Below, piece after piece: positions 1 to 64,000 of a DNA stretch of 64,000 nucleotides. This DNA comes from Gammaproteobacteria bacterium (GTDB lineage Bacteria; Pseudomonadota; Gammaproteobacteria; GCA-001735895). The translations under genes were made by a program, and so were the position numbers. Each line of letters opens with the position of its first letter. Positions within the stretch are counted from its first letter, which is position 1. The notes under the pieces were generated by a model. That model made no database searches. It was not told the DNA's origin and worked only from the letters and a program-made list of their open reading frames with translations. Location: contig JAOTXY010000009.1 of NCBI GenBank assembly GCA_029862125.1, forward strand, positions 2,597 through 66,596, written 5' to 3'.

Positions 1-512
1 GCAAGGCTTTCCTGCGCAGCCCGGTCGATTTTCGCCGTATCAGCTCACGCTTCAGTAACAAGCGCTGGCACCCGGTATTGTCCAAGTGGCGTTCACACAA
101 GGGTGTCGACTATGCCGCCAAACGCGGTACCCCGGTACGTGCCGCCGGTGATGGCAAGATTATCTTCGCCGGCAAGAAAGGTGGCTACGGCCGCCTCGTG
201 GTAATCCGGCATGGTGGACGTTATACCACGGCGTATGGGCATTTGAATGGTTACGCCCGGGGCACCCGCAGCGGTAAAAAGGTCAAGCAGGGCCAGATCA
301 TCGGTTATGTCGGCAGCTCGGGTGTGGCCACCGGACCGCACCTGCACTACGAATTTCGTGTCAACGGAGTACACCGTAACCCGCTAACGGTCAAGCTGCC
401 CGAAGCCAAGCCGGTTAACTCTGCTTATCTCTCCCACTTCAAAGAGAAGACCCAGGTTTATCTGTCAATGTTGCGCCTGATGGATGGCACATTGGCCGAC
501 AATTCGCAGTGA
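1..512 (+). CDS. M23 family metallopeptidase (LytM/MepM-like), C-terminal part; gene begins upstream of the window
   Basis: Open in-frame from position 3 with no upstream stop. M23 catalytic-region motifs are present: HKGVDYAA...GTPVRAAGDGKIIFAG...GPHLHYEFR. M23 peptidase directly upstream of anmK is the arrangement seen in Pseudomonas. Confidence 0.75.
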   Translation, partial: KAFLRSPVDFRRISSRFSNKRWHPVLSKWRSHKGVDYAAKRGTPVRAAGDGKIIFAGKKGGYGRLVVIRHGGRYTTAYGHLNGYARGTRSGKKVKQGQIIGYVGSSGVATGPHLHYEFRVNGVHRNPLTVKLPEAKPVNSAYLSHFKEKTQVYLSMLRLMDGTLADNSQ

Positions 513-1633
513 ATTCAAGCTCCGGCAGCGAGGTGTATGTCGGCCTGATGTCCGGCACCAGCCTCGATGGAATCGATGTCGCGATTGTCGATTTTGGAAA
601 TTCCCCCCCGCGTATAATTTATTGCCACACAACGCCATACCCGGACTCTGTACGCCAGCGCCTGCACAACCTGTGCCAGTCACCATCGACCACGCTGGAC
701 CTCCTATACGGTCTGGATGCAGAGTTGGGCGAGCTCTACGCGGAAGCCGTTAACCAGGCGTTAGAACTCGCATCCCTCGATACCGCCGGGGTTGCGGCAC
801 TGGGATGCCACGGGCAGACGATACGACATAGCCCGGATTCAGCGATGCCCTATACGGCCCAGATAGGGGACCCCAATCGTATTGCGGCGCTCACCGGAAT
901 AACCACGGTTGCAGATTTCAGGCGCAAGGATATCGCCCTGGGTGGCCAGGCGGCGCCGCTGGCACCCGCCTTTCATCGATTCCTGTTTCGATCAGGTGAC
1001 GAAAATCGTGGGCTGATCAATATCGGGGGCATCGCCAATATCAGCTACTTACCAGCCGACACCATGCAACCCGTGCTTGGCTTTGATACCGGACCCGGCA
1101 ACACTTTACTCAACTACTGGAACGAAAAGCACCAGGGGTCGGCGTTCGACGATGCGGGAACCTGGGCAAGCAGCGGCGTCGTTATCGACAGTCTGCTCGA
1201 GAAAATGATTTCCACAGAAGATTACTTTCATCTCGATCCCCCCAAGTCTACCGGCACCGAATTTTTCAACCCGAACTGGTTACTAAAATTCATAGATGAA
1301 AAATACAAGGCAAACGACGTCCAGGCCACGTTAGTCGAATTAACCGCAGTCACGATAGCCAATGCCATATCGCAATTACCGCAGCGGTTAGAGAGCATTT
1401 ATGTTTGTGGTGGAGGCGCGCACAACCATTATCTGCTCGAGCGCCTCGAAGCAAATTTCGCGCAAGGAAAGCTGGCAACAACCGAGGCACTCGGCCTGGA
1501 TCCGGATTTTGTCGAAGCAGCGGCATTTGCCTGGCTCGCACGCGAGCGTATCAACCTGCGAACCGGCAATATTCCCGAGGTAACACAGGCAAAACATGCC
1601 GGCATTCTAGGCGGTATATACGTTTCAGGCTGA
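509..1633 (+). CDS. anmK: anhydro-N-acetylmuramic acid kinase
   Basis: 374 aa. N-terminus YVGLMSGTSLDGIDVAIVDF and overall length and architecture are typical of AnmK. Start overlaps the upstream stop as ATGA. Confidence 0.9.
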   Translation: MNSSSGSEVYVGLMSGTSLDGIDVAIVDFGNSPPRIIYCHTTPYPDSVRQRLHNLCQSPSTTLDLLYGLDAELGELYAEAVNQALELASLDTAGVAALGCHGQTIRHSPDSAMPYTAQIGDPNRIAALTGITTVADFRRKDIALGGQAAPLAPAFHRFLFRSGDENRGLINIGGIANISYLPADTMQPVLGFDTGPGNTLLNYWNEKHQGSAFDDAGTWASSGVVIDSLLEKMISTEDYFHLDPPKSTGTEFFNPNWLLKFIDEKYKANDVQATLVELTAVTIANAISQLPQRLESIYVCGGGAHNHYLLERLEANFAQGKLATTEALGLDPDFVEAAAFAWLARERINLRTGNIPEVTQAKHAGILGGIYVSG

Positions 1634-1740
1634 GTAAAACACGCTCGAATGTGACCTTGTTTACATAATTAAGCCGATTTTGGGTCGCCACCACATGTCA
1701 AATATTGACCTATAATGGTATACTTTGAGCTTGGTATCTA

Positions 1741-2517
1741 ATGGGAAGATCGATGGGCGTCGCAAGGAAAGTTTTCGCAATATCAGCTTGTATATGGCTG
1801 GCGAACGGCACCGCACGGGCAGACTTTGTCGGTCTGAACATCGGCTCCAGCCAATGGGCCCCGGCTTCCTACACCTCGTTCAACAACTCTGACCCCGATA
1901 GTTTTGATGTGGTCGACGACCTGGAACTGGAAAATCCGGAACAGTCTTCGATGGTGCTTATCCTCGAGCATCCAATTACCGCGCTGCCCAATTTCAAGTA
2001 CCAGGGCTATAACCTGGATTCGTCAGACTATTCAAACTTCCCTTCGGATCTGCGTTTAAACGGAGAACCCTTGAATTCCGGTGACGGGATTACCTCCAGC
2101 ATTGATCTCACCCAGGACGATATCGTGCTCTACTACCAGCTGCCCAGCAGCAACCGGATGAATCTTGACCTGGGTGTTGATTTGAAACGCTTCGACGGCG
2201 AGATATCGCTTGACGGCACCGATAGCACCCGTGTTTTTGTTAATGAAACGATACCGCTGCTTTATCTCTCGGCACGTTACGATCTGTCCAACAGCGGTTT
2301 TTACGTTGGTGCCCATATCAATTCCAACATTATCGACCTGGGCTTAAGCAAAAGCAGCGCCCAGGACTCGACCATCATGCTGGGTTATGACTCCGGCAAC
2401 GGCCTCGGTATCGAGGGGGGCTTCAAGTATTTCTCGCTCGACCTGGACGATGTCGACCAGCCCGATGCCGATCTCGAATATGACGGCATTTACCTGAACG
2501 GTCACTTCAGCTTTTAA
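1741..2517 (+). CDS. hypothetical outer-membrane beta-barrel protein (signal peptide, C-terminal aromatic residue)
   Basis: 258 aa with an N-terminal signal-like segment (AISACIWLANGTARA). Alternating hydrophobic patterns and a C-terminus ...YLNGHFSF ending in Phe are typical of OMP beta-barrels. No recognisable family. Confidence 0.5.
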   Translation: MGRSMGVARKVFAISACIWLANGTARADFVGLNIGSSQWAPASYTSFNNSDPDSFDVVDDLELENPEQSSMVLILEHPITALPNFKYQGYNLDSSDYSNFPSDLRLNGEPLNSGDGITSSIDLTQDDIVLYYQLPSSNRMNLDLGVDLKRFDGEISLDGTDSTRVFVNETIPLLYLSARYDLSNSGFYVGAHINSNIIDLGLSKSSAQDSTIMLGYDSGNGLGIEGGFKYFSLDLDDVDQPDADLEYDGIYLNGHFSF

Positions 2518-2637
2518 TCTCCGCTGAAAATTCAGCAAAACTTCAGTTTTTAATCAGGGTTCTTTCAGGCTCTCTGCATAGCCTTTGCATTACAGGATGA
2601 CCTGTGATGACTGCACACAAGCAGAGGAGAAACTGAA

Positions 2638-3606
2638 ATGATATACCCAAAGATACCAATAATTTTTCTGGCAGCAGCGATGAGCGCGCCTACGCTGGCA
2701 ATCGCCGATGACGACGAGCTGGAGTTCGATGAGGCTTACCTGTATTTCGAGCTAAATGATACCGATGGCGATCTCGGCATTCACGGCAAGGTCGATGGCG
2801 GCCCGTGGAAAAAGGTGAAAATTGAAGGCCCCAACGACCGCACCCTGCTGAAGATCAGGGCCCGGTCCAAGCTGGCGCGCCAAGGCATGACGGAGCTGTT
2901 CTTCGAAAGTGCCGAACCTACTTTCGATGAACTGCATCCGGTGGATTTTTTCAATCGCTTCCCGGAAGGCGAGTACGAATGGGAGGGACTGACTCTCGAA
3001 TACGAGGAAATCGAAGGCGAGGTCTACCTGTCGCATGTCATGCCGGCAGCCCCGGTGGTCACCGGTGTCGGCGACCTGCTGGAGGGTGATAACCCTGGAT
3101 TTGCTATCGAGATTGAGGACGGCGAGGAAGAAGTCGCCAAACAGTGCTGGGAGGTAGAAGCCGATGATAACGGAGACGTAGTCATCTCGTGGAGGGCCGT
3201 CACAATGTCGCACAAGGATATGTGGGATGTTGATCCGCAACCTCTACTTTTAGGAGAGATCCTCCGGTATGATGAAGACGAGGAACCGGAGAGGAAATTT
3301 CCGCTGGGGGATCCAGGTTCTTTTACGGAGGATGATCTCGAATACTACGAATTTGTCGCTGAAATCGACGATACGGAATACAAATCGACTGCCGTTATTC
3401 CGCCCGGCACCACTTCATGGACGGTCCCCGCGGAAGTTATTACTCTGGCGAATGAAGAAGGAGAGGGAGAGGTCAAGTTTGAAATTATCGTCAGGGCTAA
3501 ATCCCCTGAAGTCATGGAGGACGATGGTGACCTTGTAAAATCCAAGCCCGGTAACCAGTCGGCTGTTGAAGACTGCTTCGAAATTTATGAAGAGGATGAC
3601 GAGTAG
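2638..3606 (+). CDS. hypothetical secreted, highly acidic (Asp/Glu-rich) protein
   Basis: 322 aa with signal peptide MIYPKIPIIFLAAAMSAPTLAIA. Extremely D/E-rich throughout (DDDELEFDE..., ...YEEDDE at the C-terminus). Followed by a strong terminator. Confidence 0.5.
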   Translation: MIYPKIPIIFLAAAMSAPTLAIADDDELEFDEAYLYFELNDTDGDLGIHGKVDGGPWKKVKIEGPNDRTLLKIRARSKLARQGMTELFFESAEPTFDELHPVDFFNRFPEGEYEWEGLTLEYEEIEGEVYLSHVMPAAPVVTGVGDLLEGDNPGFAIEIEDGEEEVAKQCWEVEADDNGDVVISWRAVTMSHKDMWDVDPQPLLLGEILRYDEDEEPERKFPLGDPGSFTEDDLEYYEFVAEIDDTEYKSTAVIPPGTTSWTVPAEVITLANEEGEGEVKFEIIVRAKSPEVMEDDGDLVKSKPGNQSAVEDCFEIYEEDDE

Positions 3607-3616
3607 TTATTAGCCT

Positions 3617-3650
3617 AGATCCTCTCCCGCAAGGGAGAGGATCCTTTTTT
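3617..3650 (+). terminator. rho-independent terminator
   Basis: agatcctctccc-gcaa-gggagaggatc perfect 11-12 bp stem followed by a TTTTTT run, immediately after the stop of the acidic-protein gene. Confidence 0.65.
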
Positions 3651-3666
3651 GTCTAAAATAACCGAT

Positions 3667-4461
3667 ATGAACACAATCAAGACTACAGCGTTAACGTTTA
3701 TCACAATTGTCGCATGCGTAATGCTGCTGCTGACGCCGGATTCCTACCGTGACGAGGCACTCGGCAGCATGCTGCCCACCACGCAGGAAATGGCACCGAT
3801 AAACCATCCGCAAACAGCTTTCCGTTACGAGCACAAGCAACCCGTAGCGGCCGATTTGAAGGAATCGCTACCGGTCGTTCAGAAAAAGCCTGAATCCTCA
3901 GTAACCTCGACAATTGAAACAAAGCCAGTTGACTGGGCACTGATTATGTACCCGGAGCTTGCCCGCATCGAGGCGCTGGAGAATCAATCCGTGTATACAG
4001 CACTCGGTGAGCTGTCATTGATGCTGACCAGCGACGACCCGGTGATTCGCCTGGCGGCGATTGAATCGCTCGGGGACATGACCAATCAGGCTACATTACC
4101 GGCGCTTACGGCGGCCTTGAACGACCCCAATCCGCAGTTGCGTATTGCAGCGCTCGAGGCACTGGCTGCACAGGAAGATGAATCAGCGGTGAGCAGTATC
4201 GAGCCCTACCTGTACGATGAGGACAGCAAGGTCAAGTTAGCCGCGATCGACGCACTCACCTATCTCGAGAGCGAAACCGCAGTGCCAGCTTTGGCAGGAC
4301 TCCTATCCGACCAGGATGTAAGAATCAGGCATCACGCGGTCAACGCGCTGGGTGATATTGGTGGGGAATACGCGATTTCGTATCTATTGCAGGCGCGCTA
4401 CGATCCGGACGAGCGGATCCGGGCGAACGCGGAGTCTATTCTGGGTGAACTGGAAAGTTAG
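3667..4461 (+). CDS. HEAT/PBS-lyase-like repeat protein with N-terminal membrane anchor or signal peptide
   Basis: Repeated LAAIESLGD / LRIAALEALA / VKLAAIDALTY / IRHHAVNALGDIG units are the HEAT-like repeat signature. N-terminal hydrophobic segment TALTFITIVACVMLLL. The tracked ORF begins at a TTG inside the terminator T-run; the ATG at 3667 is the more likely start. Confidence 0.6.
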   Translation: MNTIKTTALTFITIVACVMLLLTPDSYRDEALGSMLPTTQEMAPINHPQTAFRYEHKQPVAADLKESLPVVQKKPESSVTSTIETKPVDWALIMYPELARIEALENQSVYTALGELSLMLTSDDPVIRLAAIESLGDMTNQATLPALTAALNDPNPQLRIAALEALAAQEDESAVSSIEPYLYDEDSKVKLAAIDALTYLESETAVPALAGLLSDQDVRIRHHAVNALGDIGGEYAISYLLQARYDPDERIRANAESILGELES

Positions 4462-4471
4462 GAGCTGCTGG

Positions 4472-4855
4472 CTAAATCGAGAATGAAGCGCCGCAACCAC
4501 AAGTCGAGGTTGCATTCGGATTATTAACCACGAACATCGCACCTTCGAGGCCCTCGCGATAGTCGACCTCCGAACCCGCCAGTAACTGGTAGCTTTTCTG
4601 GTCGATAATCAGGGTAACGCCGTCTTTTTCAACGGTTTTATCAGCCGACTTGACTTCTTCGTCGAGCGAAAAAGTGTACTGGAAACCGGAGCAACCGCCA
4701 CCGTAGACCGAAACCCGCAGCATCAGGTCAGGATTTCCTTCCTCGGCCTGGATCGCCTTGAGTTTCTTTACCGCGGAATCGGAAAATTCAAGCATTACCT
4801 CACCGGAAGCGGGTCCCAGTGCCATGCCAAAATTCGCGTCGATGATTACTTCCAT
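4472..4855 (-). CDS. erpA: iron-sulfur cluster insertion protein ErpA (HesB/IscA family)
   Basis: GGGCSGFQY ... [12 protein letters not shown]-terminal motifs, near-identical in pattern to ErpA. True start may be the internal Met (MALGP..., giving 117 aa). Confidence 0.85.
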
Positions 4856-4905
4856 ACCGTTACTCGTTAAAACTGTGTCTCAAACGCTCAATATACCACT
4901 TAGAG

Positions 4906-5364
4906 TCAGCTTTCTGCCACTGGTTCGGCGTTGCCGCTGTCGTGATTATTGCCATCACCCTGGTTATTGGACTTGTCCTCAAGGCGTTTTGGCAACTGTT
5001 GGCCCTGTGGCTGATGCACCAGGCCACCGTTGACTTCGGCACCGATCGCCATTTCGATCAGGTTATAGTAAACACTACCCTTGATCCTCGATTTCGGCGC
5101 CAGCTCGACGCGTGTCGACCCATAAACGTCACCGATAATCTCTCCATTGAGCACCATATTCGGTACCTTGACTTCGCCTTCGATACAACCAAATTCACTC
5201 AGTATCAAGATAGCGGTGCTACCCTGTTCGGCGATTACGTTGCCTTTGATCGTCCCATCCACATGCAAACCACCGGCAAACACAAGATCACCATTGATAA
5301 CAGTACCTTGTCCCACCAGTGTGTCGATTCGAGCAGCGCTAAACCCTTTCTTTCTACCAAACAT
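4906..5364 (-). CDS. bactofilin (CcmA-like polymer-forming cytoskeletal protein)
   Basis: 152 aa. Repetitive beta-helix pattern GDLVFAGGLHVDGTIKGNV...GCIEGEVKV...GEIIGDV typical of bactofilin (DUF583). Confidence 0.8.
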   Translation of the reverse strand: MFGRKKGFSAARIDTLVGQGTVINGDLVFAGGLHVDGTIKGNVIAEQGSTAILILSEFGCIEGEVKVPNMVLNGEIIGDVYGSTRVELAPKSRIKGSVYYNLIEMAIGAEVNGGLVHQPQGQQLPKRLEDKSNNQGDGNNHDSGNAEPVAES

Positions 5365-6090
5365 TTAAACTCCTTCGGACAACACTCGCGTCCATGATAT
5401 TGTTTCTGAGAATGATTTCACCTTCTTTGTAGTTGGTTTGATGCCTATTTCAACTTCAAAAGGCATAAAATCGTCCGGCAAAGTAATATCACCCTCAAAA
5501 ACCTGGAAGTATCGAAATGAGAACTTGGTGACTTTCTCTGAATTATCAATGGCCAAATCAGACAATTTCAACTCGCTGACACTGCCAGCTCGTTCTCCAC
5601 GGATTCGGACAATAGCACCGCCACTAATCTTTTTGGTGCTTTTGCCATTCTTGGTCAGAATCATTTTATAACTGTATTGATTCTGATTATTCTTTTTGCG
5701 CATTTCGAAAGACTGCAGGTTAACGCCTAAAGCTGCATCTTTGGGGGATACAATGCCTCGATAAAATACCAGTTCTTCTTTTTGCGCTAACAGTTCCTGC
5801 TGCAGTTTTACGAGCTCCTGGTTGGCCAGATCGTAGGCATCACGTTCGACCTTGCTACTACCGTCGAGATGTGCATTTTTTTGCAACAGGTTCTGGTTGC
5901 GACTCTGCAACTCTTCAATACGACTAATCAGGGTCTCACGCTCCAGCTCCAAATGCTCAAGTTCATAAGACTGGTATCCCCGGCCCAGGTAAAAAAACAT
6001 CGCCATCAATGCAATCAATAGCACGACGATAAGCCAAATCTTCCAGGGCTTATGCTGCCTTACCTGGAATCCTCCATGCAGGCTGCTCAT
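5365..6090 (-). CDS. hypothetical membrane-anchored coiled-coil protein
   Basis: 241 aa. One N-terminal TM helix ([20 protein letters not shown]) followed by heptad-rich [26 protein letters not shown] and related segments. Sits in the conserved erpA-argC neighbourhood. Confidence 0.5.
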
Positions 6091-7115
6091 GGCATCATCC
6101 CCGGGGCTTCAAGCCCGACAGTTTCATCCAGGTCAAACATCAGGTTCATATTCTGGATCGCCTGTCCGGCCGCACCTTTGACCAGGTTATCCTCAACCGA
6201 TAACACGACATATTTTTGGGCGCTCTCCAGGAAATGGACTGCCAGGCGACAGATATTGATACCGCGCACACTGCGGGTCTCGGGATGTGAACCTGCGGGC
6301 ATAACATCGACGAAAGGTTCATCGCGGTAATAATCCTCGAACTGGTTCTGTACCTGGTCAGCCGAGCCCCGGGCATCCGCGTAGACAGTTGCATGAATAC
6401 CGCGAATCATCGGCATCAGGTGCGGTGTAAATACGAGGTCGGCGGCTGCATCAAGGGTTTGCAAAATTGCCCTGATTTCTGGCAGATGGCGATGTCCGGA
6501 TACCGCGTAAGCCTTGACCGATTCAGTCACTTCGCAAAAAGCCGTTCCAATACTGGCATTGCGCCCGGCGCCACTGGTACCCGACTTGCAGTCGGCAATG
6601 ATTGACCCGGGATCGATTAACCCGTTTGCCAAGAGTGGCATCAGGGCGAGTATAACCGATGTCGGATAGCAGCCAGGGTTTGCGACCAGGCGCGCACCAC
6701 GAATTGCCTCGCGGTTCAATTCGGGTAATCCATAGACCGCCTCGTCAACCAGCTCCGGACAGGCGTGGGTTGCTCCATAGCATTGTTCCCAGGTCGGGAC
6801 GTGCTTGATCCTGAAATCCGCGGCCAGATCTATAACCCGGACCCCGGCTTCTAGCAGTTCCGTGGCCTGAGACATCGCGGTGGTGTTCGGTGTCGCAAAA
6901 AAGACAAGATCACAGTCCCGATAGGAATTTACCGAGGGTTCGCTGTAATTCAAATCAACCACCCCCCTCAGATTCGGAAACAGTTCGGCGACTGCGCAGC
7001 CCGCTTGTGAGCGAGAAGTAATAACTTCAACTTTCGCTTGTGGATGCAGGGCAAGCAGGCGCATCAATTCCACGCCGGTATACCCGGTGCCACCAACTAT
7101 TCCAAGCTTAATCAT
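6087..7115 (-). CDS. argC: N-acetyl-gamma-glutamyl-phosphate reductase
   Basis: 342 aa. N-terminal Rossmann motif [16 protein letters not shown], overall ArgC architecture, active-site Cys region GCYPTS. Confidence 0.9.
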
Positions 7116-7233
7116 TCTATTGTTTCGATCATGCCGCTAAAATGGACGCAGCATTATACATTGACTGCATTTTGGGACCATTAAAATACTACAGTTTACA
7201 GTCATTTAGCACACCTTTCTAAGAGATTCTTTA

Positions 7234-7656
7234 ATGATTTGGATAAAAGCATTTCACATTATATTTATGGTGGCCTGGTTTGCCGGCATTTTTTACCTGC
7301 CACGCCTGTTTGTTAACCATGCAATGGCCGAAGAAGAAGATGTCAAGGCTCGCCTGGTCCTGATGGAAGGCAAGCTTTACCGCTTCATCACTCCGTGGAT
7401 GCTACTGACCATTGTTTTCGGGTTATGGCTACTGTTCGACTACGCCTGGGCCGCCTTTTCCCACATGTGGTGGCTGCATTTGAAACTGGTGCTGGTGGTA
7501 CTGCTTATCGGCTACCATTTTTACTGCGGCAAAATCATTCGTGATTTCGCCAACGGTCGTTGCCAGCGTTCACACGTCTGGTTTCGCTGGTTCAATGAAT
7601 TACCGGTGCTGATATTGTTTGTGGTGGTCATTCTGGCCGTGGTAAAGCCGTTTTAG
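7234..7656 (+). CDS. hemJ: protoporphyrinogen IX oxidase HemJ (CopD-like, UPF0093)
   Basis: 140 aa polytopic membrane protein. MIWIKAFHIIFMVAWFAGIFYLPRLFV is the conserved HemJ N-terminus. Positioned next to argC as in Pseudomonas. Confidence 0.8.
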   Translation: MIWIKAFHIIFMVAWFAGIFYLPRLFVNHAMAEEEDVKARLVLMEGKLYRFITPWMLLTIVFGLWLLFDYAWAAFSHMWWLHLKLVLVVLLIGYHFYCGKIIRDFANGRCQRSHVWFRWFNELPVLILFVVVILAVVKPF

Positions 7657-7747
7657 GCACGGGGCCGAATACAGGCAGATAGGTGTATTCCTCGATATTG
7701 CATCACAATTACAAGATCCCGGATAAGCGCTTCGCGCTTTCCGGGAT

Positions 7748-7768
7748 GAGGCCGCTTTTGGCGGCCTC
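7748..7768. terminator. GC-rich hairpin between convergent hemJ and ptsP (terminator-like, no T-run)
   Basis: gaggccgc-tttt-gcggcctc 8-bp stem overlapping the ptsP stop codon, preceded by a second palindrome aagcgc-ttc-gcgctt. Confidence 0.3.
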
Positions 7769-10028
7769 ACTTACCAGCGCGCAGGAAGCCGCCTAGACCG
7801 CGCTCATCCAGTTTGCCAGCGTACATTTCACGAATCAGGAATGCATCCGGGAGGGCAAGCGCCTGCTGCAGAAGTTCGGTCAATTCAGCATGACTAAAGG
7901 ACATAATGACTTTTTTCGCACGTAGCAGGCTACCGACACTCATCGACAGACTATCGATCCCCATACCCAGTAAAGCCATTACCCCGAGTGGATCGCCCGC
8001 CAGTTCCCCACAAACGCTTACCGGGGTATCGCTGGCTTCTGCACCCTGGACTATCTGGCACATGGCCTTCAACACCGCCGGGTGCAGCGACGAGTAAAGC
8101 TCGGCTACATTTTCATTGTTTCGATCTACCGCAAGCAGGTACTGGGTTAAATCGTTAGTTCCGATTGATACAAAATCGACAAGCGCGCAGATATCTTCAA
8201 TCTGGTAAACAGCCGAGGGCACCTCTATCATTGCACCGATCTTGGGTAGCCATATTTTTTCGCCCACCTCTTCCTCGATTTCAGCGCGCACCCGGTTGAT
8301 CAAAACCAGCGACTCTTCCAGCTCACCTTTACCGCTAATCATCGGCAGCAAGATCTCGAGATTATTGATACCGACGTTGGCCCTGATCATCGCACGCACC
8401 TGGGTCACAAAAATCTCCGGGTGATCCAGTGTTATCCGGACACCGCGCCAACCCAGGAACGGATTGGCTTCGGAAATCGGAAAATAGCTGAGCGGCTTGT
8501 CTCCACCAACATCGAGCGTGCGCAGCACCACCGGCATCCCTTGGAAAGTTTCAAGCACGTTATGGTAAATGAGGTACTGTTCTTCCTCACTCGGGAAACG
8601 ATCACGAATCTGAAACGGGATCTCGGTGCGATACAATCCCACCCCTTCGGCACCACTGCGTAACGACGGCGTGTGATCAGACATCAGTCCCGAATTAACC
8701 ATTAACGAGACCTGGTGCTGATCGGTCGTTACCGCGGGCTGATTTTTTATGACGAGCAAATCCTGCTCGATCGCGGCTTCTTCTTTCAGGTACTGTTTGT
8801 ACTCGGCAAGAATCGACTTATTCGGGTTGACATAGGCTGATCCACTATAACCATCCACGACCAGGTTAACCCCGTCGAGCTTCTTTACCGGAAGGTTGGG
8901 TACCCCCATGACTGCCGGAATGCCCAGTGCATGCGCCAGTATCGCGACATGTGAGGAACTACTGCCATGCGTCGACACGATGCCACTCAGGCAATCCAGG
9001 GGCACATCGGCCAGATCCGTAGCCGTGACCTCATCACCAACGAGAATAGTTTGCTCGGGAAAATCGAGGTAAAGACTCTGCTCGAGCATTAATTTTCGTA
9101 ATACCCGTAATCCGAGATCACGTATGTCGTTCGCGCGCTCGGCCAGGTAGCGATCCTCCATCTGCGTAAATACGTAAGCATGCTGCTCAATCGTATCTCG
9201 CCAACTGGACGGCGCCCAGTTACCGGCGTTGATACCCTTCTCGGTGTCTTCAATCAGGGAACCACCGGTCAACATCTGTGCATAAGCCAGAAACAGCGCA
9301 CATTCTTCTTCGGGAAGCGAGGCACGCATTTTTTCTGCCTGCTCGGTCAACTCCGTGCAAACCTTGCCCACGGCAGCCCGAAAACTTTTCATTTCGCCGT
9401 CAATATCGTCAGTTTTCTTATCTGGGACCGACTCGAGATTCACGCCGCGATTAAGCACCATGGCAACACCAATGGCCATTCCCGGAGCGCCCGCCACCCC
9501 TTTGATCATGTGGGTGCTGGTTTCGGTACTAACACGACCCTTGCTTTCGGCACGTTCAATCGAGGTCGCAAGTTGCGCGGCGAGCGTTGTTAAAAACGCC
9601 TCTTCGTCTTCGTTGAAAGCATTTTTCGCACGCTGAACTGAAATAACACCCAGCACTTCACGGTGTGCGATTATCGGTACCCCAAGCATAATCGGAAAAT
9701 CAACTTCGCCGGAATCGGGAACCAGCAAAAATTTCTTGTGCTTCGGGGCATCGATCAGGTTCATCGACTCCGCCCTGGCGGCAATCGTGCCGATCAAGCC
9801 CTGGCCCAGCTTTCGTTCAACGTTGCCAATTATTGCCGGGTTTAATCCTTTGCTCGCCTGCAGGAGCATAACCCCGGGATCGCCCTCCTTCGCCAGGAAA
9901 ATAGAACAGGCTTGCGCGTTCAGGTCCTGCATCAGACTCTCGGTGATCAACACCAGCGCACTATCGATATCAGGGGCCCGGTTAACCTCCTGAACGATAC
10001 GTTGCAGCCTGTGAATCATCGATGCCAA
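7767..10028 (-). CDS. ptsP: phosphoenolpyruvate-protein phosphotransferase PtsP (GAF domain + enzyme I; nitrogen-PTS EI-Ntr)
   Basis: 753 aa. N-terminal GAF-like domain aligns with E. coli PtsP; C-terminal EI domains carry the phosphohistidine region. TTG start is preceded by GGGGGAAG 6 bp upstream. Confidence 0.9.
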   Translation of the reverse strand: MASMIHRLQRIVQEVNRAPDIDSALVLITESLMQDLNAQACSIFLAKEGDPGVMLLQASKGLNPAIIGNVERKLGQGLIGTIAARAESMNLIDAPKHKKFLLVPDSGEVDFPIMLGVPIIAHREVLGVISVQRAKNAFNEDEEAFLTTLAAQLATSIERAESKGRVSTETSTHMIKGVAGAPGMAIGVAMVLNRGVNLESVPDKKTDDIDGEMKSFRAAVGKVCTELTEQAEKMRASLPEEECALFLAYAQMLTGGSLIEDTEKGINAGNWAPSSWRDTIEQHAYVFTQMEDRYLAERANDIRDLGLRVLRKLMLEQSLYLDFPEQTILVGDEVTATDLADVPLDCLSGIVSTHGSSSSHVAILAHALGIPAVMGVPNLPVKKLDGVNLVVDGYSGSAYVNPNKSILAEYKQYLKEEAAIEQDLLVIKNQPAVTTDQHQVSLMVNSGLMSDHTPSLRSGAEGVGLYRTEIPFQIRDRFPSEEEQYLIYHNVLETFQGMPVVLRTLDVGGDKPLSYFPISEANPFLGWRGVRITLDHPEIFVTQVRAMIRANVGINNLEILLPMISGKGELEESLVLINRVRAEIEEEVGEKIWLPKIGAMIEVPSAVYQIEDICALVDFVSIGTNDLTQYLLAVDRNNENVAELYSSLHPAVLKAMCQIVQGAEASDTPVSVCGELAGDPLGVMALLGMGIDSLSMSVGSLLRAKKVIMSFSHAELTELLQQALALPDAFLIREMYAGKLDERGLGGFLRAGK

Positions 10029-10052
10029 TGTTTACTTCCCCCGAAGAATAAT

Positions 10053-10544
10053 TTAATCGCTAGCCGGTGCGGCTGTTGTCGGCAACCTGGGCTCCAATTG
10101 TGCCAGTGCGCACTGGTACACGCGGCGCTTGAAAAAGACGACGTTTTCAACCGGGTACCAGTAATCAACCCATTCCCAGTGATCGAACTCCGGCTTTGCG
10201 GATGCACTCAAATCGAAACTGTGCTCACCGGAGTCCAGTTGCAACAGGTACCATAGCTGTTTCTGACCGATACAGCGCGGCTCGGAGCGACGCATCAGCC
10301 GTCTGGGCAGCTTGTAGCGTAACCAGCTATCCGTGGCAGCCAGCAACGAAACATGACCAGACTCGAGCCCGGTTTCCTCCCAGAGTTCGCGATACATGGC
10401 ATCCCTGGGATTTTCATCAGCGGCGATTCCACCTTGAGGAAATTGCCACGCATCCTGCCCGATACGCCGCGCCCACATTACCTGCCCGGCACTGTTGCAT
10501 AGTATTATTCCGACATTTGCGCGGTAGCCATCTTTATCGATCAT
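10053..10544 (-). CDS. rppH: RNA pyrophosphohydrolase RppH (NudH)
   Basis: Starts [17 protein letters not shown]..., matching the E. coli RppH N-terminus, with Nudix box RELWEETG. Tracked ORF extends 14 codons upstream; MIDKDGY is chosen by homology. Confidence 0.9.
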
Positions 10545-10636
10545 TTCGCTGGTCGCTGTAAATCGTTTAGAATCTTGGCCGCCCATTCTGACATAGACTT
10601 TTGGAACCCATCAAGCTGAGACGCTGGAAACAAGCC

Positions 10637-11290
10637 ATGACACTCGCGATTTTCGATCTTGACCATACCCTGCTTACCGGCGATAGCGACTATCTCTGGG
10701 GTGAATACATGGTTGAAAATAACATTGTTGACGAGCAAAAATTCCGCGCTCGCAACAAGGTTTTCTACCAGGAATATCAGCGTGGAACGCTCGATAACGA
10801 GCGTTACCTGAAATTCGCGCTCGAACCCCTGACACATTTCACTATTGAAGAACTGTATACCTGGCGGGCGGACTATGTGGAAAAATGGATTAAACCGCTA
10901 ATCGCTCCCGGTGCCGCGAAATTACTCGACAGTCATCGCGCCAGCAACCACGAACTGCTCATTATCAGTGCAACCCACCTGTTTATTACCGAACCGATTG
11001 CGCAATTGCTCGAGGTGCCGACCGCACTGGCTACAGAGCCCGAAATCATCGATAACCGTTACACCGGTCGTTATCTCGGCACTCCGACTTACCAGGAAGG
11101 TAAGGTTACCGTGCTAACAGAATGGCTCGGCGACAGCGATCATAGTCTCAATGGCAGTTATTTTTACAGCGATTCGATCAACGATATTTCATTACTCGAA
11201 TTGGTCGATAACCCGAAAGCGGTCAACCCGGATGATGAATTGAAAGTCATCGCCGAAGACCGCAACTGGGAAATCATCGACCTGCTCTGA
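10637..11290 (+). CDS. HAD-IB family hydrolase (phosphoserine-phosphatase-like)
   Basis: MTLAIFDLDHTLL (DxD motif I), later SATHLFI and C-terminal YSDSINDISLL motif IV. Conserved ptsP/rppH neighbour in pseudomonads. Confidence 0.7.
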   Translation: MTLAIFDLDHTLLTGDSDYLWGEYMVENNIVDEQKFRARNKVFYQEYQRGTLDNERYLKFALEPLTHFTIEELYTWRADYVEKWIKPLIAPGAAKLLDSHRASNHELLIISATHLFITEPIAQLLEVPTALATEPEIIDNRYTGRYLGTPTYQEGKVTVLTEWLGDSDHSLNGSYFYSDSINDISLLELVDNPKAVNPDDELKVIAEDRNWEIIDLL

Positions 11291-11342
11291 TGTCGGGGAG
11301 ATGTCCTGCTACAAGGACATCGATGAAATAGCCTGAAACAAG

Positions 11343-11909
11343 CTAGGCCTTGGGCAGCGTAACCCCTTTCTGTCCCTGGTATTTGCCACCCCGATCCTTA
11401 TAGGAAGTTTCGCAGACTTCATCGGATTCGTAGAACAGCATTTGCGCGATGCCTTCGTTAGCGTAAATCTTTGCCGGTAGCGGGGTTGTATTTGAAAATT
11501 CGAGCGTCACATGCCCCTCCCATTCGGGCTCCAGCGGAGTAACATTGACAATAATACCGCAACGGGCATAAGTGGATTTACCAAGGCAGATCGTCAGTAC
11601 GCTGCGAGGTATGCGGAAGTATTCCACGGTGCGCGCCAGCGCAAATGAATTCGGCGGGATAATGCAAACGTCGGATTGAACATCAACGAAACTTTCGTCA
11701 GCGAAATTTTTTGGATCAACAATCGCGGAGTTAATGTTGGTAAAAATCTTGAATTCGTCGGCGCAACGAACATCGTAGCCGTAACTCGAGGTGCCATAAG
11801 AAATGATACGGCCGTTTTCTGATTCCCGGACCTGTCCGGATTCGAAGGGCTCGATCATACCTTCTGCCGCCGCCATTCGACGAATCCATCGGTCCGATTT
11901 AATGCTCAC
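11343..11909 (-). CDS. dcd: dCTP deaminase
   Basis: 188 aa with [14 protein letters not shown]-terminus and conserved Dcd core; length typical. Confidence 0.9.
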
Positions 11910-12074
11910 AGGCTTATCTCTGAAAAAGGCGGATTATATCCGCTCCGGGGTACAGGCGTCGATGCAGATTCGATCTTTTAGCATCGCCGGAACCTGATTT
12001 TATCGATTCTAAAGCGCCTTGAATTGCTGCTAAAAAGATTTAAGGCATTCTGACGGTATGCCGATATCTTTATA

Positions 12075-14417
12075 ATGGCTGTTTTTACTCAAACCCGGCC
12101 CAACCCCACGACCTGGCTCAGGAAACTGAGGCAGATGCTGCGCTTTCGCCTCGCGCGTAAATTGTTCCTGGTCGTTTTTGCGGCCATAGTGGTGATCGAG
12201 TTTATTATTGTTTTTCCGTCGTACGGCAATTACGAGTCGTCATTGTTGGCGAATTATCGAGAGGTCGCCCGCGTCGCCGCTTCTGCGGCACTTACCCACC
12301 ATTCTCATGAGAGCATGGCGATCGCTTCAGATCTTGAAAACCTGATTGCCGCCGATCCGCGCCTAGTAGGTGCAAGTGCATTCGATGCCAGTGGAAACTC
12401 GATCGCTAGCGCGGGCGAAACCGTAGAGTTCATACCTGATGAAGAGCAGCGTATGCATGCCGACCTATCGGGTCATGCACCACGTTACGAGCTTTATTTT
12501 TCATCCACGGAACTAGGGATCGAGACCGATTTGATCTTGCGCATGAATGCCGTCCCGATCAAGAAGGATTTGAACCGATTCTTGTTTCGGATTCTTGGAC
12601 TTACCCTGATTATCTGCGCGGTCGCCGGTTCCATCGTGTTTATCTATGTTGTATTTAACCTGATATATCCGCTCGAAGAAATTCATGAAAGCCTGAAGCA
12701 GGCGAAACTCGACCCGGTACGCGCTGACGAAAACAATATTCGTCATGCACGCAAGGATGAGCTTGGCGCAACCATCGATCTGCTTAACGATGCGTTGCGA
12801 GAAATCGGTGAAAGCCATCGTTCCGATGTGGCATTTCAGGAACAGCGCCTGCATGACTTTGCCGAGTCAGGTTCCGACTGGTTTTGGGAGATGGACGAAA
12901 ATCTTTGTTTCACCTACTTTTCCGAAAGCTTTGAAGCGGTATCGGGAGTATCTCCGCAAAAACTACTGGGAAAAACGCGTGCCGAATCCGGTATACCGAA
13001 TATGCCGGTGAAAGCATTTAATGAGCATCTAAGCACACTTGAAAATCGGGAGCCATTTAGGAGTTTCATTCATCCCCGTGACAAGGATGACGGCACCAGG
13101 GTATGGCTCTCGATTAGCGGTAAGCCAGTGTTCGATGCCGATGGACGATTTCTCGGTTATCGCGGATCTGGATCCGACATCACAGTGTTGTACGAGGCTC
13201 AGCAGGAACTGGTCGAGGCCAAGGAAGATGCGGAACAGAGCAACAGGGCAAAATCAGAATTTCTCGCCATCATGAGCCATGAAATCCGCACACCGATGAA
13301 CGGTGTAATCGGGATGACCGATTTGCTGATCGACAGTGGTTTAGACGACAAGCAAAAACAGTACGCCGAGATTATCCAGGATTCAGGTACCGCGCTGCTG
13401 AGAATTATCAACGATATTCTTGACCTGTCCCGCCTCGAAGCAAGACGCATAACCCTTGAACAGGCCGAATTCGAATACTCCAGCGTGGTCACGGGGGTAA
13501 TCGATATTCTGGAACCGCAGGCCAGGGAGAAAGAACTGGTGCTCACCTACGATATCGCTCCCGAGGTACAGGCCGACTACGTTGGTGATTACGGACGATT
13601 GCGCCAGGTCATGGTCAACCTTGTCGGCAATGCAATCAAGTTTACCCAGGAAGGTACTATTTCTATCGAGGTCACACGTGTTGGCGGCGATGATCAAAAG
13701 CCCAGGCTACGTACCGAAATCAACGATACCGGGGCTGGCATTCCAGCTGGCTCGATCGCCAGGTTATTCAAAAGTTTTACCCAGGTCGATGCTTCAACCT
13801 CGCGTAAGTTCGGCGGTACTGGCCTTGGTCTTGCAATTTGTCGCAAGATCATTGAGGCCATGGGTGGTGAAATCGGAGTCTCCAGTACCGAGGGCGAAGG
13901 TAGCCAGTTCTGGTTTGAAATCTCGCTACCATGCGTCGACCCGAACGCTTATGACGAAGATCGTGACGACACCATTACGATTATCCCCGGCCAGCAGTTC
14001 AGGGCCGACAAGACAGGTGCCCAGCTGCGCATTCTGGTGGTAGACGACGTGCCTGTGAACCTGGTCGTGGTCGAGAAAATGCTGGATAGCATTGGATACC
14101 AGGTAGAATCTGTCAGCAACGGATTCGAGGCCGTCGACGCCGTTAAAGCAAAACACTATGACCTGATTTTCATGGATATCCAGATGCCTGAGATGGACGG
14201 CTATGAGGCCACGCGTCAGATTCGCGCGCTCGGTCCAGTCGCCAGTAGCATCCCGATTGTGGCGATTACTGCGAACACCCAGGATGGCGATCGAAAGGCC
14301 TGTATCGCGGCTGGCATGAATGACTATATCGCCAAACCATTTGTTAAAAAGCAACTCGCCAGGTTGCTTAATCTTTACTTTCCCCCCGCAGAACTGGGCG
14401 CCCGTAAAGCCGGTTAA
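12075..14417 (+). CDS. hybrid sensor histidine kinase/response regulator (TM-PAS-HisKA-HATPase-REC)
   Basis: 780 aa. N-terminal TM helices, HisKA H-box [19 protein letters not shown] boxes (VGNAIKFT ... [13 protein letters not shown]), C-terminal receiver [10 protein letters not shown]...[14 protein letters not shown]. Confidence 0.85.
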
Positions 14418-15311
14418 CTATATGCTACGCTCACAAAAATGCTCATAGAGTGCATCACTGAAAACCTTGACCCGTCTTGAAACCAGGCGACCGGGAGGAT
14501 AGACCGCATACATACCGACTTCCGGGCGCGGATACTCTGTCAAAATCGCAACCAGGTCACCTGTCTCGATATAATCCTGCAGAAATGCCACCGGGCCACT
14601 CACGATCGCATGACCGCAGCTGGCGACCGCAGCCAGAAACTCGCCATTGTTTGCACTGAGCCGATATTTCATCCTTGGGCTAAAACGCTTTCCATCTTCT
14701 TCGTAGAACCACTGGCGACCTACCGCAACATTACTGTAAACGAGCACTTCGTGCTGCGCCAGTTCTGCCGGGTGGTGCGGTTCACCATGCTGTTTGAGAT
14801 AATCCGGACTCGCGCAAACGCTAAAATGCACGCTCGCAAGTTTACGCGCTCTCAAGCCTGAATCCTGTAACTCCCCAATCCGTATGGCCAGGTCTATATT
14901 CTCCTCGATCAGGTCAACCTGGCGGTCATTGAGATCAATATCGATACTGATATCACGATGGTCGGCAAGGAATTTGCTGATCGGTTCCGCCAACTGGCCG
15001 ACACCAAAGCCGAGCGGCAGCGCCAGCCTTATGCGTCCGGATACTTCGCACTGGGTATCAACAACCAGTTGCTCGGCCTCGTTTAGATCCGCCAGGATTT
15101 GCGTTGCGCGTTGATAGAACTCCTGGCCGGCCTCGGTCAAAGACTGACGCCTGGTGGTGCGCTGTAACAGTTGCACCCCGAGACGCTTTTCAAGCTCACT
15201 GACACGCCGACTCACCATCGACTTCACAATGCCTAGTTTTTCACTTGCATTGCTGAAACCTCGAAAATCCACCACTGCTACAAATGATTCAAGTTCTTCA
15301 AAGCGATTCAT
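14418..15311 (-). CDS. LysR-family transcriptional regulator
   Basis: 297 aa. N-terminal HTH FVAVVDFRGFSNASEKLGIVKSMVSRRVSELEKRLGVQLLQR plus a LysR substrate-binding domain. Divergent from the doxX-azoR-pirin operon. Confidence 0.85.
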   Translation of the reverse strand: MNRFEELESFVAVVDFRGFSNASEKLGIVKSMVSRRVSELEKRLGVQLLQRTTRRQSLTEAGQEFYQRATQILADLNEAEQLVVDTQCEVSGRIRLALPLGFGVGQLAEPISKFLADHRDISIDIDLNDRQVDLIEENIDLAIRIGELQDSGLRARKLASVHFSVCASPDYLKQHGEPHHPAELAQHEVLVYSNVAVGRQWFYEEDGKRFSPRMKYRLSANNGEFLAAVASCGHAIVSGPVAFLQDYIETGDLVAILTEYPRPEVGMYAVYPPGRLVSRRVKVFSDALYEHFCERSI

Positions 15312-15410
15312 ATTGTTCTCATTTTTGAAACTTTAATTTCTATATTCGATTATTTATTTAATTTTAAGAACAATAATAATACCCGTATTAATCACTACGA
15401 GGCAAATGAA

Positions 15411-15815
15411 ATGAATTCAAACTCTTTAACCAACATCTCCATGCTCTCCGCCCGTGCCATGCTTGCGGTAGTTTTCATCATCGCAGGATTCAGCAAGCTT
15501 GGTGCCGGTTACGCGGGTACCCAGGCTTACATGGAATCGGTGGGGCTACCCGGCCTGCTATTGCCAGCCGTGATCGGGCTCGAGATCCTGGGCGGAATCG
15601 CAATTTTGATTGGTTTCCAGACCAGGTTTGCCGCATTGTTGCTGGCCGGTTTTACCCTGCTGGCCGCGGTATTGTTCCATAGCGATTTCAGCCAGCAAAT
15701 GCAGACGATTTTATTCATGAAAAATATCGGCCTCGCCGGTGGATTCCTGTTGCTGGTGGCACAGGGACCGGGTGACTGGGCCTTCAATCCACAATCAAAA
15801 TTGGAGGTAGCTTAG
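15411..15815 (+). CDS. DoxX family membrane protein
   Basis: 134 aa with four predicted TM helices and the DoxX-like pattern (RAMLAVVFIIAGFSKL ... GLEILGGIAILIGF). Confidence 0.7.
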   Translation: MNSNSLTNISMLSARAMLAVVFIIAGFSKLGAGYAGTQAYMESVGLPGLLLPAVIGLEILGGIAILIGFQTRFAALLLAGFTLLAAVLFHSDFSQQMQTILFMKNIGLAGGFLLLVAQGPGDWAFNPQSKLEVA

Positions 15816-15817
15816 TC

Positions 15818-16429
15818 ATGCAAGAGACAAACCGTATTTTACAACTCGACGCCAGTGCCAACCCCGCTGGTGCGAGCAGCAAAAGACTCGGTGACTACCT
15901 GCTAGAGCAGTTGAAGCAGGTTAATCCGGCCGGAGAAATGAAGGTTCGCGATCTGAACCAGGACCTGTCATTCATAGACAGCAGCTGGATAGCCGCCAAT
16001 TTTTCCGCTCCGGACGATCGTAAACCCGCTCAGTCTGCGCACCTGGCTTTTTCCGATCAACTCATTGAAGAGCTTAAGTGGGCTGACCATATCGTGTTGA
16101 CCACACCGATGTACAACTTCGGCGTTCCGGCAACCCTGAAAGCCTGGATCGACCTGGTTTGCCGCGCTGGCGTGACCTTTCGTTACGGCCCCAATGGACC
16201 ACAAGGGCTGCTCGAGGGCAAGCACGCAGACATCATCATTACCACGGGTGGTGTGCCACTGGCGAGCCCGGTAGACTTTGTCAGCGGTTACCTGAAGCAG
16301 GTCTTTAGTTTCATCGGCATCGATGATGTCAATATCGTCGGGGCCGACCAGATGAACCTCGATGCCGAGGCAAGCTTTGCCAAAGCGAAGTCAGAAATCG
16401 AACAGCAATATTCAGCCATTGCGGCCTAG
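15818..16429 (+). CDS. azoR: FMN-dependent NADH:quinone oxidoreductase / azoreductase
   Basis: 203 aa. ILQLDASANPAGASSKRL N-terminus and PMYNFGVPATLKAWIDLV flavodoxin-like motif typical of AzoR. Confidence 0.8.
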   Translation: MQETNRILQLDASANPAGASSKRLGDYLLEQLKQVNPAGEMKVRDLNQDLSFIDSSWIAANFSAPDDRKPAQSAHLAFSDQLIEELKWADHIVLTTPMYNFGVPATLKAWIDLVCRAGVTFRYGPNGPQGLLEGKHADIIITTGGVPLASPVDFVSGYLKQVFSFIGIDDVNIVGADQMNLDAEASFAKAKSEIEQQYSAIAA

Positions 16430-16439
16430 GAGCAAACCA

Positions 16440-17285
16440 ATGAACACACGTAAAGCTCAACAAGTCATTACCGGGCAGGCAACAACCGACGGTGCCGGCG
16501 TGGACCTGGTGCGCGTTATCGGACAACCAGCACTAATGGATCTCGATCCGTTTTTGCTACTCGATGCGTTTCGGTCGGATGATCCCAACGACTATATCGC
16601 TGGCTTCCCACCGCATCCGCATCGGGGTTTCGAGACCGTAACCTACCTGCTCAACGGCCGCATGCGCCACAAGGATAATACCGGCAACGAAGGGGTCATC
16701 GAGCCCGGCGGCATACAGTGGATGACAGCCGGCAGCGGCATCGTGCATTCAGAGATGCCGGAACAACAGGATGGTCTGCTGGAAGGCTTTCAACTGTGGA
16801 TCAACCTGCCGAGTGCTCACAAGATGGACAGGCCGGCATACCAGGAGCATGACGCCACCAATATTCCGACCGAAACCAGGGAAGGCGCCACGCTCAAGGT
16901 AATCAGTGGCGTGACTTCTCAAGGCACGACCGGGCCCGTCACTCAACCACTTACCGACCCGGTTTACCTTGATGTAACGCTGCAGCCTGATAGCGAGTTC
17001 AACGAAATCCTTGCCGCCGATCACAATGCGTTTGTCTACGTTATTAGTGGCCAGCTCGTACTTGAGGATACTGACGGAGATCGGGTTGACCTCGGCTGCG
17101 ATCAACTAGCAGTACTCAGCAAGGGCGATAATGTAGCGCTGCGGAGTGGTGATCAGGCAAGCCGTTTTTTACTGGTCGCCGGTAAGCCGCTAAACGAACC
17201 GGTGGCGCGCGGCGGCCCGTTCGTAATGAATACTGCAGCCGAGGTGCGCCAGGCATTCAGCGATTACCAGCGCGGCAACTTCTAA
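16440..17285 (+). CDS. pirin family protein
   Basis: Bicupin with metal-binding motif FPPHPHRGFETVTYLLNG...HKDNTGN...HSEMP. Start chosen at MNTRKAQ (16440); the tracked ORF extends upstream into azoR. Confidence 0.85.
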   Translation: MNTRKAQQVITGQATTDGAGVDLVRVIGQPALMDLDPFLLLDAFRSDDPNDYIAGFPPHPHRGFETVTYLLNGRMRHKDNTGNEGVIEPGGIQWMTAGSGIVHSEMPEQQDGLLEGFQLWINLPSAHKMDRPAYQEHDATNIPTETREGATLKVISGVTSQGTTGPVTQPLTDPVYLDVTLQPDSEFNEILAADHNAFVYVISGQLVLEDTDGDRVDLGCDQLAVLSKGDNVALRSGDQASRFLLVAGKPLNEPVARGGPFVMNTAAEVRQAFSDYQRGNF

Positions 17286-17340
17286 TACCATTCCCGGGCA
17301 ATCGAGCATCGTACAGAACGGAATTACCAACCCAGGATAG

Positions 17341-18012
17341 TCAGCTACACTTTGAGTCGCCGCAATTAAGGCAGGTAAGGCAGTTGTCGAGACTGACTAC
17401 GGCGCGAGTTTGACATTTTTTGCACAGCTGTGCGGAGCTGGGGAATTCATCATCAGTCGAATCACCCTGTTGATCGTCAAACTCGCGGCGCTTGGCATCC
17501 AGGAATTCCTGTTGTTGCTGATCGGGCCGGCTCTGCTTTAGCATACCGATGGCAACCATGTGCTGCTCGATGACGTCGCCGATTTCGGCCACGATCGACG
17601 GCGTATAACGCCCTCCTTTTTTGAAATATCCTCCCTGTGGATCGAACACGCTGCGCAACTCATCGACCAGAAAAGTGACATCACCACCCTTGCGAAACAC
17701 CGCCGACAAAATCCGTGTCAACGCGATAATCCATTGAAAGTGCTCCATATTCTTTGAATTGATAAATATTTCGAAGGGTCGGCGCAATTCGTGTTCGGTG
17801 CCCGGGTTCAAGGTGATGTCATTAATCGTAACGTACAGCGCGTGTTCCGAGAGCGGCGTCTTTATCTTGTAGGTAGTGCCCTGCAGGGCTTCCGGCCGCG
17901 CCAGGTTTTCATGCATATGGATAACCTCGGCGCTTATCGGGTCACCCGGCTTTACCGCAGACTGCTCCACCACTTCGGATTTAACAATTTTCTGATCTAT
18001 TTTGATGCCCAT
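17341..18012 (-). CDS. nrdJb: class II (adenosylcobalamin-dependent) ribonucleotide reductase, C-terminal subunit NrdJb
   Basis: About 224 aa, starting MGIKIDQ with a GGAG SD. Cys-rich C-terminal tail CKKCQTRAVVSLDNCLTCLNCGDSKCS typical of the NrdJ C-terminus. Directly follows nrdJa with a 25-bp gap, like the split nrdJa/nrdJb of P. aeruginosa. Confidence 0.75.
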   Translation of the reverse strand: MGIKIDQKIVKSEVVEQSAVKPGDPISAEVIHMHENLARPEALQGTTYKIKTPLSEHALYVTINDITLNPGTEHELRRPFEIFINSKNMEHFQWIIALTRILSAVFRKGGDVTFLVDELRSVFDPQGGYFKKGGRYTPSIVAEIGDVIEQHMVAIGMLKQSRPDQQQQEFLDAKRREFDDQQGDSTDDEFPSSAQLCKKCQTRAVVSLDNCLTCLNCGDSKCS

Positions 18013-18037
18013 AGTTACTCCAATTTGAATCTGGCGC

Positions 18038-20194
18038 CTAGAGTTTTCCGTAGTAACCTTCCTTGAGCGCTTCGTGAAGATTCGCGGCAGTGTGTATTTC
18101 ACCATCGTATTCAACGGCTTCATCACCCCTGACCTCTATCGTGTTGCCGTCAGCAAGCGTAAAACGATAAAAAGTGCTGGAAAGATCCTCGCTCTTCACC
18201 AACACGCCCTGGAACGCGGCCGGATTGTAGCGAAAAGTGGTGCAGCCCTTCAGTTTTTTGCGGTAAGCCTGAAGATAAATGTCTTTGAAATCCTCGAATG
18301 GAAAGTCCGTCGGCACGTTTGCTGTTTTCGAAATCGAGGAATCAATCCAGGTTTGCGCTGCCGCCTGCACGTCGACGTGCTGTTGCGGTGTAATGTCGTC
18401 GGCACTGACGAAATAGTCCGGCAACATCGAATTCGATTCACTGTCGGCAGGCATGGCGTCCGCGTCTACCAGCTGCCGGTAGGCCAGTAGCTCATATGAG
18501 AAGACATCGACCTTTTGCTTGCTCTTTTTGCCGTTGCGAATCACGTTGCGCGCGTAGTGATGGGCAAAGCTGGGTTCGATACCATTGCTGACATTGTTGC
18601 CGAGCGACAACGCGATGGTGCCAGTTGGCGCAATTGAACTATGGTGGGTAAACCGCGCGCCCTGCTCTGCCAACGCCGCTACCAGATCGGGCTCGAATTC
18701 GGCGAGTTGCTGCAGGTAACGACTGTAGCGCGCATGCAGAACCTTGCCCTTGACACACATTCCAACTTTCCAGCCATCGTCACGCATTTCGGGCCGTCGG
18801 CGCAGCATCGCTTCGTCGACACTGAAATCCTCTTCCATAATAGGTGCTGATCCTTTTTCGCGCGACAATTCGAGCGCAGCCTGCCACCCGGTGAGCGCAA
18901 GCTCTCGACTCACCCGCGCAGTGAATTCTAGCGAATCTTTGGAGCCGTAAATGATCCGCAGCATCGTCTGGGCCGATCCCAGCCCCAGAAAACCCATGCC
19001 GTGACGCCGCTTGCGCGTAATCTCTTGCTGCTGCTGCGGCAACGGTAATCCATTGATTTCGACCACGTTATCCAGCATGCGGGTAAACACCGCGACCACT
19101 TCGCGAAACTTCTCCCAGTCAAACCTGGCTTGCGAGGTAAACGCATTGCTGACGAAGGCGGTCAGGTTGATAGAACCGAGCAGACAGGCACCATAGGACG
19201 GTAGACCTTGCTCGCCGCAAGGGTTGGTGGCGCGAATGGTTTCGCAAAACCAGTTGTTGTTCATTTCGTTGTAGCGATCGATCAGGATAAAACCAGGTTC
19301 GGCAAAATCGTAAGTCGAACGCATGATCGTATCCCACAGCTCACGCGCGCTGACATGGCGATAAACACGGCAGGCCACCTGTCCGACGTTATTGCAGATG
19401 TAACGTTCGGCTCCTGGCCAACCGCGCCAGATCACCTGCTCTCGGTCAGTCAGGTCGAGAGTTTCATCCTCAACCTCCTCCTGCGTAAGCGGGAAGGCAA
19501 GCGCCCAATCCCGATCCTTGATCACCGCCCGCATAAACTCATCGGTGATCAGCAACGACAAATTGAATTGCCGCAAGCGTCCATCCTCACGCTTGGCCTC
19601 GATGAATTCGAAAACGTCCGGGTGACCAACGTCGAAGGTGGCCATCTGCGCACCGCGACGACCGCCAGCGGAAGAGATGGTGAAACACATACGATCGAAA
19701 ATATCCATGAACGACAGCGGCCCGGAAGTGTGGGCACCGGCGCCCGAGACATAAGCACCGCGGGGTCGCAACGTCGAAAATTCATAACCGATCCCGGCGC
19801 CGGATTTGAGCGTAATGCCGGCTTCGTGCAGTTTTGTCAGTATGCCGTCCATCGAGTCGTCTATTCTGTCCGACACGGTGCAGTTAATCGTCGAGGTCGC
19901 AGGTTTGTGTGCCTGAGCACCGGCATTTGACATGATGCGACCAGCCGGAATGGCGCCGTGCTGCAACGCCCACAGAAAGCGCTCATACCAGTGCTTTCGC
20001 AATTCGGGGCTCTCTTCGAGATCAGCCAACGCACGGGCAACCCGACGGTAGCTATCGTTTATATCCTGGTCTACCGCAAGGCCACCGCGGTCTTTCAGCT
20101 GGTATTTCTGCGCCCAGATTTCCTGCGAGGCGTGTTGCAGTGGAATACCAACAGCCGGTGGATTGGCGGCTGTCAGTTTGTCAGTGAAACTCAT
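18038..20194 (-). CDS. nrdJa: class II ribonucleotide reductase large catalytic subunit NrdJa
   Basis: 718 aa. RNR catalytic core (GAIPAGRIMSNAG..., NPCGEQ active-site region, ten-stranded barrel length) but lacking the C-terminal redox tail, which is encoded by the downstream gene. Confidence 0.85.
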   Translation of the reverse strand: MSFTDKLTAANPPAVGIPLQHASQEIWAQKYQLKDRGGLAVDQDINDSYRRVARALADLEESPELRKHWYERFLWALQHGAIPAGRIMSNAGAQAHKPATSTINCTVSDRIDDSMDGILTKLHEAGITLKSGAGIGYEFSTLRPRGAYVSGAGAHTSGPLSFMDIFDRMCFTISSAGGRRGAQMATFDVGHPDVFEFIEAKREDGRLRQFNLSLLITDEFMRAVIKDRDWALAFPLTQEEVEDETLDLTDREQVIWRGWPGAERYICNNVGQVACRVYRHVSARELWDTIMRSTYDFAEPGFILIDRYNEMNNNWFCETIRATNPCGEQGLPSYGACLLGSINLTAFVSNAFTSQARFDWEKFREVVAVFTRMLDNVVEINGLPLPQQQQEITRKRRHGMGFLGLGSAQTMLRIIYGSKDSLEFTARVSRELALTGWQAALELSREKGSAPIMEEDFSVDEAMLRRRPEMRDDGWKVGMCVKGKVLHARYSRYLQQLAEFEPDLVAALAEQGARFTHHSSIAPTGTIALSLGNNVSNGIEPSFAHHYARNVIRNGKKSKQKVDVFSYELLAYRQLVDADAMPADSESNSMLPDYFVSADDITPQQHVDVQAAAQTWIDSSISKTANVPTDFPFEDFKDIYLQAYRKKLKGCTTFRYNPAAFQGVLVKSEDLSSTFYRFTLADGNTIEVRGDEAVEYDGEIHTAANLHEALKEGYYGKL

Positions 20195-20432
20195 ACTCGG
20201 AACTTACCCCGTGCCAACCGGAACGACTACCATATATCGTATCCAACTATGGCTTAAGTACCGGTATCTAGTGTTTCAGTATTATTGTTCCGACTGGCGG
20301 GATCATTGATCTATATCAATTCAGGACTTCGAATCTTTACAAATTTCCTGGCTTGCCTGGCTGCTGGAATTTGCGAGGATTACAGGATCTGTTTTTGCGC
20401 AGGATGACCTGAAACGGCGAAGCTATTTCAGG

Positions 20433-21521
20433 TCAGTTATTCTGGATTACGATATTGGGGAAGGCGGCCGAGTGATCGCGCGCCTTGGTGGCGAGCTTGG
20501 CCGCGGTCTTGCGCGCTACTTCGCGGTATATTGCAGCAATCGGACTATCCGCCATCGCGGCCACGGTGGGATTACCGCTATCGGACTGTTCCCGAATGTG
20601 AATGTCGAGCGGCAGCGAGCCGAGCAAATCGACACCGTGTTCAGCTGACATGCGCGCACCACCGCCTTCACCGAAAATAGGTTCGCTGTGCCCACACTGG
20701 CTACAGATATGAATGCTCATGTTCTCGATGACGCCAAGCACTGGAACTTCGACCTTTTCGAACATTTTCAGCCCCTTGCGCGCGTCCAGCAGAGCAATGT
20801 CCTGCGGGGTCGTAACGATGACCGCGCCACTGACCGGTATCTTCTGCGCCAGCGTTAACTGGATGTCGCCAGTGCCAGGAGGTAAATCGATTATCAGGTA
20901 ATCGACATCAATCCAACGGGTGTCATTGAGTAATTGCTCGAGTGCCTGGGTGACCATCGGCCCGCGCCAGATCATTGGCGTATCTTCCTCCACCAGGTAA
21001 CCGATCGACATCGACTGGATGCCGTGACCGACCATTGGCTCGAGACTCTTACCATCGGACGACTCGGGCTGGCCCTTACAACCGAGCATGCGCGGAATAC
21101 TGGGCCCATAGATATCGGCGTCAAGAATACCAACCGTCGCACCTTCAGCCTGCAACGCAAGGGCGAGATTAACCGCGGTCGTCGACTTGCCCACGCCACC
21201 TTTACCGGAGGCGACCGCGATGACATTCTTGATCCCCGTCAGGGGTTTCAAATTCTGCTGCACGGCATGCGACTTGACCTGGCTCGAAACTTCTACCTCG
21301 ACCGACCCAATGCCGTCGAGGTCACTCAACGCCGCCTCGATTTCCTGTTTCAGCGAAGCGAAATAACCCGCCGCCGGGTAGCCCAGCTGAATCTGGATCT
21401 TGCAGTTGTCTCCATCCGCTTCGATCGACTTGACGGCCTTGCTCGAGACCAGGTCGGTTTCCATGTTGGGGTCTATGACCTGACCCAGCTTCGTTTCAAT
21501 CTGCGATTTTTCGATTGCCAT
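20433..21521 (-). CDS. apbC: iron-sulfur cluster carrier ATPase ApbC/Mrp
   Basis: 362 aa. Walker A VASGKGGVGKSTTAVNLALAL, CxxC pair CSQCGH, N-terminal DUF59-like domain. Confidence 0.9.
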   Translation of the reverse strand: MAIEKSQIETKLGQVIDPNMETDLVSSKAVKSIEADGDNCKIQIQLGYPAAGYFASLKQEIEAALSDLDGIGSVEVEVSSQVKSHAVQQNLKPLTGIKNVIAVASGKGGVGKSTTAVNLALALQAEGATVGILDADIYGPSIPRMLGCKGQPESSDGKSLEPMVGHGIQSMSIGYLVEEDTPMIWRGPMVTQALEQLLNDTRWIDVDYLIIDLPPGTGDIQLTLAQKIPVSGAVIVTTPQDIALLDARKGLKMFEKVEVPVLGVIENMSIHICSQCGHSEPIFGEGGGARMSAEHGVDLLGSLPLDIHIREQSDSGNPTVAAMADSPIAAIYREVARKTAAKLATKARDHSAAFPNIVIQNN

Positions 21522-21671
21522 GCTTAAAGTATCTATTTTCAGGGTTTCTGAATCGAGCGCGCATTTTACCCGAGCCGGTCAAGAAATATCACTTAGTTTT
21601 TATGTGAATGTTCTATACAGCGCCTGGTACAGCACCTAAAATACGTCGCTTTAACCAGGCCAGTCGATTCG

Positions 21672-23705
21672 ATGAGTTCCAAATCCCGCCAGATCGTGGT
21701 GACCAGCGCGCTGCCTTATGCCAATGGTCCGATCCATATCGGCCACATGCTCGAGTACGTGCAGACCGACATCTGGGCACGTTTTCAGAGGTTGCGCGGT
21801 CACGAATGCATCTACGTGTGCGCAGATGATGCCCATGGCACGCCAATCATGCTGCGCGCGCAGGCAGAAGGGATTACCCCGGAAGCATTAATTGAACGCA
21901 TGCACAAGGAACACCTGCAGGACTTTACCGATTTTGGCGTCGCTTTCGATAATTACTACAGTACCCATTCCGACGAGAATCGCTTTTTCGCCGAGTACAT
22001 CTATACCCGGCTGAAACAAGCCGGGCATATCCGAACGCGCGTCATCTCACAGGCTTATGACCCGACAGCGGAAATGTTCCTGCCGGATCGATTTATCAAG
22101 GGTGAGTGCCCTAACTGCGGTGCCGGCGATCAGTATGGTGACAATTGTGAAAACTGCGGCGCTACCTATGATCCCACCGAGCTCAAAAATCCAGTATCGG
22201 TGGTCAGCGGGGAAACCCCGATCGAAAAGGATTCGGAACAGTATTTCTTCAAACTGGAAGACTTTGAAGACATGCTCAAAGCCTGGTTCGCCGCCGGGCA
22301 CGTGCAAACCGAAATCGCCAACAAGATGAACGAATGGCTCGATGAAGGTCTCAAGGACTGGGACATTTCGCGCAACGCGCCCTACTGGGGTTTCGAAATC
22401 CCGGACGCGCCGGGTAAATATTTTTACGTCTGGCTGGACGCACCGATTGGTTACATGGCCAGTTTCAAACACTGGTGCAAGGCGACCGGGCATGACTTCG
22501 ATGAATACTGGAATGCCGATAGCAAGCACGAGCTTTACCATTTCATTGGCAAAGATATCGCTCGCTTCCATACCATGTTCTGGCCAGCGATGCTGCATGG
22601 CGCCGGTTTCCGCAAGCCGACTGCGGTTTATTGCCATGGATTCCTGACCGTGGATGGACAAAAAATGTCAAAGTCGCGCGGCACCTTTATCATGGCTCGC
22701 ACTTATCTTGAACATTTGAATCCCGAATACCTGCGCTATTACTTTGCCGCCAAGCTCGGTCCCGGGATCGACGACATCGACCTGAATCTCGAGGATTTCA
22801 CAACCCGCGTCAATTCTGACCTGGTAGGCAAACTGGTGAACATTGCCAGTCGTTGCGCCGGATTTATTAACAAAAGCTTTGATGGCAAGCTTGCCGCCAA
22901 ACTCTCCAGCGAAGATTTGAGCCAAAAAATTCTCGCAGCCGCAGAACCGATTGCCGATTATTATGAGAACCGCGAATTCGGTAAGGCCATGCGCGACATC
23001 ATGGCACTGGCGGATAAAGTCAACCAGTACATAGACGAAAAACAGCCCTGGGTAGCCATCAAGGACCCGGCGCGTGCGTCCGAGGTACAGGATGTCTGCA
23101 GCATCGGGTTGAATTGCTTTCGTCAGTTGATCATTTTGCTGAAACCCGTTTTGCCGAAGCTGGCGGCGCAGTCAGAGGAATTCCTCATTGCCGGAAATCT
23201 CGGCTGGTCCGACCTTGGCGACAACCTGCTGGATCACGGTATTAATCGATTCAAACCCCTGATGACCCGAATCGAGCCGATATTTATCGAACGCATGATT
23301 GAGGCGACAAAAGAAGACCTCGCCACGGAGCAGAAAATGCAGCAAACCTCGAGCGACCCATCGATCGAAGCCATCGCAACCGAGATCGGTTATGACGACT
23401 TCGCCAAACTGGATTTCCGTATTGCAAAAATCGTCGCCGCCAAACGCGTCGAAAAATCCGACAAGCTGCTGCAGCTCACCCTCGATATCGGTAGCGAGAC
23501 CCGCAACGTGTTTGCCGGAATCAGCAACGCCTACCAACCCGAGGACCTGGAAGGCAAGCTCACGGTGATGGTTGCCAACCTGGCCCCGCGCAAGATGCGC
23601 TTTGGTATTTCCGAAGGCATGGTGCTGGCAGCCGGTTCCGGTGAAACCGAACTCTACATCCTGAGCCCGGACTCGGGCGCTAAACCGGGAATGCGAGTCA
23701 GCTAG
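21672..23705 (+). CDS. metG: methionine--tRNA ligase
   Basis: 677 aa. HIGH motif ([12 protein letters not shown]), KMSKS, zinc knuckle CPNCG...CENCG, C-terminal tRNA-binding (EMAP/Trbp111-like) domain. Confidence 0.95.
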
Positions 23706-24968
23706 TTGTTTTCACGTCTGATTGCAGCCAGCCTCTTGCTCGCGGGCATCGCCGCATCGCCTACGCATGCGATCGACTCCAAGCAAATCTACCAGCTCAA
23801 CCAGGAGCGCGTATTCCAGGTCCGCGTGCTCAATCGTGAAACCGGCAAGAAATCCAGTATCGGATCGGGTTTTATCGTCGGTGACGGTAGCCAGGTCGCG
23901 ACCAACTACCACGTTGTCGGCCAGGTCATCCTCGAACCCGAGCTGTTTTACATTTCTTACGTCGGCAAGGACGGACAGGAAGGCGAGTTAGAGTTGCTGG
24001 GTCTCGACGTTGCCCGTGACCTTGCCCTGCTCGGTGCCGACAAGCCCATTGGCGAAGCGATCAAGATGAGTCCGCTGCCGCCACGCGGAGCACCGATTTA
24101 CGCGATGGGGAATCCACTGGACCTGGGACTGACTATCGCGGTTGGCACCAATGGCGGAATTTTAAACCAGACCGATGATAGTCGTATCCTGTTCTCGGGG
24201 AGTCTGAACCCGGGCATGAGCGGCGGTCCCACCTTCAACGACCAGGGTGAAGTCATCGGCATCAACGTCGCCACCGCGCGTAATGACATCAGTTTTATTG
24301 TACCGTCAAAATTTTTAAATGACTTGATCGAGCAGTCGAATACCGATGCATTCAGCAGCGACCAAGATCTCAAGCTCGAAGTCGCGCGGCAGGTGCTGGC
24401 TTACGAAAACAGCTACATTGAGCAATTGCTGGAGAACGACTGGCCGAAACTCGACCTGCGCCAGTTCAATTTACCCGGCATCATCTCGCCAACCGTGCGT
24501 TGCTGGGACAATAGCGCCAAGCTCAGCACCATTGTGCGCTACAAACGTTACCAGATTCGTTGCGCCAACAAGAACCACGTCTATCTGGATGTAGACAACA
24601 AGTTCGTTGGCGAATTGACCTACGAGTATTTCTGGCTCGAATCGGAAGATCTCAACGCGATCCAGTTTTATAACCTCTATGAAAATCTGAACAAGGATCA
24701 AATCGACTCAAAAATCGATCGCGACATCGTCAGCAATTTCAATTGCCGCACCTGGTTTGTCGAGGTCTCCGCGCAGGAACTTAAAGGTAATCTATGTCGA
24801 CGAGAGTACGTCGAATACAAGGGCATGAGCGATGTTCTTTTTACAGCGGCCCTCACGGGCCATAAAAACCAGGGATTTTTCATTACACTGATTATGACGG
24901 GCGTTGATTACTCGTCAACCCTGCCGCTGATTCAAAAATTCCTGGAGCAATCCGAATGGAAGCCCTGA
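23706..24968 (+). CDS. secreted trypsin-like serine peptidase (S1 family)
   Basis: 420 aa. Signal peptide LIAASLLLAGIAASPTHA, catalytic His region GSGFIVGDGSQVATNYHVV, Ser region GMSGGPTFNDQGEVIGIN. TTG start immediately after, and in frame with, the metG stop codon. Confidence 0.7.
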   Translation: MFSRLIAASLLLAGIAASPTHAIDSKQIYQLNQERVFQVRVLNRETGKKSSIGSGFIVGDGSQVATNYHVVGQVILEPELFYISYVGKDGQEGELELLGLDVARDLALLGADKPIGEAIKMSPLPPRGAPIYAMGNPLDLGLTIAVGTNGGILNQTDDSRILFSGSLNPGMSGGPTFNDQGEVIGINVATARNDISFIVPSKFLNDLIEQSNTDAFSSDQDLKLEVARQVLAYENSYIEQLLENDWPKLDLRQFNLPGIISPTVRCWDNSAKLSTIVRYKRYQIRCANKNHVYLDVDNKFVGELTYEYFWLESEDLNAIQFYNLYENLNKDQIDSKIDRDIVSNFNCRTWFVEVSAQELKGNLCRREYVEYKGMSDVLFTAALTGHKNQGFFITLIMTGVDYSSTLPLIQKFLEQSEWKP

Positions 24969-25912
24969 TACTCGAAATCAACACCCGGGGATTGCATCGA
25001 TATGAACAAATCGATGCCGAGGTAACCACGATCGGGCGTGCCCTGGATAACGATATCATTCTTTCTGATCCAACCGTTGCACCACATCACCTTAAGATAA
25101 TACGCTACGGTGAGAATTCGCTTGAACTGGTCAACCTGGCCGAGGTAAACCCGACTCGCATCGACAACAGGCGGGTGGATTCACTGGTCACTGAGAAGTT
25201 ACCGTTAAACCTCGAAATCGGTCGTATCCAGGCGCAACTGTTACCGCGCAATTATGCAGTTTCCGCGACCCGTTCCCTGGCCGGCAAGGGTAAAAGCAGC
25301 CACCTGTTCGGGCATGCTTACTGGACGGTCATACTTGTCCTGATTTGCCTGTTTGTTGGCGGTCTCGAATTTTTTCTCAACTCCTACACCAGTTTCAAAT
25401 GGAGCGAATTATTCAAGCACGTGTTACGAGAAAGCGTATTGACGATTGGTGTTTTCGTGCTCGCGTTATCGATACTCGAACGCCTGCTGGTCAATCGATG
25501 GGAAATCAGGCAACTGGTTACCTCGGTATGCCTGGTTTACCTGCTTTATTACTTCGCATCGATTTTTACCTACGAACTGAGCTACCTGTTCACTGCGAAC
25601 TGGCCGGCGACGCTGTTTCGCTTTGGCTGGCACCTGCTGATCATCCCGGGTGCGGTCGTACTCTACCTGGTCCATATATCGCATTTAAAACGAAACCGCA
25701 GCATTTTACTGGCCATCCTGATTGCAAGTCCCATCGCGGTACCCTCGATCCTGCAAAGCCCGGAGTTGAGGGCCATGCTGGACGATTTCAGTTCATCTGC
25801 GAGATACCAGAACAGCCTCAGTTCGCTAAACTGGCATCTGAAAAAAACAGTAACCATTGAAAGCTTCATCGAGCAGGCCGAAGATCTTGAAGCCGGCGAG
25901 TTCGCCGACTGA
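24956..25912 (+). CDS. FHA-domain protein with C-terminal multi-pass membrane region
   Basis: N-terminal FHA signature (TIGRALDNDIILSDPTVAPHHLKI) followed by about 6 hydrophobic helices. Overlaps the protease gene by 13 bp. Confidence 0.65.
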   Translation: MEALILEINTRGLHRYEQIDAEVTTIGRALDNDIILSDPTVAPHHLKIIRYGENSLELVNLAEVNPTRIDNRRVDSLVTEKLPLNLEIGRIQAQLLPRNYAVSATRSLAGKGKSSHLFGHAYWTVILVLICLFVGGLEFFLNSYTSFKWSELFKHVLRESVLTIGVFVLALSILERLLVNRWEIRQLVTSVCLVYLLYYFASIFTYELSYLFTANWPATLFRFGWHLLIIPGAVVLYLVHISHLKRNRSILLAILIASPIAVPSILQSPELRAMLDDFSSSARYQNSLSSLNWHLKKTVTIESFIEQAEDLEAGEFAD

Positions 25913-25989
25913 GCAAGCATTAGTCAATTTAATAAAGACCTCGGGTAATATCGGTATTTTTCACAAGTTCCAGGCCTTATAATTCGACG

Positions 25990-26571
25990 ATGTCAGAATA
26001 CCTGTTACTTTTAATTGGCACGGTGTTTGTCAACAACATCGTGCTGGTCAAATTCCTCGGGCTTTGTCCGTTTATGGGTGTCTCACGCAAAGTCGAGACC
26101 GCCATCGGTATGAGCGCGGCAACAACTTTCGTACTGACCCTGTCGGCAATACTGAGTTACCTGATCAATAACTGGATCCTGTCACCGCTGGATCTCGAGT
26201 ACCTGCGCACTATCGCCTTCATTATCGCAATTGCCGCCGTCGTCAATTTCACCGAAATGGTGGTGCACAAAACCAGCCCGCTGCTTTACAACGTGCTTGG
26301 TATTTTTTTACCGCTGATAACCACCAACTGCGCGGTGCTGGGCGTGGCGCTGATTAATGTCCAGGAGCAAAACAGTTTTCTCGAATCAGTAGTCTATGGT
26401 TTCGGAGCCGCGCTCGGCTTCTCATTGGTATTAATCCTGTTCGCAGCCATGCGTGAGCGCATCAATGTCGCCGATGTGCCAGCCCCGTTCAGGGGCTCAG
26501 CGATCGGCCTTGTTACCGCGGGACTGATGTCGCTGGCCTTCATGGGGCTCGGCGGCCTGGTCAAGGTCTAA
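25990..26571 (+). CDS. rnfA: electron transport complex subunit RnfA/RsxA
   Basis: 193 aa polytopic. [32 protein letters not shown] is the conserved RnfA N-terminus. Confidence 0.9.
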
Positions 26572-26574
26572 ACC

Positions 26575-27135
26575 GTGTTTGTCGCAATTTTAACCATCAG
26601 CCTGATGGCTGGAGTATTTGGCCTGGTACTCGGCTACGCGGCGATACGTTTCAAGGTTGAAGGCAATCCGATCGTCGATCAAATCGACGCACTGCTGCCG
26701 CAGACTCAATGCGGACAATGCACCTACGCGGGTTGCCGACCCTATGCCGAGGCCATCGCAAACGGAGAAGCACCCATCAATCAATGCCCCCCGGGTGGAC
26801 AGGCGACAATCGTTGCACTTTCCAACCTGCTCGATACCGAGGTGCTCGACCTCAACGCAGAGCTTGGTGAGCATCTTGAAATTCCTCTGCTGGCGGTGAT
26901 TGACGAGCAAATATGTATTGGTTGCACGCTCTGCATCCAGGCCTGCCCGGTCGACGCCATCCTCGGCGCAGCCAAGCAAATGCACACGGTGATTGCCGAC
27001 GAGTGCACGGGCTGCAAACTCTGCCTGCCCCCCTGTCCGGTCGATTGCATCGACATGGTTCCCACCGAGCAATCCATCGACGACTGGAAATGGCCGGCAC
27101 CGTTAGACCCGCTGGAACTAGTACAGGATGCTTAA
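26575..27135 (+). CDS. rnfB: electron transport complex subunit RnfB/RsxB (Fe-S)
   Basis: [30 protein letters not shown] plus two 4Fe-4S ferredoxin CxxCxxCxxxCP motifs. Confidence 0.9.
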
Positions 27136-28675
27136 GCTACATCATTTTCACGGTGGCCTGCGGCTCGACGGACATAAAGCCAAGTCGCTGCAACGAGGAT
27201 TACTACAGGCAACTTTACCCGAACGCCTGTTCCTGCCGTTAAGGCAACACATCGGTGATCACAATAAGCCCCGGGTCGAGATCGGTGAGCGGGTGCTGAA
27301 GGGCCAGGTAATCGCCTCGGATTCCGCGTTGATTTGCGCCGCAGTACACGCGCCGACCTCGGGTACCATCAGAGCAATAGAAAACTACCCGGTGGCACAC
27401 CCGTCGGGGAAAATCGATACCTGTATCGTCATCGACGTCGATGGCGATGACCAGGGCGTCGAGCCAAACCCGGCAGACCTCGAGAGCCTGGCGCCCATTG
27501 AATTGATCGAGCTGATTTGTCGCGCCGGCATCGTCGGACTCGGCGGTGCGGTTTTTCCGACCTCGCCAAAGTTGTCGCGCGGCAAGGTGCAGGGTATAGA
27601 CACCTTGATCATCAACGGGGTCGAGTGCGAACCCTATATTACCTGCGACGATATCCTGATGCGCTTCAACGCGGCCGAAGTGATTCGTGGCAGCGGCTAC
27701 CTGCAGCGAATCCTGGCACCACGAACCACGTATATCGCAATTGAAGATAACAAGCCGGAAGCTATCGCGGCCATGGCGAAGGCGCTGGCCGAGCATCCTC
27801 TGCCAGACACTGAAATTATTCCGATTCCGACGATTTATCCCTCCGGCGGTGAAAAACAACTGGTCCAGATTCTGACCGGGAAAGAGGTGCCACATGGTCA
27901 GCTGGCGTTTGATATTGGTATTTTCTGCCAAAATGTCGGTACTTGCGCTGCCATCACGCGTGCACTCGAAATGGACGAACCCCTGATCTCCCGCGTGGTC
28001 ACAATTACCGGCGACAATATTGCGCACCCCGGGAACTGGGAGGCTCGACTGGGCACACCGATCAACCACCTGATTGAACTCGCCGGAGGTTATCAGCATG
28101 AAGCCAGTGGGCACCTGGTCATGGGTGGATCGATGATGGGATTTGCGCTTTCCGGTAGCGATGTTCCGATTGTTAAGGCAAGTAACTGCATCATGGTGAT
28201 GCGCGAGGAAACCATTCCGAAATCACCGGGCTACCACGATGAATGTATCCGTTGCAGCAAGTGTGCCGAGGTATGCCCGGCACAATTGTTACCCCAGCAA
28301 CTCTATTGGCATGCGCGTGCCAAAGCCTACGAGCGCACCCGGGAATTTCACCTGTTTGACTGTATTGAATGCGGTTGCTGTTCTACGGTTTGCCCGAGCA
28401 GAATTCCGCTGGTGCAATACTATCGTGCCGCCAAAAGTGAAATTCGCGCGACGCGAAAGGCACAATTCAAGTCCGATCGCGCACGCCTTAGATTCGAGTT
28501 TCGTGAAAAGCGACTGCTGTTGAAAAAACAGCAAGATGAAGAGCGGCGACGGCTGAAACGCGAGGCCCTGCAAAAGAAAAAAGCCGGGGCCGGCAATGGA
28601 AAACCCCAGGCAGACCCGGTCCAGGCCGCACTGGACAGGGTCAAGGCGCGCAAGAAACTGGCGCAGGAAGACTAG
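27128..28675 (+). CDS. rnfC: electron transport complex subunit RnfC/RsxC
   Basis: 515 aa. NADH-binding GGAVFPT, ferredoxin cysteines [12 protein letters not shown] / [12 protein letters not shown], basic repeat tail. Confidence 0.9.
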
Positions 28676-28677
28676 TT

Positions 28678-29700
28678 TTGGCCAACGTCATCGTCTCGTC
28701 GCCCTACGTTGCCCAGGGCAGTACGCTCAAACGCCTGATGATCCAGGTCATCGTTGCCCTGCTGCCCGGCACGATCGCATATGCCTGGTATTTCGGGCCC
28801 GGTGTCATCATTAATATTTGCCTCGCGGTGCTGTTAGCACTGGCGTTCGAGGCAGGCATCCTGAAATTACGCGCCAAACCGGTAATGCCACACCTGACCG
28901 ATTTCAGCGCGGTAGTGGCGGCCTGGTTGTTCGCGTTGTGTCTGCCGATGCACACTCCCTGGTGGCTGGTACTGGTCGGTATCGGTTTCACCATGGTAGC
29001 CGGAAAACATCTGTACGGTGGACTCGGGTTCAACCCTTTCAACCCTGCCATGGTGGGTTACGTGGTCCTGTTAATTTCGTTTCCACGGGAAATGACAACC
29101 TGGTATTTACCGAGCTCGGTGAGCGGTGAAACCCTGAGTCTAAAGGAGGCACTGGCTTACACTTTCGGCGGTGCCGATATTCAGCAGTGGGATGCGCTGA
29201 GTTCGGCAACCCCGCTGGACCAGGTCAAAACCGCTGTTGCACAGGGCATCACCGTCGGCGAGATTCGACTGTCACCGGTATTCGGGGAATATGGCGGCAA
29301 GGGCTGGGAGTGGATAGCCTTCTGGTGGTTCATCGGTGGGCTGTGGCTGCTGGCGTCGCGGACAATCCGATGGCATATTCCGGTTGCATTGCTAAGTGCC
29401 GTACTCGTAATGTCCCTGCTGTTCTACCTGGTCAACCCTGAAACCTACAATTCACCCCTGTTTCACCTGCTCTCGGGCGCAGTCATAATCGGCGCCTTTT
29501 TCATAGCTACCGACCCGGTTACCGCCGCCACCACCGATAGCGGGCGGATTTACTATGGCCTGCTGATCGGCTGTCTGATTTATATCATCCGTGTCTGGGG
29601 TGGTTATCCCGACGGCGTCGCATTCGCCGTGTTGCTAGCGAACATGTGTGTACCACTGATCGACTATTACACGCAGCCACGGGTATATGGCGAAAAATGA
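28678..29700 (+). CDS. rnfD: electron transport complex subunit RnfD/RsxD
   Basis: 340 aa polytopic with the conserved flavin-attachment region. Alternative (TTG) start. Confidence 0.9.
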   Translation: MANVIVSSPYVAQGSTLKRLMIQVIVALLPGTIAYAWYFGPGVIINICLAVLLALAFEAGILKLRAKPVMPHLTDFSAVVAAWLFALCLPMHTPWWLVLVGIGFTMVAGKHLYGGLGFNPFNPAMVGYVVLLISFPREMTTWYLPSSVSGETLSLKEALAYTFGGADIQQWDALSSATPLDQVKTAVAQGITVGEIRLSPVFGEYGGKGWEWIAFWWFIGGLWLLASRTIRWHIPVALLSAVLVMSLLFYLVNPETYNSPLFHLLSGAVIIGAFFIATDPVTAATTDSGRIYYGLLIGCLIYIIRVWGGYPDGVAFAVLLANMCVPLIDYYTQPRVYGEK

Positions 29701-30320
29701 TTACGATCAGCCGGCGGCAGATTCTTATTTCGGGGATATTTCTATGGCTATTCGCAGTCGCCGGCACAACCCTGGTCGCGTTTACGGAGTATAGCTCCCG
29801 GGAAGCAATTATCGAAAACGAGCGCCAGGTATTGTTGCGTAACCTTTATGCGCTGCTACCCAGGGATAAGCTCGATAACGATATTGCGGAGGATATACTG
29901 GAACTGCCTGCCTCTCCCCTGCTTGGCACTGATGCGGCTTCGATCGTCTACCGCGCGCGCCTTGACGGAGATCCTGCCGCGGCAATATTCAATAGCATCG
30001 CGCCCAATGGTTACAACGGCAAGATACATTTACTGGTCGGGGTCTACAGCAACGGCAAGCTGGCAGGGGTACGCGTGGTCAAACATGCTGAAACCCCGGG
30101 ACTGGGTGACGCCGTCGAGATCAGGAAGTCACCATGGATCAAAAGTTTCGACGGTAAATCGCTCACTAATCCAGACCCTTCCGGCTGGCGCGTAAAACGC
30201 GACGGCGGTGAGTTCGACCAGTTTACCGGTGCGACTATCACACCGCGGGCGGTGGTTACGGCAGTGCGCAACACGCTGCTGTACTATCAACAAAACGCTG
30301 ATATGATTTTTAAACAATGA
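29697..30320 (+). CDS. rnfG: electron transport complex subunit RnfG/RsxG
   Basis: ATG at 29697 overlaps the rnfD stop (ATGA). Single N-terminal TM helix and FMN-binding domain pattern ([31 protein letters not shown]). Confidence 0.85.
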
Positions 30321-30991
30321 CGACTTCACGCGAAATTACCCGTGACGGGCTTTGGGGCAACAATGTTGCACTGGTGCAGTTGCTCGGACTTTGTCCGTTG
30401 CTCGCGGTAACCAGTACGGTTGTCAACGGCATAGGTCTCGGCATTGCCACGCTGATCACGCTGGTACTTTCAAACACGATCGTTTCATTGATCCGCGGTT
30501 TCGTGCGCAAGGAAGTCAGGCTACCGGTATTTGTGCTGATCATCGCGTCCGTAGTGACGATAATAGAACTGTCGATGCAAGCCCTGTTTTATGACCTTTA
30601 CCTGGTGCTCGGCATTTTCATTCCGCTTATTGTCACCAATTGTGCAATTATCGGTCGCGCCGAGGGTTTCGCGTCCCGCAACCCGGTCGGACCTGCCGCG
30701 CTCGATGGACTGATGATGGGACTGGGGTTCCTGGTAGTGCTGGCATTGCTTGGGGCGTTGCGCGAAGTTATCGGCTTCGGCACGCTGTTCGCCAACGCTG
30801 AACTGATGTTCGGTGACGGTGCCCAGACGCTGCAAATCCAGTTCAACGAGGACTACCCTGGATTCCTGCTCGCGATTTTACCGCCAGGCGCTTTCTTCGG
30901 CCTGGCGGCCCTGATTGTCGTCAAGAACTGGCTGGATCTGCGGCCACGGGAAAAACAGGAGATTATAGAAGCGGCGCCCGAGACGGTATGA
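30317..30991 (+). CDS. rnfE: electron transport complex subunit RnfE/RsxE
   Basis: 224 aa. [20 protein letters not shown] conserved N-terminus, RnfA paralogue. Confidence 0.9.
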
Positions 30992-31623
30992 ACCCGCAAA
31001 AGCGATATGAAATCTTTAGCCGCCTGCGCGAACATATCCAGGCGCCGCGCTCGGAACTTGAATACCGTTCTAATTTCGAACTATTAATTGCAGTGCTGCT
31101 TTCGGCACAGGCAACCGACATCAGCGTCAATAAGGCTACCACGCAACTGTACCCGGTGGCGAATACCCCGGAAAAAATGCTGGCGCTCGGTGAAAACGGT
31201 ATCAAGCAATACATCAAGACCATCGGGTTATTCAATACCAAGGCCAAAAACATCATCGCCACCTGCCGGATCCTGATCGAGCAATATGAATCGCAGGTGC
31301 CTGAAGACCGGGTGGCGTTGGAAAAATTACCCGGGGTTGGGCGTAAAACTGCCAACGTGGTGTTAAACGTCGCTTTTGGTCATCCCACGATCGCGGTCGA
31401 TACGCATATTTTCCGGGTCTCCAATCGCACCGGTATCGCACCCGGCAAAGACGTGCTTGTGGTAGAAAAGAAACTGCTTAAATTTGTACCCGACCAGTTC
31501 AAACTCGACGCCCACCACTGGTTGATCCTGCATGGACGCTATACCTGCATTGCGCGCAAGCCGCGATGCGGCAGCTGCATAATCGAAGACCTATGCGAAT
31601 TCAAGCAAAAGAACATTGAGTAG
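30988..31623 (+). CDS. nth: endonuclease III
   Basis: 211 aa. HhH-GPD motif ([13 protein letters not shown]), 4Fe-4S cluster loop [17 protein letters not shown]. Follows rnfE as in E. coli. Confidence 0.9.
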
Positions 31624-31635
31624 GTAAGGTTTAAT

Positions 31636-32052
31636 ATGTTTCAGTCGCGAGATGAAGTGCGCCAGGTTTACTTCGACGTCTGGCAAAAAATGCAGCAGAA
31701 AATGCTGCTTGAGCCGATGGAGGCCTTGATCGCTGACGTTATCGAGGCCCACCCCGACTACCACTCTCTGCTTGAGGCCGATGCTGAGGTCAGGCAACAG
31801 GACTTTACTCCAGACCAGGGTCAGACCAACCCGTTTCTGCACATGGGAATGCATATCGCGTTGCGCGAGCAGGCTGGCACGGATCGACCCCCGGGGATCA
31901 AGGTCGTCTATCAAAAACTGGTTTCGGCTAAAGGCCAACATGAAGCCGAACACACCATGATGGAGTGTCTCGGGCAGGCACTTTGGAACGCCCAACGCAA
32001 TAACCAGGCCCCCGACGAGGCTGGCTACCTCGACTGTTTGCAAAAGCTGTAA
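31636..32052 (+). CDS. DUF1841-like hypothetical protein
   Basis: 138 aa with MFQSRDEVRQVYFDVWQKM... conserved N-terminus, matching the small protein found next to nth in many gammaproteobacteria. Confidence 0.55.
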   Translation: MFQSRDEVRQVYFDVWQKMQQKMLLEPMEALIADVIEAHPDYHSLLEADAEVRQQDFTPDQGQTNPFLHMGMHIALREQAGTDRPPGIKVVYQKLVSAKGQHEAEHTMMECLGQALWNAQRNNQAPDEAGYLDCLQKL

Positions 32053-32115
32053 AACCGAATTTACCTGACGCTGATTCGACTATAAGCTAGCGCCCTGACG
32101 AGCTGGAATAAAGGC

Positions 32116-32619
32116 ATGGCCGATCCATTCAAACTACTGGTGCTACCCGGGGACGGTATCGGACCCGAAGTGGGAAACGACTATCCGCATATCGAACTCG
32201 AACATCTGTACACCGATAACGCGCTTTATCAAATGATGCAGTGTCCAACCGCGTTCGACGTGGTGCTCGCCGATAATATTTTCGGTGACATTGCTTCAGA
32301 CCTGGTCGCGACTTATGCAGGGTCACTTGGCATGCTACCCTCGGCTTCATTGCAGGGACTGAATTCCGGTAAACCGGCAATTTATGAGCCGGTGCACGGC
32401 ACGGCACCCGATATCGCGGGCCAGGGGATTGCCAATCCGATCGGCACTATCCTTAGCGTCGCGATGCTGTTTGAATACAGCATGCAGCGCAAGGACCTGG
32501 CTCAGCGTCTCGAATGCGCCGTGGATAATTGCCTGCAGGCGGGTGTCATCAGTGCAGACCTCGGAGGCCAGGCCGGAACTGGCCAGATCGGTGAAAAAAT
32601 TCTTTCAGCTTTGGACTAG
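32116..32619 (+). pseudogene. 3-isopropylmalate/tartrate dehydrogenase-family (LeuB-like) remnant with a large in-frame internal deletion
   Basis: 167 aa. The LeuB N-terminal motif LLVLPGDGIGPEV is joined directly to the C-terminal third of the fold (HIELEHLYTDNA...FDVVLADNIFGDIASD...GSLGMLPSASL...YEPVHGTAPDIAGQGIANP). About 200 residues of the middle of a normal ~360-aa enzyme are missing. Confidence 0.55.
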
Positions 32620-32628
32620 AGGACGAAA

Positions 32629-34233
32629 ATGAATAGCAGCAGTGATCTCAATGTCGGCGAAGCGACGATAAAACTGCTTGAAGCATACGGCGTCGATACA
32701 ATATTCGGCATACCCGGTGTGCACACGCTGGATTTTTGCAGGGGTCTTAATCAGAGCCATATTCAGCACATACAGGCGCGTAATGAACAGGGCGCCGGAT
32801 TTATGGCTGATGGTTACGCGCGCGCTTCCGGCCGACCCGGGATTGCACTGGTGATCTCCGGACCGGGCGTTACCAATGCCCTCACCGCAATCGGCCAGGC
32901 CTACGCCGACAGTATCCCGGTGTTGATGCTTTCTAGCGATGCGGCCAGTTACACCCTGGGCAAGGGATGGGGTTGCCTGCACGAAGTTCCGAGCCTGACG
33001 GACACCACGGCGCCGCTCACCGCGTTTTCCGCATGCGCGATGACACCCGAAGAGGTCCCCGGCCTGATCGCGAAAGCATTTTCGGTATTTTCCAGCGAAC
33101 GCCCGCGGCCGGTACATATCGCAATTCCGATCGACGTACTGGCGATGCCGGCGGGTGGCGAATGGGAGGCTGTCGAGTTACCCGCGCGTCCGGCACCAAC
33201 GGCAAAGAAAATAGAACGCGCTTGCGAGCTTTTAAGCGCGGCAAAGCAGCCGATGATCTGTGTCGGCGGTGGCGCCTGGCTGGCCAGCGACGCAATCACC
33301 GGGATCGCGGAAAAACTAGGTGCTGCCGTCATCGGCAGTAACGCCGGCAAGGGTATCATCGATGATTCACATCCGCTTTCCCTGAGCGCGGGTACGGTGC
33401 GCGGTGAAGTCCAGCAATACCTGAAAAATGCCGACGTCGTGCTCGCGGTTGGCACCGAGTTATCCGAAGTCGACAGCTTTGTTGAAACGCTCGAAATCAA
33501 CGGCAAAATAATCCGTATCGATCTTGATTCGCGCAAAATGAACGACCTTTACCCGGCCGAGGTGGCAATCATCGGTGGCGCCAAAACCACTACCGAGGCG
33601 ATCGCCCGACAACTCGGGGAAGTCAAAGCCCGTGCTGAAACCGTCGCCGAGGTTGCCGGTTTGAGACAGGAAATTCGTGACAACCTGAGTGAAAGCGAGG
33701 TTCGGCACTGCAAGACCCTCGATGTCCTGCGGGCTGCGCTGCCGTCCGACACTGTCGTTATGGGAGATATCTGCCAGCTGGTTTACACGGGATCATTCGC
33801 ATTTGACGTGCCGAAGCCAAGGCTCTGGCATTACCCGGCCGGCTACTGCACGCTGGGTTGCGGGCTACCCGATGCAATTGGCGCCAAGCTCGCCTTGCCG
33901 GATAAGCCCGTGGTCACCTTCGCCGGTGACGGCGGCTTCATGTTCACGGTGCAGGAACTGGTCACCGCAGCTGAACTCGGGCTGGCACTGCCCATAATCC
34001 TCTGGAACAACGACGGTTTAAAGCAAATCCAGGACGATATGAAACTACGTGACATCGAGCTGGTGGGGGTCACCGGGATCAATCCGGATTTTATCGCCCT
34101 GGCACAATCCTGTGGTTGCCATGCACTCAAAATCGACAGCGCGCAAAGTCTTACCGATGCCGTTAAAGCGGCTTTCAAGGCTGACCGTCCGACGCTGATC
34201 GAAGTGAAAGAATTCGATGCCTGGTTGAACTAA
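32629..34233 (+). CDS. thiamine-pyrophosphate-dependent enzyme (acetolactate synthase / benzoylformate decarboxylase superfamily)
   Basis: 534 aa, three-domain TPP fold: N-terminal IFGIPGVHTLDF, central domain, C-terminal GDGGFMF TPP-binding motif. Confidence 0.75.
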   Translation: MNSSSDLNVGEATIKLLEAYGVDTIFGIPGVHTLDFCRGLNQSHIQHIQARNEQGAGFMADGYARASGRPGIALVISGPGVTNALTAIGQAYADSIPVLMLSSDAASYTLGKGWGCLHEVPSLTDTTAPLTAFSACAMTPEEVPGLIAKAFSVFSSERPRPVHIAIPIDVLAMPAGGEWEAVELPARPAPTAKKIERACELLSAAKQPMICVGGGAWLASDAITGIAEKLGAAVIGSNAGKGIIDDSHPLSLSAGTVRGEVQQYLKNADVVLAVGTELSEVDSFVETLEINGKIIRIDLDSRKMNDLYPAEVAIIGGAKTTTEAIARQLGEVKARAETVAEVAGLRQEIRDNLSESEVRHCKTLDVLRAALPSDTVVMGDICQLVYTGSFAFDVPKPRLWHYPAGYCTLGCGLPDAIGAKLALPDKPVVTFAGDGGFMFTVQELVTAAELGLALPIILWNNDGLKQIQDDMKLRDIELVGVTGINPDFIALAQSCGCHALKIDSAQSLTDAVKAAFKADRPTLIEVKEFDAWLN

Positions 34234-34242
34234 GCTTTCAGT

Positions 34243-35964
34243 ATGAAACCCAGGCCACAGCAAACGATGCAGCGCATGCTGGCGATATCGCTAGTAGGCC
34301 TGGTGGTGGGATTGATTGCATCGTTTGCAACCATCGGTTTCGTCGAGCTGGTACGTTATCTAACCGATATTCTCTACGTCAGCCCATCCAGCCGAGCGCA
34401 TATGGAAGGTGGCCATCTCGGCTTGATCACGATCGCGGTACTAACTATCGGTGGCCTGGTAGTGGGTCTTATCCTGCAATTCGGGGTAAGCGAGAATAAC
34501 TCCTTCGGACCGCCCGATACAATTTACGCGGTGCAATTACATGAACGCCTGCCTCCACCGGTGGCCGGGGTAACAACTACCATAGCAGCCATTTTATCCC
34601 TGGGTTGCGGCGCCTCGGTCGGGCAGTACGGACCACTGGTATACCTCGGCACGCTGGTTGGCCAGGTCTGCAATCGTTTGCCGTTCGGCCTGCGCGACGT
34701 ACGCAACATCGCTATTGCCTGTGGCGTTGCCGCGGCAATTTCGACAGCCTTCAACGCCCCGATCGCGGCCCTGATCTTCACTCATGAAGTTATTCTGCGT
34801 CATTACTCACTACGCATGTTCGCCGCGGTAACCGTTGCCAGCGCCTGTGGATACCTCGTCGCGAACGTTATTTTCGAACACCCGCCTTTATTCCTGATCA
34901 GTTTTGAAAGCAGTTTTCGCGGCGTTGAGTTCTTCCTGTTTGCAATCGAGGGTATCGCCTGCGGCGTGCTTGCTGTCGTTTTCATGAAACTACTACAGCA
35001 GGCAGCGCAATTATCACGGCGAATAAAAGTGCCCGCGGCCTTCAAGCCGATGGCTGCAGGCTTCGTGGTGTCGCTGGTAACCTTGCAGGTGCCGGAAGTG
35101 CTGGGTGCCGGACAGGAAGTTTTCCGCCTGGCTTCGCTGGGTGGCACCTACAGCGCCGATGCATTGCTATTGATCCTGGTCGCAAAGCTGCTGGTTACGG
35201 TTCTTTGTATCGGTTTCGGATTTGCCGGTGGTGTCATATTTCCAGCGCTGTTGATCGGGGTCCTGTTTGGTGCCCTGTTCGCACTGTTGGTCCCCGAATT
35301 ATTGTTAAGTGATTATTCCGGGGTTTCGGCCTATGCAGTTTGTGGCATGGTCGCGGTCATGAGTCCGGTAATCGGCGCACCGATGACCGCGCTGCTGTTC
35401 GTATTCGAGTTCACGCGCAGCTACGAAATCACGATCGCTGCAATGGTCGCTATCGTGTTTGCCAACCTGATCGCTTTTAGATGGTATGGGCGTTCACTTT
35501 ACGATAGTCAGCTCACCGCACGAGGTATCGATCTTTCGATGGGACGCGAACGTGCCTACCTTATGCATCGCAAGGTGGCGGCCTTTGTGACCGAGTCACT
35601 TCCGGTGGTCTCGCAAAACGCCGACCTGGGTGTTTTACGCGCGCAAATGGCTGCAAAGTCGACCTCGACTGCAGTGGTTGTCGATGATGACAACCGCTAC
35701 CTGGGCCATGTTTTACAACATCAATTGCAAGGGCAGGATGACAACGAGACGGTTGGTTCTATCGATCTCCAGCGGGGAGGTGAATTTCACGAGGCAACCA
35801 GCATCTGGGAAGCAATGGAATTCATGCGCAGCTATATCGGCGAGGCGATCGCGGTAGTCGATCGCCGCAGCGGACAATACCTCGGTGCGGTCCCCGAGGC
35901 GGTGGTAATCAACGCTTATCTCGACGCGGCCCAGGAATTACGTCGAGAAGAGTACGAGGTATAA
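34243..35964 (+). CDS. ClC-family chloride channel / H+-Cl- antiporter with C-terminal CBS pair
   Basis: 573 aa. GSGIP-like selectivity motif region (GCGASVGQYGP), GxFxP (GGVIFPAL), about 10-12 TM helices, then a soluble CBS-like C-terminus. Confidence 0.8.
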   Translation: MKPRPQQTMQRMLAISLVGLVVGLIASFATIGFVELVRYLTDILYVSPSSRAHMEGGHLGLITIAVLTIGGLVVGLILQFGVSENNSFGPPDTIYAVQLHERLPPPVAGVTTTIAAILSLGCGASVGQYGPLVYLGTLVGQVCNRLPFGLRDVRNIAIACGVAAAISTAFNAPIAALIFTHEVILRHYSLRMFAAVTVASACGYLVANVIFEHPPLFLISFESSFRGVEFFLFAIEGIACGVLAVVFMKLLQQAAQLSRRIKVPAAFKPMAAGFVVSLVTLQVPEVLGAGQEVFRLASLGGTYSADALLLILVAKLLVTVLCIGFGFAGGVIFPALLIGVLFGALFALLVPELLLSDYSGVSAYAVCGMVAVMSPVIGAPMTALLFVFEFTRSYEITIAAMVAIVFANLIAFRWYGRSLYDSQLTARGIDLSMGRERAYLMHRKVAAFVTESLPVVSQNADLGVLRAQMAAKSTSTAVVVDDDNRYLGHVLQHQLQGQDDNETVGSIDLQRGGEFHEATSIWEAMEFMRSYIGEAIAVVDRRSGQYLGAVPEAVVINAYLDAAQELRREEYEV

Positions 35965-35967
35965 ACA

Positions 35968-36795
35968 TTGGATTTTTATCAAATGATCATCAACCAGGCC
36001 GCCAACGCGCTCGATGAAGATGTCGGCAGTGGCGATATCAGTGCAGAGTTGATCGACGCAAACACGCTGCTGGAAACCGAGCTGCTGGTGCGCGAGGACG
36101 CGGTACTCTGCGGCTGCCAATGGTTCGACGAGGTTTTTCGTCAATGCGATGACAGGATTAACATCCGATGGCAAGCGCAGGACGGTGATGCGGTGACCTC
36201 GAATGCTGTTGTATGCGAGGTTTCGGGCCCGGCACGTGGTCTGCTTACCGCCGAGCGCGCCGCGTTGAATTTTTTACAGACGCTCTCCGGAACTGCAACC
36301 CTGACACGAAGCTACGTCGACAAAATAAAACACACCGACTGTAAAATTCTCGACACTCGTAAAACCATCCCTCAACTCCGTTACGGACAAAAGTATGCGG
36401 TGCTGTGCGGCGGCGGCAGTAATCATCGCATCGGACTGTTCGATGCCTTTTTGATCAAGGAAAATCACCTTGCTGCCAGCGACGGAATTGCCCGTGCCGT
36501 ATCACGTGCGCGCCAGATTCACCCGGATAAGTTTCTCGAGGTCGAGGTTGAAAACCTGGAGCAATTGCAACAGGCGATTGACGCCGGGGTTGAGCGTGCC
36601 CTGCTCGATAATTTCTCTATTCCCGTAATGCAGCGCGCGGTCGAACTCAATAATCGACATATCGAACTCGAAGCTTCGGGTAATATCGACCTGGAAAACC
36701 TTGTCGAATACGCTGAAACCGGCGTTGACTTTATCTCCATCGGCGCGCTCACCAAAAATCTGCGCGCGATCGACTTCTCACTGCGTTATCGTTAA
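35968..36795 (+). CDS. nadC: nicotinate-nucleotide diphosphorylase (quinolinate phosphoribosyltransferase)
   Basis: Colinear with E. coli NadC (TAERAALNFLQTLSG, LDTRKT, YAVLCGGGSNHRIGLFDAFLIKENH, GVDFISIGALTK). Start uncertain: TTG at 35968 or ATG at 35983. Confidence 0.85.
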   Translation: MDFYQMIINQAANALDEDVGSGDISAELIDANTLLETELLVREDAVLCGCQWFDEVFRQCDDRINIRWQAQDGDAVTSNAVVCEVSGPARGLLTAERAALNFLQTLSGTATLTRSYVDKIKHTDCKILDTRKTIPQLRYGQKYAVLCGGGSNHRIGLFDAFLIKENHLAASDGIARAVSRARQIHPDKFLEVEVENLEQLQQAIDAGVERALLDNFSIPVMQRAVELNNRHIELEASGNIDLENLVEYAETGVDFISIGALTKNLRAIDFSLRYR

Positions 36796-37146
36796 GCGGG
36801 TTCCCTGAATCCGGCAATAATTCATTGCTGTCACTTTATCGGGGAAGCGCATTAAGTACATAGCGCTCCCGGCCAATCAATTCAGCTTATACCTGACTAT
36901 CCGTCAAACCTATAGCATCCGTTGGCGAAAACAATTTTCTTGCCCCCGGCAGCTGATCTATGCTCCCTGCCGGACCAGCATTTAATCAGGAAACCGGAAA
37001 TCATTCGCTAAATAAGTATTCATTATTCTGCTATTATTTAATGTTTAAAGTTTACATTAAACAATCAGTAAATAGCTGATTGTAGGAGTCCAGGCATAAG
37101 CGGAAGTGGCATTCTGATCAACCTGATAGGTGGCGTCGCCCTCCTA

Positions 37147-38808
37147 TTGTGGGGCTTGCGCATGGTAAGGGTTGGCATGTCCGAAAGCTGGGGTAGCGAA
37201 ATTCGTAGCGCCTTAGGGGCCAGCCTGAATAATCGTTTCAAAGCCTTCTTCTCCGGTATTGGCGTGACCATGTTGTTGCAAAGCAGCAGTGCCACCGCCT
37301 TGCTGACATCATCGTTTAGCGGCCAGGGTATCCTCACCACCGCAACCGCACTTGCGATACTGCTTGGAGCCGATGTCGGCACCACCCTCGTGGCGCAGGT
37401 TCTAACCTTCGACCTATCGGCCCTGTCACCACTACTGATTGCCCTGGGCGTAGCTTTGTTTACATACTCTCCGGGGGGACGCACGCGCGACATCGGACGC
37501 CTGCTGCTGGGTATTGGCATGATGCTGCTAGCGCTGAAGCTGATCGTTACGGCCTCGCTACCGATGCGCGAATCTTTAATCATCCAGCAGATATTTGTCG
37601 CCCTCGGCGAAGACCTGATACTGGCCGTGATTTTCGGCGCGATTATTGCCTGGGCATCGCATTCGAGCCTCGCAACTGTTTTGCTCGTGATCGCACTCGC
37701 CAGCACCAAGTCGCTGGACATCACCGTCGCCTTCGCCTTTATACTGGGTGCCAATATCGGCGGTGCGATTCCACCATTGATTGCCACCCTCGGCGCCAAC
37801 CGTACAGCAAGGCAACCACCATTGGGAAACCTGCTGTTTAGAATATGTGGTGTCGTGATCGCGTTACCTTTCGTCGGTATGATCGCCAACGAGCTCTCAC
37901 CGCTTGAGATCAGCCATGCACGCCAGATCGCAAACTTTCACATGCTTTTCAATATCACTCTGGCAGTACTTTGCTTTCCCCTGATCAACCACATGGTTGC
38001 TCTCACCGCGCGCATGATTCCCGAAGACAAGAAAGTGATTGACGAGATGCAACCCAGGGATCTTGACCGCGGTGCCTTCGAAACGCCCCTGGTGGCTTTA
38101 GTCAATGCCGAACGCGAGGTTTTGCGTATGGGAGAAGTCGTTGAACGCATGTTCCGCAATTCTTTTATTGCGCTCAAGAAGAACGACCACCAGCTGGCGA
38201 AGCGTAGTCGCAAGATGGATCAGGTAGTAAACCAGTATTACGATAACGTGAAACGCTACCTGACTGCATTGGCGCGCGAAACACTCGGTGAAAAGGAAAG
38301 CAGGCGCTGTAATGAAATTTTAAGTTTTGCGACCAACCTGGAACACATCGGCGACATTATTTCGGGGGACCTGATTCGCAATATCCTGCGCAAAAAACTG
38401 GTCCCTGGTAACAAGATGTCGACGCAGGATCGCAAGGACATCAATAATCTCTATCGGCCGGTGTTATCGACATTCCAGTTATCATTGAGCGTTTTTACAT
38501 CGTCCGATATCGCCATGGCGCGGCAATTGCTGGCCAGAAAATACAAGTTCATCAAGCGAGAAAAAAAGGCGGTAACGAATCACCTGCAAAAAATTCGTGA
38601 CGACTCGCATTACGATTCACAACTGAGCGCCATGCAGCTCGACGTGCTGCGGGACCTCAGACGCATCAACTCGTACCAGGCCGCGGTCGCCTACCCGATT
38701 CTGGAAGAAGCCGGCCAGTTGCGCAGCAGTCGCCTGCGTCGCAGCAAGTCGGACAAAGTCGCATTCCCACGGGTCAAAGGCACCATGAAAGCTTCGATCA
38801 GCAGCTAA
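37147..38808 (+). CDS. Na+/phosphate cotransporter family protein (NptA-like, with C-terminal PhoU-like domains)
   Basis: Two Na/Pi-cotransporter repeats (LQSSSATALLT..., LGANIGG...) and a C-terminal PhoU-like helical domain. The frame is open upstream to 37072, encoding GILINLIGGVALLL, which looks like part of the first TM. No ATG/GTG there, so the true start is unresolved and 37147 (TTG) is a minimum. Confidence 0.7.
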   Translation: MWGLRMVRVGMSESWGSEIRSALGASLNNRFKAFFSGIGVTMLLQSSSATALLTSSFSGQGILTTATALAILLGADVGTTLVAQVLTFDLSALSPLLIALGVALFTYSPGGRTRDIGRLLLGIGMMLLALKLIVTASLPMRESLIIQQIFVALGEDLILAVIFGAIIAWASHSSLATVLLVIALASTKSLDITVAFAFILGANIGGAIPPLIATLGANRTARQPPLGNLLFRICGVVIALPFVGMIANELSPLEISHARQIANFHMLFNITLAVLCFPLINHMVALTARMIPEDKKVIDEMQPRDLDRGAFETPLVALVNAEREVLRMGEVVERMFRNSFIALKKNDHQLAKRSRKMDQVVNQYYDNVKRYLTALARETLGEKESRRCNEILSFATNLEHIGDIISGDLIRNILRKKLVPGNKMSTQDRKDINNLYRPVLSTFQLSLSVFTSSDIAMARQLLARKYKFIKREKKAVTNHLQKIRDDSHYDSQLSAMQLDVLRDLRRINSYQAAVAYPILEEAGQLRSSRLRRSKSDKVAFPRVKGTMKASISS

Positions 38809-38866
38809 ACGCCGGTTGCATCGATTTAGCAAGTGATCAGGTAGTAATAGTTTCTGGATAAAGGCT

Positions 38867-39283
38867 ATGAAAATCATTAGCAAACATTTTTTACTGCTGG
38901 GACTTATCCTGGTATCGATGAGCGTCTACGCGTCGGACGCCAAGGTCCGTGATGCAGACGAGGCTGCCGGCAAATGGCTCGCCCTGATCGATGGCCGCCA
39001 GTACCTGGATTCGTGGAACCAGGCGGCTTCATTGTTTAAGCAGCAGGTCAGCGCCGACAACTGGTTACAAGCGATAAGCGCCGCGCGTCAACCCCTCGGG
39101 GCCATGATCAGTCGTAAGCTAGTTTCGGCAACCTACGCAACCAGTCTGCCGGGCGCCCCCGACGGTGAGTACGTGGTACTGCAGTATCAAACCAGGTTCA
39201 AGTTTAAAAAAAGTGCGGTTGAAACCGTCACCCCGATGCTTGATAACAAGCGCTGGCGCGTTTCCGGTTACTACGTTCGTTAA
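38867..39283 (+). CDS. DUF4019-like secreted hypothetical protein
   Basis: 138 aa with signal peptide (LLLGLILVSMSVYA). Pattern WLALIDGRQYLDSW...VVLQYQTRFK...KRWRVSGYYV matches the DUF4019 family by recollection. Confidence 0.5.
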   Translation: MKIISKHFLLLGLILVSMSVYASDAKVRDADEAAGKWLALIDGRQYLDSWNQAASLFKQQVSADNWLQAISAARQPLGAMISRKLVSATYATSLPGAPDGEYVVLQYQTRFKFKKSAVETVTPMLDNKRWRVSGYYVR

Positions 39284-39366
39284 ACACCTGTTTTGAACAA
39301 ACAGGCGGTCATCGAAAATATTGAGCAACGACTATCCACATCAGATATTGAGGCAGGAGTAATCCC

Positions 39367-39834
39367 ATGTTGAACTGGTTAAAAAATCTCTTCTCCCCAC
39401 CCGAACCTGCCGGCCCGCCGCGACTGATTCAGCGCTTCGATGGATCCCAGGCAACCATAAGCAGCGGTTCGATAATCGCTGACGCCGAGGGATGGCACAT
39501 CAACACCGATGAATCCGTGACTGTTCAGCTGTTTGAGCTGGATCCCGGTGATATTGAAAACGGCCTGGTGACTTACAAGGCTTCAATTAAATCCGAAGCA
39601 GTTAAAAAACAGGGCTACCTGGAAATGTGGTGTCGATTGCCGGGAAAGGGGGAGTTTTTTTCCAAGGGTTTGAATAACACGGTCAAAGGCAGCAATGACT
39701 GGGCTAGCTACGAAATCCCCTTTTACCTGAAAAAGGAACAGAACCCTGACCTGCTAAAACTGAACTTCACACTCGAAGGCGGTGGCAAAGTCTGGCTCAA
39801 GGATATCGAAGTCAGCTTCACCCCGTTCAAGTAG
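39367..39834 (+). CDS. hypothetical protein
   Basis: 155-aa ORF with reasonable SD (GAGG 8 bp upstream). No recognisable family. Confidence 0.4.
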   Translation: MLNWLKNLFSPPEPAGPPRLIQRFDGSQATISSGSIIADAEGWHINTDESVTVQLFELDPGDIENGLVTYKASIKSEAVKKQGYLEMWCRLPGKGEFFSKGLNNTVKGSNDWASYEIPFYLKKEQNPDLLKLNFTLEGGGKVWLKDIEVSFTPFK

Positions 39835-39842
39835 GTCTTGTT

Positions 39843-40484
39843 TCAAGCTTTCAACACTTGCAGGCGTTCGAGGGTGCCTATATCGGCCCAGCTTCCACGG
39901 AACAATTCACCCGTGACTTGTTGTTGACTCGCCGCAACATGCAACATCGGAGCGAGTGCATGCTTGCCCGGTGTCAGTCCTTCGAAAAAGCTGCTATGGA
40001 ACTGCGCAATACCGCTGAAGGTGTAGCACGGCGAGCCGTTATTACCGACCGTCGATTCTTGCAGGCTAAAATCCCCGTCTGCATTGTGTTGCGGATTTTC
40101 AACCAGCACCAAGTGCGCCATGCTGTCTAATTGCCGTAGCCGTGCAAAGTCGTAGTCGGTAAAAATGTCAGCGTTAATGGTGATAAAACGCTCACCCAGT
40201 AGCGGTAAAGCCTGCAAGATACCGCCCGCGGTTTCGAGTGCCTCGGGTTCATCGCTGTATTCGATAGCAAGATTGAAATTGGTTCCGTCACCAAGGAAGT
40301 CGCGAATCTGATTCCCAAGCCAGCTGAGGTTGACGACAATCCCGGTGAATCCCGCCCGGGACAGGGCTTCGAGATGATGCACGATCAGCGGTTTGCCCTG
40401 CACTTCGAGCAGGGGTTTCGGAACAGTATCCGTTAGTGGACGCATGCGCTCGCCCCTTCCAGCGGCCAGGATCATTGCTTTCAT
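39843..40484 (-). CDS. murU: N-acetylmuramate alpha-1-phosphate uridylyltransferase MurU
   Basis: 213 aa. MKAMILAAGRGERMRPLT nucleotidyltransferase N-terminus and near-colinear similarity to Pseudomonas putida MurU. Immediately downstream of amgK. Confidence 0.8.
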   Translation of the reverse strand: MKAMILAAGRGERMRPLTDTVPKPLLEVQGKPLIVHHLEALSRAGFTGIVVNLSWLGNQIRDFLGDGTNFNLAIEYSDEPEALETAGGILQALPLLGERFITINADIFTDYDFARLRQLDSMAHLVLVENPQHNADGDFSLQESTVGNNGSPCYTFSGIAQFHSSFFEGLTPGKHALAPMLHVAASQQQVTGELFRGSWADIGTLERLQVLKA

Positions 40485-40491
40485 AACTTGT

Positions 40492-41487
40492 TCAAGATGG
40501 TATCAGCGCTCCTGCGCGCTGGTTCAACTTCAGTTGCTCTATGATCGAGAGCAAGCCTACCATAGACGTTTCCGCGGCACCGGCCTGGTTCACATAGTCG
40601 AGCGTACGCGGTATATCTTTCAGGTATCTCGGTTTTCCGTCACGGATATTAAGACGCGCAAATATCCCGATCGCCTTGAGATGACGTTGTATTCCCATCA
40701 GGTTAAACCAGCGCATGAACTGCGCGGCTTTGACGTCAACCAGCTCGTGGACGCACGCAGATTCGTAATAATCCAGTGCCAGCTGATCGACATGCGCCGG
40801 GGGCCAGGCAATGTAGCAATCTCGCAGCAACGAAACCAGGTCGTAGGTAATCGGCCCTTTAACCGCGTCCTGAAAATCCAGGATCCCCGGATTGTGCGTG
40901 TCGACTTTCATCAGGTTACGCGAATGGTAATCGCGGTGTACAAATACCTGCGGCTGCTCCAGTGCATTTTCAACCAGCGCCTGCTTGATCGACTGCCAGC
41001 TCGACTGCTGCGCCGGGTCGAGCGAAATACCAAGCTGTCTGCCAAGAAACCAGTCATGAAACAGATCGAGCTCCTGGTTCAACAGGGCTTCATCATAGTT
41101 CGGTAAATCTTCGGCATCGATACGGCTTTGCATCAACAACAGGGCCGCGAGCGCATCTGCGTATAGCGAACCTTCACTTTCCGGGTTAAGTTGCGAGAGA
41201 TAGTCGTTGCGTCCGAAATCGGTCAGAACCAGGAATCCCTCGGCCAGGTTCTGGGCAATGATTGCGGGCGCGTTTAAATCGGCATCACGTAGTTTTTGTG
41301 CGACCGCGATGAAGGGCCCGCAGGACTCCTTGTCCGGTGGCGCATCCATTACAATCCGCGATCCATCACCCGCCTCCAGCCTCAGATAACTACGAAAACT
41401 GGCGTCCTCGGAGGCGGCACTCAGGCTGTAATCCCGATAACCGAGTTGATCCAGCCAATGTTTTAATTGATTCGATCTATCGCTCAT
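40492..41487 (-). CDS. amgK: N-acetylmuramate/N-acetylglucosamine kinase AmgK (aminoglycoside-phosphotransferase fold)
   Basis: 331 aa. APH-like catalytic motif VFVHRDYHSRNLM, Brenner-type region. Conserved amgK-murU pairing. Confidence 0.8.
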   Translation of the reverse strand: MSDRSNQLKHWLDQLGYRDYSLSAASEDASFRSYLRLEAGDGSRIVMDAPPDKESCGPFIAVAQKLRDADLNAPAIIAQNLAEGFLVLTDFGRNDYLSQLNPESEGSLYADALAALLLMQSRIDAEDLPNYDEALLNQELDLFHDWFLGRQLGISLDPAQQSSWQSIKQALVENALEQPQVFVHRDYHSRNLMKVDTHNPGILDFQDAVKGPITYDLVSLLRDCYIAWPPAHVDQLALDYYESACVHELVDVKAAQFMRWFNLMGIQRHLKAIGIFARLNIRDGKPRYLKDIPRTLDYVNQAGAAETSMVGLLSIIEQLKLNQRAGALIPS

Positions 41488-41562
41488 ATGGCGGTTGCGG
41501 CTGCGATTCTGTTAAAAGGCCGGTATTATCCGGTTTTTAATTACACAAACGCAATAGATCTA

Positions 41563-42345
41563 ATGAGCGCAATTGAAAACCTGCTCCAGGTAATGAAGGA
41601 TTTACGTCACCCGGATAACGGCTGTCCCTGGGATATCCGTCAAACCAGCGCTTCGATCGCCGGCTACACGCTGGATGAAACCCACGAATTGCTCGACGCG
41701 ATCGAGCGCGACGACACACAGAACCTGAAGGAAGAACTGGGCGATCTGCTGTTTAACATCGTGTTTCATGCGCGTATTGCTGAAGAACAGGGCCAGTTCA
41801 CTTTCGATGATGTCGCCCAGGGGATCACCGATAAAATGCTGCGCCGTCACCCGCACGTTTTCGGTGACACACGTGATCAGGAGTTTAACGATGAAACCCT
41901 GTCACAACAGTGGCAGACACTCAAGCAACAGGAAAAGTCGAACCAGGCAAGGCCGGAGCTGGGTGAAGACTCTGGCTCCAACTCGGCCATTTACCGTGCC
42001 CGCCAGATCCAGAAGGATGCCGCCGTTTTTGGCTTCGACTGGCCGGACATAAGTCCGGTGTTCGATAAACTCGAGGAAGAACTGGCGGAGTTAAAGCACG
42101 CTTTCAGCACCGGCGACAGCCGGGCCATCAGCGACGAGATCGGAGACCTGATGTTTGTTTGCATTAATCTCGCTCGCCACGCCAGGGTTAACGCCGAAAT
42201 GTCACTGCGTAATACCAATCAAAAATTCCTGCGCCGCTTTGCTTACGTGCAGCAACAAATGGCGAACGCCGGTATCGAAATGGATCAGCAGCAGCTCGAA
42301 CAGATGGAATACTTCTGGCAGGAATCCAAGAGCACGGTCGGATGA
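41563..42345 (+). CDS. mazG: nucleoside triphosphate pyrophosphohydrolase MazG
   Basis: Tandem MazG domains (EETHELLDAIE...ELGDLLF and EELAELK...EIGDLMFV). Start chosen at MSAIENLL by homology; the tracked ORF extends 32 codons upstream. Confidence 0.85.
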   Translation: MSAIENLLQVMKDLRHPDNGCPWDIRQTSASIAGYTLDETHELLDAIERDDTQNLKEELGDLLFNIVFHARIAEEQGQFTFDDVAQGITDKMLRRHPHVFGDTRDQEFNDETLSQQWQTLKQQEKSNQARPELGEDSGSNSAIYRARQIQKDAAVFGFDWPDISPVFDKLEEELAELKHAFSTGDSRAISDEIGDLMFVCINLARHARVNAEMSLRNTNQKFLRRFAYVQQQMANAGIEMDQQQLEQMEYFWQESKSTVG

Positions 42346-42355
42346 AAGCTAAAAC

Positions 42356-42943
42356 ATGACCAGAAGCAGGATACAAACCGAACAACGAATCCTCGATGCG
42401 GTGGGTGCAATTTTGCTCGATCAGGGTTACCCCGCGGTTGGTATTAACGCGATTGCGCGCCAGGCTGGTTGCGATAAGGTCTTGATTTACCGTTATTTTG
42501 GCGGTTTTGACGAATTACTGCTGGCATTCGCGGAAACCACCACCCTGTGGTGGGAAGTGGATGAAATTTTAACCGAAACAGCTGCCGAGTGTGCTGAAAT
42601 CGCGCTACCCGATTTCCTGCAACGCTTGCTCAACCGCTATGTCACCGCACTGGAATCACGCCCGATGGCGCTTGAAATTATGGCCTGGGAAATGTCGGAG
42701 CAAAACAACCTGACCAATACGCTGGCGCGTATACGCGGCGAGCGGGGCATGGAGCTAGTGAAACGGATCCGTGCTTTTTATCATCAACCGAACATCGACA
42801 TCGGTGGCGTTCTAGGCGTATTTGGCGCTTCCATAAACTACCTGGTGATTCGAACGCGCAAACAATCGCAGCAATACAAGGTCGAGGAATGGTGGCGACT
42901 GCAACAGACCATAGGCAAGCTGCTGCAGGCATATGCCGACTGA
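42356..42943 (+). CDS. TetR/AcrR-family transcriptional regulator
   Basis: 195 aa. N-terminal HTH ILDAVGAILLDQGYPAVGINAIARQAGCDKVLIYRYFGG. Confidence 0.75.
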   Translation: MTRSRIQTEQRILDAVGAILLDQGYPAVGINAIARQAGCDKVLIYRYFGGFDELLLAFAETTTLWWEVDEILTETAAECAEIALPDFLQRLLNRYVTALESRPMALEIMAWEMSEQNNLTNTLARIRGERGMELVKRIRAFYHQPNIDIGGVLGVFGASINYLVIRTRKQSQQYKVEEWWRLQQTIGKLLQAYAD

Positions 42944-43439
42944 CACCCCGGATGTAATGCGCCTTGCCGACATCGGTGCTACCGGACTCGTCCGGCTATT
43001 GGCAGAATTCGGATTGATATTAGAACACTGTCCCGCTAACCAACCCATTCCGCACAGCTACTGGGGGGAACAGGAAGCCGGCCTGAAATACAATCGCCTG
43101 TACGCCCGCGATGACACCCCGCTGCATTCCATCCTGCACGAGGCCTGCCATTTCATCTGCCTTGACCCTGCACGGCGCGGAGAGCTTGATACCAACGCTG
43201 GTAGCGACGAAGCCGAAGAAAACGCGGTTTGTTACCTGCAAATACTGCTCGCAGACGAGGTCGAAGGATTCGGGCGTGAACGCATGTTCACAGACATGGA
43301 TACCTGGGGATATAGTTTTCGGCTTGGCTCAAGTAGAGCCTGGTTCGAAGATGACGCCGACGATGCAATTCGCTGGCTGATAAGCCACAACCTGTTGGAT
43401 TCTCGACAACTAACCACAAGTCAACTCCGACAAGCATAA
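42933..43439 (+). CDS. hypothetical protein with HExxH-like motif (HEACH)
   Basis: 168 aa, overlapping the TetR stop by 11 bp. ILHEACHFICLDP resembles a zincin-type motif but is non-canonical. No confident family. Confidence 0.45.
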   Translation: MPTDTPDVMRLADIGATGLVRLLAEFGLILEHCPANQPIPHSYWGEQEAGLKYNRLYARDDTPLHSILHEACHFICLDPARRGELDTNAGSDEAEENAVCYLQILLADEVEGFGRERMFTDMDTWGYSFRLGSSRAWFEDDADDAIRWLISHNLLDSRQLTTSQLRQA

Positions 43440-43606
43440 AACGACCCTCAATACGGCTTCAAAAGGAGTCTTATAAACCCGTAATTATCGCAACTTGCGG
43501 CTAAAGATTTAGTCCTGTCGACCGATACCCCTATACGAGCAGAGTCGTAATTCAACTCTAAACTCCAAATTTACACGATCACAGGTTAGCGAGCAGGAGC
43601 AACTGG

Positions 43607-44362
43607 GTGGATATCGCATCAATTGTTGGATTTATACTGGCCTATATCATTATCGCGACAGCGATAAGCCTCGGCGGCCCGTTCGTATTATTTGTCAATG
43701 CACCCTCCCTGTTGATAGTGGTGGGTGGAACCTTCGCAGTTACGCTGATGCGCGTCACCATCGCCAATTTCCTCGGCTCTTTCAAAATTGGTTTGAAAGG
43801 TTTCTTTTATAAGCTCGACCGCCCACAAAACCTGATCGATGAATCGGTCGAGCTCGCCAATATTGCGCGCAAGGAAGGCATCCTGGCACTGGAAGGCCGC
43901 GAAATCGGCAACGGTTTCCTGGAACGCGGTATCAGCCTGTGCATAGACGGTCATGCCCCGGAAGTGGTCAAGGGATTGCTCGCCAAAGATATCAACATGT
44001 CAATCGAACGCCACACCGTTGGCGCCGATATGTTCAAGGCAATGGCAGTCTATGCGCCGGCGATGGGCATGATCGGAACCCTGATCGGCCTGGTACAGAT
44101 GCTGGCAAACATGTCGGACCCCGCTGCAATCGGCCCGGCCATGGCGGTCGCACTATTGACCACCCTATACGGCGCAATAATCGCCAACGCGTTTGCCTCG
44201 CCACTGTCGGAAAAACTAGTCCTGATCAGTGGATACGAAAAACTCAACAAGGACCTGATCCTCGAGTCGATCAATGGTATCCAGGAAGGTACCAATCCTC
44301 GCGTTTTGAAACAGTTACTGAACGCCTACCTCCCGGAAAGCAAGCGCCAGGAAGACGAGTAG
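43607..44362 (+). CDS. motA: flagellar motor stator protein MotA/PomA family
   Basis: 251 aa, four TM helices, conserved plug/cytoplasmic loop (RKEGILALEGRE) and C-terminal TM3-TM4 region GPAMAVALLTTLYGAIIAN. Confidence 0.8.
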   Translation: MDIASIVGFILAYIIIATAISLGGPFVLFVNAPSLLIVVGGTFAVTLMRVTIANFLGSFKIGLKGFFYKLDRPQNLIDESVELANIARKEGILALEGREIGNGFLERGISLCIDGHAPEVVKGLLAKDINMSIERHTVGADMFKAMAVYAPAMGMIGTLIGLVQMLANMSDPAAIGPAMAVALLTTLYGAIIANAFASPLSEKLVLISGYEKLNKDLILESINGIQEGTNPRVLKQLLNAYLPESKRQEDE

Positions 44363-44371
44363 GGCTTTGCG

Positions 44372-45283
44372 ATGAACGAGGAATGCGATTGCCCACCATG
44401 TGAGAAAGGCCTACCCCCCTGGCTTGCTACTTTCGCTGACATGATGGCGCTGTTGATGTGCTTTTTCGTGTTGCTGTTGTCATTCGCGGAAATGGATGTA
44501 CTCAAGTACAAGCAGGTGGCGGGTGCGATGAAGCTTGCCTTCGGTGTGCAGCGTATCGTTAAAGCTACCGAGATTCCGAAAGGTACCAGCGTCATTGCCA
44601 AGCAGTACAGCCCGGGCACACCCACCGAGGTAACGCCGCTCGAAATAATGCGTGAAAAAACCACCGATGATACCAAGACCAATCTCGATTTTAACGATTC
44701 CAAATCACGCAATGATGGCGGCATGGGCGAAGCCGAAGCCGAGGCGATCGCCCAGCAAAAGGCCCAGCGTGAAGCACAGGCAGAGGCCGAGGAGCTGCAG
44801 GACGAGTTGTCCGAGGCTATTGGTGACGGCCTGGTCGAGGTTGAGGCCTATAACGACCGTGTCTTGATACGAATTCGCGAGCGCGGCTCCTTCGGTTCCG
44901 GATTCGCAGAGCTGCAAACGAAATTCCTGCCCATACTGAAGCAGATTGCGGACGTTCTGAATCAGCGTGACGGGCACTTTGTTATCGCCGGGCATACCGA
45001 CGACATCCCCATCGAAACCCGCCGTTTCCGTTCCAACTGGGACCTGTCGGCCGCACGTGCAGCAAGCGTGGTTCATTATTTTATCCAGGAAGGTGATGTT
45101 GATCCCGAGCGCATGGAAATCAGGGCGATGGCAGACAATGAGCCGATTGTACCCAATGACAGTTGGGAGAATCGTGCCAAGAACCGCCGCGTGGAAATCA
45201 GCGTCCTGCATGGTAACCGAATCCCGATTGCAGGGCAGTCGCCCTCGGAAAACGTCGATTACGTTGTGCAGCCGGACGGTTAG
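44372..45283 (+). CDS. motB: flagellar motor stator protein MotB (OmpA-like peptidoglycan-binding C-terminus)
   Basis: 303 aa. N-terminal TM with the essential Asp region WLATFADMMALLMCFFVLL; C-terminal OmpA-like motif (NWDLSAARAASVVHYF...NRRVEI). Confidence 0.8.
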   Translation: MNEECDCPPCEKGLPPWLATFADMMALLMCFFVLLLSFAEMDVLKYKQVAGAMKLAFGVQRIVKATEIPKGTSVIAKQYSPGTPTEVTPLEIMREKTTDDTKTNLDFNDSKSRNDGGMGEAEAEAIAQQKAQREAQAEAEELQDELSEAIGDGLVEVEAYNDRVLIRIRERGSFGSGFAELQTKFLPILKQIADVLNQRDGHFVIAGHTDDIPIETRRFRSNWDLSAARAASVVHYFIQEGDVDPERMEIRAMADNEPIVPNDSWENRAKNRRVEISVLHGNRIPIAGQSPSENVDYVVQPDG

Positions 45284-45291
45284 GACCTAGC

Positions 45292-45861
45292 ATGACTGAC
45301 GAAAGACGACGCTATTTTCGCATCGAAGACGAAGCCCTCGTGGCGTTAGAGCGTATTGACAAGGCAACGATTGAAGATCGTCTCGAAGACTTCTGGACCA
45401 ACGAGCACGAGTTTTCAATACGCAACAACTATAATTTTCAGATTGAACAACATATTGCTGATCGCCACAAAATCGACAGTAAGATGCCGGAACTGGGTCG
45501 TTACCTCGGAGTGCTGGAAGAACAGGTTGATCGTCTCACTGACAAACTCATTGACGATAAAAACGACCAGGCAATGACACAAAAGTCAGTTAACCTCAGC
45601 GCCCAGGGAATTGCTTATTTTGACGACCAGGCCCCCGAGCAGGACGAACTGGTTGAATTGAAATTAAAACTATTGCCCTCCGGATTCAGGCTTGTCATTA
45701 TTGCCAGGGTCGTACTGGTAGAAAAGGATCGCGGCCAGGACCAGGGTAAACATCGTATTTCACTGGATTTCGAAAACCTGCACGAAGCTGACCGCGAAAT
45801 ACTGATCAAGCATATGCATGGCAAACAAATGGAATCATTGAGTAGCACACAGGAAACTTAG
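45292..45861 (+). CDS. PilZ-domain protein (putative c-di-GMP receptor)
   Basis: 189 aa. N-terminal RRRYFRIEDE (RxxxR motif). No second PilZ motif was identified. Immediately downstream of motB. Confidence 0.6.
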   Translation: MTDERRRYFRIEDEALVALERIDKATIEDRLEDFWTNEHEFSIRNNYNFQIEQHIADRHKIDSKMPELGRYLGVLEEQVDRLTDKLIDDKNDQAMTQKSVNLSAQGIAYFDDQAPEQDELVELKLKLLPSGFRLVIIARVVLVEKDRGQDQGKHRISLDFENLHEADREILIKHMHGKQMESLSSTQET

Positions 45862-45867
45862 GCAGAG

Positions 45868-47307
45868 ATGACCGAACAAGCAGCGTCCTCCTGGTTATCC
45901 TCTCATCATGAAATTGTTCCCGCCTTAGAAATCTTTCATCGTCGGGCACTGGAAACGCTCGAAGACCACACTAAAACCGTTCGCGACCTGGCAGATATAA
46001 TCTCGCTCGATCCCGGCATGAGCGTATCGCTGTATCACGAAGTTAACTCCAGGCTGCGCGATAGTGACAAGCATCCAGTGGAATCGGTTCATTCCGCCTT
46101 GAGCCTGCTTAGCGACAGTGCCATTGCCGACCTGGTGATGCAGCACAAGGTTCTTGATCAGACGCATCCGGACGCGCGACGGCGGCAGAGTTACCATCAG
46201 TTGATGAGCCGGACTTTTCACCTGCTGGCACAACTCGAGCGCTTTATTACCTTGCAGGGGATCCACTCTATCTACGAAGTCCGCAGTGCGGCAGTGCTGC
46301 ACAACATCGGTGAATTCTGTGCCTGCCTGTTCGATCACGAACATTACCAGCAGTACCAGGATAAATTCCGTGCGCTGGGAAGTGATGCTAACAGTGCGAA
46401 ACCCGTTTTCGGTTTCGATTTTCATGAACTCGGGCGCCAGTACGCCGCGAAATCCTATTTACCGGCACTGGTAACCGAATCGCTCGACGAGAACATACCA
46501 TCCGGGCGCAAGGCGCGCCTGATTCAACTTGCAGCCGATGTTTCCCACCAGGCTGAAGTAGGCTGGTATCACTCTTCGATGAAAGCAACCGAAGAGGTAT
46601 GTGCGGCTTACCTGAACCAGTCGCTCGACGGATTTCACAAACATTTGCAGGCAGTGGCTATCGAATCTGCACGCAACAGCCCGTTCGACGACGTATTGCC
46701 CGCTGCGACTCGCCTGATTATGCTGCCCGATCGTGAAGCCCCGGTGCAAACGAAACCGGCCATCGTCGACGATCTTGAAGCTGGCGGCCATGAATTCGAA
46801 AACCGCGTTAAGGCCTTGCTGCAAACGGCGCAACCAACCCAGTCACAGCTGCTGGATCTTCTGCTGAATCACTTGCATGACGATTTACACCTGACACGGG
46901 TTGTATTGATGTTGCTGTCAAAGGATAAATCCAGGCTCGGTACCCGCGCCGGCAGAGGGATAGATCAACATTCTCCCATCAAGACACTGGTCATCGATAT
47001 CAGCAAGGAAAGTGTGCTTAAAACACTGCTTGGTAAACCCCAGTCTATATGGATAGAGCCGGACGAATACCAGAAATACGAGGCCGCGCTGCCAGCCAAG
47101 TTCAAGGCCAGCTTCCTGCATGAAAGCTTTTTCCTGATGTCACTATTCATCGGCAACAACCCGGTTGGAATGTTGTTTTGCGATCGTGCGCATGCGGTCA
47201 CCCGGCTCGACAAGGTGACCTACGTGAAATTCAAATCGGCAATCACACTGACCAGCAAGGCGCTGGCCTACCTGTCTAAGCGGAGACGCCCTCCGGCGGC
47301 TCAGTAA
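45868..47307 (+). CDS. HDOD-domain signalling protein
   Basis: 479 aa. N-terminal pattern (LADIISLDPGMSVSLYHEVNS...LSLLSDSAIADLVMQH...HNIGEF) matches the HDOD domain; C-terminal ~200 aa of unknown type. Confidence 0.6.
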   Translation: MTEQAASSWLSSHHEIVPALEIFHRRALETLEDHTKTVRDLADIISLDPGMSVSLYHEVNSRLRDSDKHPVESVHSALSLLSDSAIADLVMQHKVLDQTHPDARRRQSYHQLMSRTFHLLAQLERFITLQGIHSIYEVRSAAVLHNIGEFCACLFDHEHYQQYQDKFRALGSDANSAKPVFGFDFHELGRQYAAKSYLPALVTESLDENIPSGRKARLIQLAADVSHQAEVGWYHSSMKATEEVCAAYLNQSLDGFHKHLQAVAIESARNSPFDDVLPAATRLIMLPDREAPVQTKPAIVDDLEAGGHEFENRVKALLQTAQPTQSQLLDLLLNHLHDDLHLTRVVLMLLSKDKSRLGTRAGRGIDQHSPIKTLVIDISKESVLKTLLGKPQSIWIEPDEYQKYEAALPAKFKASFLHESFFLMSLFIGNNPVGMLFCDRAHAVTRLDKVTYVKFKSAITLTSKALAYLSKRRRPPAAQ

Positions 47308-48205
47308 ACTCCTGGCCCACTGCGACCAGCCAGTCACGCAGACGTTGCGCAGCTTCGGATAGTGGACGAGTTTCGTCCCAGGTAAGATAAAAGGAACCCG
47401 GTGCCGGAATTTCCATCTCGCTGATACGAACCAGTTTGCCGCTTTGAATCAGCGCCCCGACCTGCGAATGCCAGCCCAGCACAATCCCCTGGTTTTCCTC
47501 GGCAGCCTGCAGCGCAACCACGTAATTATTGAAGCGACGAAAGTTCGCCTGTGAACTATCGCAGTCCCACTCTGCCATCCAGGCATCCCAGCCGGTCCAG
47601 GCCGGATCGACGCTATCCAGCTGAAGCAACGGAAACTGCAGTAACTCACGGGGCTGCAACCATTGGTGATCTGCGGCAAATCCGGGACCACAAACCGGGT
47701 AGATACGATCATCAAATAGTTTCACCGCCTGCTCGCCACGCCAGCCGCCATCGCCATAGCGAATTCGTATATCGGCGTTGACGAAGCCGCTGTCGCCCGG
47801 ATTATCCGAAATGGCATGATTCAAATTGATATCACGATACTGCTGCCAGAAGCCACCCAGGCGCGGCATCAACCATAGCGACGCAAAAGCGGTAGTCGCC
47901 GCAATGGTAACGTCCAGGCTTTGTGACCGGCTTCTGAATTCCTGGCATAGCCTGCCAATTTGTTGAAAGCTCGAACTTAAAACCTGGAATAGATCGATTC
48001 CCTCCGCGGTGAGTTCGACACCGCGGTGCAAGCGCTGGAACAATGCGCAATCCAGCTCGTTTTCCAGTGCCTTTACCTGGCGGCTGACTGCACCCAGCGT
48101 AACACCGAGTTCTGCAGCAGCAGCGGTAAAACTGCCTTGCCGGGCACAGGCATCGAAAGTGTTGAGTCCTGTGAGACTGGGAAGTTGGTAATAACGACGT
48201 GCCAT
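47276..48205 (-). CDS. LysR-family transcriptional regulator
   Basis: 309 aa. N-terminal HTH FDACARQGSFTAAAAELGVTLGAVSRQVKALENEL. Divergent from the Rieske oxygenase gene; 3' end overlaps the HDOD gene by 32 bp. Confidence 0.8.
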   Translation of the reverse strand: MARRYYQLPSLTGLNTFDACARQGSFTAAAAELGVTLGAVSRQVKALENELDCALFQRLHRGVELTAEGIDLFQVLSSSFQQIGRLCQEFRSRSQSLDVTIAATTAFASLWLMPRLGGFWQQYRDINLNHAISDNPGDSGFVNADIRIRYGDGGWRGEQAVKLFDDRIYPVCGPGFAADHQWLQPRELLQFPLLQLDSVDPAWTGWDAWMAEWDCDSSQANFRRFNNYVVALQAAEENQGIVLGWHSQVGALIQSGKLVRISEMEIPAPGSFYLTWDETRPLSEAAQRLRDWLVAVGQEFTEPPEGVSA

Positions 48206-48339
48206 AGCAATTACTAGAGTTTACCTTAAGTAAAGCCAAAAGGAAGTTTTTTAATATTGCCAACTCGGTTAATTCAGCGCAATGTTTACCTTTCCGAACT
48301 GCCCAACCAGTATTGGGCTTGATATTGAGGATAATACCT

Positions 48340-49515
48340 ATGAGCCAGACTTCAGCCCCGAGTATCGCCCTGGACGCCATCCTGCAGCCGATCGAAAAGG
48401 CGAATGGATTGCCCAACCAGGCATACACCAGCAACGATTTCCTGGCGCAGGAACGTGACCATGTGCTCGGCAAAAGCTGGGCCGGGCTCTGGTTTGCCAG
48501 CGACCTGCCCAAGAAGGGTTATGTCAAGCCAGTTGAATTCATGGGCCTGCCACTGGTCATCCTGCGCAACAAGCAGGATGAGATCAAGGTATTCCACAAC
48601 GTCTGCAGCCACCGCGGCATGATCCTGGTACACGATGAAATGGAAGTTCAGGGTGCGTTGCGCTGCAAGTACCACTCCTGGTCATACAATCTCGATGGCG
48701 AGCTCAAGGGTACGCCGCATCTCGGCGGGATCGGGCAGCAAAAGTTCGACGGCTTCAATCATTGCGATCACGGGCTGAAACCGGTGCGCTCGACCGTATG
48801 GATGGATGTTGTTTTTATCAATCTCTCCGGAGACGCACCTGATTTCGCCGATTACATCAAACCGCTGACTGAAAAATGGAGCCCCTTTCTTGGCGGTACC
48901 GGCCTCGATCGATTAAGAACCGCGGCCAATGGCAAGGGCATGAAGATCGAGGTGAACTCGAACTGGAAGCTTGCAGTGGAAAATTACTGCGAAAGCTATC
49001 ACCTGCCCTGGATTCACCCCAGTTTGAACACTTACTCCCGGCTTGAAGATCATTATCACATCATGTATGGCGATGACTTCGGTGGGCAAGGCAGCAACGC
49101 CTACCGTCTATACGACCAGGCTGGCACCGCGTTACCGCGCTTCCCCGAGTGGCCCGAGGACAGGCTTGAACAGGCCGAATACGTCTCGTTCTACCCGAAC
49201 GTGTTACTCGGAATCCAGGCCGACCACGCTTTCGCAATGATAATCGAACCCAGGGCCTGTGACCGGTCCGTCGAACACCTGCGCCTGTTCTACGTCGGCG
49301 ACGAAGCGCTTTCCGATGAACATGCAGCAAGCCGCACCGCCACCCTCGAATCCTGGCGCGTGGTATTCAGCGAAGATATCGATGCGGTCGAAGGCATGCA
49401 GCGCGGACGGCAGTCACCGGGTTACGGCGGCGGGGTGTTTTCACCGGTGATGGACAATCCAACCCATCACTTTCACCAATGGGTTGCGCGCAAGTTACAG
49501 TCTGCCCGGGGCTAG
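48340..49515 (+). CDS. Rieske [2Fe-2S] non-haem-iron oxygenase alpha subunit (GbcA/CntA-like ring-hydroxylating oxygenase family)
   Basis: Rieske motif CSHRGMILV...CKYHSWSY and mononuclear-iron region (YHLPWIHP). Start moved to ATG 48340, preceded by GAGG. Confidence 0.8.
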   Translation: MSQTSAPSIALDAILQPIEKANGLPNQAYTSNDFLAQERDHVLGKSWAGLWFASDLPKKGYVKPVEFMGLPLVILRNKQDEIKVFHNVCSHRGMILVHDEMEVQGALRCKYHSWSYNLDGELKGTPHLGGIGQQKFDGFNHCDHGLKPVRSTVWMDVVFINLSGDAPDFADYIKPLTEKWSPFLGGTGLDRLRTAANGKGMKIEVNSNWKLAVENYCESYHLPWIHPSLNTYSRLEDHYHIMYGDDFGGQGSNAYRLYDQAGTALPRFPEWPEDRLEQAEYVSFYPNVLLGIQADHAFAMIIEPRACDRSVEHLRLFYVGDEALSDEHAASRTATLESWRVVFSEDIDAVEGMQRGRQSPGYGGGVFSPVMDNPTHHFHQWVARKLQSARG

Positions 49516-51497
49516 GAGCCCAGATCGCGAAATAAGGCACCACGCGCAATAGGCCAGATTCCCCGACTCAGCGCGCGGCCGGCTTCGAACAAGACGTAGC
49601 TTTGACCACCGTAGTGAGGCAGGGGTCGCAGCAGTGATTTCAGGTCATTGGTATTCGCAGCCGACACCACCACTACCGCCGCCCCGTTAGCGCGGCGCGT
49701 GGTCCAGACCTCGGCAGAATAGGCCACCTTCGGCAATGCGGATGGTCGCTTCAGTCCTAACAGCTTCAAATCTTCGTTCAACCGGTCGTGGGTGGTGATG
49801 AGCAACAGCGAGTTGCCCGGTTGTTGCGCTGCGGCCAGGTTATCAAACCGAGGCTGCGTATCCATTAACCTTGATGCCAGGTTTCGTGCAGCCGCGGTAA
49901 ATTCAGCATCGTTGGACGCGATCAGAGTGCGGGTCTCGGGATCCAGCGTCACGTCTCGCAGGATCGGCGGTGTCTCGTTTTGATGCAGGCGCCGAAACAC
50001 ATCGCTATCGGGGTCGGCCTGGAAATAGAGTGGTTTTGTCGGTGTAACAAACTCGACTAGAGTTAAGGTATCGTCGATGGTTATGTCATATTGCCGGGTA
50101 CCGTCGACCGTTGTCAGCGACACGGGTAGCTGGAAGCGATAGCCGGTAACCGGTTGTAGAATCTCGACCCGGGTACGGAAACCCGCCTCATCCTGGTTGA
50201 CACTATGCGCACCGAGACTCAGTCGAGGTGCCCCGGAACGCAACAGCCATTGCGCGAAGAACCAGTCGAGATCCTGCCCCGCTGCACGCTCGAAGGCGAC
50301 CTGTAAATCCCGCCAGCTGGCGGTGTCGTGTTTGTGCTTTTGCCAAAAGCCACGCAAGCCATCGTCAAACGCGGCCTGGCCTATTTCCCGTGTCAGCATG
50401 TGAAAAATAAAGGCAACCTTGTTATATCCAATCACCTGGGCCGCCTGGTGCTGCTTCGAGGTAAAGGCTGTTACCGGCTGATCACGCTCCGCGGGCAGGG
50501 CTGCATAATCGCGCAACCATTTTATACGCATGGACTGCGCCGCCTCCCCGCCCTGGTCAGCAGCGAGTGCGTAATCGGCGAGATAAGTGGTCAAACCTTC
50601 CGCCCAGTTGCCGCTGGCGTAATCGACCGATACCGCGTTCCCCCACCAGTTATGCAACACCTCGTGCGCCAGCGATCGCGTGCGCATGAATGGCAACGGA
50701 ATTACCTGGCGCCCGACATAGGTAAGATTTGGGAATCCCAAACCCACCGGTATCGGCGCCGAAATAACATGGAAGTCGGAATATGGATAGTCACCGATAC
50801 TTTGCTGGTAGCGCTGGATATAGCTATCGGCAGCCTCAAGGTAGGTTTCGGCCAGTGGGACGAGATCCTCGTGAAAATAGGTGCGTAAGCGCAGTCCGTT
50901 GCCAAGCCGTTCCGCCACCTGGTATGGCCCGACAAATAGTGACGGTGGTTCGCCCGGATTTAGCGTCTCAAAGGTCGATATGTAAACGTCTTCAGTTAGT
51001 TGCTCGCTAACCAGCTTTCCGGTCGCGACCGCACGCTGCCCGACCGGAACCGTTACCGTGAGACGGTAGCTTGTGCGACCACCCTCATCCCGGGGAATCC
51101 AGGCATCGTATCCCGGCAGGAAAAAACCATCGTCACCGCTGCTGCTGAGCAGAGCTGGCCAGGATTTCTGTTGAGAATCCCGTGCCGGCACTTCACCGCG
51201 CAGGGTAAATTGAAGCTCGTGCGTATTGCGATCCGGAAGTGCCAGCCAGTACTCCAGGCCTTGCACCAGTGGCCTCACTTCCTGTCCGTCGAGTAACAGG
51301 CTTTCAACACCGAGCCAGGCGGCAAGTTGAAACTGGTAGCGTTCACGTCCACTAACCCGCAGCCTGTCTTTAATCAGTATTTCAGCGGTATCGGTTTTCA
51401 GCACAACTTCGATCGAGTGCTCAACTGCCGGGCTCGAGGCCTGTGCCAACTGTTGAGCGCCCGCAAAACAAAACAATGCGGCGAGAATGCATCGCAT
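49512..51497 (-). CDS. secreted M1-family zinc metallopeptidase (aminopeptidase N-like)
   Basis: Signal peptide MRCILAALFCFAGAQQLAQA, HEXXH-(18)-E zinc motif HEVLHNWWGNAVSVDYASGNWAEGLTTY. Start chosen at MRCIL (51497). Confidence 0.8.
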   Translation of the reverse strand: MRCILAALFCFAGAQQLAQASSPAVEHSIEVVLKTDTAEILIKDRLRVSGRERYQFQLAAWLGVESLLLDGQEVRPLVQGLEYWLALPDRNTHELQFTLRGEVPARDSQQKSWPALLSSSGDDGFFLPGYDAWIPRDEGGRTSYRLTVTVPVGQRAVATGKLVSEQLTEDVYISTFETLNPGEPPSLFVGPYQVAERLGNGLRLRTYFHEDLVPLAETYLEAADSYIQRYQQSIGDYPYSDFHVISAPIPVGLGFPNLTYVGRQVIPLPFMRTRSLAHEVLHNWWGNAVSVDYASGNWAEGLTTYLADYALAADQGGEAAQSMRIKWLRDYAALPAERDQPVTAFTSKQHQAAQVIGYNKVAFIFHMLTREIGQAAFDDGLRGFWQKHKHDTASWRDLQVAFERAAGQDLDWFFAQWLLRSGAPRLSLGAHSVNQDEAGFRTRVEILQPVTGYRFQLPVSLTTVDGTRQYDITIDDTLTLVEFVTPTKPLYFQADPDSDVFRRLHQNETPPILRDVTLDPETRTLIASNDAEFTAAARNLASRLMDTQPRFDNLAAAQQPGNSLLLITTHDRLNEDLKLLGLKRPSALPKVAYSAEVWTTRRANGAAVVVVSAANTNDLKSLLRPLPHYGGQSYVLFEAGRALSRGIWPIARGALFRDLGS

Positions 51498-51501
51498 ATT
51501 C

Positions 51502-52719
51502 TTACTCAAAGCTTTGTGGAAACCTGGCCTGTAGTTCGATCGATTTATCACCGCGTAAAATTTGCAGCGGCAGCCAGGTGCCCGGTGCCTGGCGCTGAAT
51601 AATCTCGATCAGCGCTGAATTTGTCACCGTTTTAAAACCCGCAGCTGATTGAATGACATCGCCTTCAACAATTCCACTTTTGGCGGCAACACTGTCGGCG
51701 ACTACCTGCATAACGCGCACCCCTTCATCGCCGCTTTCAATCATGACACCCAGAAGCGGCCGTGGCGGAGCAGCCGCCCCAATTTCCTCGTCAACCACGA
51801 ACACCGCGGTGGCTAATTCTGCGGGTAGCGGATCACATTGATCGTCCGAATCAATCGGCAACAGCACATCGACATCCCCGATACCCATGTCAGCAAGTTG
51901 GTGCGGAATGCCATAGCCATACTCGAGATGGCCCCGGCCAATTATTCCGACCACGATTGCGGTCGGGTCGCGCCGATGAGCTGCGGCCAGCGCGTCAGCC
52001 ATGGCGCGATCCCAGGTCAGTTGCGCCTCGACAAAATTCGAAAAAGCCTCGCTGCGCAAAACCTCGTCTAGGTCCGGCTCGGCCGATTTATCGTCTTCAG
52101 CCCCGTCACCCATGCTTAGCTTGTAGGCATATAGTTCGGCCAGCGAGTTACGGTAATCATCGCTGGCCGGTGCCGGGTCCGACAGGCCCATGCGCTGTTC
52201 TTCGCTCAGCGCCTGCCAGCCTTTCTCGCCAACCTGCGACACCAGTTCCCGATCGATATTCAAAGCAATAGTCGGCAGTCGATTAAGGCGCGCGAAATGC
52301 AGCAAGGGCAGGTAAAAGCCGGCATCGTAGCCCCAGACCTTTTGCCACTCGGACTGCTCGAGGAATTCCTTTTCGGTCAATTTTCCCATACTCCAGGCAT
52401 CGAGCACCGTTTGCTTGCTGCGTGGCATCATTTCAAGTCCGACCACCATGTTGGTATTGCGCGAATGCAATGCCGACAGCATGTACTGCTGCCATCGATG
52501 ATGCGCCATGCTGGTGTGAGACTCACCCAACAACACAATTCGAGAGCGCTCAAGCCGCTTGAAAACCTGCTCGACTGCCAGGGTTTCGCCGTTGGCGGGA
52601 TCGAGCCAATGCGCGATGCGATGATCGCAGCTGCCAGCGGTCTCACCGGCCTGGGCCGGGTTGAAATGGAACAGCAACAGGCAGGCTAAAACAAGGTAAG
52701 TCCTTGCACTGATAATCAT
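51502..52719 (-). CDS. ChaN/Tiki-like (haem-binding, CofD-fold) lipoprotein fused to a C-terminal PDZ domain
   Basis: Signal peptide MIISARTYLVLACLLLF, ChaN-like motif RIVLLGESHTSMAHH, C-terminal PDZ-like segment GVMIESGDEGVRVMQVVADSVAAKSGIVEGDVIQSAAG. 4-bp gap to the M1 peptidase gene. Confidence 0.6.
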   Translation of the reverse strand: MIISARTYLVLACLLLFHFNPAQAGETAGSCDHRIAHWLDPANGETLAVEQVFKRLERSRIVLLGESHTSMAHHRWQQYMLSALHSRNTNMVVGLEMMPRSKQTVLDAWSMGKLTEKEFLEQSEWQKVWGYDAGFYLPLLHFARLNRLPTIALNIDRELVSQVGEKGWQALSEEQRMGLSDPAPASDDYRNSLAELYAYKLSMGDGAEDDKSAEPDLDEVLRSEAFSNFVEAQLTWDRAMADALAAAHRRDPTAIVVGIIGRGHLEYGYGIPHQLADMGIGDVDVLLPIDSDDQCDPLPAELATAVFVVDEEIGAAAPPRPLLGVMIESGDEGVRVMQVVADSVAAKSGIVEGDVIQSAAGFKTVTNSALIEIIQRQAPGTWLPLQILRGDKSIELQARFPQSFE

Positions 52720-52819
52720 CGAGTTAATACTCCTTGTGTAGCGGCCAGATACGGTGTAGTTGATACGGTTAAACATCAAACCGGGATCAGTGGCCTATCC
52801 TTCGACAAGCAGGCCAGTC

Positions 52820-53533
52820 CTAGGGTTCAACCAGGGCAAGGCTGATGCGCTTGTTCTGCCTGCCCTTGTTCTTGAGACCGGTAACGACGAGCTCGCCAAT
52901 CTCGGCGGTATTACGCACATGGGTGCCGCCACAGGGCTGGTAGTCGGTATTCTCGATCGAAATGGTCCGCACCGTTCCATGCCCACGCGGCGGTTGTACC
53001 GACATGGTCCGTACCAGCTCGGGCTTTTGATCGAGTTCCGCGTCGGTTATCGCGCCAATGGTGACCGGTATCGCCTTGTCGATCAGTGCGTTCAATTTCG
53101 CGGTCAGCTGCTCCTTGTCGACGACCTCCCCTTGCAGATCGAAATCAAGCCTGCTCTCGGTTTCACCGACGGCACCACCGGTAGCCTGGGCGCTAATCAG
53201 CGAACACACCAGGTGCATGCTGGTATGCATGCGCATCAGGCGATGCCGCCGCTGCCAGTCAATTTCCATATCGACCTTATCATTGACTTGTATCGCGCTT
53301 AAGTCGTCGTCTTCGAGAATATGGACAATATTATGGCGATCGTCGGCATAGCGGGTATCGACAACCCGATAATCGCGTGCGTTAATCGTCAGGCGACCGC
53401 TGTCACCAGGCTGGCCACCGCCAAGCGGATAAAAAATCGTCGCAGCGAGTATTACGCCGTTGTCGAGAACCTCTACTACCTCGCTACCGAGTGTCTTCTG
53501 ATAGCTGTCTTGATAAAATACTTTTTCGGTCAT
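52820..53533 (-). CDS. alanyl-tRNA editing protein AlaX-M-like (free-standing AlaRS/ThrRS second additional domain)
   Basis: 237 aa. Zinc-binding HxxxH...CGGTH pattern (HTSMHLV ... QPCGGTHV) typical of trans-editing AlaX proteins. Confidence 0.8.
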   Translation of the reverse strand: MTEKVFYQDSYQKTLGSEVVEVLDNGVILAATIFYPLGGGQPGDSGRLTINARDYRVVDTRYADDRHNIVHILEDDDLSAIQVNDKVDMEIDWQRRHRLMRMHTSMHLVCSLISAQATGGAVGETESRLDFDLQGEVVDKEQLTAKLNALIDKAIPVTIGAITDAELDQKPELVRTMSVQPPRGHGTVRTISIENTDYQPCGGTHVRNTAEIGELVVTGLKNKGRQNKRISLALVEP

Positions 53534-53599
53534 CGTTGAGCCCTGCCGGTTATGCGATGATTTTTACCCACCCGGAACTGCGAAGCAAGTCAATAGCCC

Positions 53600-54676
53600 G
53601 TGAATTCTATTCCGCAAACCAGTCGTAAAATCATCCATATCGATGCGGACTGCTTTTATGCCGCGGTCGAAATACGCGACAATCCGGCGCTCAAGGGCAA
53701 ACCGATTGCGGTTGGTGGCAGCGCGACACGACGTGGCGTTATTGCGACCGCAAGCTACGAGGCGCGCAAGTTCGGGATACATTCAGCCATGGCGAGTGCG
53801 ACCGCGATCAAACGCTGCCCGCAACTGATCCTGATTCCCGGACGCATGTCAGTGTATCGCGAAGCTTCCCGCCAGATGCACGAAATTTTTGCCGAGTATA
53901 CCGATCTGATCGAGCCATTATCTCTCGATGAAGCATTTCTCGACGTCTCTGATTGTCCGCGTTGCCGCGGCAGCGCTACCCTGATCGCGCAGGAAATTCG
54001 TGGACGTATCGCGGCAGTCATCGGTATTACTGTCTCGGCCGGTATCGCATCCAACAAGTTTATCGCCAAGGTCGCGAGCGACCTGAACAAGCCTAACGGT
54101 CAGTACGTGGTCACCCCGGACCAGGTCGACGAATTTCTTTACCAGCTGCCCGTCAGTCGAATCTGGGGTGTCGGCAAGGTTACCGCGCAGCGACTCGAAC
54201 AAAAGGGGATTAAAACCTGCGGCGACGTGCGCGCATACGATGTCTTCCAGTTTGTGCAGGAGTTCGGACAGTTCGGCGAACATATCCATAAGCTCGCACA
54301 TGGAATCGACACACGTCCGGTGGTTTCAGAATGGAGACGAAAATCGGTCAGTGTCGAACACACCTATGACGAAGACCTGCCCGATCTTGAAAGCTGCCAG
54401 AACAGGATACCCGCCCTGATCGAATCACTGCAGCCACGGCTGGAGCGCCTCGACGAAGATTACCGCATTCAGAATTGTTTCCTCAAGATGAAATTTTTCG
54501 ACTTCAATCAAACCACGGTAGAACGGCAACTGACCGGGCCTAACTACACCGACTACGCGATGCTATGCGAAGAAGCCTGGCTGCGTGGCAAAGCCCCGGT
54601 TCGCCTGCTGGGTATTGGGGTGCGCCTGCTCGACCTGACCGACAGCAGCGGTCAGATGGACCTGTTTGAAGATTGA
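53600..54676 (+). CDS. dinB: DNA polymerase IV
   Basis: RKIIHIDADCFYAAVEIRDNPALKGKPIAVGG near-identical to the E. coli DinB N-terminus; full Y-family architecture. GTG start. Confidence 0.9.
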   Translation: MNSIPQTSRKIIHIDADCFYAAVEIRDNPALKGKPIAVGGSATRRGVIATASYEARKFGIHSAMASATAIKRCPQLILIPGRMSVYREASRQMHEIFAEYTDLIEPLSLDEAFLDVSDCPRCRGSATLIAQEIRGRIAAVIGITVSAGIASNKFIAKVASDLNKPNGQYVVTPDQVDEFLYQLPVSRIWGVGKVTAQRLEQKGIKTCGDVRAYDVFQFVQEFGQFGEHIHKLAHGIDTRPVVSEWRRKSVSVEHTYDEDLPDLESCQNRIPALIESLQPRLERLDEDYRIQNCFLKMKFFDFNQTTVERQLTGPNYTDYAMLCEEAWLRGKAPVRLLGIGVRLLDLTDSSGQMDLFED

Positions 54677-54787
54677 GAACAAAAACAAAATATTTACTCT
54701 TGTTTTTATTTATCAAATAGTTATGATCGCATTCAAATGTAAGTTAAGAATAAACGCTGCTAACTTATTGAGCATAGGTCAGGACAG

Positions 54788-54976
54788 ATGAGCAAAAAAA
54801 CACGGGCACCCCAATTCGAATCACTGATTTCGTCACCCTGGGCCAGGTCCCCAGACAACTCCTATTACGGCGATCCCCGATACGTGAACAAGGAACAGCA
54901 TGGGTTAGAGGACATCGAACGCGACAAAACCGACGAAGACGGCGTCGAGCAAGTTGTGATTCTCGGATACAACTAA
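54788..54976 (+). CDS. small hydrophilic hypothetical protein (62 aa)
   Basis: Only a weak SD-like AGGACAG upstream, in a 480-bp AT-rich intergenic region; highly charged sequence; no family recognised. Confidence 0.25.
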   Translation: MSKKTRAPQFESLISSPWARSPDNSYYGDPRYVNKEQHGLEDIERDKTDEDGVEQVVILGYN

Positions 54977-55157
54977 CCGCAAAGCCGCATTAAATCGGCC
55001 AAATCACCCTCCTCAGTTACTAAAGCAGAGCTTGCTGGCCCGTTTCCTTTTCAGACTCATCCCGATTTGACAAATGTCAGCACGGCGGACAAAGAGTTGC
55101 AATATAATCCAGTCGTATTTTTAGCATTTTGCTATCAATCCAGGATAGGGGGAACAA

Positions 55158-56150
55158 ATGAAACCATTTAAAACAAATGCTCTGGCATCGATAAAATCAG
55201 CAGGCATCGGATCAGCTTGTCTCGCACTGTTCGGGGCGGGTCTTCTGGGTATTAGCCAGCCGGCACAATCCGATCTCCTGCTTTCCGGCCATGTTGCCTA
55301 CAATGCCGTCGATCGAGATTCAGAAGACGACATCGTGTTTCAGCGCAATGGATTTACCGAGAGCCGCTTTAGCCTGGTCTATGTAAAAGAACTTGAAGGT
55401 GGCAGGGCTATCGAAGTGGTAGAGGAAATCGGAATTGGCGAAGCTGAAGGCGCACTCGACTCCCGACGCCAGGAAGTCATCTACAAAGGTGATTTTGGCG
55501 GTTTCCGTTTCGGTCAGGGTAACGACGCGGGAGACGGCAATCTGAACGGTGATCTGTCGGGTACCACCGTGATCCAGCCGATGGCGTCAAATGCTGCTGC
55601 CCTGGACTACGACAGCGACAATTACAACGGCTTCGATCCAGGTCGGGGCGAGCGAATTCGCTATGATTCACCCAGGCTCGGCGATGGCGCGATCGTTTCT
55701 GCCCAACTTGGCGAAGATGATGAGATCGAAATAGGCCTGCGTTACAACACCGTAATTAAAGATGGCAAATTTCGTGTCGGTGCATTCATGACCAACACTA
55801 ACTCGGACATAGACGAGGATTCTTTCGGTATACTGGTCGCCTATGCGCTGGAAAACGGCTGGAACTTCGCCGTTTCTACATCGAGCAAGGATAACTCGGC
55901 AACCAATGGAGACGATGGTGATTTCGCCGCATTCAAGGTCGGCTATAAAACCGGTATGCATGCGGTTAGCTTCCTCTCGGGAACCTCTGAAAATCCCGGT
56001 AACCCGGTTGAAACAGACGCTGTCGGCATCGCCTATGTCTACCTGTGGGACACAGGCATAGAACTTTACGCGGCAGTGCATGAATTCGATTCCGACGACA
56101 ATGATGTCGATGAAGACTTCGTAGTATTCGGTACACGGGTGAAGTTCTGA
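55158..56150 (+). CDS. outer-membrane porin-like beta-barrel protein
   Basis: 330 aa. Signal peptide (GSACLALFGAGLLGISQPAQS), Gly/Asp-rich alternating pattern, C-terminal ...FGTRVKF ending in Phe. Confidence 0.6.
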   Translation: MKPFKTNALASIKSAGIGSACLALFGAGLLGISQPAQSDLLLSGHVAYNAVDRDSEDDIVFQRNGFTESRFSLVYVKELEGGRAIEVVEEIGIGEAEGALDSRRQEVIYKGDFGGFRFGQGNDAGDGNLNGDLSGTTVIQPMASNAAALDYDSDNYNGFDPGRGERIRYDSPRLGDGAIVSAQLGEDDEIEIGLRYNTVIKDGKFRVGAFMTNTNSDIDEDSFGILVAYALENGWNFAVSTSSKDNSATNGDDGDFAAFKVGYKTGMHAVSFLSGTSENPGNPVETDAVGIAYVYLWDTGIELYAAVHEFDSDDNDVDEDFVVFGTRVKF

Positions 56151-56258
56151 CACTAGTCCTTTTGGATATCCAGGGCTCAAAGCGAGCACCTCGCCTGAGT
56201 CGTGGCGTGTAATTTTTATGTTACTCTTGCGCGCTTCCCTGACGGTTTGTTATCACCA

Positions 56259-56609
56259 ATGAAAAATACGGCAACGTCAATAATCCTGTTGATTAGCTTA
56301 CTCGGTATCGTGTCCTGCGCTACCACATCAGCGCAGGATGAAGACTTCGCAATTTATGGTGAGGAGCCCGAAGGACCAGGTGTGTTCAGTGGCGAAAGCG
56401 GTGAAATTGTCTTGTCGCCAGGCGAAACGACTGAACAGAATGCAAAAGAAGGGGCGGCAACATCGTCCAGTATTTCGGCAAGCGAGGCGGAAGAATTTAA
56501 CGCATTCAAACGTTGGCTTAAATCGAAGCAGGCACAGGACGAGAGCTACCAGGAATTTCAGCACTGGTTGAAGTACGAAGAATACCGGCGCTTGCAGGAT
56601 CCCCTTTGA
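56259..56609 (+). CDS. hypothetical lipoprotein
   Basis: Start chosen at MKNTATSIILLISLLGIVSC (lipobox-like LGIVSC). Acidic mature region, C-terminal W/Y-rich helix. Confidence 0.4.
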   Translation: MKNTATSIILLISLLGIVSCATTSAQDEDFAIYGEEPEGPGVFSGESGEIVLSPGETTEQNAKEGAATSSSISASEAEEFNAFKRWLKSKQAQDESYQEFQHWLKYEEYRRLQDPL

Positions 56610-56668
56610 CGCCGAACTAGCCTGGCATCACCACATACTGTCTTTCTGGAAACGGAAATTCGAGCCCT

Positions 56669-57385
56669 ATGACAAACGAAATCCTGTTGGTACTGTTAGC
56701 ATTCGGCACCTCGACGCTGACCGCAATCACCGGTATTGGCGGTGGCATGATGCTGATTGCAATCATGCCGGGTTTTTTGCCAGCAGCGGCTATCGTGCCT
56801 GTTCACGGGATCGTACAGCTGTTTTCCAATTCGAGTCGTGCTTTTTTCGGCTTGCGATTTCTGCAATGGGAATTCGTACTCGCATTTATCTCGGGCTCGA
56901 TCATAGGCGGCCTCATCGCTGCGGGAATCACGCAGGAAATCAATCTTGAATATACACCATTAATTATTGCAGCCTACATCCTGTTCACAGTCTGGGGACC
57001 CAAACTGGAGTTTAAAAAACCGGTAAAGGGTGAATTTTTGCTCATCGGCGCAGTACAGACCGGATTGAGCATGATGGTTGGGGCAACCGGCCCATTGGGC
57101 CAGGCCGCATTATTGCGCCGGGGCCTGCAACGCGATGCACTGGTTGTTACCGCTGCATTGATGATGACTTTCACCCACCTGATAAAAATCATGCTGTTCG
57201 CCCTGCTGGGTTTTTCCTTTATCAGCTACTGGCAAATTATTATCGGCATGTCAGTTGCCGTAGTCGCCGGCGCCCTGCTCGGCACCCATATCCGCTATAA
57301 AATTCCAGAAGACGTGTTTCGCAAGGCACTTAAGTGGGCGCTGACGCTGTTGGCACTGCGCATGATCTATATCACGCTAGCCTGA
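56669..57385 (+). CDS. TSUP (TauE/SafE) family anion exporter
   Basis: 238 aa with about 7-8 TM helices and duplicated motifs (ITGIGGGMMLIAIMPGFL). Confidence 0.75.
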   Translation: MTNEILLVLLAFGTSTLTAITGIGGGMMLIAIMPGFLPAAAIVPVHGIVQLFSNSSRAFFGLRFLQWEFVLAFISGSIIGGLIAAGITQEINLEYTPLIIAAYILFTVWGPKLEFKKPVKGEFLLIGAVQTGLSMMVGATGPLGQAALLRRGLQRDALVVTAALMMTFTHLIKIMLFALLGFSFISYWQIIIGMSVAVVAGALLGTHIRYKIPEDVFRKALKWALTLLALRMIYITLA

Positions 57386-57559
57386 TATCTATCAGCGGAA
57401 CACGCGAAGCTCCTGCAGATTCCAAATAAAAGCGGACACTCGGTTATTAAGCTTCAGAGTCCGCTGACAATCCAAAACGGACATCGAATATATCCAGGCA
57501 GTTTGTGTCTGGCGTAAATATCCGGTACATAGGTGCGGGGTCGTTTTTGCTAAATCCAC

Positions 57560-58933
57560 TTATCGAATTACGATAAACAACGAACCACCGTTACGATCGA
57601 CTCGAAGCAGGACTGATGTCGTGCTCAGCTTCAATGCAGCTTTTAGCGATTTGATGTCGTATACCTTTCGTTTGTTGGCACCTACTATCACATCACCCTC
57701 ACGTAATCCGCTGTAGGCGGCAGCCGAATTGGGGGCTACCGCAACGACCAGCACCCCTTTGCCATCAGGATTGTTCTCGACGCGCAGCCCTTGTAGAAGC
57801 GGGATTAACTTTTCGACTTGCGCCTGTCGGGATTTAACCTCGCCGACCTTGACTGTCAGCTGCAATGAGTCGCCGTTTCGTAGTATTGTAAGTTGTACTT
57901 TGTCGCCAACTTCCTTGACACCGATTCTACTGCGCAGCTGGGCAGTCGATATGGTCGTTTTACCATCAGCCTCGATGATGATATCACCCAATTTGATTCC
58001 AGCACGGGCAGCAGGAGAGCCTTCAACGACATTGGTCACCAATACCCCGAACTGTCCTTTAGCCAGATCAAAGGCATCCCGAAGCTCGGGGGTTATGTCC
58101 TGGATTCCAACACCAATTTGCCCACGCCTGACTTCGCCATGCTCGATTATCTGTCGCATGCTTACCTTTGCCATGTTTATTGGAATCGCAAACCCAATAC
58201 CAATATTACCCCCCGCAGGCGAGATAATTGCGGTATTGATGCCCACCAGCTCACCCTTTAGATTGACGAGTGCACCCCCAGAGTTACCTGGGTTGATCGA
58301 TGCATCGGTTTGAATAAAATTTTCATATCCCTCGATGCCAAGACCGCTACGCCCGAGTGCACTAACAATGCCGGTGGTTACGGTCTGCCCCAATCCGAAT
58401 GGATTACCGATAGCGACGACGAAATCGCCGACTTCCAGCAGGCTCGAATCAGCAATCCTGGTCTCGGTTAAATCATCGGCATCAATTTCGAGTATCGCGA
58501 TGTCAAGTTCGGGGTCGGTTCCGACTATCTTGGCCTCATAATTCCGGCCGTCGACCAAAGATACGTGCACTTCATCAGCGTTCCTGACAACGTGATAATT
58601 GGTCATCACGATTCCATCACCCGCACTGACAATAACCCCGGAACCAGCACTCTGCTGGCGCTTGCGTGGCACTTGCTGCTCCGGTTGCGATTGATCTGGA
58701 ATATCAAAAAATTTGCGAAAAAAAGGATCATTCAATAATGGGTTGTAGCTGGACTCGCGTGTTGAGTAAGTCGAAATATTAACCACAGCAGGATTGACCT
58801 GCTTGAGCATCGGCGCTAACGAGGGGAAAGGCCTGCCCTGAGCGTCCGTGCCTGGAAGAACAGCCTGTGCCATCTGACAGGTCAGCATGAGCAGTAAAAA
58901 TAAAAATAACGGATGAGTTTGAATTTTTATCAT
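57560..58933 (-). CDS. periplasmic serine endoprotease DegP/DegQ/MucD family (trypsin domain + two PDZ domains)
   Basis: 457 aa. Signal peptide, catalytic triad regions (NYHVV..., DIAILEI, GNSGGALV), two C-terminal PDZ domains. Confidence 0.85.
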   Translation of the reverse strand: MIKIQTHPLFLFLLLMLTCQMAQAVLPGTDAQGRPFPSLAPMLKQVNPAVVNISTYSTRESSYNPLLNDPFFRKFFDIPDQSQPEQQVPRKRQQSAGSGVIVSAGDGIVMTNYHVVRNADEVHVSLVDGRNYEAKIVGTDPELDIAILEIDADDLTETRIADSSLLEVGDFVVAIGNPFGLGQTVTTGIVSALGRSGLGIEGYENFIQTDASINPGNSGGALVNLKGELVGINTAIISPAGGNIGIGFAIPINMAKVSMRQIIEHGEVRRGQIGVGIQDITPELRDAFDLAKGQFGVLVTNVVEGSPAARAGIKLGDIIIEADGKTTISTAQLRSRIGVKEVGDKVQLTILRNGDSLQLTVKVGEVKSRQAQVEKLIPLLQGLRVENNPDGKGVLVVAVAPNSAAAYSGLREGDVIVGANKRKVYDIKSLKAALKLSTTSVLLRVDRNGGSLFIVIR

Positions 58934-59006
58934 TACAATCTCCTATATTTTCAGCAACACCCAAGGGCTGACCAATACAAGGCCAGCCCTGTTCTTCAAT
59001 TATGAT

Positions 59007-59585
59007 CTACGAATTAATTGATATACGTTTTACCTCCTGATTCACGGTTTCACGACGGGGAATTTCAAGTCTCAATACGCCCTTATCAAGGTTAGCCTTG
59101 ATTTCATCAGCTATGGCGTCATCCGGCAGTGCCAGGGTCCGTTGAAATGATCCATAGCTGCGTTCGACACGATAATAATGCTTATCTTTATCTTCACTGC
59201 GCTCCTCCTTCTCCCCCTTAATGAGCAAAACATCATCCTTTAGCTCGAGCGACAGATCGGATTCAGTCAGGCCTGGTACATCGAGGCTGATCTCGTAACA
59301 GTTCGCATCACCCGATACATCAATTTGCGGTCGATAAAAATTTGACAGTCGTGCACCAGGTAAACCCATGGATTCCAGATTTGAAGCCAGCGATGGCATA
59401 CCGAACGACTTGAATGCATCGTCAAACCAGCGATCCATATTACGGTGCAGGCTCATCAGGGAACCTGGGCCCGCCTGTGGCAAGTTTTCAACTTCGCTGC
59501 GGCTAACCGGAATTTGGTTTCCCTTGCCAGCACCATTTTCCTCGTGTTTGAACCAGTTCCAGGGTTTAAGGTTTTCTAAGTTCAT
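59007..59585 (-). CDS. Hsp20/alpha-crystallin family small heat-shock protein
   Basis: 192 aa. Alpha-crystallin domain (DVSGDANCYEISLDVPGLTESDLSLELKDDVLLIKGEK...) and C-terminal I-x-I-like motif. Confidence 0.85.
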   Translation of the reverse strand: MNLENLKPWNWFKHEENGAGKGNQIPVSRSEVENLPQAGPGSLMSLHRNMDRWFDDAFKSFGMPSLASNLESMGLPGARLSNFYRPQIDVSGDANCYEISLDVPGLTESDLSLELKDDVLLIKGEKEERSEDKDKHYYRVERSYGSFQRTLALPDDAIADEIKANLDKGVLRLEIPRRETVNQEVKRISINS

Positions 59586-59652
59586 GTCAGTCTCCTGAAT
59601 AATTGCATATAAATTGGTGCCGCCTCGATAGAACGGCGTTTATCCTCATTTT

Positions 59653-59680
59653 ATTTAAGGTTAAGTAGGCAACTTTCAAG
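59653..59680 (-). promoter_or_regulatory. candidate sigma-32 (RpoH) heat-shock promoter for the hsp20 gene
   Basis: Minus strand reads CTTGAAA-(13 nt)-CCTTAAAT: perfect sigma-32 -35 consensus, partial -10 (CCCCATNT-like), about 65 nt upstream of the hsp20 ATG. Confidence 0.35.
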
Positions 59681-59776
59681 ACAGGGAAATTGACCCAGGT
59701 CAAATTCAAACCATATATCGATCAGTTCCCAAAAGTGGCCGCGTCATACGAGTAAAAATAGCTATTATCTTAATAG

Positions 59777-60304
59777 CTACTTGACGGCGATACAGGTGCA
59801 GGGTGCACGGTTTGCTACCTTGTGCGATACACTGCCAAGGAACAGACCTTTTAAATCGTTTAATCCACGTGAACCCATAATCACGCAGTCAATTTTTTCC
59901 TCATCGATACATTTCAGAATTCTATCGGCGGGATCACCAACTTCGAGACGGGCATCGACATTTTCAATGCCATTTCCCTCTGCAAGGCCTTTTGCTCCGT
60001 CAATGACATGGCGGCCTACCTCGATCAGTAACCGCGGTGATATCCCTGAATCCTGGAAGGCGGAATCCGTAGCCACGGTGATTCTATAGTCCATCGATCT
60101 CAAGCGTTCTATTTCGGTATTGACATGCGGTGCCAGTCCCTCAATTTCAGCAAACTGCTGCAGAGCGTCGATATTTTCAGAACGATGAGGTACGTGCAAT
60201 AGGACAAGCTCCGCATCGTATTTTTTAGCCATATCAATTGCCAGATCGAGTGCTTTGTGTGCATGATCTGAACCGTCGGTGGGACATAGTATCTTGTTAA
60301 ACAT
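59777..60304 (-). CDS. universal stress protein (UspA family)
   Basis: 175 aa. MFNKILCPTDGSDHAHKALDLAIDMAKKYDAELVLLHV ... C-terminal ATP-binding-type motif GSRGLNDLKGLFLGSVSHKV. Confidence 0.8.
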   Translation of the reverse strand: MFNKILCPTDGSDHAHKALDLAIDMAKKYDAELVLLHVPHRSENIDALQQFAEIEGLAPHVNTEIERLRSMDYRITVATDSAFQDSGISPRLLIEVGRHVIDGAKGLAEGNGIENVDARLEVGDPADRILKCIDEEKIDCVIMGSRGLNDLKGLFLGSVSHKVANRAPCTCIAVK

Positions 60305-60405
60305 GATAGGCCTCCGTAATATTCACCAAACCAAAAAAGTCACTTTACCCTGATAGCAATTTGGCATATTGACGCAGCTCAACGAGGATAAATTTATAAG
60401 CAAAT

Positions 60406-60495
60406 GTCCGCTTCTGGCTGAAGATTGCCGCTTGGCGATTACCTACAAGCGTCCGTTCTTGAGAGATGGCAGGCGTAGCGAGTGGTTTGATATTA
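60406..60495. repeat. cassette-associated ~90-bp repeat, copy A
   Basis: gtccgcttctggctgaag...gcgtccgtt...ggcaggcgtagcgagtgg aligns with copies B-D. Its right end overlaps the stop of the DUF4177-like ORF. A GTTGAGC (GTTRRRY) box lies at 60377-60383 on the minus strand. Confidence 0.55.
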
Positions 60496-60684
60496 GTCTA
60501 GTGGCCGAGTTATCTCCTCTGTTTCATCAATCTCTTTTGCGATGACGCTAGTATGGACATGCATACCATCGAATGCATCCGTGCGTCCGGCGCGAGACCA
60601 TCCATTTGATTCATAATAATTGATTTGCTCCTCAAGTTTGGTGATAGATAGGCACCGCAGTACTTTATATTCTATCCTGCTCAT
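60493..60684 (-). CDS. DUF4177-like small protein (63 aa), candidate cassette ORF
   Basis: IEYKVLRCL...LEEQINYYESNGWS resembles the DUF4177 pattern (EYK ... LNxxGxxGWEL). The C-terminal codons lie inside repeat copy A. Confidence 0.4.
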   Translation of the reverse strand: MSRIEYKVLRCLSITKLEEQINYYESNGWSRAGRTDAFDGMHVHTSVIAKEIDETEEITRPLD

Positions 60685-60919
60685 CTGTATCTTGGGTGAT
60701 TATTGATTTTGAAAACCTACCATCTTTGTCGGGTATGGACCTGATTGCGGCTCTTTGGTCACGAAAACATGATATTTTGTTCAGCTTAGAATTGTTGTGA
60801 ACAAGATCAAGCCCAGAGTCACCTATGACAAGTACCTTGTGAATATCTATGACCAGTAATCTAGGAGACTTTCGTAAGCCTCCCCATTATGGCAACAGTT
60901 CAAAACTAAAATTTTAGGC

Positions 60920-60990
60920 GTCTGCTTCTGGCCGTTCTCGGAAGCCTGAATAGCATTTTTCAGCGTCTCCTTTGGAGAAAACAGACGCTC
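60920..60990. repeat. cassette-associated repeat, copy B
   Basis: gtctgcttctggccg...gcctgaat...cagcgtctcctttggagaaaacagacgc aligns with copies C and D. Preceded by TTAGGC (60915-60920). A CGCTAAC box lies at 61150-61156. Confidence 0.55.
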
Positions 60991-61064
60991 AAACCCAAGT
61001 AATCAGCGGCGATTTACGACCCAATATAGATACTCAATCCCGTTCTCGTGGATACTGGTAATAG

Positions 61065-61082
61065 CTGACAGGTAGCTGTCAG
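61065..61082. repeat. perfect 7-bp stem hairpin (CTGACAG-gtag-CTGTCAG) inside the cassette-array spacer
   Basis: Read directly from the sequence. Followed at 61142-61180 by a direct repeat of aactcattcg flanking the CGCTAAC box. Confidence 0.4.
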
Positions 61083-61287
61083 TGCGCGTGAAACATCCAT
61101 TTGCTAGTTACAAATAGAACAGCCCCTACACTTGCAGCGGAAACTCATTCGCTAACATACTTGATGCGAACAACTCATTCGTTTCCTTTTAAATGAAAAT
61201 TTTACTCTTCGCTGTCTTTGTTGAAGTCTTAATTTCGCAAAAACTTATCTATACTTAATTCCTTAAGAGCGAGACCTTGAAATTCGT

Positions 61288-62001
61288 ATGAAGCGCGAGC
61301 TAAGTAACATTAAGGTCTCGATTGAATTAAGTCGAGACCAAATCATTGAGGGATACCTCAATGATGTGACGCCTACGAGTCAAGCGATTTCTGTTGCGAT
61401 ACTCCCAGCTAATCCAGAACTACCGATTCCAGGGACTAATTTAAACCTGCACTTTGAAATTCCTGGGGTAGATCCCCTGGTCCAAATACTCGCGGTGGTT
61501 AAAAAAGCGTGCAAAAAAAGTGGGAAATGTTTTCTCGATCTGGAGGTGATTGACTGGCATGAATTTCATCGCCACTTACCCTCGAATCTTTCCACCAACT
61601 TCAATCGACGGCGCCACTTTCGTGTCAACATGCCACGGCTAAATGAAACTGAAGTCTCGGTGCTGTCGATGCAGAGCGGGCGTTCGCTGAGCGCCACGAT
61701 GCTGGATATCTCTGTAAAAGGCAGCAAATTGTCCTTTGCTTTGGACGAGGCCCCGATTGTCGGCGAAACCCTTCGAATCAAGTTCTGCTTGCCAACGTCC
61801 GAATACCAACTCGAATTGTTGGCAACCGTAACCGGCCGATGGAAGATCAAGAACGCCAGGAATTGTGGCGTTGAATTTAAGGATAACTCACCGGCAGAAG
61901 AGAAACCTTTCTTAGCCCAGCAAAAATTGATATCTCAATACGTCATGGAACGTCAGCGGGAGTTGACCCGAATGGGTATTAAGACCGATTCTCGAGGGTA
62001 G
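61288..62001 (+). CDS. PilZ-domain protein (candidate c-di-GMP receptor), inverted candidate cassette ORF
   Basis: 237 aa. RRRHFRVNM (RxxxR) and DISVKGSKL (D/NxSxxG) motifs about 30 aa apart, as in PilZ domains. N-terminal about 100 aa unknown. Opposite strand to the other array ORFs. Confidence 0.55.
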   Translation: MKRELSNIKVSIELSRDQIIEGYLNDVTPTSQAISVAILPANPELPIPGTNLNLHFEIPGVDPLVQILAVVKKACKKSGKCFLDLEVIDWHEFHRHLPSNLSTNFNRRRHFRVNMPRLNETEVSVLSMQSGRSLSATMLDISVKGSKLSFALDEAPIVGETLRIKFCLPTSEYQLELLATVTGRWKIKNARNCGVEFKDNSPAEEKPFLAQQKLISQYVMERQRELTRMGIKTDSRG

Positions 62002-62252
62002 ATTCAGGTCGGTGAAATCTACAATTATACGATCGACGAATCCTACCTGATCTCAGGTTGTTAATAGACAGTTACACAGTTTTATCTACAGTCTCGCGAA
62101 ACTTGTCAGAATTTCGTAAAACGCTACATTTAGAAAAACCGGGGCAGGCTTAGTGAGCGACTTCCGTTTTCGATATGGACAATTGAGTATTTGATCGATG
62201 GAATGACCGCGACTTCAATCGATTCTCACTGTTAGTCTCCTGTTGATGTCGA

Positions 62253-62341
62253 GGGTCCGTAACTGGCCAAAGATTGCCTCCTGGCTCAGCCAGTTCAGGG
62301 TCTCCTTTGGAGGTAACAGACCTTCGTCATGGAATAATAGT
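62253..62341. repeat. cassette-associated repeat, copy D
   Basis: gggtccgtaactggccaaagattgcctcctg...cagggtctcctttggaggtaacagacc aligns with copies B and C. Preceded by GTTAGTC (62231-62237). GNAT ORF stop lies 24 bp to its right. Confidence 0.55.
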
Positions 62342-62364
62342 GCTCTGAAACTGCCCCAAATTCA

Positions 62365-62964
62365 TTACTCTACTGAACGAATCATCAGCAGGGCATTACC
62401 CTCGTAGTGAATCAACGGATGTGGGACTACTGGTGCTTGGTCCACCACGGTGTATCCCAGCATGTCGTACAGTTTTACAGCTCCCTTGTTCTGTTCAAAT
62501 GCTACCAATGACAAGGTTGTAAATTTGTTTTCCCCGGCTTGCTCGCTGGCTAAATACATTAATCGTGTCCCCAGCCCACGACCGCGATGTTGGGGGTATA
62601 ACGCGACGCCGCATACATACCAACTGTTTGGTTCTTCCAGATAAATGTAAGGTGCGAATACGTTTTCATCATCGGCAGCAGGACGATTTTTCGGATTTCT
62701 CGGTTCGGCCTCAGGCATGCCAAAGGCCAGCAACATACCGGCTACTTCACCATTTATTTCCAGGATAGTTGTATTGTTAAAAGAATAATCCCCATGGGGA
62801 TTTTGATAGGTCTGTTCACCAATGTCGAGTGGGTCACAATGCTCTATCTCGGCTTGTTCATGCCATTCAATTTCGGCAACTCCATCGGATGATATGGCAA
62901 TGAGCTTGGCAATGTCACGGGCATCGTCCCGGGTGGCGGTCCGGATTGCATATTCATGTGACAT
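62365..62964 (-). CDS. GNAT-family N-acetyltransferase, candidate cassette ORF
   Basis: 199 aa. Acetyl-CoA-binding motif region (VALYPQHRGRGLGTRLM) and overall GNAT length. Confidence 0.75.
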   Translation of the reverse strand: MSHEYAIRTATRDDARDIAKLIAISSDGVAEIEWHEQAEIEHCDPLDIGEQTYQNPHGDYSFNNTTILEINGEVAGMLLAFGMPEAEPRNPKNRPAADDENVFAPYIYLEEPNSWYVCGVALYPQHRGRGLGTRLMYLASEQAGENKFTTLSLVAFEQNKGAVKLYDMLGYTVVDQAPVVPHPLIHYEGNALLMIRSVE

Positions 62965-63009
62965 ATCAATTAACTTTGAAAAAAATATTGATTCAGATTA
63001 CCTATATTT

Positions 63010-63217
63010 CGCTAACACATGCGAGATACAGGATAACACCCCAGAGCATATAAAGAATTAACTCATGCTCCTTTGAATCGGTGAATATCGAATCACGACA
63101 TCTGCAAGGGTCCGCTTCTGGCCGAAGGTCGCCTCCTGAATTTCGCTTATGAGCGTCCGTTATCGGGAAGTTGGCAGCGCAGCGCGTGGCCTAGTCCGAC
63201 TGCATGGATTGTTAGGC
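63010..63217 (-). repeat. long (208-bp) attC-like element: CGCTAAC ... repeat core (63108-63205) ... GTTAGGC
   Basis: Terminal 7-mers are near-perfect inverted repeats matching the integron R''/R' consensus (RYYYAAC/GTTRRRY). Inner boxes catgcgag / ctgcatgg are complementary apart from one extra base. On the minus strand the upstream ORF's TGA stop lies 3 bp from GCCTAAC. Confidence 0.5.
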
Positions 63218-63220
63218 CTT

Positions 63221-63718
63221 TCACTCAATTATCTCTATTGATTCAAGGATGCTGCTTACGATGCTCTCACTTGTTCCCGTGAAAGGCCAATGTGAAACAT
63301 GAAGATCTATACAAATACCATCCTTTGCAAAATATGCATGGCCATTTGCCGTTTTGAAAGCTTGACCTTTATATTCTCCTCCAGATTGATGTGTGGCGTA
63401 GTATGCTTTAGTGTCATTTCGGGTTTTAATAGTGGATTTAACCATCACCGGGTTTGCTTGAGCTTTGGCCCAGAAAGCTTTGAAGCATTCCTCATTGTTA
63501 CTCGATGTCTCAATTTCACTGTTAACACTTATCGTAACTCCTGTTTCAACGCTAGATCCCAAGTATCGAATAATCCTATTTCTAGTTTTCATTTCAATAT
63601 TTGTAATCGGAGGTGTCTCTAGCTTCAATGTCCAGTTTTCATTTGGCATGGTAATGTAGGTTTCTTCCGCATTTGCGACGGGGGATAAAACCAACGCCAG
63701 TACAAATAGCAATCTCAT
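63221..63718 (-). CDS. secreted hypothetical protein, candidate cassette ORF
   Basis: 165 aa. Signal peptide MRLLFVLALVLSPVANA; no family recognised. Start preceded by GAGGAAAT 7 bp upstream and directly by a GTTAGGC box. Confidence 0.45.
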   Translation of the reverse strand: MRLLFVLALVLSPVANAEETYITMPNENWTLKLETPPITNIEMKTRNRIIRYLGSSVETGVTISVNSEIETSSNNEECFKAFWAKAQANPVMVKSTIKTRNDTKAYYATHQSGGEYKGQAFKTANGHAYFAKDGICIDLHVSHWPFTGTSESIVSSILESIEIIE

Positions 63719-63734
63719 GGGTATTTCCTCGTGG

Positions 63735-63795
63735 GCCTAACGCCTCGCATCAGCGGTTTGCCGTAGGCAGGTCCGACTGCATGCGCTTGTTATGT
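63735..63795 (-). repeat. 61-bp attC-like recombination site candidate
   Basis: Plus strand: GCCTAAC-gcctc-GCATCAG-(23 nt loop)-CTGCATGC-gctt-GTTATGT, i.e. R''-spacer-L''-loop-L'-spacer-R' with L''/L' complementary except for one extra base. The 3' 25 nt match copy C (gtccgactgcatg..GTTAgG). Confidence 0.55.
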
Positions 63796-63799
63796 GCAT

Positions 63800-64000
63800 T
63801 CAGCTGTTTGGTGAATTTGCACATTTTTCTTTCCCTTCTGAGAATGAGTGTTCCAGTAAGTTAATTTCAAGAACACTGTCTTCCTGTTCGACTCCAGACA
63901 AACAGAACTTGATCTGGTATCTGCCTGTCCACTCTGACCTTATATTTTCTGCAGTTATACCGCCATCATTTGAAATTTTTGTGGTAACGACATGATTTCG
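63800..64000 (-). CDS. 3' end of an ORF that starts beyond the window (candidate next cassette ORF)
   Basis: Minus-strand frame open from 64000 to the TGA at 63800-63802 (…EINLLEHSFSEGKEKCANSPNS*). The stop is 4 bp from the ACATAAC box of the attC-like element. No start codon within the window. Confidence 0.3.
   Translation of the reverse strand, partial: RNHVVTTKISNDGGITAENIRSEWTGRYQIKFCLSGVEQEDSVLEINLLEHSFSEGKEKCANSPNS

Follow-up and report, generated by a model that had tools for sequence, protein, structure and literature searches.

The terminal segment (60377–64000) of the window, which is the whole 64,000-nucleotide stretch of DNA that was analysed, represents the distal end of a chromosomal integron-type gene-cassette array in an uncultured gammaproteobacterium from sediment. 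Read along the minus strand, the array starts at an attI-like site shortly beyond the window and reaches down to uspA, and four of its five junctions carry a conserved palindromic repeat, here called X, which is not a normal integron site. X marks the boundaries of units and is co-oriented with other X copies and with attC sites. Two accounts of X compete, a site for cassette recombination and a targeted selfish repeat, and on balance we lean towards a reading in which the segment is the distal part of an integron-type array and X is the site where units are exchanged, at CGGCCA|NNNN. An earlier note on this DNA had read all the repeats as integron sites, and that reading proved half right.

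Setting and gene content of the array

The GC content of the segment 60305–64000 is 0.445, as against 0.530 for positions 1–59776, in accordance with the AT-richer end segment described earlier. The uspA gene is the first core gene past the array and marks its distal boundary, and the flank uspA-hsp20-degQ recurs in two further contigs, L081 and L082. Features of the array are summarised in Table 1.

Table 1. Features of the cassette array and its distal flank in the window
Feature	Position	Strand	Basis
uspA, 175 aa, universal stress protein	59777–60304	-	Pfam PF00582, E=1e-31
X copy A, hybrid/short form	60377–60530	-	Model R1, 60399–60475, 38.6 bits, E=3e-11
63-aa ORF without recognisable family	60493–60684	-	ORF list
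X copy B, long form	60906–61045	-	Model R1, 60912–60997, 67 bits, E=5e-20
PilZ-domain protein, 237 aa	61288–62001	+ (against the array)	Pfam PF07238, E=8e-10
X copy C, diverged long form	62241–62370	-	Model R1, 62248–62333, 58.8 bits, E=2e-17
GNAT acetyltransferase cassette, 199 aa	62365–62964	-	Pfam PF00583, E=5e-14
GTTAGCG, possible degenerate R'/attI-type core before the GNAT ORF	63010–63016	-	Sequence
X copy D, hybrid	63100–63217	-	Model R1, 63103–63182, 46 bits, E=2e-13
165-aa cassette ORF with signal-peptide-like N-terminus	63221–63718	-	ORF list
Genuine E-type attC	63733–63797	-	attC-family model R2, 69.1 bits, E=3e-18
3' part of 134-aa lipoprotein-like ORF	63800–64000	-	Translation

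One ORF separates each pair of consecutive repeat copies in the ORF list of the window, as had been claimed, and the GNAT and opposite-strand PilZ assignments were both recovered with Pfam. The label DUF4177-like, given earlier to the 63-aa ORF, could not be reproduced, that ORF yielding zero Pfam matches at E≤10. The 165-aa ORF gave no significant Pfam family; upstream of it lie GTTAGGC, then 16 nt with a Shine-Dalgarno sequence, and then the ATG. The lipoprotein-like ORF, the first cassette after the attI-like site, has its stop codon at 63800–63802 and coding sequence from 63803, and it is complete in contigs L001 and L003. Individual units of ORF and repeat are polymorphic between samples: in sample ERZ28013244 an FKBP gene follows copy B in place of the unit of the 63-aa ORF, and the GNAT cassette, together with its downstream X copy, occurs in a different context in contig L007.

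A genuine attC and the integron platform

The claim of an integron-type cassette array on the minus strand is upheld, and one junction is an attC site, also examined by DNA fold, with the layout ACATAAC-AAG-CGCAT[G]CAG[T]CGG-loop-CCGCTGATGCG-AGGC-GTTAGGC. It belongs to a family, designated E-type, with the classical order R''-spacer-L'' (two bulged bases)-variable stem-L'-spacer-R' and a variable terminal stem. In all intI-bearing contigs examined, sites of this family adjoin bona fide integron integrases (TIGR02249) and read away from intI; the IntI homologues beside them show 44–48% identity to IntI1 (L191, L104, L185, L127, L143, L086), and that of L191 scores 439 bits against TIGR02249 (cutoff 265). 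The order array←attI-intI-esterase-argH-hemCDXY is conserved in related contigs; the attI motif lies upstream of intI in nine of ten contigs, the exception being L206, beginning 273 nt before intI.

Both attI and intI had been expected to the right of the window. In overlapping contigs an attI-like site follows about 230 nt past the window end, and it belongs to one family with the attI found next to intI. No intI is present within about 1.2 kb to the right; another repeat copy, an opposite-strand 111-aa ORF and the end of an IS30-like element are found on that side. A different contig, probably from the same MAG as the window, carries at its end an intI gene accompanied by E-type attC sites.

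Structure and distribution of repeat X

A covariance model (R1) that uses sequence only was trained on 76 copies of the repeat core. Run with filters off, R1 gave exactly four matches in the window, each of them on the minus strand and within 60399–63182, so that the reported similarly oriented repeats of about 90 bp are real. None was found in the remaining 60 kb of the window, the next best match outside the segment having E=0.4. The 14-mer GTCYGCTTCTGGCC, with 0–1 mismatches, occurs only at 60406, 60920 and 63110. For a supposed fifth partial copy at 63771–63795 the similarity holds (GGTCCGACTGCATG matches 63193–63206), but it falls outside the repeat family and corresponds to the attC L'' arm that is also present in copy D. 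The four matches in the window, together with 207 in 431 kb from 72 loci, mostly of uncultured Gammaproteobacteria MAGs, identify X as a family rather than a chance similarity.

The right half of X, about 85 nt, can be written CTCCAAAGSAGAC...(variable segment)...GGC.ATCTTCGGCCA-NNNN-CGGAC, with the conserved end CGGCCA-NNNN-CGGAC. In the long form, an imperfect palindrome of about 150–170 nt seen in copies B and C, the right half is preceded by its own diverged inverted copy, and in the hybrid form it is preceded by an attC R''-L'' left half. Copy B, consisting of an inverted left arm and a right half, gives a weak opposite-strand R1 match at 60978–61019, which identifies the left arm as an inverted copy, and it reaches further right than was earlier reported, to about 61045. 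The left end of copy C overlaps the GNAT stop codon. Copy D is a fusion of an attC left half, GCCTAAC-AATCCATGCAGTCGGAC (63193–63217), to an X right half (63103–63182), a hybrid type also found in L067, L049, L047, L039, L044, L065 and L164; copy A combines a degenerate attC-like left part with a conserved X right half. On the plus strand, GGCCA lies at 60929–60933 in copy B, 62264–62268 in copy C and 63119–63123 in copy D, and AGCCA-GAAG-CGGAC of copy A corresponds to 60406–60419.

Among related MAGs, 77 of 79 pairs of neighbouring X copies have the same orientation and two are opposed; in contigs that hold both, X and E-type attC point the same way. Segments between X copies carry one ORF in 51 of the 79 cases and two in 20, and the genes between X copies in related arrays are co-directional in 63 cases and opposite in 44 (59% co-directional). 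About 27 of 30 X-pattern matches on long contigs are located at the end of the contig, and the arrays are therefore discrete rather than scattered genome-wide.

Proposed exchange at a fixed point within X

In at least five independent contig comparisons, shared sequence switches to unshared sequence at CGGCCA|NNNN; the clear junctions comprise five cases, a small count. The window and L001 are 99.97% identical from 64000 down to 60929, where identity ends at GGCCA| in copy B. L007 matches window positions 63137–62255 at 98.9% identity with both ends inside X copies, the shared sequence beginning within CTTCGGCCAG in copy D and identity ending at GGCCAG| in copy C. Shared sequence begins at TTCGGCCA between L035 and L048 and ends at CTTCGGCCA| between L044 and L068. 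Where a gene was found in two contexts, the common stretch starts directly behind one CGGCCA and continues to the following one. The sequences either side of GGCCA show statistical independence, which reassortment of units at that point would predict. Other junction positions in X were also seen, in the centre for L035/L048 and in the variable part for L034/L069 and L012/L073, which counts against a single exchange point. A full attC accompanies one cassette in L052, and in L164 the same cassette has a hybrid with an attC left and an X right part.

We propose that X may serve as a site-specific exchange point, where DNA is broken and rejoined at CGGCCA|NNNN and units holding one gene or a few change places. 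The crossover would fall near the 3' end of X, such that the tail of the site would move with the next unit. The candidate enzyme is probably not IntI acting at attI. The intI-proximal arrays L207–L214 carry E-type attC only and zero X copies, and capture of X units at attI is therefore not seen. A tblastn search with IntI1 detected no recombinase in the 72 X loci or the window, and none recurs in X loci among the 25 most frequent families listed (ORF clustering and Pfam survey, 148 ORFs).

Alternative explanations

The main competitor, tenable although we consider it the less probable account, is that X is a selfish non-autonomous repeat of the MITE/REP type, as the earlier note had offered for its repeats. 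An ancestral palindrome S of about 30 bp, GTCCGCTT.GG|CC.AAGCGGAC, with a centre preferred by IS30-type transposases, would have received a palindromic element of about 125 nt at GG|CC to give the long form; copies would pile up at cassette and gene junctions, and the apparent exchange point would be the end of the inserted element, new joints arising by transposase-mediated adjacent deletions or by recombination between copies. The ends of X are inverted at the consensus level (CTGAGCGTCYGCTTTGGGTCG versus CGGCCANNNNCGGACGCTCAG), and uninterrupted S occurs in MAG matches from Alphaproteobacteria, Pseudolabrys and Poribacteria. In L019 an IS30-like element, with inverted repeats of the type TTCAATTGGTCGACGCAAC, lies exactly central in GGGTCCGCTGTTGGC|GCCAGAAGCGGACACC, another abuts CCATAAGCGGAC in L001, and in L023 a 260-nt MITE with 21-nt terminal inverted repeats interrupts an X copy at CGG|CCA. 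GG|CC is thus an insertion point for an IS30-like element and a MITE, and the junctions could be footprints of transposition instead of products of a dedicated recombinase. This fits the documented preference of IS30 for nearly palindromic hot spots and for its own inverted repeats, the latter in strict IRL-IRR orientation (PMC9333248), and the documented role of REPs as IS targets (PMC1525189). The lack of a linked recombinase in X loci, and of compensatory covariation in X (arms versus arms p=0.89, end boxes p=0.67), would also suit a selfish repeat.

However, insertion into a palindromic target should yield both orientations, contrary to the orientation bias of neighbouring X copies, and simple insertion or excision predicts junctions at both ends of the inserted part, whereas the five clear junctions are confined to its right end. 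Although the family is widespread, its copies form co-oriented arrays and do not spread freely, being absent from the 60-kb core-genome part of the window and located at contig ends in MAGs. The MITE/REP alternative of the earlier note thus holds only in part. Moreover, the termini of the inserted part bear no resemblance to IS30-like inverted repeats and no target-site duplication could be defined for X.

A reading of all five repeats as attC sites belonging to a single chromosomal integron, with R boxes (RYYYAAC / GTTRRRY) and IntI recombination at G|TT, is highly improbable, and for copies A to C both the attC-model search and the positions of the junctions already contradict it. X does occupy the expected attC position, co-oriented with attC, and copy D begins with a perfect R'' GCCTAAC, 3 nt past the ORF stop, and shares its L'' arm with the true attC. 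In addition, an attI-type core, ...GCT-G|TTA, follows some X copies (L047, L052, L001), and where such a core precedes a cassette the switch does fall at G|TTA (L052/L164). Against this, X does not qualify as attC: R2, our own attC model built from one attC family and different from the IntegronFinder model, recognises only 63733–63797 in the window; copies A, B and C gave no score, and copy D reached 14 bits at 63145–63219, through its borrowed attC left half. All the 7-mers likened to R boxes are present, but a role is supportable for two only, GCCTAAC at 63735, which is R' in the genuine minus-strand attC, and GTTAGGC at 63211, which is R'' in the attC left half carried by copy D. Consistent boxes bounding the repeats are missing: GTTRRRY occurs within 150 nt downstream of 24 of 127 X copies elsewhere, with about 15 expected by chance, and without a positional peak. 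The GTTAGCG box at 63010–63016 lies inside the stretch common to the window and L007 and so is not the exchange point here; the boundary of the GNAT unit is at CGGCCA, about 100 nt upstream of it. The absence of X from intI-proximal arrays also speaks against the all-attC reading.

It is very unlikely that X works at the RNA level, as a terminator, 3'-UTR stabiliser or leader transcribed with each gene, and plays no part in DNA rearrangement for, although it is intergenic in the window, directly past stop codons, and its centre TCTCC-AAA-GGAGA can form a small hairpin, with single copies folding as long imperfect hairpins, its orientation is independent of the flanking genes while X copies are co-oriented with one another, RNAalifold gave no consensus structure for the core, covariation and a T-run are lacking, Rfam returned nothing at E≤10, and units reassort at a fixed point inside it.

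Comparison with integron cassettes

The mixed gene orientation in X arrays differs from that of promoterless integron cassettes and counts against X as a site of cassette exchange. The crossover proposed for X would have the same topology as that of attC, with the exchange point at CGGCCA|NNNN for X, as compared with G|TTRRRY for attC.

Organisation of the Array

The array at the right end of the window, read on the minus strand toward uspA, on balance appears to be integron-derived, with most of its junctions formed by a distinct conserved element of about 90 bp, here termed X, and with its units probably exchanged at CGGCCA|NNNN, as judged from sequence comparisons. Past uspA the composition profile of the window falls from a GC content of 0.530 to 0.445, bearing out the AT-richer segment described in the earlier note. 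Repeat finding and alignment revealed a same-strand family of four repeat copies, A to D, and R1, a sequence-only covariance model built from 76 copies of X, matched the 64-kb window at exactly four places with filters off, each time on the minus strand (E values 3e-11 to 5e-20), the next best match having an E value of 0.4. The core genes at positions 1-60300 yielded zero copies in this search. Exactly one ORF was listed between each pair of successive copies, and the same-strand repeats with single interposed ORFs that the earlier note reported are therefore real, although copy B proved longer than the limits assigned to it.

Features at the right end of the window
Feature	Position	Strand	Evidence or remark
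uspA	59777-60304	minus	Usp, E=1e-31
X copy A	~60400	minus	hybrid form, degenerate
X copy B	~60920	minus	long form
X copy C	~62250	minus	long form
X copy D	~63110	minus	hybrid form
63-aa ORF	between junction repeats		ORF listing
PilZ protein	between junction repeats	opposite to array	
GNAT acetyltransferase	between junction repeats		
165-aa ORF	between junction repeats		N-terminus signal-peptide-like
attC, E-type	63733-63797	minus	covariance model R2, 69.1 bits, E=3e-18
Lipoprotein-like ORF, partial	right end of array		

Other details were revised. The supposed fifth partial copy of the repeat is a different sequence, part of the genuine attC site, and the label DUF4177-like given to the 63-aa ORF did not prove reproducible. 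Two of the 7-mers read as R boxes, CGCTAAC (61150-61156) and GTTGAGC (60377-60383, minus strand), are present but tied to no junction and to neither covariance model, and are most simply chance matches. A comparison contig overlapping the window at about 57500-60700 (L081, 386-6913) carries the uspA-hsp20-degQ module twice in tandem, the copies being about 95% identical and separated by a CBS-domain gene.

The Genuine attC Site and Its Family

All the junction repeats had initially been taken for attC sites with R boxes, an assignment that holds for one of the five junctions, on the evidence of R2 and of the fold, and is wrong for the other four, given the R2 scores, the counts of GTTRRRY and the exchange point CGGCCA|NNNN. 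The one genuine site, which defines the family here called E-type, reads from 63797 to 63733 on the minus strand ACATAAC-AAG-CGCAT[G]CAG[T]CGG-...-CCGCTGATGCG-AGGC-GTTAGGC, separated from the ATG of the 165-aa ORF by 16 nt that include a Shine-Dalgarno sequence, and it folds into a bulged hairpin in which CGCAT[G]CAG[T]CGG pairs with CCGCTGATGCG. The motif GCAGTCGGAC...GATGCGAGGCGTTA of this site was found again in metagenome-assembled genome (MAG) loci, and a metagenome scan located the E-type motif in at least 119 contigs. When 51 members were aligned, the classical attC layout emerged: R box (TAAC/GTTA), spacers that stay unpaired, L box bearing two extrahelical bases, and a terminal stem variable in both sequence and length. 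R2, our own model and not that of IntegronFinder, was built from these 51 members and found no comparable match elsewhere in the window; this is the sole junction that combines inverted R boxes, extrahelical bases in the L stem, a terminal stem that varies and a covariance match. E-type cassettes switch at G|TTA, as seen in three contig pairs (L173/L189, L126/L195 and L052/L164).

In the window site and in the alignment, the top (coding-direction) strand bears G and T as the extrahelical bases of the L box, so the bottom strand has C and A. Class 1 and VCR attC sites carry their extrahelical G and T on the recombining bottom strand; relative to these, the geometry of the E-type site is canonical, with a longer 5' arm, whereas the base identity is swapped. 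Truncated sites were also observed in L143 (~880-900) and L158 (~2090-2110), where an attC left half (...GCATGCAG) is joined directly to the start of the next cassette, a cassette that lies behind a complete attC in L116 and L171.

The Integrase, attI and the Integron Locus

Searches by tblastn with IntI1 detected homologues, 44-48% identical, beside E-type sites in six contigs (L191, L104, L185, L127, L143 and L086), with intI divergent from the array in each, and the L191 protein scores 439 bits against TIGR02249, integron integrase (cutoff 265). Its homologues occupy a conserved chromosomal locus with the order array <- attI - intI - esterase - argH - lytST - hemCDXY. L191 and nine of the ten contigs L205-L214 have a conserved attI (…TTATCAGGTC.ACCTGATAATATGTATTAAAAGGTCAAAGACCTTTTAAATAGGCT-G|TTAGRG) some 200 nt upstream of intI; the tenth, L206, begins 273 nt before intI and lacks the attI. 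These intI-proximal arrays carry E-type attC sites only. Their cassettes vary by sample, with a ccdAB toxin-antitoxin pair in L208 and L210, and in L205-L214 the integron sits at a conserved position, the gene order being intI-esterase-argH-lytST-hemCDXY-methyltransferase-GFA-sulfatase.

The earlier note had placed attI and intI to the right of the window. An attI-like site is present there, a diverged copy about 230 nt past position 64000 (~64230), in the overlapping contigs L001-L003; in L001 (~890-950) it reads ACCTGCTAACATCTATTAAAAGGTCAAAGACCTTATAACCCTGCT-G|TTATGT, is homologous to the intI-adjacent attI and stands directly upstream of the lipoprotein ORF. The expected intI did not appear in the window or in L001-L008, which reach about 1.2 kb rightward, by tblastn with IntI1. 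What stands upstream of the attI-like site in L001 is another copy of the repeat, together with a 111-aa ORF encoded on the opposite strand and the end of an IS30-like element. The window and the 1.2 kb to its right together contain one full attC and one attC left half, as scored with R2; a CALIN is defined by at least two attC sites with no intI nearby.

The window DegQ and HSP20 proteins correspond to NCBI entries MDH3630185/6, on a 67.7-kb contig. An integron integrase, P0076 (MDH3633066.1), is encoded at the end of a 354-kb contig, with five E-type attC sites running off the contig end, and the same protein occurs in sample ERZ28013244, which holds window-like contigs including L001. The 354-kb contig probably belongs to the same MAG as the window and, given this contig and the occurrence of P0076 in that sample, intI probably exists in the same genome as the window array. 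No overlap was found between the end of the intI contig (L213/L214) and the window-side contigs.

Attention is also drawn to attI-like sequences inside arrays, directly downstream of an X copy, in L001, L023 (~2950-3060), L039 (~4860-5010) and L044 (~1990-2130), with short versions in L047 (~4740-4790) and L052 (~190-240). None of the six has an adjacent intI. They are often preceded by one of two short elements, both conserved, Z (CGCACAATCAAATTCACGAACTACACTTT) or Y (GATAATATGTTATCAGGTCA), the latter resembling the TTATCAGGTC arm of attI; Y, Z and the extra attI-like copies often come after X.

Sequence, Forms and Arrays of X

A scan covering each species by a single genome, with CTCCAAAG-NN-GAC-N31-GGCCA-NNNN-CRGAC as the search pattern, yielded 72 loci, nearly all from uncultured gammaproteobacterial MAGs of sediments and similar habitats, and R1 detected 207 X copies in their 431 kb. 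In array direction the consensus is (CTGAGCGTCYGCTTT-GGGTCGTWRATCGCCGCTGATT-n8-TTGAGCGTCTGYTTT)-CTCCAAAGSAGACGCTSAA-n11-GGGAGGCAATCTTCGGCCA-NNNN-CGGAC-RCTCAG, where the left part, in brackets, repeats the right part in inverted and diverged form, as seen in an opposite-strand R1 match in the window and in the alignments. Long forms carry both parts, while hybrid forms have the R''-L'' half of an E-type attC in place of the left part, as in window copy D and in L067, L049, L047, L039, L044, L065 and L164; one cassette that terminates in a full attC in L052 has an attC-left/X-right hybrid at its end in L164.

The two end boxes of X jointly form a palindrome, S, which is uninterrupted in a few non-gammaproteobacterial matches. 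Palindromes of the form GTCCGCTT.GGGCCA.AAGCGGAC, that is, X end boxes without the inserted part, occur in L010 (485), L072 (1684 and 5898) and L070 (1390), in MAGs of Pseudolabrys, Alphaproteobacteria and Poribacteria, so that the motif family extends far beyond the X arrays of Gammaproteobacteria.

Neighbouring strong X matches are co-oriented in 77 of 79 pairs (97%), and X and E-type attC sites share one orientation wherever both are present, at a ratio of about 14:1 in the MAG loci. The 79 intervening segments hold one ORF in 51 cases and two in 20, with a median ORF of 231 aa, a maximum of about 1,100 aa and a median spacing of 1.2 kb; 63 of the ORFs are co-directional and 44 (41%) reversed. 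The gene content is accessory in flavour and includes cyclase-TPR proteins, methyltransferases, LysR regulators, racemases, GFA proteins and hydrolases. There are many arrays per genome, and where contigs exceed 17 kb the block with X comes first or last in about 27 of 30 cases. On account of this position at contig ends, and of the lack of X in 60 kb of core genes, X forms discrete arrays and not a dispersed REP-like population; REP/BIME elements lie dispersed and in both orientations.

Probable Exchange of Units at X

The contig comparisons show ORF+repeat units present or absent between samples, and the earlier note had correctly deduced the mobility of the units, as well as the strand of the array and its direction toward attI. 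L001 matches the window from 64000 down to 60929 and then carries an FKBP gene in place of the 63-aa ORF, the break falling directly after GGCCA of copy B. In L007 the GNAT gene lies in another context, where identity with the window begins inside CTTCGGCCAG of the upstream X, the remainder of which differs (long form versus the window's hybrid D), and stops at GGCCAG of the X downstream of the gene. Similarly, sharing begins at TTCGGCCA in L035/L048 and ends at CTTCGGCCA in L044/L068. Three more contig pairs are compatible with exchange at CGGCCA, but blurred, and a few X junctions fall elsewhere, at the centre of X or in its variable part. Sequences on either side of GGCCA are statistically independent, consistent with reassortment there, and the left and right halves of X are mutually independent. 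From the junctions in these four comparisons the travelling unit would be [NNNN-CGGAC...gene(s)...X up to CGGCCA], following the logic of attC on a different sequence. A mobile insertion cassette, in which the right half of the upstream X would track the left half of the downstream X, was rejected: the association is weak (p=0.085), and the GNAT unit contradicts the model, window and L007 having different X copies upstream of it but a conserved one downstream.

Candidate Enzymes and Readings of X

A tentative proposal, which we would hold with some reserve, is that X constitutes a new class of cassette site, a palindrome of about 85-170 nt. Crossover at CGGCCA|NNNN would be catalysed by a recombinase other than the canonical IntI acting at attI, or by an IS30-type transposase in a site-specific mode; the system would assemble large one-directional arrays of single-gene units in uncultured sediment Gammaproteobacteria, and X may have partly overwritten the attC sites of chromosomal integrons, which would explain the attC-left/X-right hybrids. 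No tyrosine recombinase was detected by tblastn with IntI1 in any of the 72 X loci, and no recombinase recurs in them, ORF clustering returning only signalling proteins, methyltransferases and LysR regulators. A Pfam survey of 148 ORFs (the first batch) showed no recombinase among the 25 most frequent families listed. An IS30-like transposase occurs in only two of about 75 X loci.

IS30-like and MITE insertions bear on the chief alternative, less likely than the integron-derived array with exchange at X, that X is a targeted, MITE- or REP-like selfish repeat. In L019 (860-2100) an IS30-like element, with transposase and inverted repeats of the type TTCAATTGGTCGACGCAAC, lies precisely at the centre of the palindrome GGGTCCGCTGTTGGC|GCCAGAAGCGGACACC, at GG|CC, both flanks reading GCCA-NNNN-CGGAC in inverted orientation. 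In L001 (1-160), some 1.1 kb beyond the right end of the window, the C-terminus of an IS30-family transposase and an inverted repeat abut CCATAAGCGGAC at the same GG|CC point, and in L023 (3120-3390, minus strand) a MITE of about 260 nt with perfect 21-nt terminal inverted repeats (TCTATTCTGTTGAAAAACTCG) splits an X copy at CGG|CCA. Nearly palindromic hot spots are documented as favoured insertion sites of IS30, as are its own inverted repeats, the latter strictly head-to-tail (PMC9333248), and REPs are known IS targets (PMC1525189). The long form of X can itself be described as S with a palindromic insert of about 125 nt at GG|CC. Inverted ends are present at consensus level; the left and right halves assort independently; and neither a target site duplication nor an empty site was found for X. 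A selfish repeat leaves the 77:2 co-orientation, which argues against free insertion, and the one-sidedness of the junctions unexplained.

It is quite improbable that X is a classical attC. R2 gave no match at window copies A, B and C, and at copy D reached 14 bits (E=0.23) solely via the borrowed attC left half. GTTRRRY follows within 150 nt in 24 of 127 copies, against about 15 expected by chance, and shows no positional peak; the idea that X is embedded in a long attC was ruled out, there being no positioned GTTRRRY after X. Moreover, X is absent from the intI-proximal arrays L207-L214, which also argues against IntI inserting X units at attI. An RNA element is more improbable still, with 0 matches in an Rfam cmscan of 58000-64000 (both strands, E<=10) and no consensus structure by RNAalifold on 76 aligned cores.

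A conserved compensating hairpin in X was also dropped, because covariation and linkage stayed at permutation level in all tests, namely for the left versus right end box within one X, for the end boxes within one cassette, for the inner arms and for the bases flanking GGCCA. No description of X was encountered in Rfam or in the literature searched (motif, attC + MITE, Woeseia + integron), an absence that is no proof of novelty.

Significance

Marine and estuarine sediment metagenomes contain the host lineage in abundance, and its integron is a normal one, comprising intI, attI and an attC family of homogeneous type. X, which is unmatched by the attC-family model built here (not that of IntegronFinder), separates most of the accessory genes that this lineage carries in arrays. 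If X is a working recombination site, there would be a second gene-cassette system coexisting and hybridising with the integron, and a substantial sediment cassette pool could escape attC-based surveys. If X is a targeted selfish repeat, it would illustrate the replacement of attC sites, with cassettes possibly immobilised, in sedentary integrons. Under either reading there is now a concrete sequence to test, CGGCCA|NNNN, along with a collection of natural recombinant junctions.

Comparison with Known Systems

Integrons are the textbook system for the capture and shuffling of single genes and are found via their attC sites and intI. As in sedentary chromosomal integrons, such as the Vibrio VCR array, and in CALINs, the window array consists of co-oriented single-gene units at a fixed chromosomal site, with presence/absence polymorphism of units and a GC content below that of the core genome. 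The lineage further shares with sedentary integrons a homogeneous attC family with R box, two-bulge L box and variable terminal stem, and an intI that points away from the array, some 200 nt downstream of attI. The array departs from these systems in having attC at only one of five window junctions and no intI within about 1.2 kb of the attI-like site. It also differs in a dominant junction element without RYYYAAC/GTTRRRY that is apparently exchanged at CGGCCA|NNNN, larger genes in the X arrays, a high proportion of them reversed, and many arrays per genome.

Elements of the IS1111-attC group, like group IIC-attC introns, insert at attC sites in a single orientation and can leave these sites split. 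Like these, X lies inside or beside attC in fixed orientation, and a split attC resembles the attC-left/X-right hybrids. Unlike them, X has no coding capacity, intron domains (Rfam negative) or IS110-type ends; the attC right half was not found downstream of X in most hybrids, and most copies, the long forms, are without any attC part. In the pdif modules of Acinetobacter plasmids, genes lie between XerC/D sites of 28 bp with an 11-6-11 layout and alternating orientation. X units are similarly small gene modules with short putative recombination sites in varied contexts, whereas X measures about 85-170 nt, has no dif-like arms and occurs in direct copies only.

X also resembles IS30 targets, in the L019 insertion at the centre of an X-type end-box palindrome and the same point in L001, and IR-targeting by IS30 produces head-to-tail joints (PMC9333248) that could yield co-oriented arrays like those of X. 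It differs from IS30 products in that its termini are unlike the IS30-like inverted repeats, no 2-bp duplication was identified and the moving unit is bounded by one kind of end only. With REP, BIME and ERIC sequences X shares an imperfect intergenic palindrome (30-170 nt), mosaics with Y and Z, and a role as IS target (PMC1525189), but, unlike these, it is confined to arrays, is almost uniformly co-oriented and accompanies a fixed-point reassortment of the flanking genes.

Follow-up and report, generated by a model that had tools for sequence, protein, structure and literature searches.

The locus raises two questions: whether the gene at 61288–62001 of this 64,000-nt stretch of DNA (the window) encodes a c-di-GMP receptor, and whether it is, as the first-pass annotation had it, an inverted cassette carried inside an integron array. 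The reading held to be probable, with moderate confidence, is that the product is a di-domain c-di-GMP receptor, and that the gene forms a self-contained unit placed as a module in a strain-variable region with palindromic elements. The coding features are as follows.

61288–62001, + strand, ORF of the di-domain PilZ protein (237 aa, ATG start, TAG stop)
61288–61587, + strand, N-terminal beta-barrel, aa 1–100, degenerate PilZ domain (AF2 strands E9–87, pLDDT 66–83)
61603–61905, + strand, canonical PilZ domain, aa 106–206 (PF07238 match, includes DISVKG)
61606–61623, + strand, RRRHFR, aa 107–112, c-di-GMP switch in the inter-domain linker (R107, R108, R112), binding role predicted
61705–61722, + strand, DISVKG motif, aa 140–145
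61906–61974, + strand, strongly conserved C-terminal helix, aa 207–229 (PFLAQQKLISQY.MERQREL.R.G; AF2 helix 208–228, near-invariant columns K206–G230)

The PilZ call, made in the first pass from two signature motifs at canonical spacing, was borne out by the profile search proposed there as a check: Pfam PilZ (PF07238) was matched with E=7.6e-10 and 39.5 bits, above the cut-off of 22.5 bits (curated gathering score), and the profile was also matched by 31 of 31 relatives of the protein. RxxxR is followed by DxSxxG, with 28 residues from R112 to D140, a spacing that fits PilZ domains (~20–30), and neither motif varies in any of the 12 close or 31 distant relatives. The close homologues (n=12, 71–100% identity) are all ~237 aa long, relatives of ~240 aa numbered 241 among 1.8 billion representatives, and a close homologue was carried by one genome only in a scan of a genome collection (species representatives). 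Across relatives down to 19% identity, R108, R112, S142 and G145 are the sole invariant residues, which argues for selection on ligand binding. The C-terminal domain forms a six-stranded beta-barrel in the moderate-confidence AF2 model (strands E123–197), its Foldseek matches were the PilZ domains of Alg44, YcgR and BcsA, and the helix that follows it is a candidate partner or oligomerisation surface. The ORF is a real but fairly ordinary gene, predicted from its sequence to encode a c-di-GMP receptor.

The N-terminal ~100 aa, described earlier as of unknown type, is instead a degenerate second PilZ barrel that has lost its nucleotide motifs. KRELS stands for RxxxR and NDVTPT for DxSxxG, in a family with the N-domain consensus RRxxYR...DLSAxGA; PF07238 was matched by the N-domains of 16 of 19 remote relatives (best E 7.1e-9), and the window protein's own N-domain alone did not reach the PF07238 threshold, though it aligned with the N-domains of these relatives. 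The AF2 model of the whole protein (two beta-barrels and a C-terminal helix; pLDDT 64, linker below 50, hence of moderate confidence) was matched over its full length in Foldseek by MotI (5vx6, E 2.8e-8), PP4397 (2gjg/3kyf), PlzD (1yln/2rde), YcgR (5y6f) and MrkH (5kgo), with sequence identities of 11–16%, and a PDB sequence search with the family profile retrieved no solved structure. Over its full length the protein is structurally most like the YcgR-type receptors (E. coli YcgR, P. putida PP4397/FlgZ, V. cholerae PlzD/VCA0042, B. subtilis MotI/DgrA), which share with the protein a length of ~210–250 aa, the two-barrel layout with the c-di-GMP switch RxxxR in the linker (Foldseek 5vx6, 2gjg, 3kyf, 1yln, 5y6f), and DxSxxG in the C-terminal barrel. 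Unlike in these receptors, the N-barrel descends from PilZ proper, with no match to Pfam YcgR/PilZN (YcgR_N) in the protein or in 30 relatives, and no flagellar genes adjoin any PilZ locus examined. A degenerate N-terminal PilZ domain with a canonical C-terminal one is also the layout of K. pneumoniae MrkH, although MrkH is a DNA-binding activator encoded beside its fimbrial target operon, whereas the window gene has variable neighbours; uncharacterised tandem-PilZ clusters likewise combine a non-canonical with a canonical PilZ domain (10.1101/2020.02.11.943704). The protein adds one small clade to this large, mostly uncharacterised group of di-domain or tandem PilZ receptors, and a clade of 12 close members and one species-representative genome is useful for annotation, not surprising.

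By analogy with PP4397, PlzD, YcgR and MotI, c-di-GMP would be clamped by the linker arginines R107-R108-x-x-x-R112 and by the DxSxxG strand (D140-x-S142-x-x-G145). Since an Arg precedes RxxxR, a position that correlates with dimeric c-di-GMP binding (10.1101/2020.02.11.943704) and is shared with PP4397, which binds dimeric c-di-GMP, the ligand would probably be bound as an intercalated dimer. Binding would reorient the two barrels, and the reoriented barrels, together with the C-terminal helix, would expose or hide a surface for partner binding. On these likenesses we infer that the product is a di-domain PilZ receptor for c-di-GMP in the cytoplasm, which binds its ligand and switches conformation. 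That the PilZ domain is instead a non-binding adaptor, like XCC6012 or Pseudomonas PilZ, and has nothing to do with c-di-GMP, is considered highly improbable: the N-terminal barrel is clearly without its motifs, non-binding PilZ proteins are known (10.1101/2020.02.11.943704), and no GGDEF or EAL motif or gene was seen in the window in a crude regular-expression scan, but the two binding motifs of the C-terminal domain are intact, and the four residues kept across all relatives belong to them. The partner or pathway of the protein is not readable from the neighbouring genes, which are different in every locus; no PADLOC match to anti-phage defence was obtained for the PilZ gene or its three neighbours.

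For the surroundings of the gene, the following repeat features were located, the elements IG1, IG2 and IG3 with an nhmmer family profile.

60379–60464, + strand, partial element IG1 between the Usp gene and a 63-aa ORF
60902–61075, + strand, complete palindromic element IG2, upstream of the PilZ unit (E=1.3e-35, profile positions 29–190)
62235–62340, + strand, partial element IG3 (5' two-thirds), downstream of the PilZ gene, beside the GNAT stop codon (E=3e-19)
63082–63219, + strand, hybrid site IG4, element 5' half (63082–63169) joined to half attC GTCCGACTGCATGGATTGTTAGGC (63193–63219), which abuts the stop of the 165-aa ORF
63735–63795, − strand, bona fide attC between the 134-aa and 165-aa ORFs, best candidate of an R-box/hairpin scan of both strands
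61065–61082, no strand, perfect 7-bp hairpin CTGACAG-GTAG-CTGTCAG
62002–62234, no strand, spacer specific to the window

The position and strand given in the first-pass annotation held: the PilZ ORF is on the + strand, the long neighbouring ORFs in 57.5–64 kb are all on the − strand, and the gene sits between IG2 and IG3, two copies of one direct repeat family. Its non-coding flanks, put at ~230 and 270 bp, measured about 215–245 nt upstream and about 235–250 nt downstream, close to those values. The perfect hairpin reported at 61065–61082 exists, but is no more than chance would give (an equal one arose in 18% of spacer shuffles) and is not conserved in homologous loci. GC drops from ~0.53 to 0.45 in the last 4 kb of the window. 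Another gene with the PilZ polarity stands a short way past the end of the window.

The gene travels with upstream DNA in which three features were recognised.

61040–61287, + strand, upstream region accompanying the PilZ gene, probable promoter/regulatory region, conserved in L008, L011, L017 and L018 despite different neighbours
61142–61181, + strand, two exact AACTCATTCG direct repeats (61142–61151 and 61172–61181) with a TTCGC/GCGAA inverted repeat, possible regulator site
61248–61259, + strand, -10-like box TCTATACTTAAT (CTATACT; CTATAAT in homologues), about 29–40 nt before the ATG

The ~250 nt upstream are conserved together with the gene in five unrelated contexts (five lineages), and the box CTATA.TT.AT is invariant in the upstream alignment (A2, columns C260–T270); these two results support the earlier idea that the gene has its own promoter. 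CTATACT is described as the RpoS -10 motif (PMC11784136). No -35 hexamer was found in the upstream region, and because of this the -10-like box was missed by a sigma-70 consensus scan, which found no promoter there; the Shine-Dalgarno sequence is weak. The direct repeat noted in the first pass around a CGCTAAC box (61150–61156) was recovered as the two exact copies listed; in homologous PilZ loci the box reads CGCGAAC or CGAGAAC, and the AACTCATTCG/CGCTAAC block is partly conserved in all PilZ loci, including those without any repeats. CGCTAAC was tried as an attC R box and rejected, being variable in homologues and part of the PilZ upstream block even where repeats are absent. An Rfam search of 56–64 kb (E<=1) gave no match; the conserved leader holds neither a c-di-GMP riboswitch nor another known RNA. 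Judged from these sequence features, the upstream region probably has promoter activity; the PilZ gene would be a self-contained transcription unit with its own ~250 nt of upstream DNA, and may be expressed via the -10-like box, with its RpoS-type resemblance, and the conserved direct-repeat block further upstream.

The unit of gene and upstream DNA occurs in five lineages with entirely different neighbours, and no synteny was found between PilZ loci. Homology of the window to L008–L018 in blastn spans only 61112–61231 to 62006, and other proteins of 49.5–64 kb, where tested, had no convincing relative in these loci, only matches of 24–33% identity. In the window, in L017 and in L018 the gene has elements on both sides; in the lineage L011–L016 there are none around it. 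The first-pass annotation would have been contradicted by one and the same locus in all relatives, without flanking repeats; the neighbours differ in each lineage, and repeats are present in three of the loci. Downstream, the window diverges from the other PilZ loci ~10 nt after the stop codon, and not at an element. Between strains of 95–99.8% identity the junctions fall at elements: the window and a sister strain (L143) part at 60394, in IG1, and the window and a strain variant (L003) at about 60920–60931, inside IG2.

The elements are ~125 nt long when complete, which in the window is the case for IG2 only. Their ends are sharp (YGAGYGTCCG, at which conservation starts abruptly, and CRGACACTC), and between them lie nested 9-mer sites, two direct copies followed by two inverted copies. 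In a hand-built structure 69% of cells paired, vs 33–39% with partners slid, and covariation in the arms was weakly above shuffles (3/500). RNAalifold on 100 copies gave no consensus structure, and single-stranded DNA folds of the first ~105–120 nt of each repeat were no better than shuffles, a test that misleads, since these pieces fall short of the ~125-nt element and the window has IG2 as its only complete copy. Profile matches in the window are confined to 57429–63169: its first 57 kb are empty, and its last 6.6 kb carry five copies. The repeat pattern was found in at least 119 metagenome contigs, vs ~4 expected (by our own estimate), with 304 copies at a median spacing of 1.1 kb, and adjacent pairs were co-oriented 174:12; single copies also occur in long contigs.

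Between the repeats of these contigs, the longest ORF has the PilZ polarity in 53 of 139 segments (86:53; 38%, about 40%), and operons of 4–5 genes occur. The PilZ polarity is a common arrangement in such arrays, and the inverted unit is no exception. The same applies to the view that a second-messenger effector would be unusual here: signalling genes are common, with class III cyclase-TPR paralogues adjoining repeats in 15 loci. Four different arrays hold a Usp module, which in each of them runs antisense to the elements, and the PilZ module always has the polarity of the elements; homologous modules were concordant in polarity 66:8, a figure that could partly reflect residual synteny between related genomes.

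Whether the gene is an inverted integron cassette was then the part of the earlier claim that survived in part. The array is related to integrons, as one genuine attC and hybrid attC/repeat copies establish. The attC at 63735–63795 reads ACATAAC...GTTAGGC on the top strand, carries two extra bases in its R''-L'' arm and belongs to a conserved attC family present in related contigs, which is co-oriented with the palindromic elements and has hybrid copies with them. Inverse-orientation, promoter-bearing toxin-antitoxin cassettes occur in sedentary chromosomal integrons, such as the Vibrio superintegron, and the PilZ gene resembles them: it stands alone, has upstream DNA of its own, runs against the neighbouring small ORFs, and lies between co-oriented repeats in a variable array of low GC that also holds a true attC. 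A classical integron, with flanking repeats that are attC sites, an IntI gene beyond the window and the PilZ gene as a promoter-bearing cassette in inverse orientation, would also account for the correct polarity of the attC relative to the 134-aa and 165-aa ORFs, for the half attC abutting the 165-aa stop codon, for three small − strand ORFs that end 5–25 nt from a repeat, for repeats co-oriented in 174 of 186 adjacent pairs at their 1.1-kb spacing, for the GC drop across the region, and for the difference of strain L003 exactly at a repeat. It is nevertheless held to be decidedly unlikely. The repeats flanking the PilZ gene lack RYYYAAC/GTTRRRY boxes, so that the gene is not bounded by canonical attC sites, and their conservation begins abruptly at YGAGYGTCCG; the R-box/hairpin scan of 9 kb gave one attC only; and tblastn with an approximate IntI1 sequence found no IntI in the window, its 1.2-kb extension or the 119 related contigs (680 kb), sequence that stops short of the array head. 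The sole tyrosine recombinase found, in L047, accompanies an IS91-like transposase. Integron cassettes are mostly single, promoterless, co-oriented ORFs; here mixed polarity is the rule and whole operons stand between repeats, unlike in integron arrays, and the L003/window junction falls not on a GTT triplet but ~15 nt into the element, where GTCYG-NNNN meets TGGCCG. A literature search on PilZ in integron cassettes found nothing relevant.

In a different account, a possible though somewhat doubtful one, the PilZ gene is an ordinary chromosomal gene specific to its lineage, with no mobilisation as a unit; the elements are selfish repeats of the REP/REPIN or PATE kind, whose strand-specific insertion targets AT-rich intergenic DNA in a region prone to recombination; and the neighbours differ through ordinary synteny loss between distant genomes. 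The elements are indeed extragenic imperfect palindromes of nested inverted 9–12-mers lying between genes, present in hundreds of copies in the environment sampled, as REP/REPIN palindromes are, and they flank genes of either polarity and whole operons, besides occurring singly. Strand-specific single-strand transposition is established for the IS200/IS605 family, and the 174:12 co-orientation is the expectation for it. The PilZ lineage without elements fits this account, as does the end of downstream homology at the stop codon rather than at an element, and the genomes compared are distant, their PilZ homologues being only 71–81% identical. Unlike REP/REPIN palindromes, however, the elements are strongly co-oriented, clustered in one variable region (five copies at one end of the window and none in the rest), and form hybrids with true attC sites, with which they are always co-oriented; the junctions of closely related strains fall at them, the Usp module keeps a fixed polarity between them in four arrays, and covariation in their arms is only weakly above shuffles.

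In the preferred reading, the PilZ unit would be one module of a low-GC, strain-variable region in the chromosome of an uncultured gammaproteobacterium from marine sediment; the region starts after a TauE-like gene at ~57.4 kb and is partitioned by co-oriented palindromic elements. True attC sites form a minority beside these elements, to which they are related and with which they share orientation; the modules would be rearranged between strains and lineages, in either polarity. The gene is plausibly such a shuffled module, mobilised via the repeats, and it belongs to the flexible genes of an abundant sediment lineage that is uncultured. No recombinase for the palindromic elements was identified in the data searched, and the mobility question belongs to the array rather than to the PilZ ORF. 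If modules move, the repeats that organise this gene pool are neither attC nor REP in the classical sense, yet linked to each; exchange in the manner of integron cassettes would extend to signalling components such as c-di-GMP effectors and cyclases, and the cassette rules (promoterless, single ORF, uniform polarity) would not be general. A more specific proposal, speculative and rather unlikely as it stands, is that the elements derive from attC and serve as recombination sites for an integron-like but non-canonical cassette system of uncultured Gammaproteobacteria in marine sediments, a system shuffling self-transcribed modules of either polarity, whole operons included, with many signalling and stress genes (PilZ, class III cyclase-TPR, Usp), and with crossover between GTCYG-NNNN and TGGCCG; if this were true, the PilZ unit would be a truly mobile second-messenger effector cassette.

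The repeats were also considered as MITEs of an IS30-like element, and this was rejected since the IS ends (TGCGGTTTCAATTGGTCGACGC...) are unlike the element ends; the IS30-like element was found inserted into a palindromic element after TGGC.

The 237-aa product of ORF 61288–62001 (+ strand) is solidly identified as a PilZ protein. Its sole Pfam domain, PF07238 (aa 106–206, E=7.6e-10), reaches 39.5 bits where the gathering score is 22.5, the match that the first-pass annotation had named as a check, and both signature motifs were located. An NCBIfam search produced no further match above threshold, and no defence-system match was found for the protein. As had been noted, the gene is opposed to its neighbours, every other long ORF of 57.5–64 kb lying on the − strand. 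Window GC falls from ~0.53 to 0.45 across the last 4 kb; the gene has GC 0.48 and GC3 0.53, and core genes have GC3 0.57–0.66. With ORF, PilZ match, motifs and neighbouring strands confirmed, the original observation was correct.

PilZ motifs and neighbouring ORFs
61606–61623, +, RRRHFR motif
61705–61722, +, DISVKG motif
57.5–64 kb, −, long ORFs: DegP-like protease, Hsp20, Usp, 63-aa ORF, GNAT acetyltransferase, 165-aa ORF

Only 12 close relatives were found among 5.8 billion proteins (71–100% identity, all ~237 aa); their sources are metagenomes and a single "MAG: Gammaproteobacteria bacterium", and one species-representative genome carries the gene. An exhaustive profile search recovered 241 distant relatives, mostly ~240 aa; 31 of these, with identities as low as 19%, have just four residues invariant, R108, R112, S142 and G145, which constitute the RxxxR and DxSxxG ligand motifs. 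The AF2 model (pLDDT 64) contains two beta-barrels and a C-terminal helix, and two-domain c-di-GMP receptors account for all of its top full-length PDB matches.

Full-length structural matches of the AF2 model
MotI/DgrA, PDB 5vx6, E 2.8e-8
PP4397, PDB 2gjg/3kyf
PlzD, PDB 1yln/2rde
YcgR, PDB 5y6f
MrkH, PDB 5kgo

The N-terminal domain, previously described as of unknown type, is instead a degenerate PilZ domain: its family consensus is RRxxYR...DLSAxGA, isolated N-domains of 16 of 19 relatives match PF07238, and the window protein has lost both motifs, with KRELS... and NDVTPT in their places. The YcgR_N/PilZN profile gave no match. Its class is the tandem, di-domain PilZ group of 10.1101/2020.02.11.943704, and it represents a small new clade within a known kind of protein. 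An Arg directly before RxxxR is tied to dimeric c-di-GMP binding in PP4397 (10.1101/2020.02.11.943704), and the window protein is alike in carrying R107 at this position. The C-terminal helix (aa 207–229) is near-invariant within the close family and is the best candidate for an output surface.

In blastn of the window against loci of five PilZ lineages, similarity was limited to the ORF and 60–180 nt upstream, extended to ~250 nt by multiple alignment, and ended ~10 nt past the stop codon. Gene neighbours in the other loci are unrelated sets (MsrA/MsrB and GGACT; cytochrome b/DHC operon; DUF1326; PhyH; cyclase-TPR), and other window proteins tested from 49.5–64 kb had no convincing relative there, further matches reaching only 24–33% identity. 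Judged from these alignments, the gene appears to be a self-contained unit. Its strongest upstream block, an invariant CTATA.TT.AT 29–40 nt 5′ of the ATG, reads TCTATACTTAAT in the window (61248–61259) and CTATAATTAAT in other loci; CTATACT is given as the motif of RpoS-dependent −10 regions (PMC11784136). A simple sigma-70 scan did not pick up the box because a −35 hexamer is absent. The own promoter proposed earlier is likely. The direct repeats AACTCATTCG on either side of CGCTAAC do exist and show partial conservation; the hairpin at 61065–61082 is perfect as reported, but is unconserved and no rarer than chance. The 233-nt spacer 3′ of the gene (62002–62234) is unique to the window strain and holds two weak sigma-70-like matches (+, 62065–62092 and 62103–62130); the other PilZ loci have a different ~150-nt downstream sequence in common.

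The repeat system around the gene is a more interesting object than the gene itself. Four direct repeat copies were first detected in the window (at about 60406, 60920, 62255 and 63110), and addition of copies from related contigs revealed the full element, a ~125-nt imperfect palindrome with consensus GAGtGTCCGcTccTGGCCGAAGattGCC...TTTGAGCGTCTCCTTTGGAGAAAACAGACgCTCAAA...TCAGCGGCgAtaAaCGACCCAAa.cAGACaCTCA, in which a GAGYGTCYG 9-mer occurs as two direct and then two inverted copies. The central loop CCTTTGGAGAAAAC is highly conserved and the left boundary is sharp. Proposed pairs are complementary in 69% of cases (100 copies) versus 33–39% with partners slid, and two-sided changes in them are slightly above shuffles (3/500). 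A family profile found no copy in the first 57 kb of the window.

Elements in the window, by family profile
57429–57497, weak
60379–60464, IG1, partial
60902–61075, IG2, complete, E 1e-35
62235–62340, IG3, partial
63082–63169, partial, running on into half an attC

Scanning with a degenerate 22-nt pattern taken from the central hairpin gave matches in at least 119 metagenome contigs from marine sediment (L022–L140; chance expectation ~4, by our own estimate). These carry ~300 copies, with up to 9–13 per array and a median spacing of 1.1 kb. Neighbouring copies share orientation in a ratio of 174:12, whereas the longest inter-element ORFs are of mixed polarity (86:53; four flanking-polarity classes of 62, 62, 43 and 25), so the orientation of the PilZ gene is not exceptional. 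Inter-element segments include operons of 4–5 genes. Nor is a second-messenger effector unusual in this position, as had been supposed, since signalling genes are frequent in the arrays, class III cyclase-TPR paralogues occurring at 15 array loci. These paralogous adenylate/guanylate cyclase-TPR proteins adjoin elements at L008:11427–13214, L018:3945–5833, L022, L053, L054, L067, L068, L070 and other loci, and their genes are convergent with the PilZ gene in L008–L010 and L018; this may reflect a PilZ–cyclase functional link, or the arrays may simply be signalling-rich.

The element family may be an attC-derived recombination site and cassette system, or a REPIN-like selfish repeat. An R-box/hairpin scan of 56–65 kb found only one canonical attC (63735–63795), which belongs to a conserved attC family (YCTAACGCCTCGCATCAGCGG...GTCCGACTGCATGCGYTTGTTAKG; form GCCTAAC GCCTCGCATCAGCGG ... 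GTCCGACTGCATGCGYTT GTTAKG) with 14 occurrences in element contigs, all co-oriented with the elements, interspersed with them and sometimes fused to them.

Sites of the attC family
Window, 63735–63795 and 63193–63219
L024:1500–1575, L030:6270–6345, L131:790–865 and others in element contigs

In several hybrid copies, including window 63082–63219, an attC or half attC takes the place of the element's 3′ arm, and ATCAGCGG is common to the ordinary 3′ arm and attC. Co-orientation, hybrids and this common sequence tie the arrays to integrons. They are not classical integron arrays: element ends carry no RYYYAAC/GTTRRRY, polarity is mixed, operons are present, and tblastn with IntI1 found no integron integrase in the window, a 1.2-kb extension or the 119 related contigs. 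The only tyrosine recombinase found (Phage_integrase plus SAM-like domain) directly follows an element and has an IS91-type Y2 transposase right behind it (L047:1699–3806); it is not an integron integrase. Of the inverted integron cassette first proposed, the opposite strand and the flanking repeats stand; the PilZ gene is not demonstrable as such a cassette, and its region is a real, strain-variable, repeat-partitioned one with some integron ancestry.

Strain differences fall at elements, which is evidence of module rearrangement there. Over 60918–64000, contig L003 shares 99.8% identity with the window. It departs within IG2, between GTCYG-NNNN and TGGCCG, and has an FKBP-type isomerase gene where the window has Usp and the 63-aa ORF (window 60918–60931 versus L003:4245–4872); the changeover marks a recombination junction or else a chimeric assembly at the repeat. 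Contig L143, from a sister strain, matches the window at 98.8% identity for 11.7 kb; the two part at 60394, where IG1 begins, and L143 has a second DegP-Hsp20-Usp copy and a CBS gene. The window has this stress module once (57560–60394); L143:8892–15940 has it twice in tandem, ~95% alike, with the CBS-domain gene between. The Usp gene with ~90 nt upstream (59772–60436) recurs at 75–81% nucleotide identity in three other arrays (L098:5961–6580, L121:210–833, L074:974–1634), bounded by elements and always antisense to them. Homologous modules kept polarity in a ratio of 66:8, a concordance that residual synteny may inflate (overall polarity ratio 294:209). PilZ polarity equals element polarity in the window, L017 and L018. 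A constant locus without repeats in all relatives had been held to argue against the cassette reading; neighbours are unrelated elsewhere and repeats are present at these three loci, but PilZ loci L011–L016 have no elements, which counts against PilZ mobility.

Just past the window end, an IS30-family insertion interrupts a palindromic element after ...GTCCGCTTATGGC; a remnant lies at the equivalent position of another element in L017 (L017:3330–3385), and the IS seems to target the element. At L003:1–160, ~1.1 kb past the window end, lies an IS30-family transposase C-terminus (74–78% identical to ISCfr4-type transposases), the IS30-like terminal repeat abutting the element cut after ...GTCCGCTTATGGC. 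Next but one past the window end, in PilZ polarity, is a gene whose hydrophobic product of 129 aa matches nothing in Pfam (L003:245–634, window-equivalent ~64543–64932, +). Ahead of it, as at PilZ, stands a complete element that carries the 3′ extension AATCAGCGGCGATTTACGACCCAA.

Follow-up and report, generated by a model that had tools for sequence, protein, structure and literature searches.

A probable attC site at a cassette junction beside a ~130-nt repeat in an uncultured sediment gammaproteobacterium

A 61-nt element (hereafter E) lies between two minus-strand genes close to the end of the window, that is, the whole 64-kb stretch of DNA analysed here. Our reading, to which we assign a probability of about 0.85, is that E is a genuine attC site which closes the 3′ end of a cassette encoding a 134-aa protein and forms its junction with a cassette encoding a 165-aa protein, within a minus-strand array (Table 1). 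Confidence in a present-day activity of E is lower than confidence in its identity. The initial annotation had already read the element as an attC site at a cassette junction, and this central reading is borne out by two covariance models, by covariation in a family of homologous sites and by the rule which governs cassette boundaries.

Table 1. Positions of the features of the array in the window
Feature	Position	Strand	Details
Element E, probable attC site, 61 nt	63735–63795	−	Matched full length by models R1 and R2; bulged hairpin
R″ box of E, ACATAAC	63789–63795	−	RYYYAAC with A at the third position
L″ box of E, GCATGCAG	63777–63784	−	Unpaired G 63780; on the same arm T 63776 and A 63772 are also unpaired
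L′ box of E, CTGATGC	63747–63753	−	Followed by the spacer GAGGC (63742–63746)
R′ box of E, GTTAGGC	63735–63741	−	Perfect GTTRRRY
134-aa ORF, 3′ part	63800–64000	−	Gene of the cassette which would end with E; full ORF at L001:973–1377
165-aa ORF	63221–63718	−	Gene of the next cassette; signal-peptide-like N-terminus
Composite site D	63010–63217	−	attC half, long repeat, 95 nt and R′-like box
R″-L″ half of an E-type attC in D	63217–63194	−	GCCTAACAATCCATGCAGTCGGAC, 24 nt
~120-nt long repeat in D	63215–63096	−	Junction GGCCA|G at 63119|63118
GNAT acetyltransferase gene	62365–62964	−	Pfam
Long repeat C	62243–62373	−	Junction 62264|62263; nhmmer, breakpoints
Long repeat B	60908–61042	−	Junction 60929|60928; the related contig L001 diverges from the window exactly here
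Long repeat A	60393–60525	−	Last site of the array, beside a universal stress protein gene (59777–60304)

Boxes, cassette boundaries and folding of the element

Read in the direction of the genes, E comprises ACATAAC - AAGC - GCATGCAG - TCGGACCTGCCTACGGCAAACCG - CTGATGC - GAGGC - GTTAGGC. On this minus strand, R′ is perfect and R″ carries one deviation, at position 3; the spacers between R and L boxes measure 4 and 5 nt. In the stem, GCAT-G-CAG-T-CGG-A pairs with CCG-CTG-ATGC. On the plus strand the same boxes appear as GCCTAAC (63735–63741), GCATCAG (63747–63753), CTGCATGC (63777–63784) and GTTATGT (63789–63795), and every motif which the initial annotation had listed for the 61-bp element is present. 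It had named the boxes on the plus strand, and this assignment has to be reversed. Both flanking genes of E are on the minus strand and E reads with them, as both covariance models agree: the GCCTAAC described as R″ is the bottom-strand form of R′, the true R″ being ACATAAC (63795–63789) and the true R′ GTTAGGC (63741–63735). An extra C noted in one L box does mark an unpaired base; it is the complement of the unpaired G at 63780 and belongs to the R″/L″ arm. Since E reads on the minus strand, the plus strand of the window is the bottom (recombinogenic) strand.

The position of E relative to the ORFs was described correctly from the start. A TGA (63800–63802) ends the 134-aa ORF 4 nt before the R″ box, the ATG of the 165-aa ORF (63718) follows 16 nt after GTTAGGC, and a Shine–Dalgarno motif, GAGGAA, precedes this start. 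In integrons, each R′ contributes its last six bases to the cassette which follows, so that the R″ of a cassette is complementary to the R′ at its own start. This complementarity is present here. GTTATGT, located 19 nt upstream of the start of the 134-aa ORF (L001:947–953, beyond the window end), pairs at 7/7 positions with ACATAAC of E. Likewise, GTTAGGC of E (63741–63735) pairs at 7/7 positions with GCCTAAC (63217–63211), which lies 3 nt after the stop of the 165-aa ORF. The R″/R′ rule therefore holds for two consecutive cassettes at the window locus, and in related arrays an exact complement of R″ was found at the R′ of the previous short site in five cases. Such a pattern would not be expected if E were a terminator, a palindrome arisen by chance or some unrelated repeat.

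On the minus strand, the array extends from outside the window to about position 60400. The 134-aa protein has a lipoprotein-like N-terminus and no Pfam match. Upstream of E, a 111-aa protein is also encoded. Contigs which share the 165-aa and GNAT proteins measure 4.9 kb or less, and a genome-contig search returned relatives at most 91% identical. Among the fetched contigs, there are no population variants with a junction at the G|TT of E.

As single-stranded DNA, E forms a bulged hairpin on both strands (−11.7 and −12.2 kcal/mol). The hairpin anticipated by the initial annotation is thus present, but its energy is no better than that of shuffled sequences: it falls within the chance range (z −1.5 and −1.8), and 9–14 of 200 shuffles are equally stable. 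With z values as modest as these, the energy of the hairpin was dropped as evidence for attC identity. Such values would suit a hairpin formed by chance or an intergenic intrinsic terminator, a reading which we hold to be extremely improbable. E has no T-run and was not flagged in a terminator scan, the covariance models match it with E-values of about 1e-5 and 5e-18, and at least 16 homologues exist elsewhere; the family and model results described below already refute this explanation.

The extrahelical bases of textbook attC sites are G and T. Against the attC reading, those of E, read on the bottom strand, are C, A and T at intervals of 4 nt, and E differs from mobile-integron attC sites in having three regularly spaced unpaired bases instead of two. 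The single deviation of R″ from RYYYAAC, the presence of only one canonical attC in the window and the failure to find an integron integrase in the window or the related loci also count against it.

Homologous sites and covariance models

Copies of both arms of E are abundant in metagenome contigs, i.e. in contigs carrying the same genes and in 119 further sediment contigs located via the neighbouring ~130-nt repeat. With up to 3 mismatches, the 5′ module AACAAGCGCATGCAG occurs 106 times, roughly 23 occurrences being expected by chance according to our own estimate; for the 3′ module CCGCTGATGCGAGGCGTTA, allowing up to 4 mismatches, we counted 22 occurrences where roughly 2 would be expected. 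Contig L078 harbors five tandem sites of 72–75 nt, each located directly after a small ORF. These sites read RYYYAAC-AAGC-GCATGCAG ... CCGCTGATGC-GAGGC-GTTRRRY and enclose a stem whose sequence is free, closed by the loop CGCTACGCG.

The family alignment comprises 16 sites from 11 other contigs, E being left out. All 16 members share three unpaired bases (columns 16, 20 and 24), which are confined to the 5′ arm. In the hairpin, 92.6% of the cells are paired and six pairs show changes on both sides; for the inner stem pairs, 2–11 sequences are altered on both sides. The covariation score was reached by none of 500 shuffles, and control alignments in which the sequences were slid were only 25–51% paired. 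The attC family of E displays a conserved hairpin with a variable terminal structure, in which the structure is kept and the sequence is free.

Two covariance models were built. The first (R1) derives from the 16 family sites without E. It matches E over its full length (63735–63795, minus strand) with 64.4 bits, inside the range of its training members (52.8–88 bits), and with an E-value of about 5e-18, which is rough since the calibration of both models was shortened; bit scores and the uniqueness of the match are unaffected by this. E is the sole R1 match in the 64-kb window, and with filters off R1 found no second canonical site over 59500–64000.

The second model (R2) was trained on six class 1 integron attC sites only (aadA2, aadB, aacA4, arr-3, blaVIM-2 and aac(6′)-29a), which were taken from four plasmids, trimmed in their loops and then aligned. 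It serves as a surrogate for the attC covariance model with which the initial annotation had proposed to score the element, and the outcome is favorable: R2 matches E at full length on the minus strand with 30.7 bits (E-value about 1e-5, equally rough). E is again the sole match in the window (128 kb counting both strands). R2 also recovers an attC site outside its training set (L159) and other sediment members of the family. As a whole, the architecture of E is far beyond chance. An Rfam scan of 56000–64000, with E-values up to 5, gave no match.

The attC sites of mobile integrons (aadA2, blaVIM-2) present the same elements as E in the same order: a 7-nt R″, 4–5 nt, an L″ with an unpaired base, a variable hairpin, L′, 5–6 nt and R′. 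In length, mobile-integron sites span 60–72 nt and E 61. The 5′ arm of E, CATGCAGTCGGACC, resembles GTTGCAGCCGACC of the VIM-2 attC, and the loop CGCTACGCG of the family of E is also present in the aadA2 attC. At the sequence level, blastn gave no match of E to plasmid-borne attC sites beyond marginal ones. One 27-nt match to the 5′ arm of E (92.6% identity) is located on a megaplasmid of Pseudoalteromonas shioyasakiensis (CP076682; L160:12001–12027), where it is flanked by a gene for an ATP-binding protein on one side and by two small hypothetical genes on the other. This match may represent a site of the same attC type in a cultured bacterium. Further differences from mobile-integron cassettes concern the context: no integrase lies near E, the array belongs to an uncultured gammaproteobacterium from sediment, and the genes encode secreted proteins of no known function instead of resistance.

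The long repeat and the composite sites

E is the single canonical site in an array dominated by a repeat of ~130 nt. Four copies of this long repeat (A to D) lie in the final 4 kb of the window, the rest of which contains none; a fifth copy is located just beyond the window end. An orthologue of repeat A lies upstream of the same universal stress protein gene in another contig (L013). The consensus, GAGTGTCTGCTTTGGGTCG...TTTGAGCGTCTGCTTTCTCCAAAGCAGACGCTCAAA...CGGCCAGAAACGGACGCTC, is an imperfect palindrome in which a 13-nt motif occurs four times, forming two inverted repeats, one nested in the other. In the fetched sediment contigs (L033–L151) we counted about 370 copies, up to ten per 15 kb; 98% of them face the same way in their contig, and their median spacing is 1137 nt. 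No Rfam family matched the long repeat, blastn of the consensus against plasmids gave no match, and no description of such a ~130-nt repeat was found in a literature search.

We also considered the long repeat as a folded site. This was rejected: the consensus reaches a z of −5.6, but individual copies fold poorly. An alignment of nine long-repeat sequences gave almost no consensus structure, and the outer inverted boxes showed no covariation, either within the site or with the previous site.

Many copies are fused to the R″-L″ half of an attC. Site D is an example of such a composite. The initial annotation had regarded E and the region 63010–63217 as short and long members of one attC family, sharing their last ~25 nt. 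The bounding boxes which it described are present (CGCTAAC at 63010–63016 and GTTAGGC at 63211–63217), and E does share the 13-mer GTCCGACTGCATG with 63194–63206. The sharing is limited to the R″-L″ module, and the family relationship was not upheld: D has no fold and is not recognized by the models (fold z −0.09 and +0.24; R1 7.4 bits, E-value 1.2; R2 no match). D was therefore rejected as a long attC, and only 63217–63194 is attC-like. Beyond the long repeat, D contains 95 nt with a small hairpin and then an R′-like GTTAGCG (63016–63010). Since the R″ of D, GCCTAAC, is exactly complementary to the R′ of E, the outer boundaries of D may be real cassette boundaries, the object between them being a composite and not a long attC.

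In nine cases, a GTTRRRY box which matches the R″ of the next site is located 63–156 nt downstream of a long repeat. A small AT-rich hairpin (TTAAGAGGCC...GGCCTCTTAA) usually stands before that box; GATAAT-like boxes precede it, and GCT and GTTAGGC follow. Loci with this arrangement include L040, L060, L138, L066, L139, L063 and L001:900–953. The AT-rich hairpin and GTTAGGC may together constitute a mini attC-like module, which neither model detects.

Several gene contexts accompany the repeats. The commonest protein family beside them is an 871-aa adenylate/guanylate-cyclase-like protein found at 19 loci (e.g. L140:1677–4289), an assignment which is based on the N-terminal sequence only; at ~870 aa, this protein is unusually big for a gene cassette. 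In the window, the array ends at a same-strand stress cluster (57560–60304) encoding a universal stress protein, Hsp20 and a DegP/HtrA-like protease. After repeat B, L001 carries a secreted, FKBP-type isomerase-like gene (judged from its translated start) which is absent from the window.

Units appear to be exchanged at the long repeats. The GNAT unit (63137–62255), bounded by repeats D and C, is 98.8% identical in five independent assemblies (L007, L009–L012), whose flanks are wholly different from those of the window, with junctions at GGCCA|. This is the only documented cassette exchange in the array of the window, and it used long repeats, not G|TT, which speaks against the attC reading of E. 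Further independent examples of exchange are provided by L043/L128/L067 and L105/L118. Comparison of near-identical sequences across the loci gave 38 internal breakpoints; 26 of them lie no more than 12 nt from GGCCA|K, representing about six independent events.

Genes for IS30-family transposases recur in the arrays (a full copy at L128:7049–8218; also L062, L065, L070, L059 and L138). The right end of these elements (...GTTGAAACCGCA) always abuts the long-repeat motif (G/A)CC(A/C)nnnnSAGACRCTC, which suggests target-specific insertion at or beside the exchange junction. A remnant of an IS30-family transposase is located at L001:2–139, about 1.2 kb beyond the window end. Candidates for the process which makes the junctions are site-specific recombination, recombination within the best-conserved 15 nt of the repeat, or activity of the transposase. 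It is conceivable, though we rate it as rather doubtful, that the ~130-nt repeat, often fused to an attC half, represents a second, undescribed type of cassette boundary which exchanges units at GGCCA|K and receives IS30-family insertions at or beside that point.

Integron class, related systems and significance

A tblastn search with IntI1 (the probe being 100% identical to annotated IntI1) found no integron integrase in the 64-kb window and 151 related loci (about 930 kb). This absence of intI covers the window and the fetched loci, not the genome, and the integrase side of the array of the window lies outside the window, on the side of the IS30-family transposase remnant. In three related loci where the array ends on the expected integrase side (L069, L036 and L128), no integrase was present. 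ORF clustering across the loci revealed no recurrent recombinase other than the IS30-family transposases. The search returned a single match, L081:1699–2577, which was rejected: it is a 292-aa Xer-like protein which scores 168 bits against the TIGR02249 cutoff of 265 and has an IS91 transposase as partner. This pair of a recombinase and an IS91-family transposase (L081:1699–3806) is divergent and lies about 130 nt from a long repeat. A 192-aa tyrosine-recombinase-like ORF (L048:3371–3949), also divergent, was seen once only; it lies upstream of an array, about 1.1 kb from the first repeat.

No intI gene (for a tyrosine recombinase with the IntI-specific insertion) beside an array, as in a complete integron, was found in the window or the 151 loci. 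A CALIN requires two or more attC sites which share a strand and lie within 4 kb, without an integrase (PMC4889954). Such clusters occur in related loci, with five sites in L078 and two each in L052, L068 and L092. Since the window contains only one canonical attC, its canonical sites do not form a CALIN. By the definitions of IntegronFinder, the window holds a lone attC, neither a complete integron nor a CALIN (PMC4889954), and E shares with CALIN and lone attC sites the lack of a neighbouring integron integrase (PMC4889954).

By analogy with the established integron mechanism, E as a genuine attC site would act as follows. Its bottom strand, the plus strand of the window, would fold when single-stranded. 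An integrase encoded elsewhere would bind to the R and L boxes, the choice of strand being set by the unpaired bases. Cleavage of GCCTAA|C between 63740 and 63741, which corresponds to the G|TT crossover on the minus strand, would then let the 134-aa cassette leave as a circle or re-insert.

Alternatively, E could be an attC by descent which is now a relic, shuffling being achieved via the ~130-nt repeats by homologous recombination or by the IS30-family transposase. We consider this unlikely, though deserving of real weight. It is consistent with the lack of an integrase in the window, in the related loci and at the visible array ends, with the fact that only one of the 5–6 sites in the array of the window is canonical, and with exchange junctions at GGCCA| in long repeats and IS30-family elements within the arrays. 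Nevertheless, every box of E is intact and its score is like those of the other family members, and if the relic were old, the 7/7 R′/R″ pairing on either side would have eroded. Moreover, an integrase could be encoded far upstream or elsewhere in the genome, the related contigs all being fragments.

Repetitive extragenic elements are known as specific targets of insertion sequences: IS1397 inserts into REP/BIME, and IS1111-attC elements into attC sites. Like REP/BIME, the long repeat is intergenic, has an imperfect palindrome as its consensus and has a fixed motif for IS insertion. Unlike REP/BIME, its copies share one orientation (98%) and follow one another at about 1.1 kb, as cassette sites do; they are frequently fused to the R″-L″ half of an attC and carry exchange junctions of gene units. 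E itself might similarly be a lineage-specific palindromic intergenic repeat which mimics attC and is unrelated to integrons, as the richness of this lineage in intergenic repeats and the failure to find an integrase would allow. We judge this very improbable, since E is recognized by R2, for which clinical integron attC sites were the sole training set. In addition, the order of the boxes, the strand-specific unpaired bases and the pairing of R″ with the upstream R′ are specific predictions for integron cassettes, and conserved ends with a variable stem are the attC pattern.

With E taken as an attC site, its family also invites comparison with chromosomal integrons. Vibrio cholerae repeats (VCR) are about 125 nt long. 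Like VCR, the sites of the family are more alike than attC sites in general and combine conserved arms with a variable stem. As in sedentary chromosomal integrons, they accompany small ORFs, most of them without a known function, in arrays which run in one direction. Unlike VCR, they are short (61–75 nt), are a minority among repeats which are not attC, and no integrase was identified with them.

E adds one more environmental attC family, and an uncultured coastal-sediment gammaproteobacterium carries integron-type cassettes for unknown secreted proteins. Canonical attC sites are a minority here, among composite sites built on an undescribed repeat which is invisible to standard integron finders. 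Because canonical sites are few and the composites go unseen, annotation of this lineage would yield single sites in place of its arrays or overlook the arrays altogether, and would underestimate their real size and dynamics. E itself is ordinary biology; the potentially new and unexplained part is the ~130-nt repeat which dominates the array. If the long repeat were a true recombination site, used by an integron integrase or by another enzyme, the lineage would possess a hybrid cassette system with two types of site.
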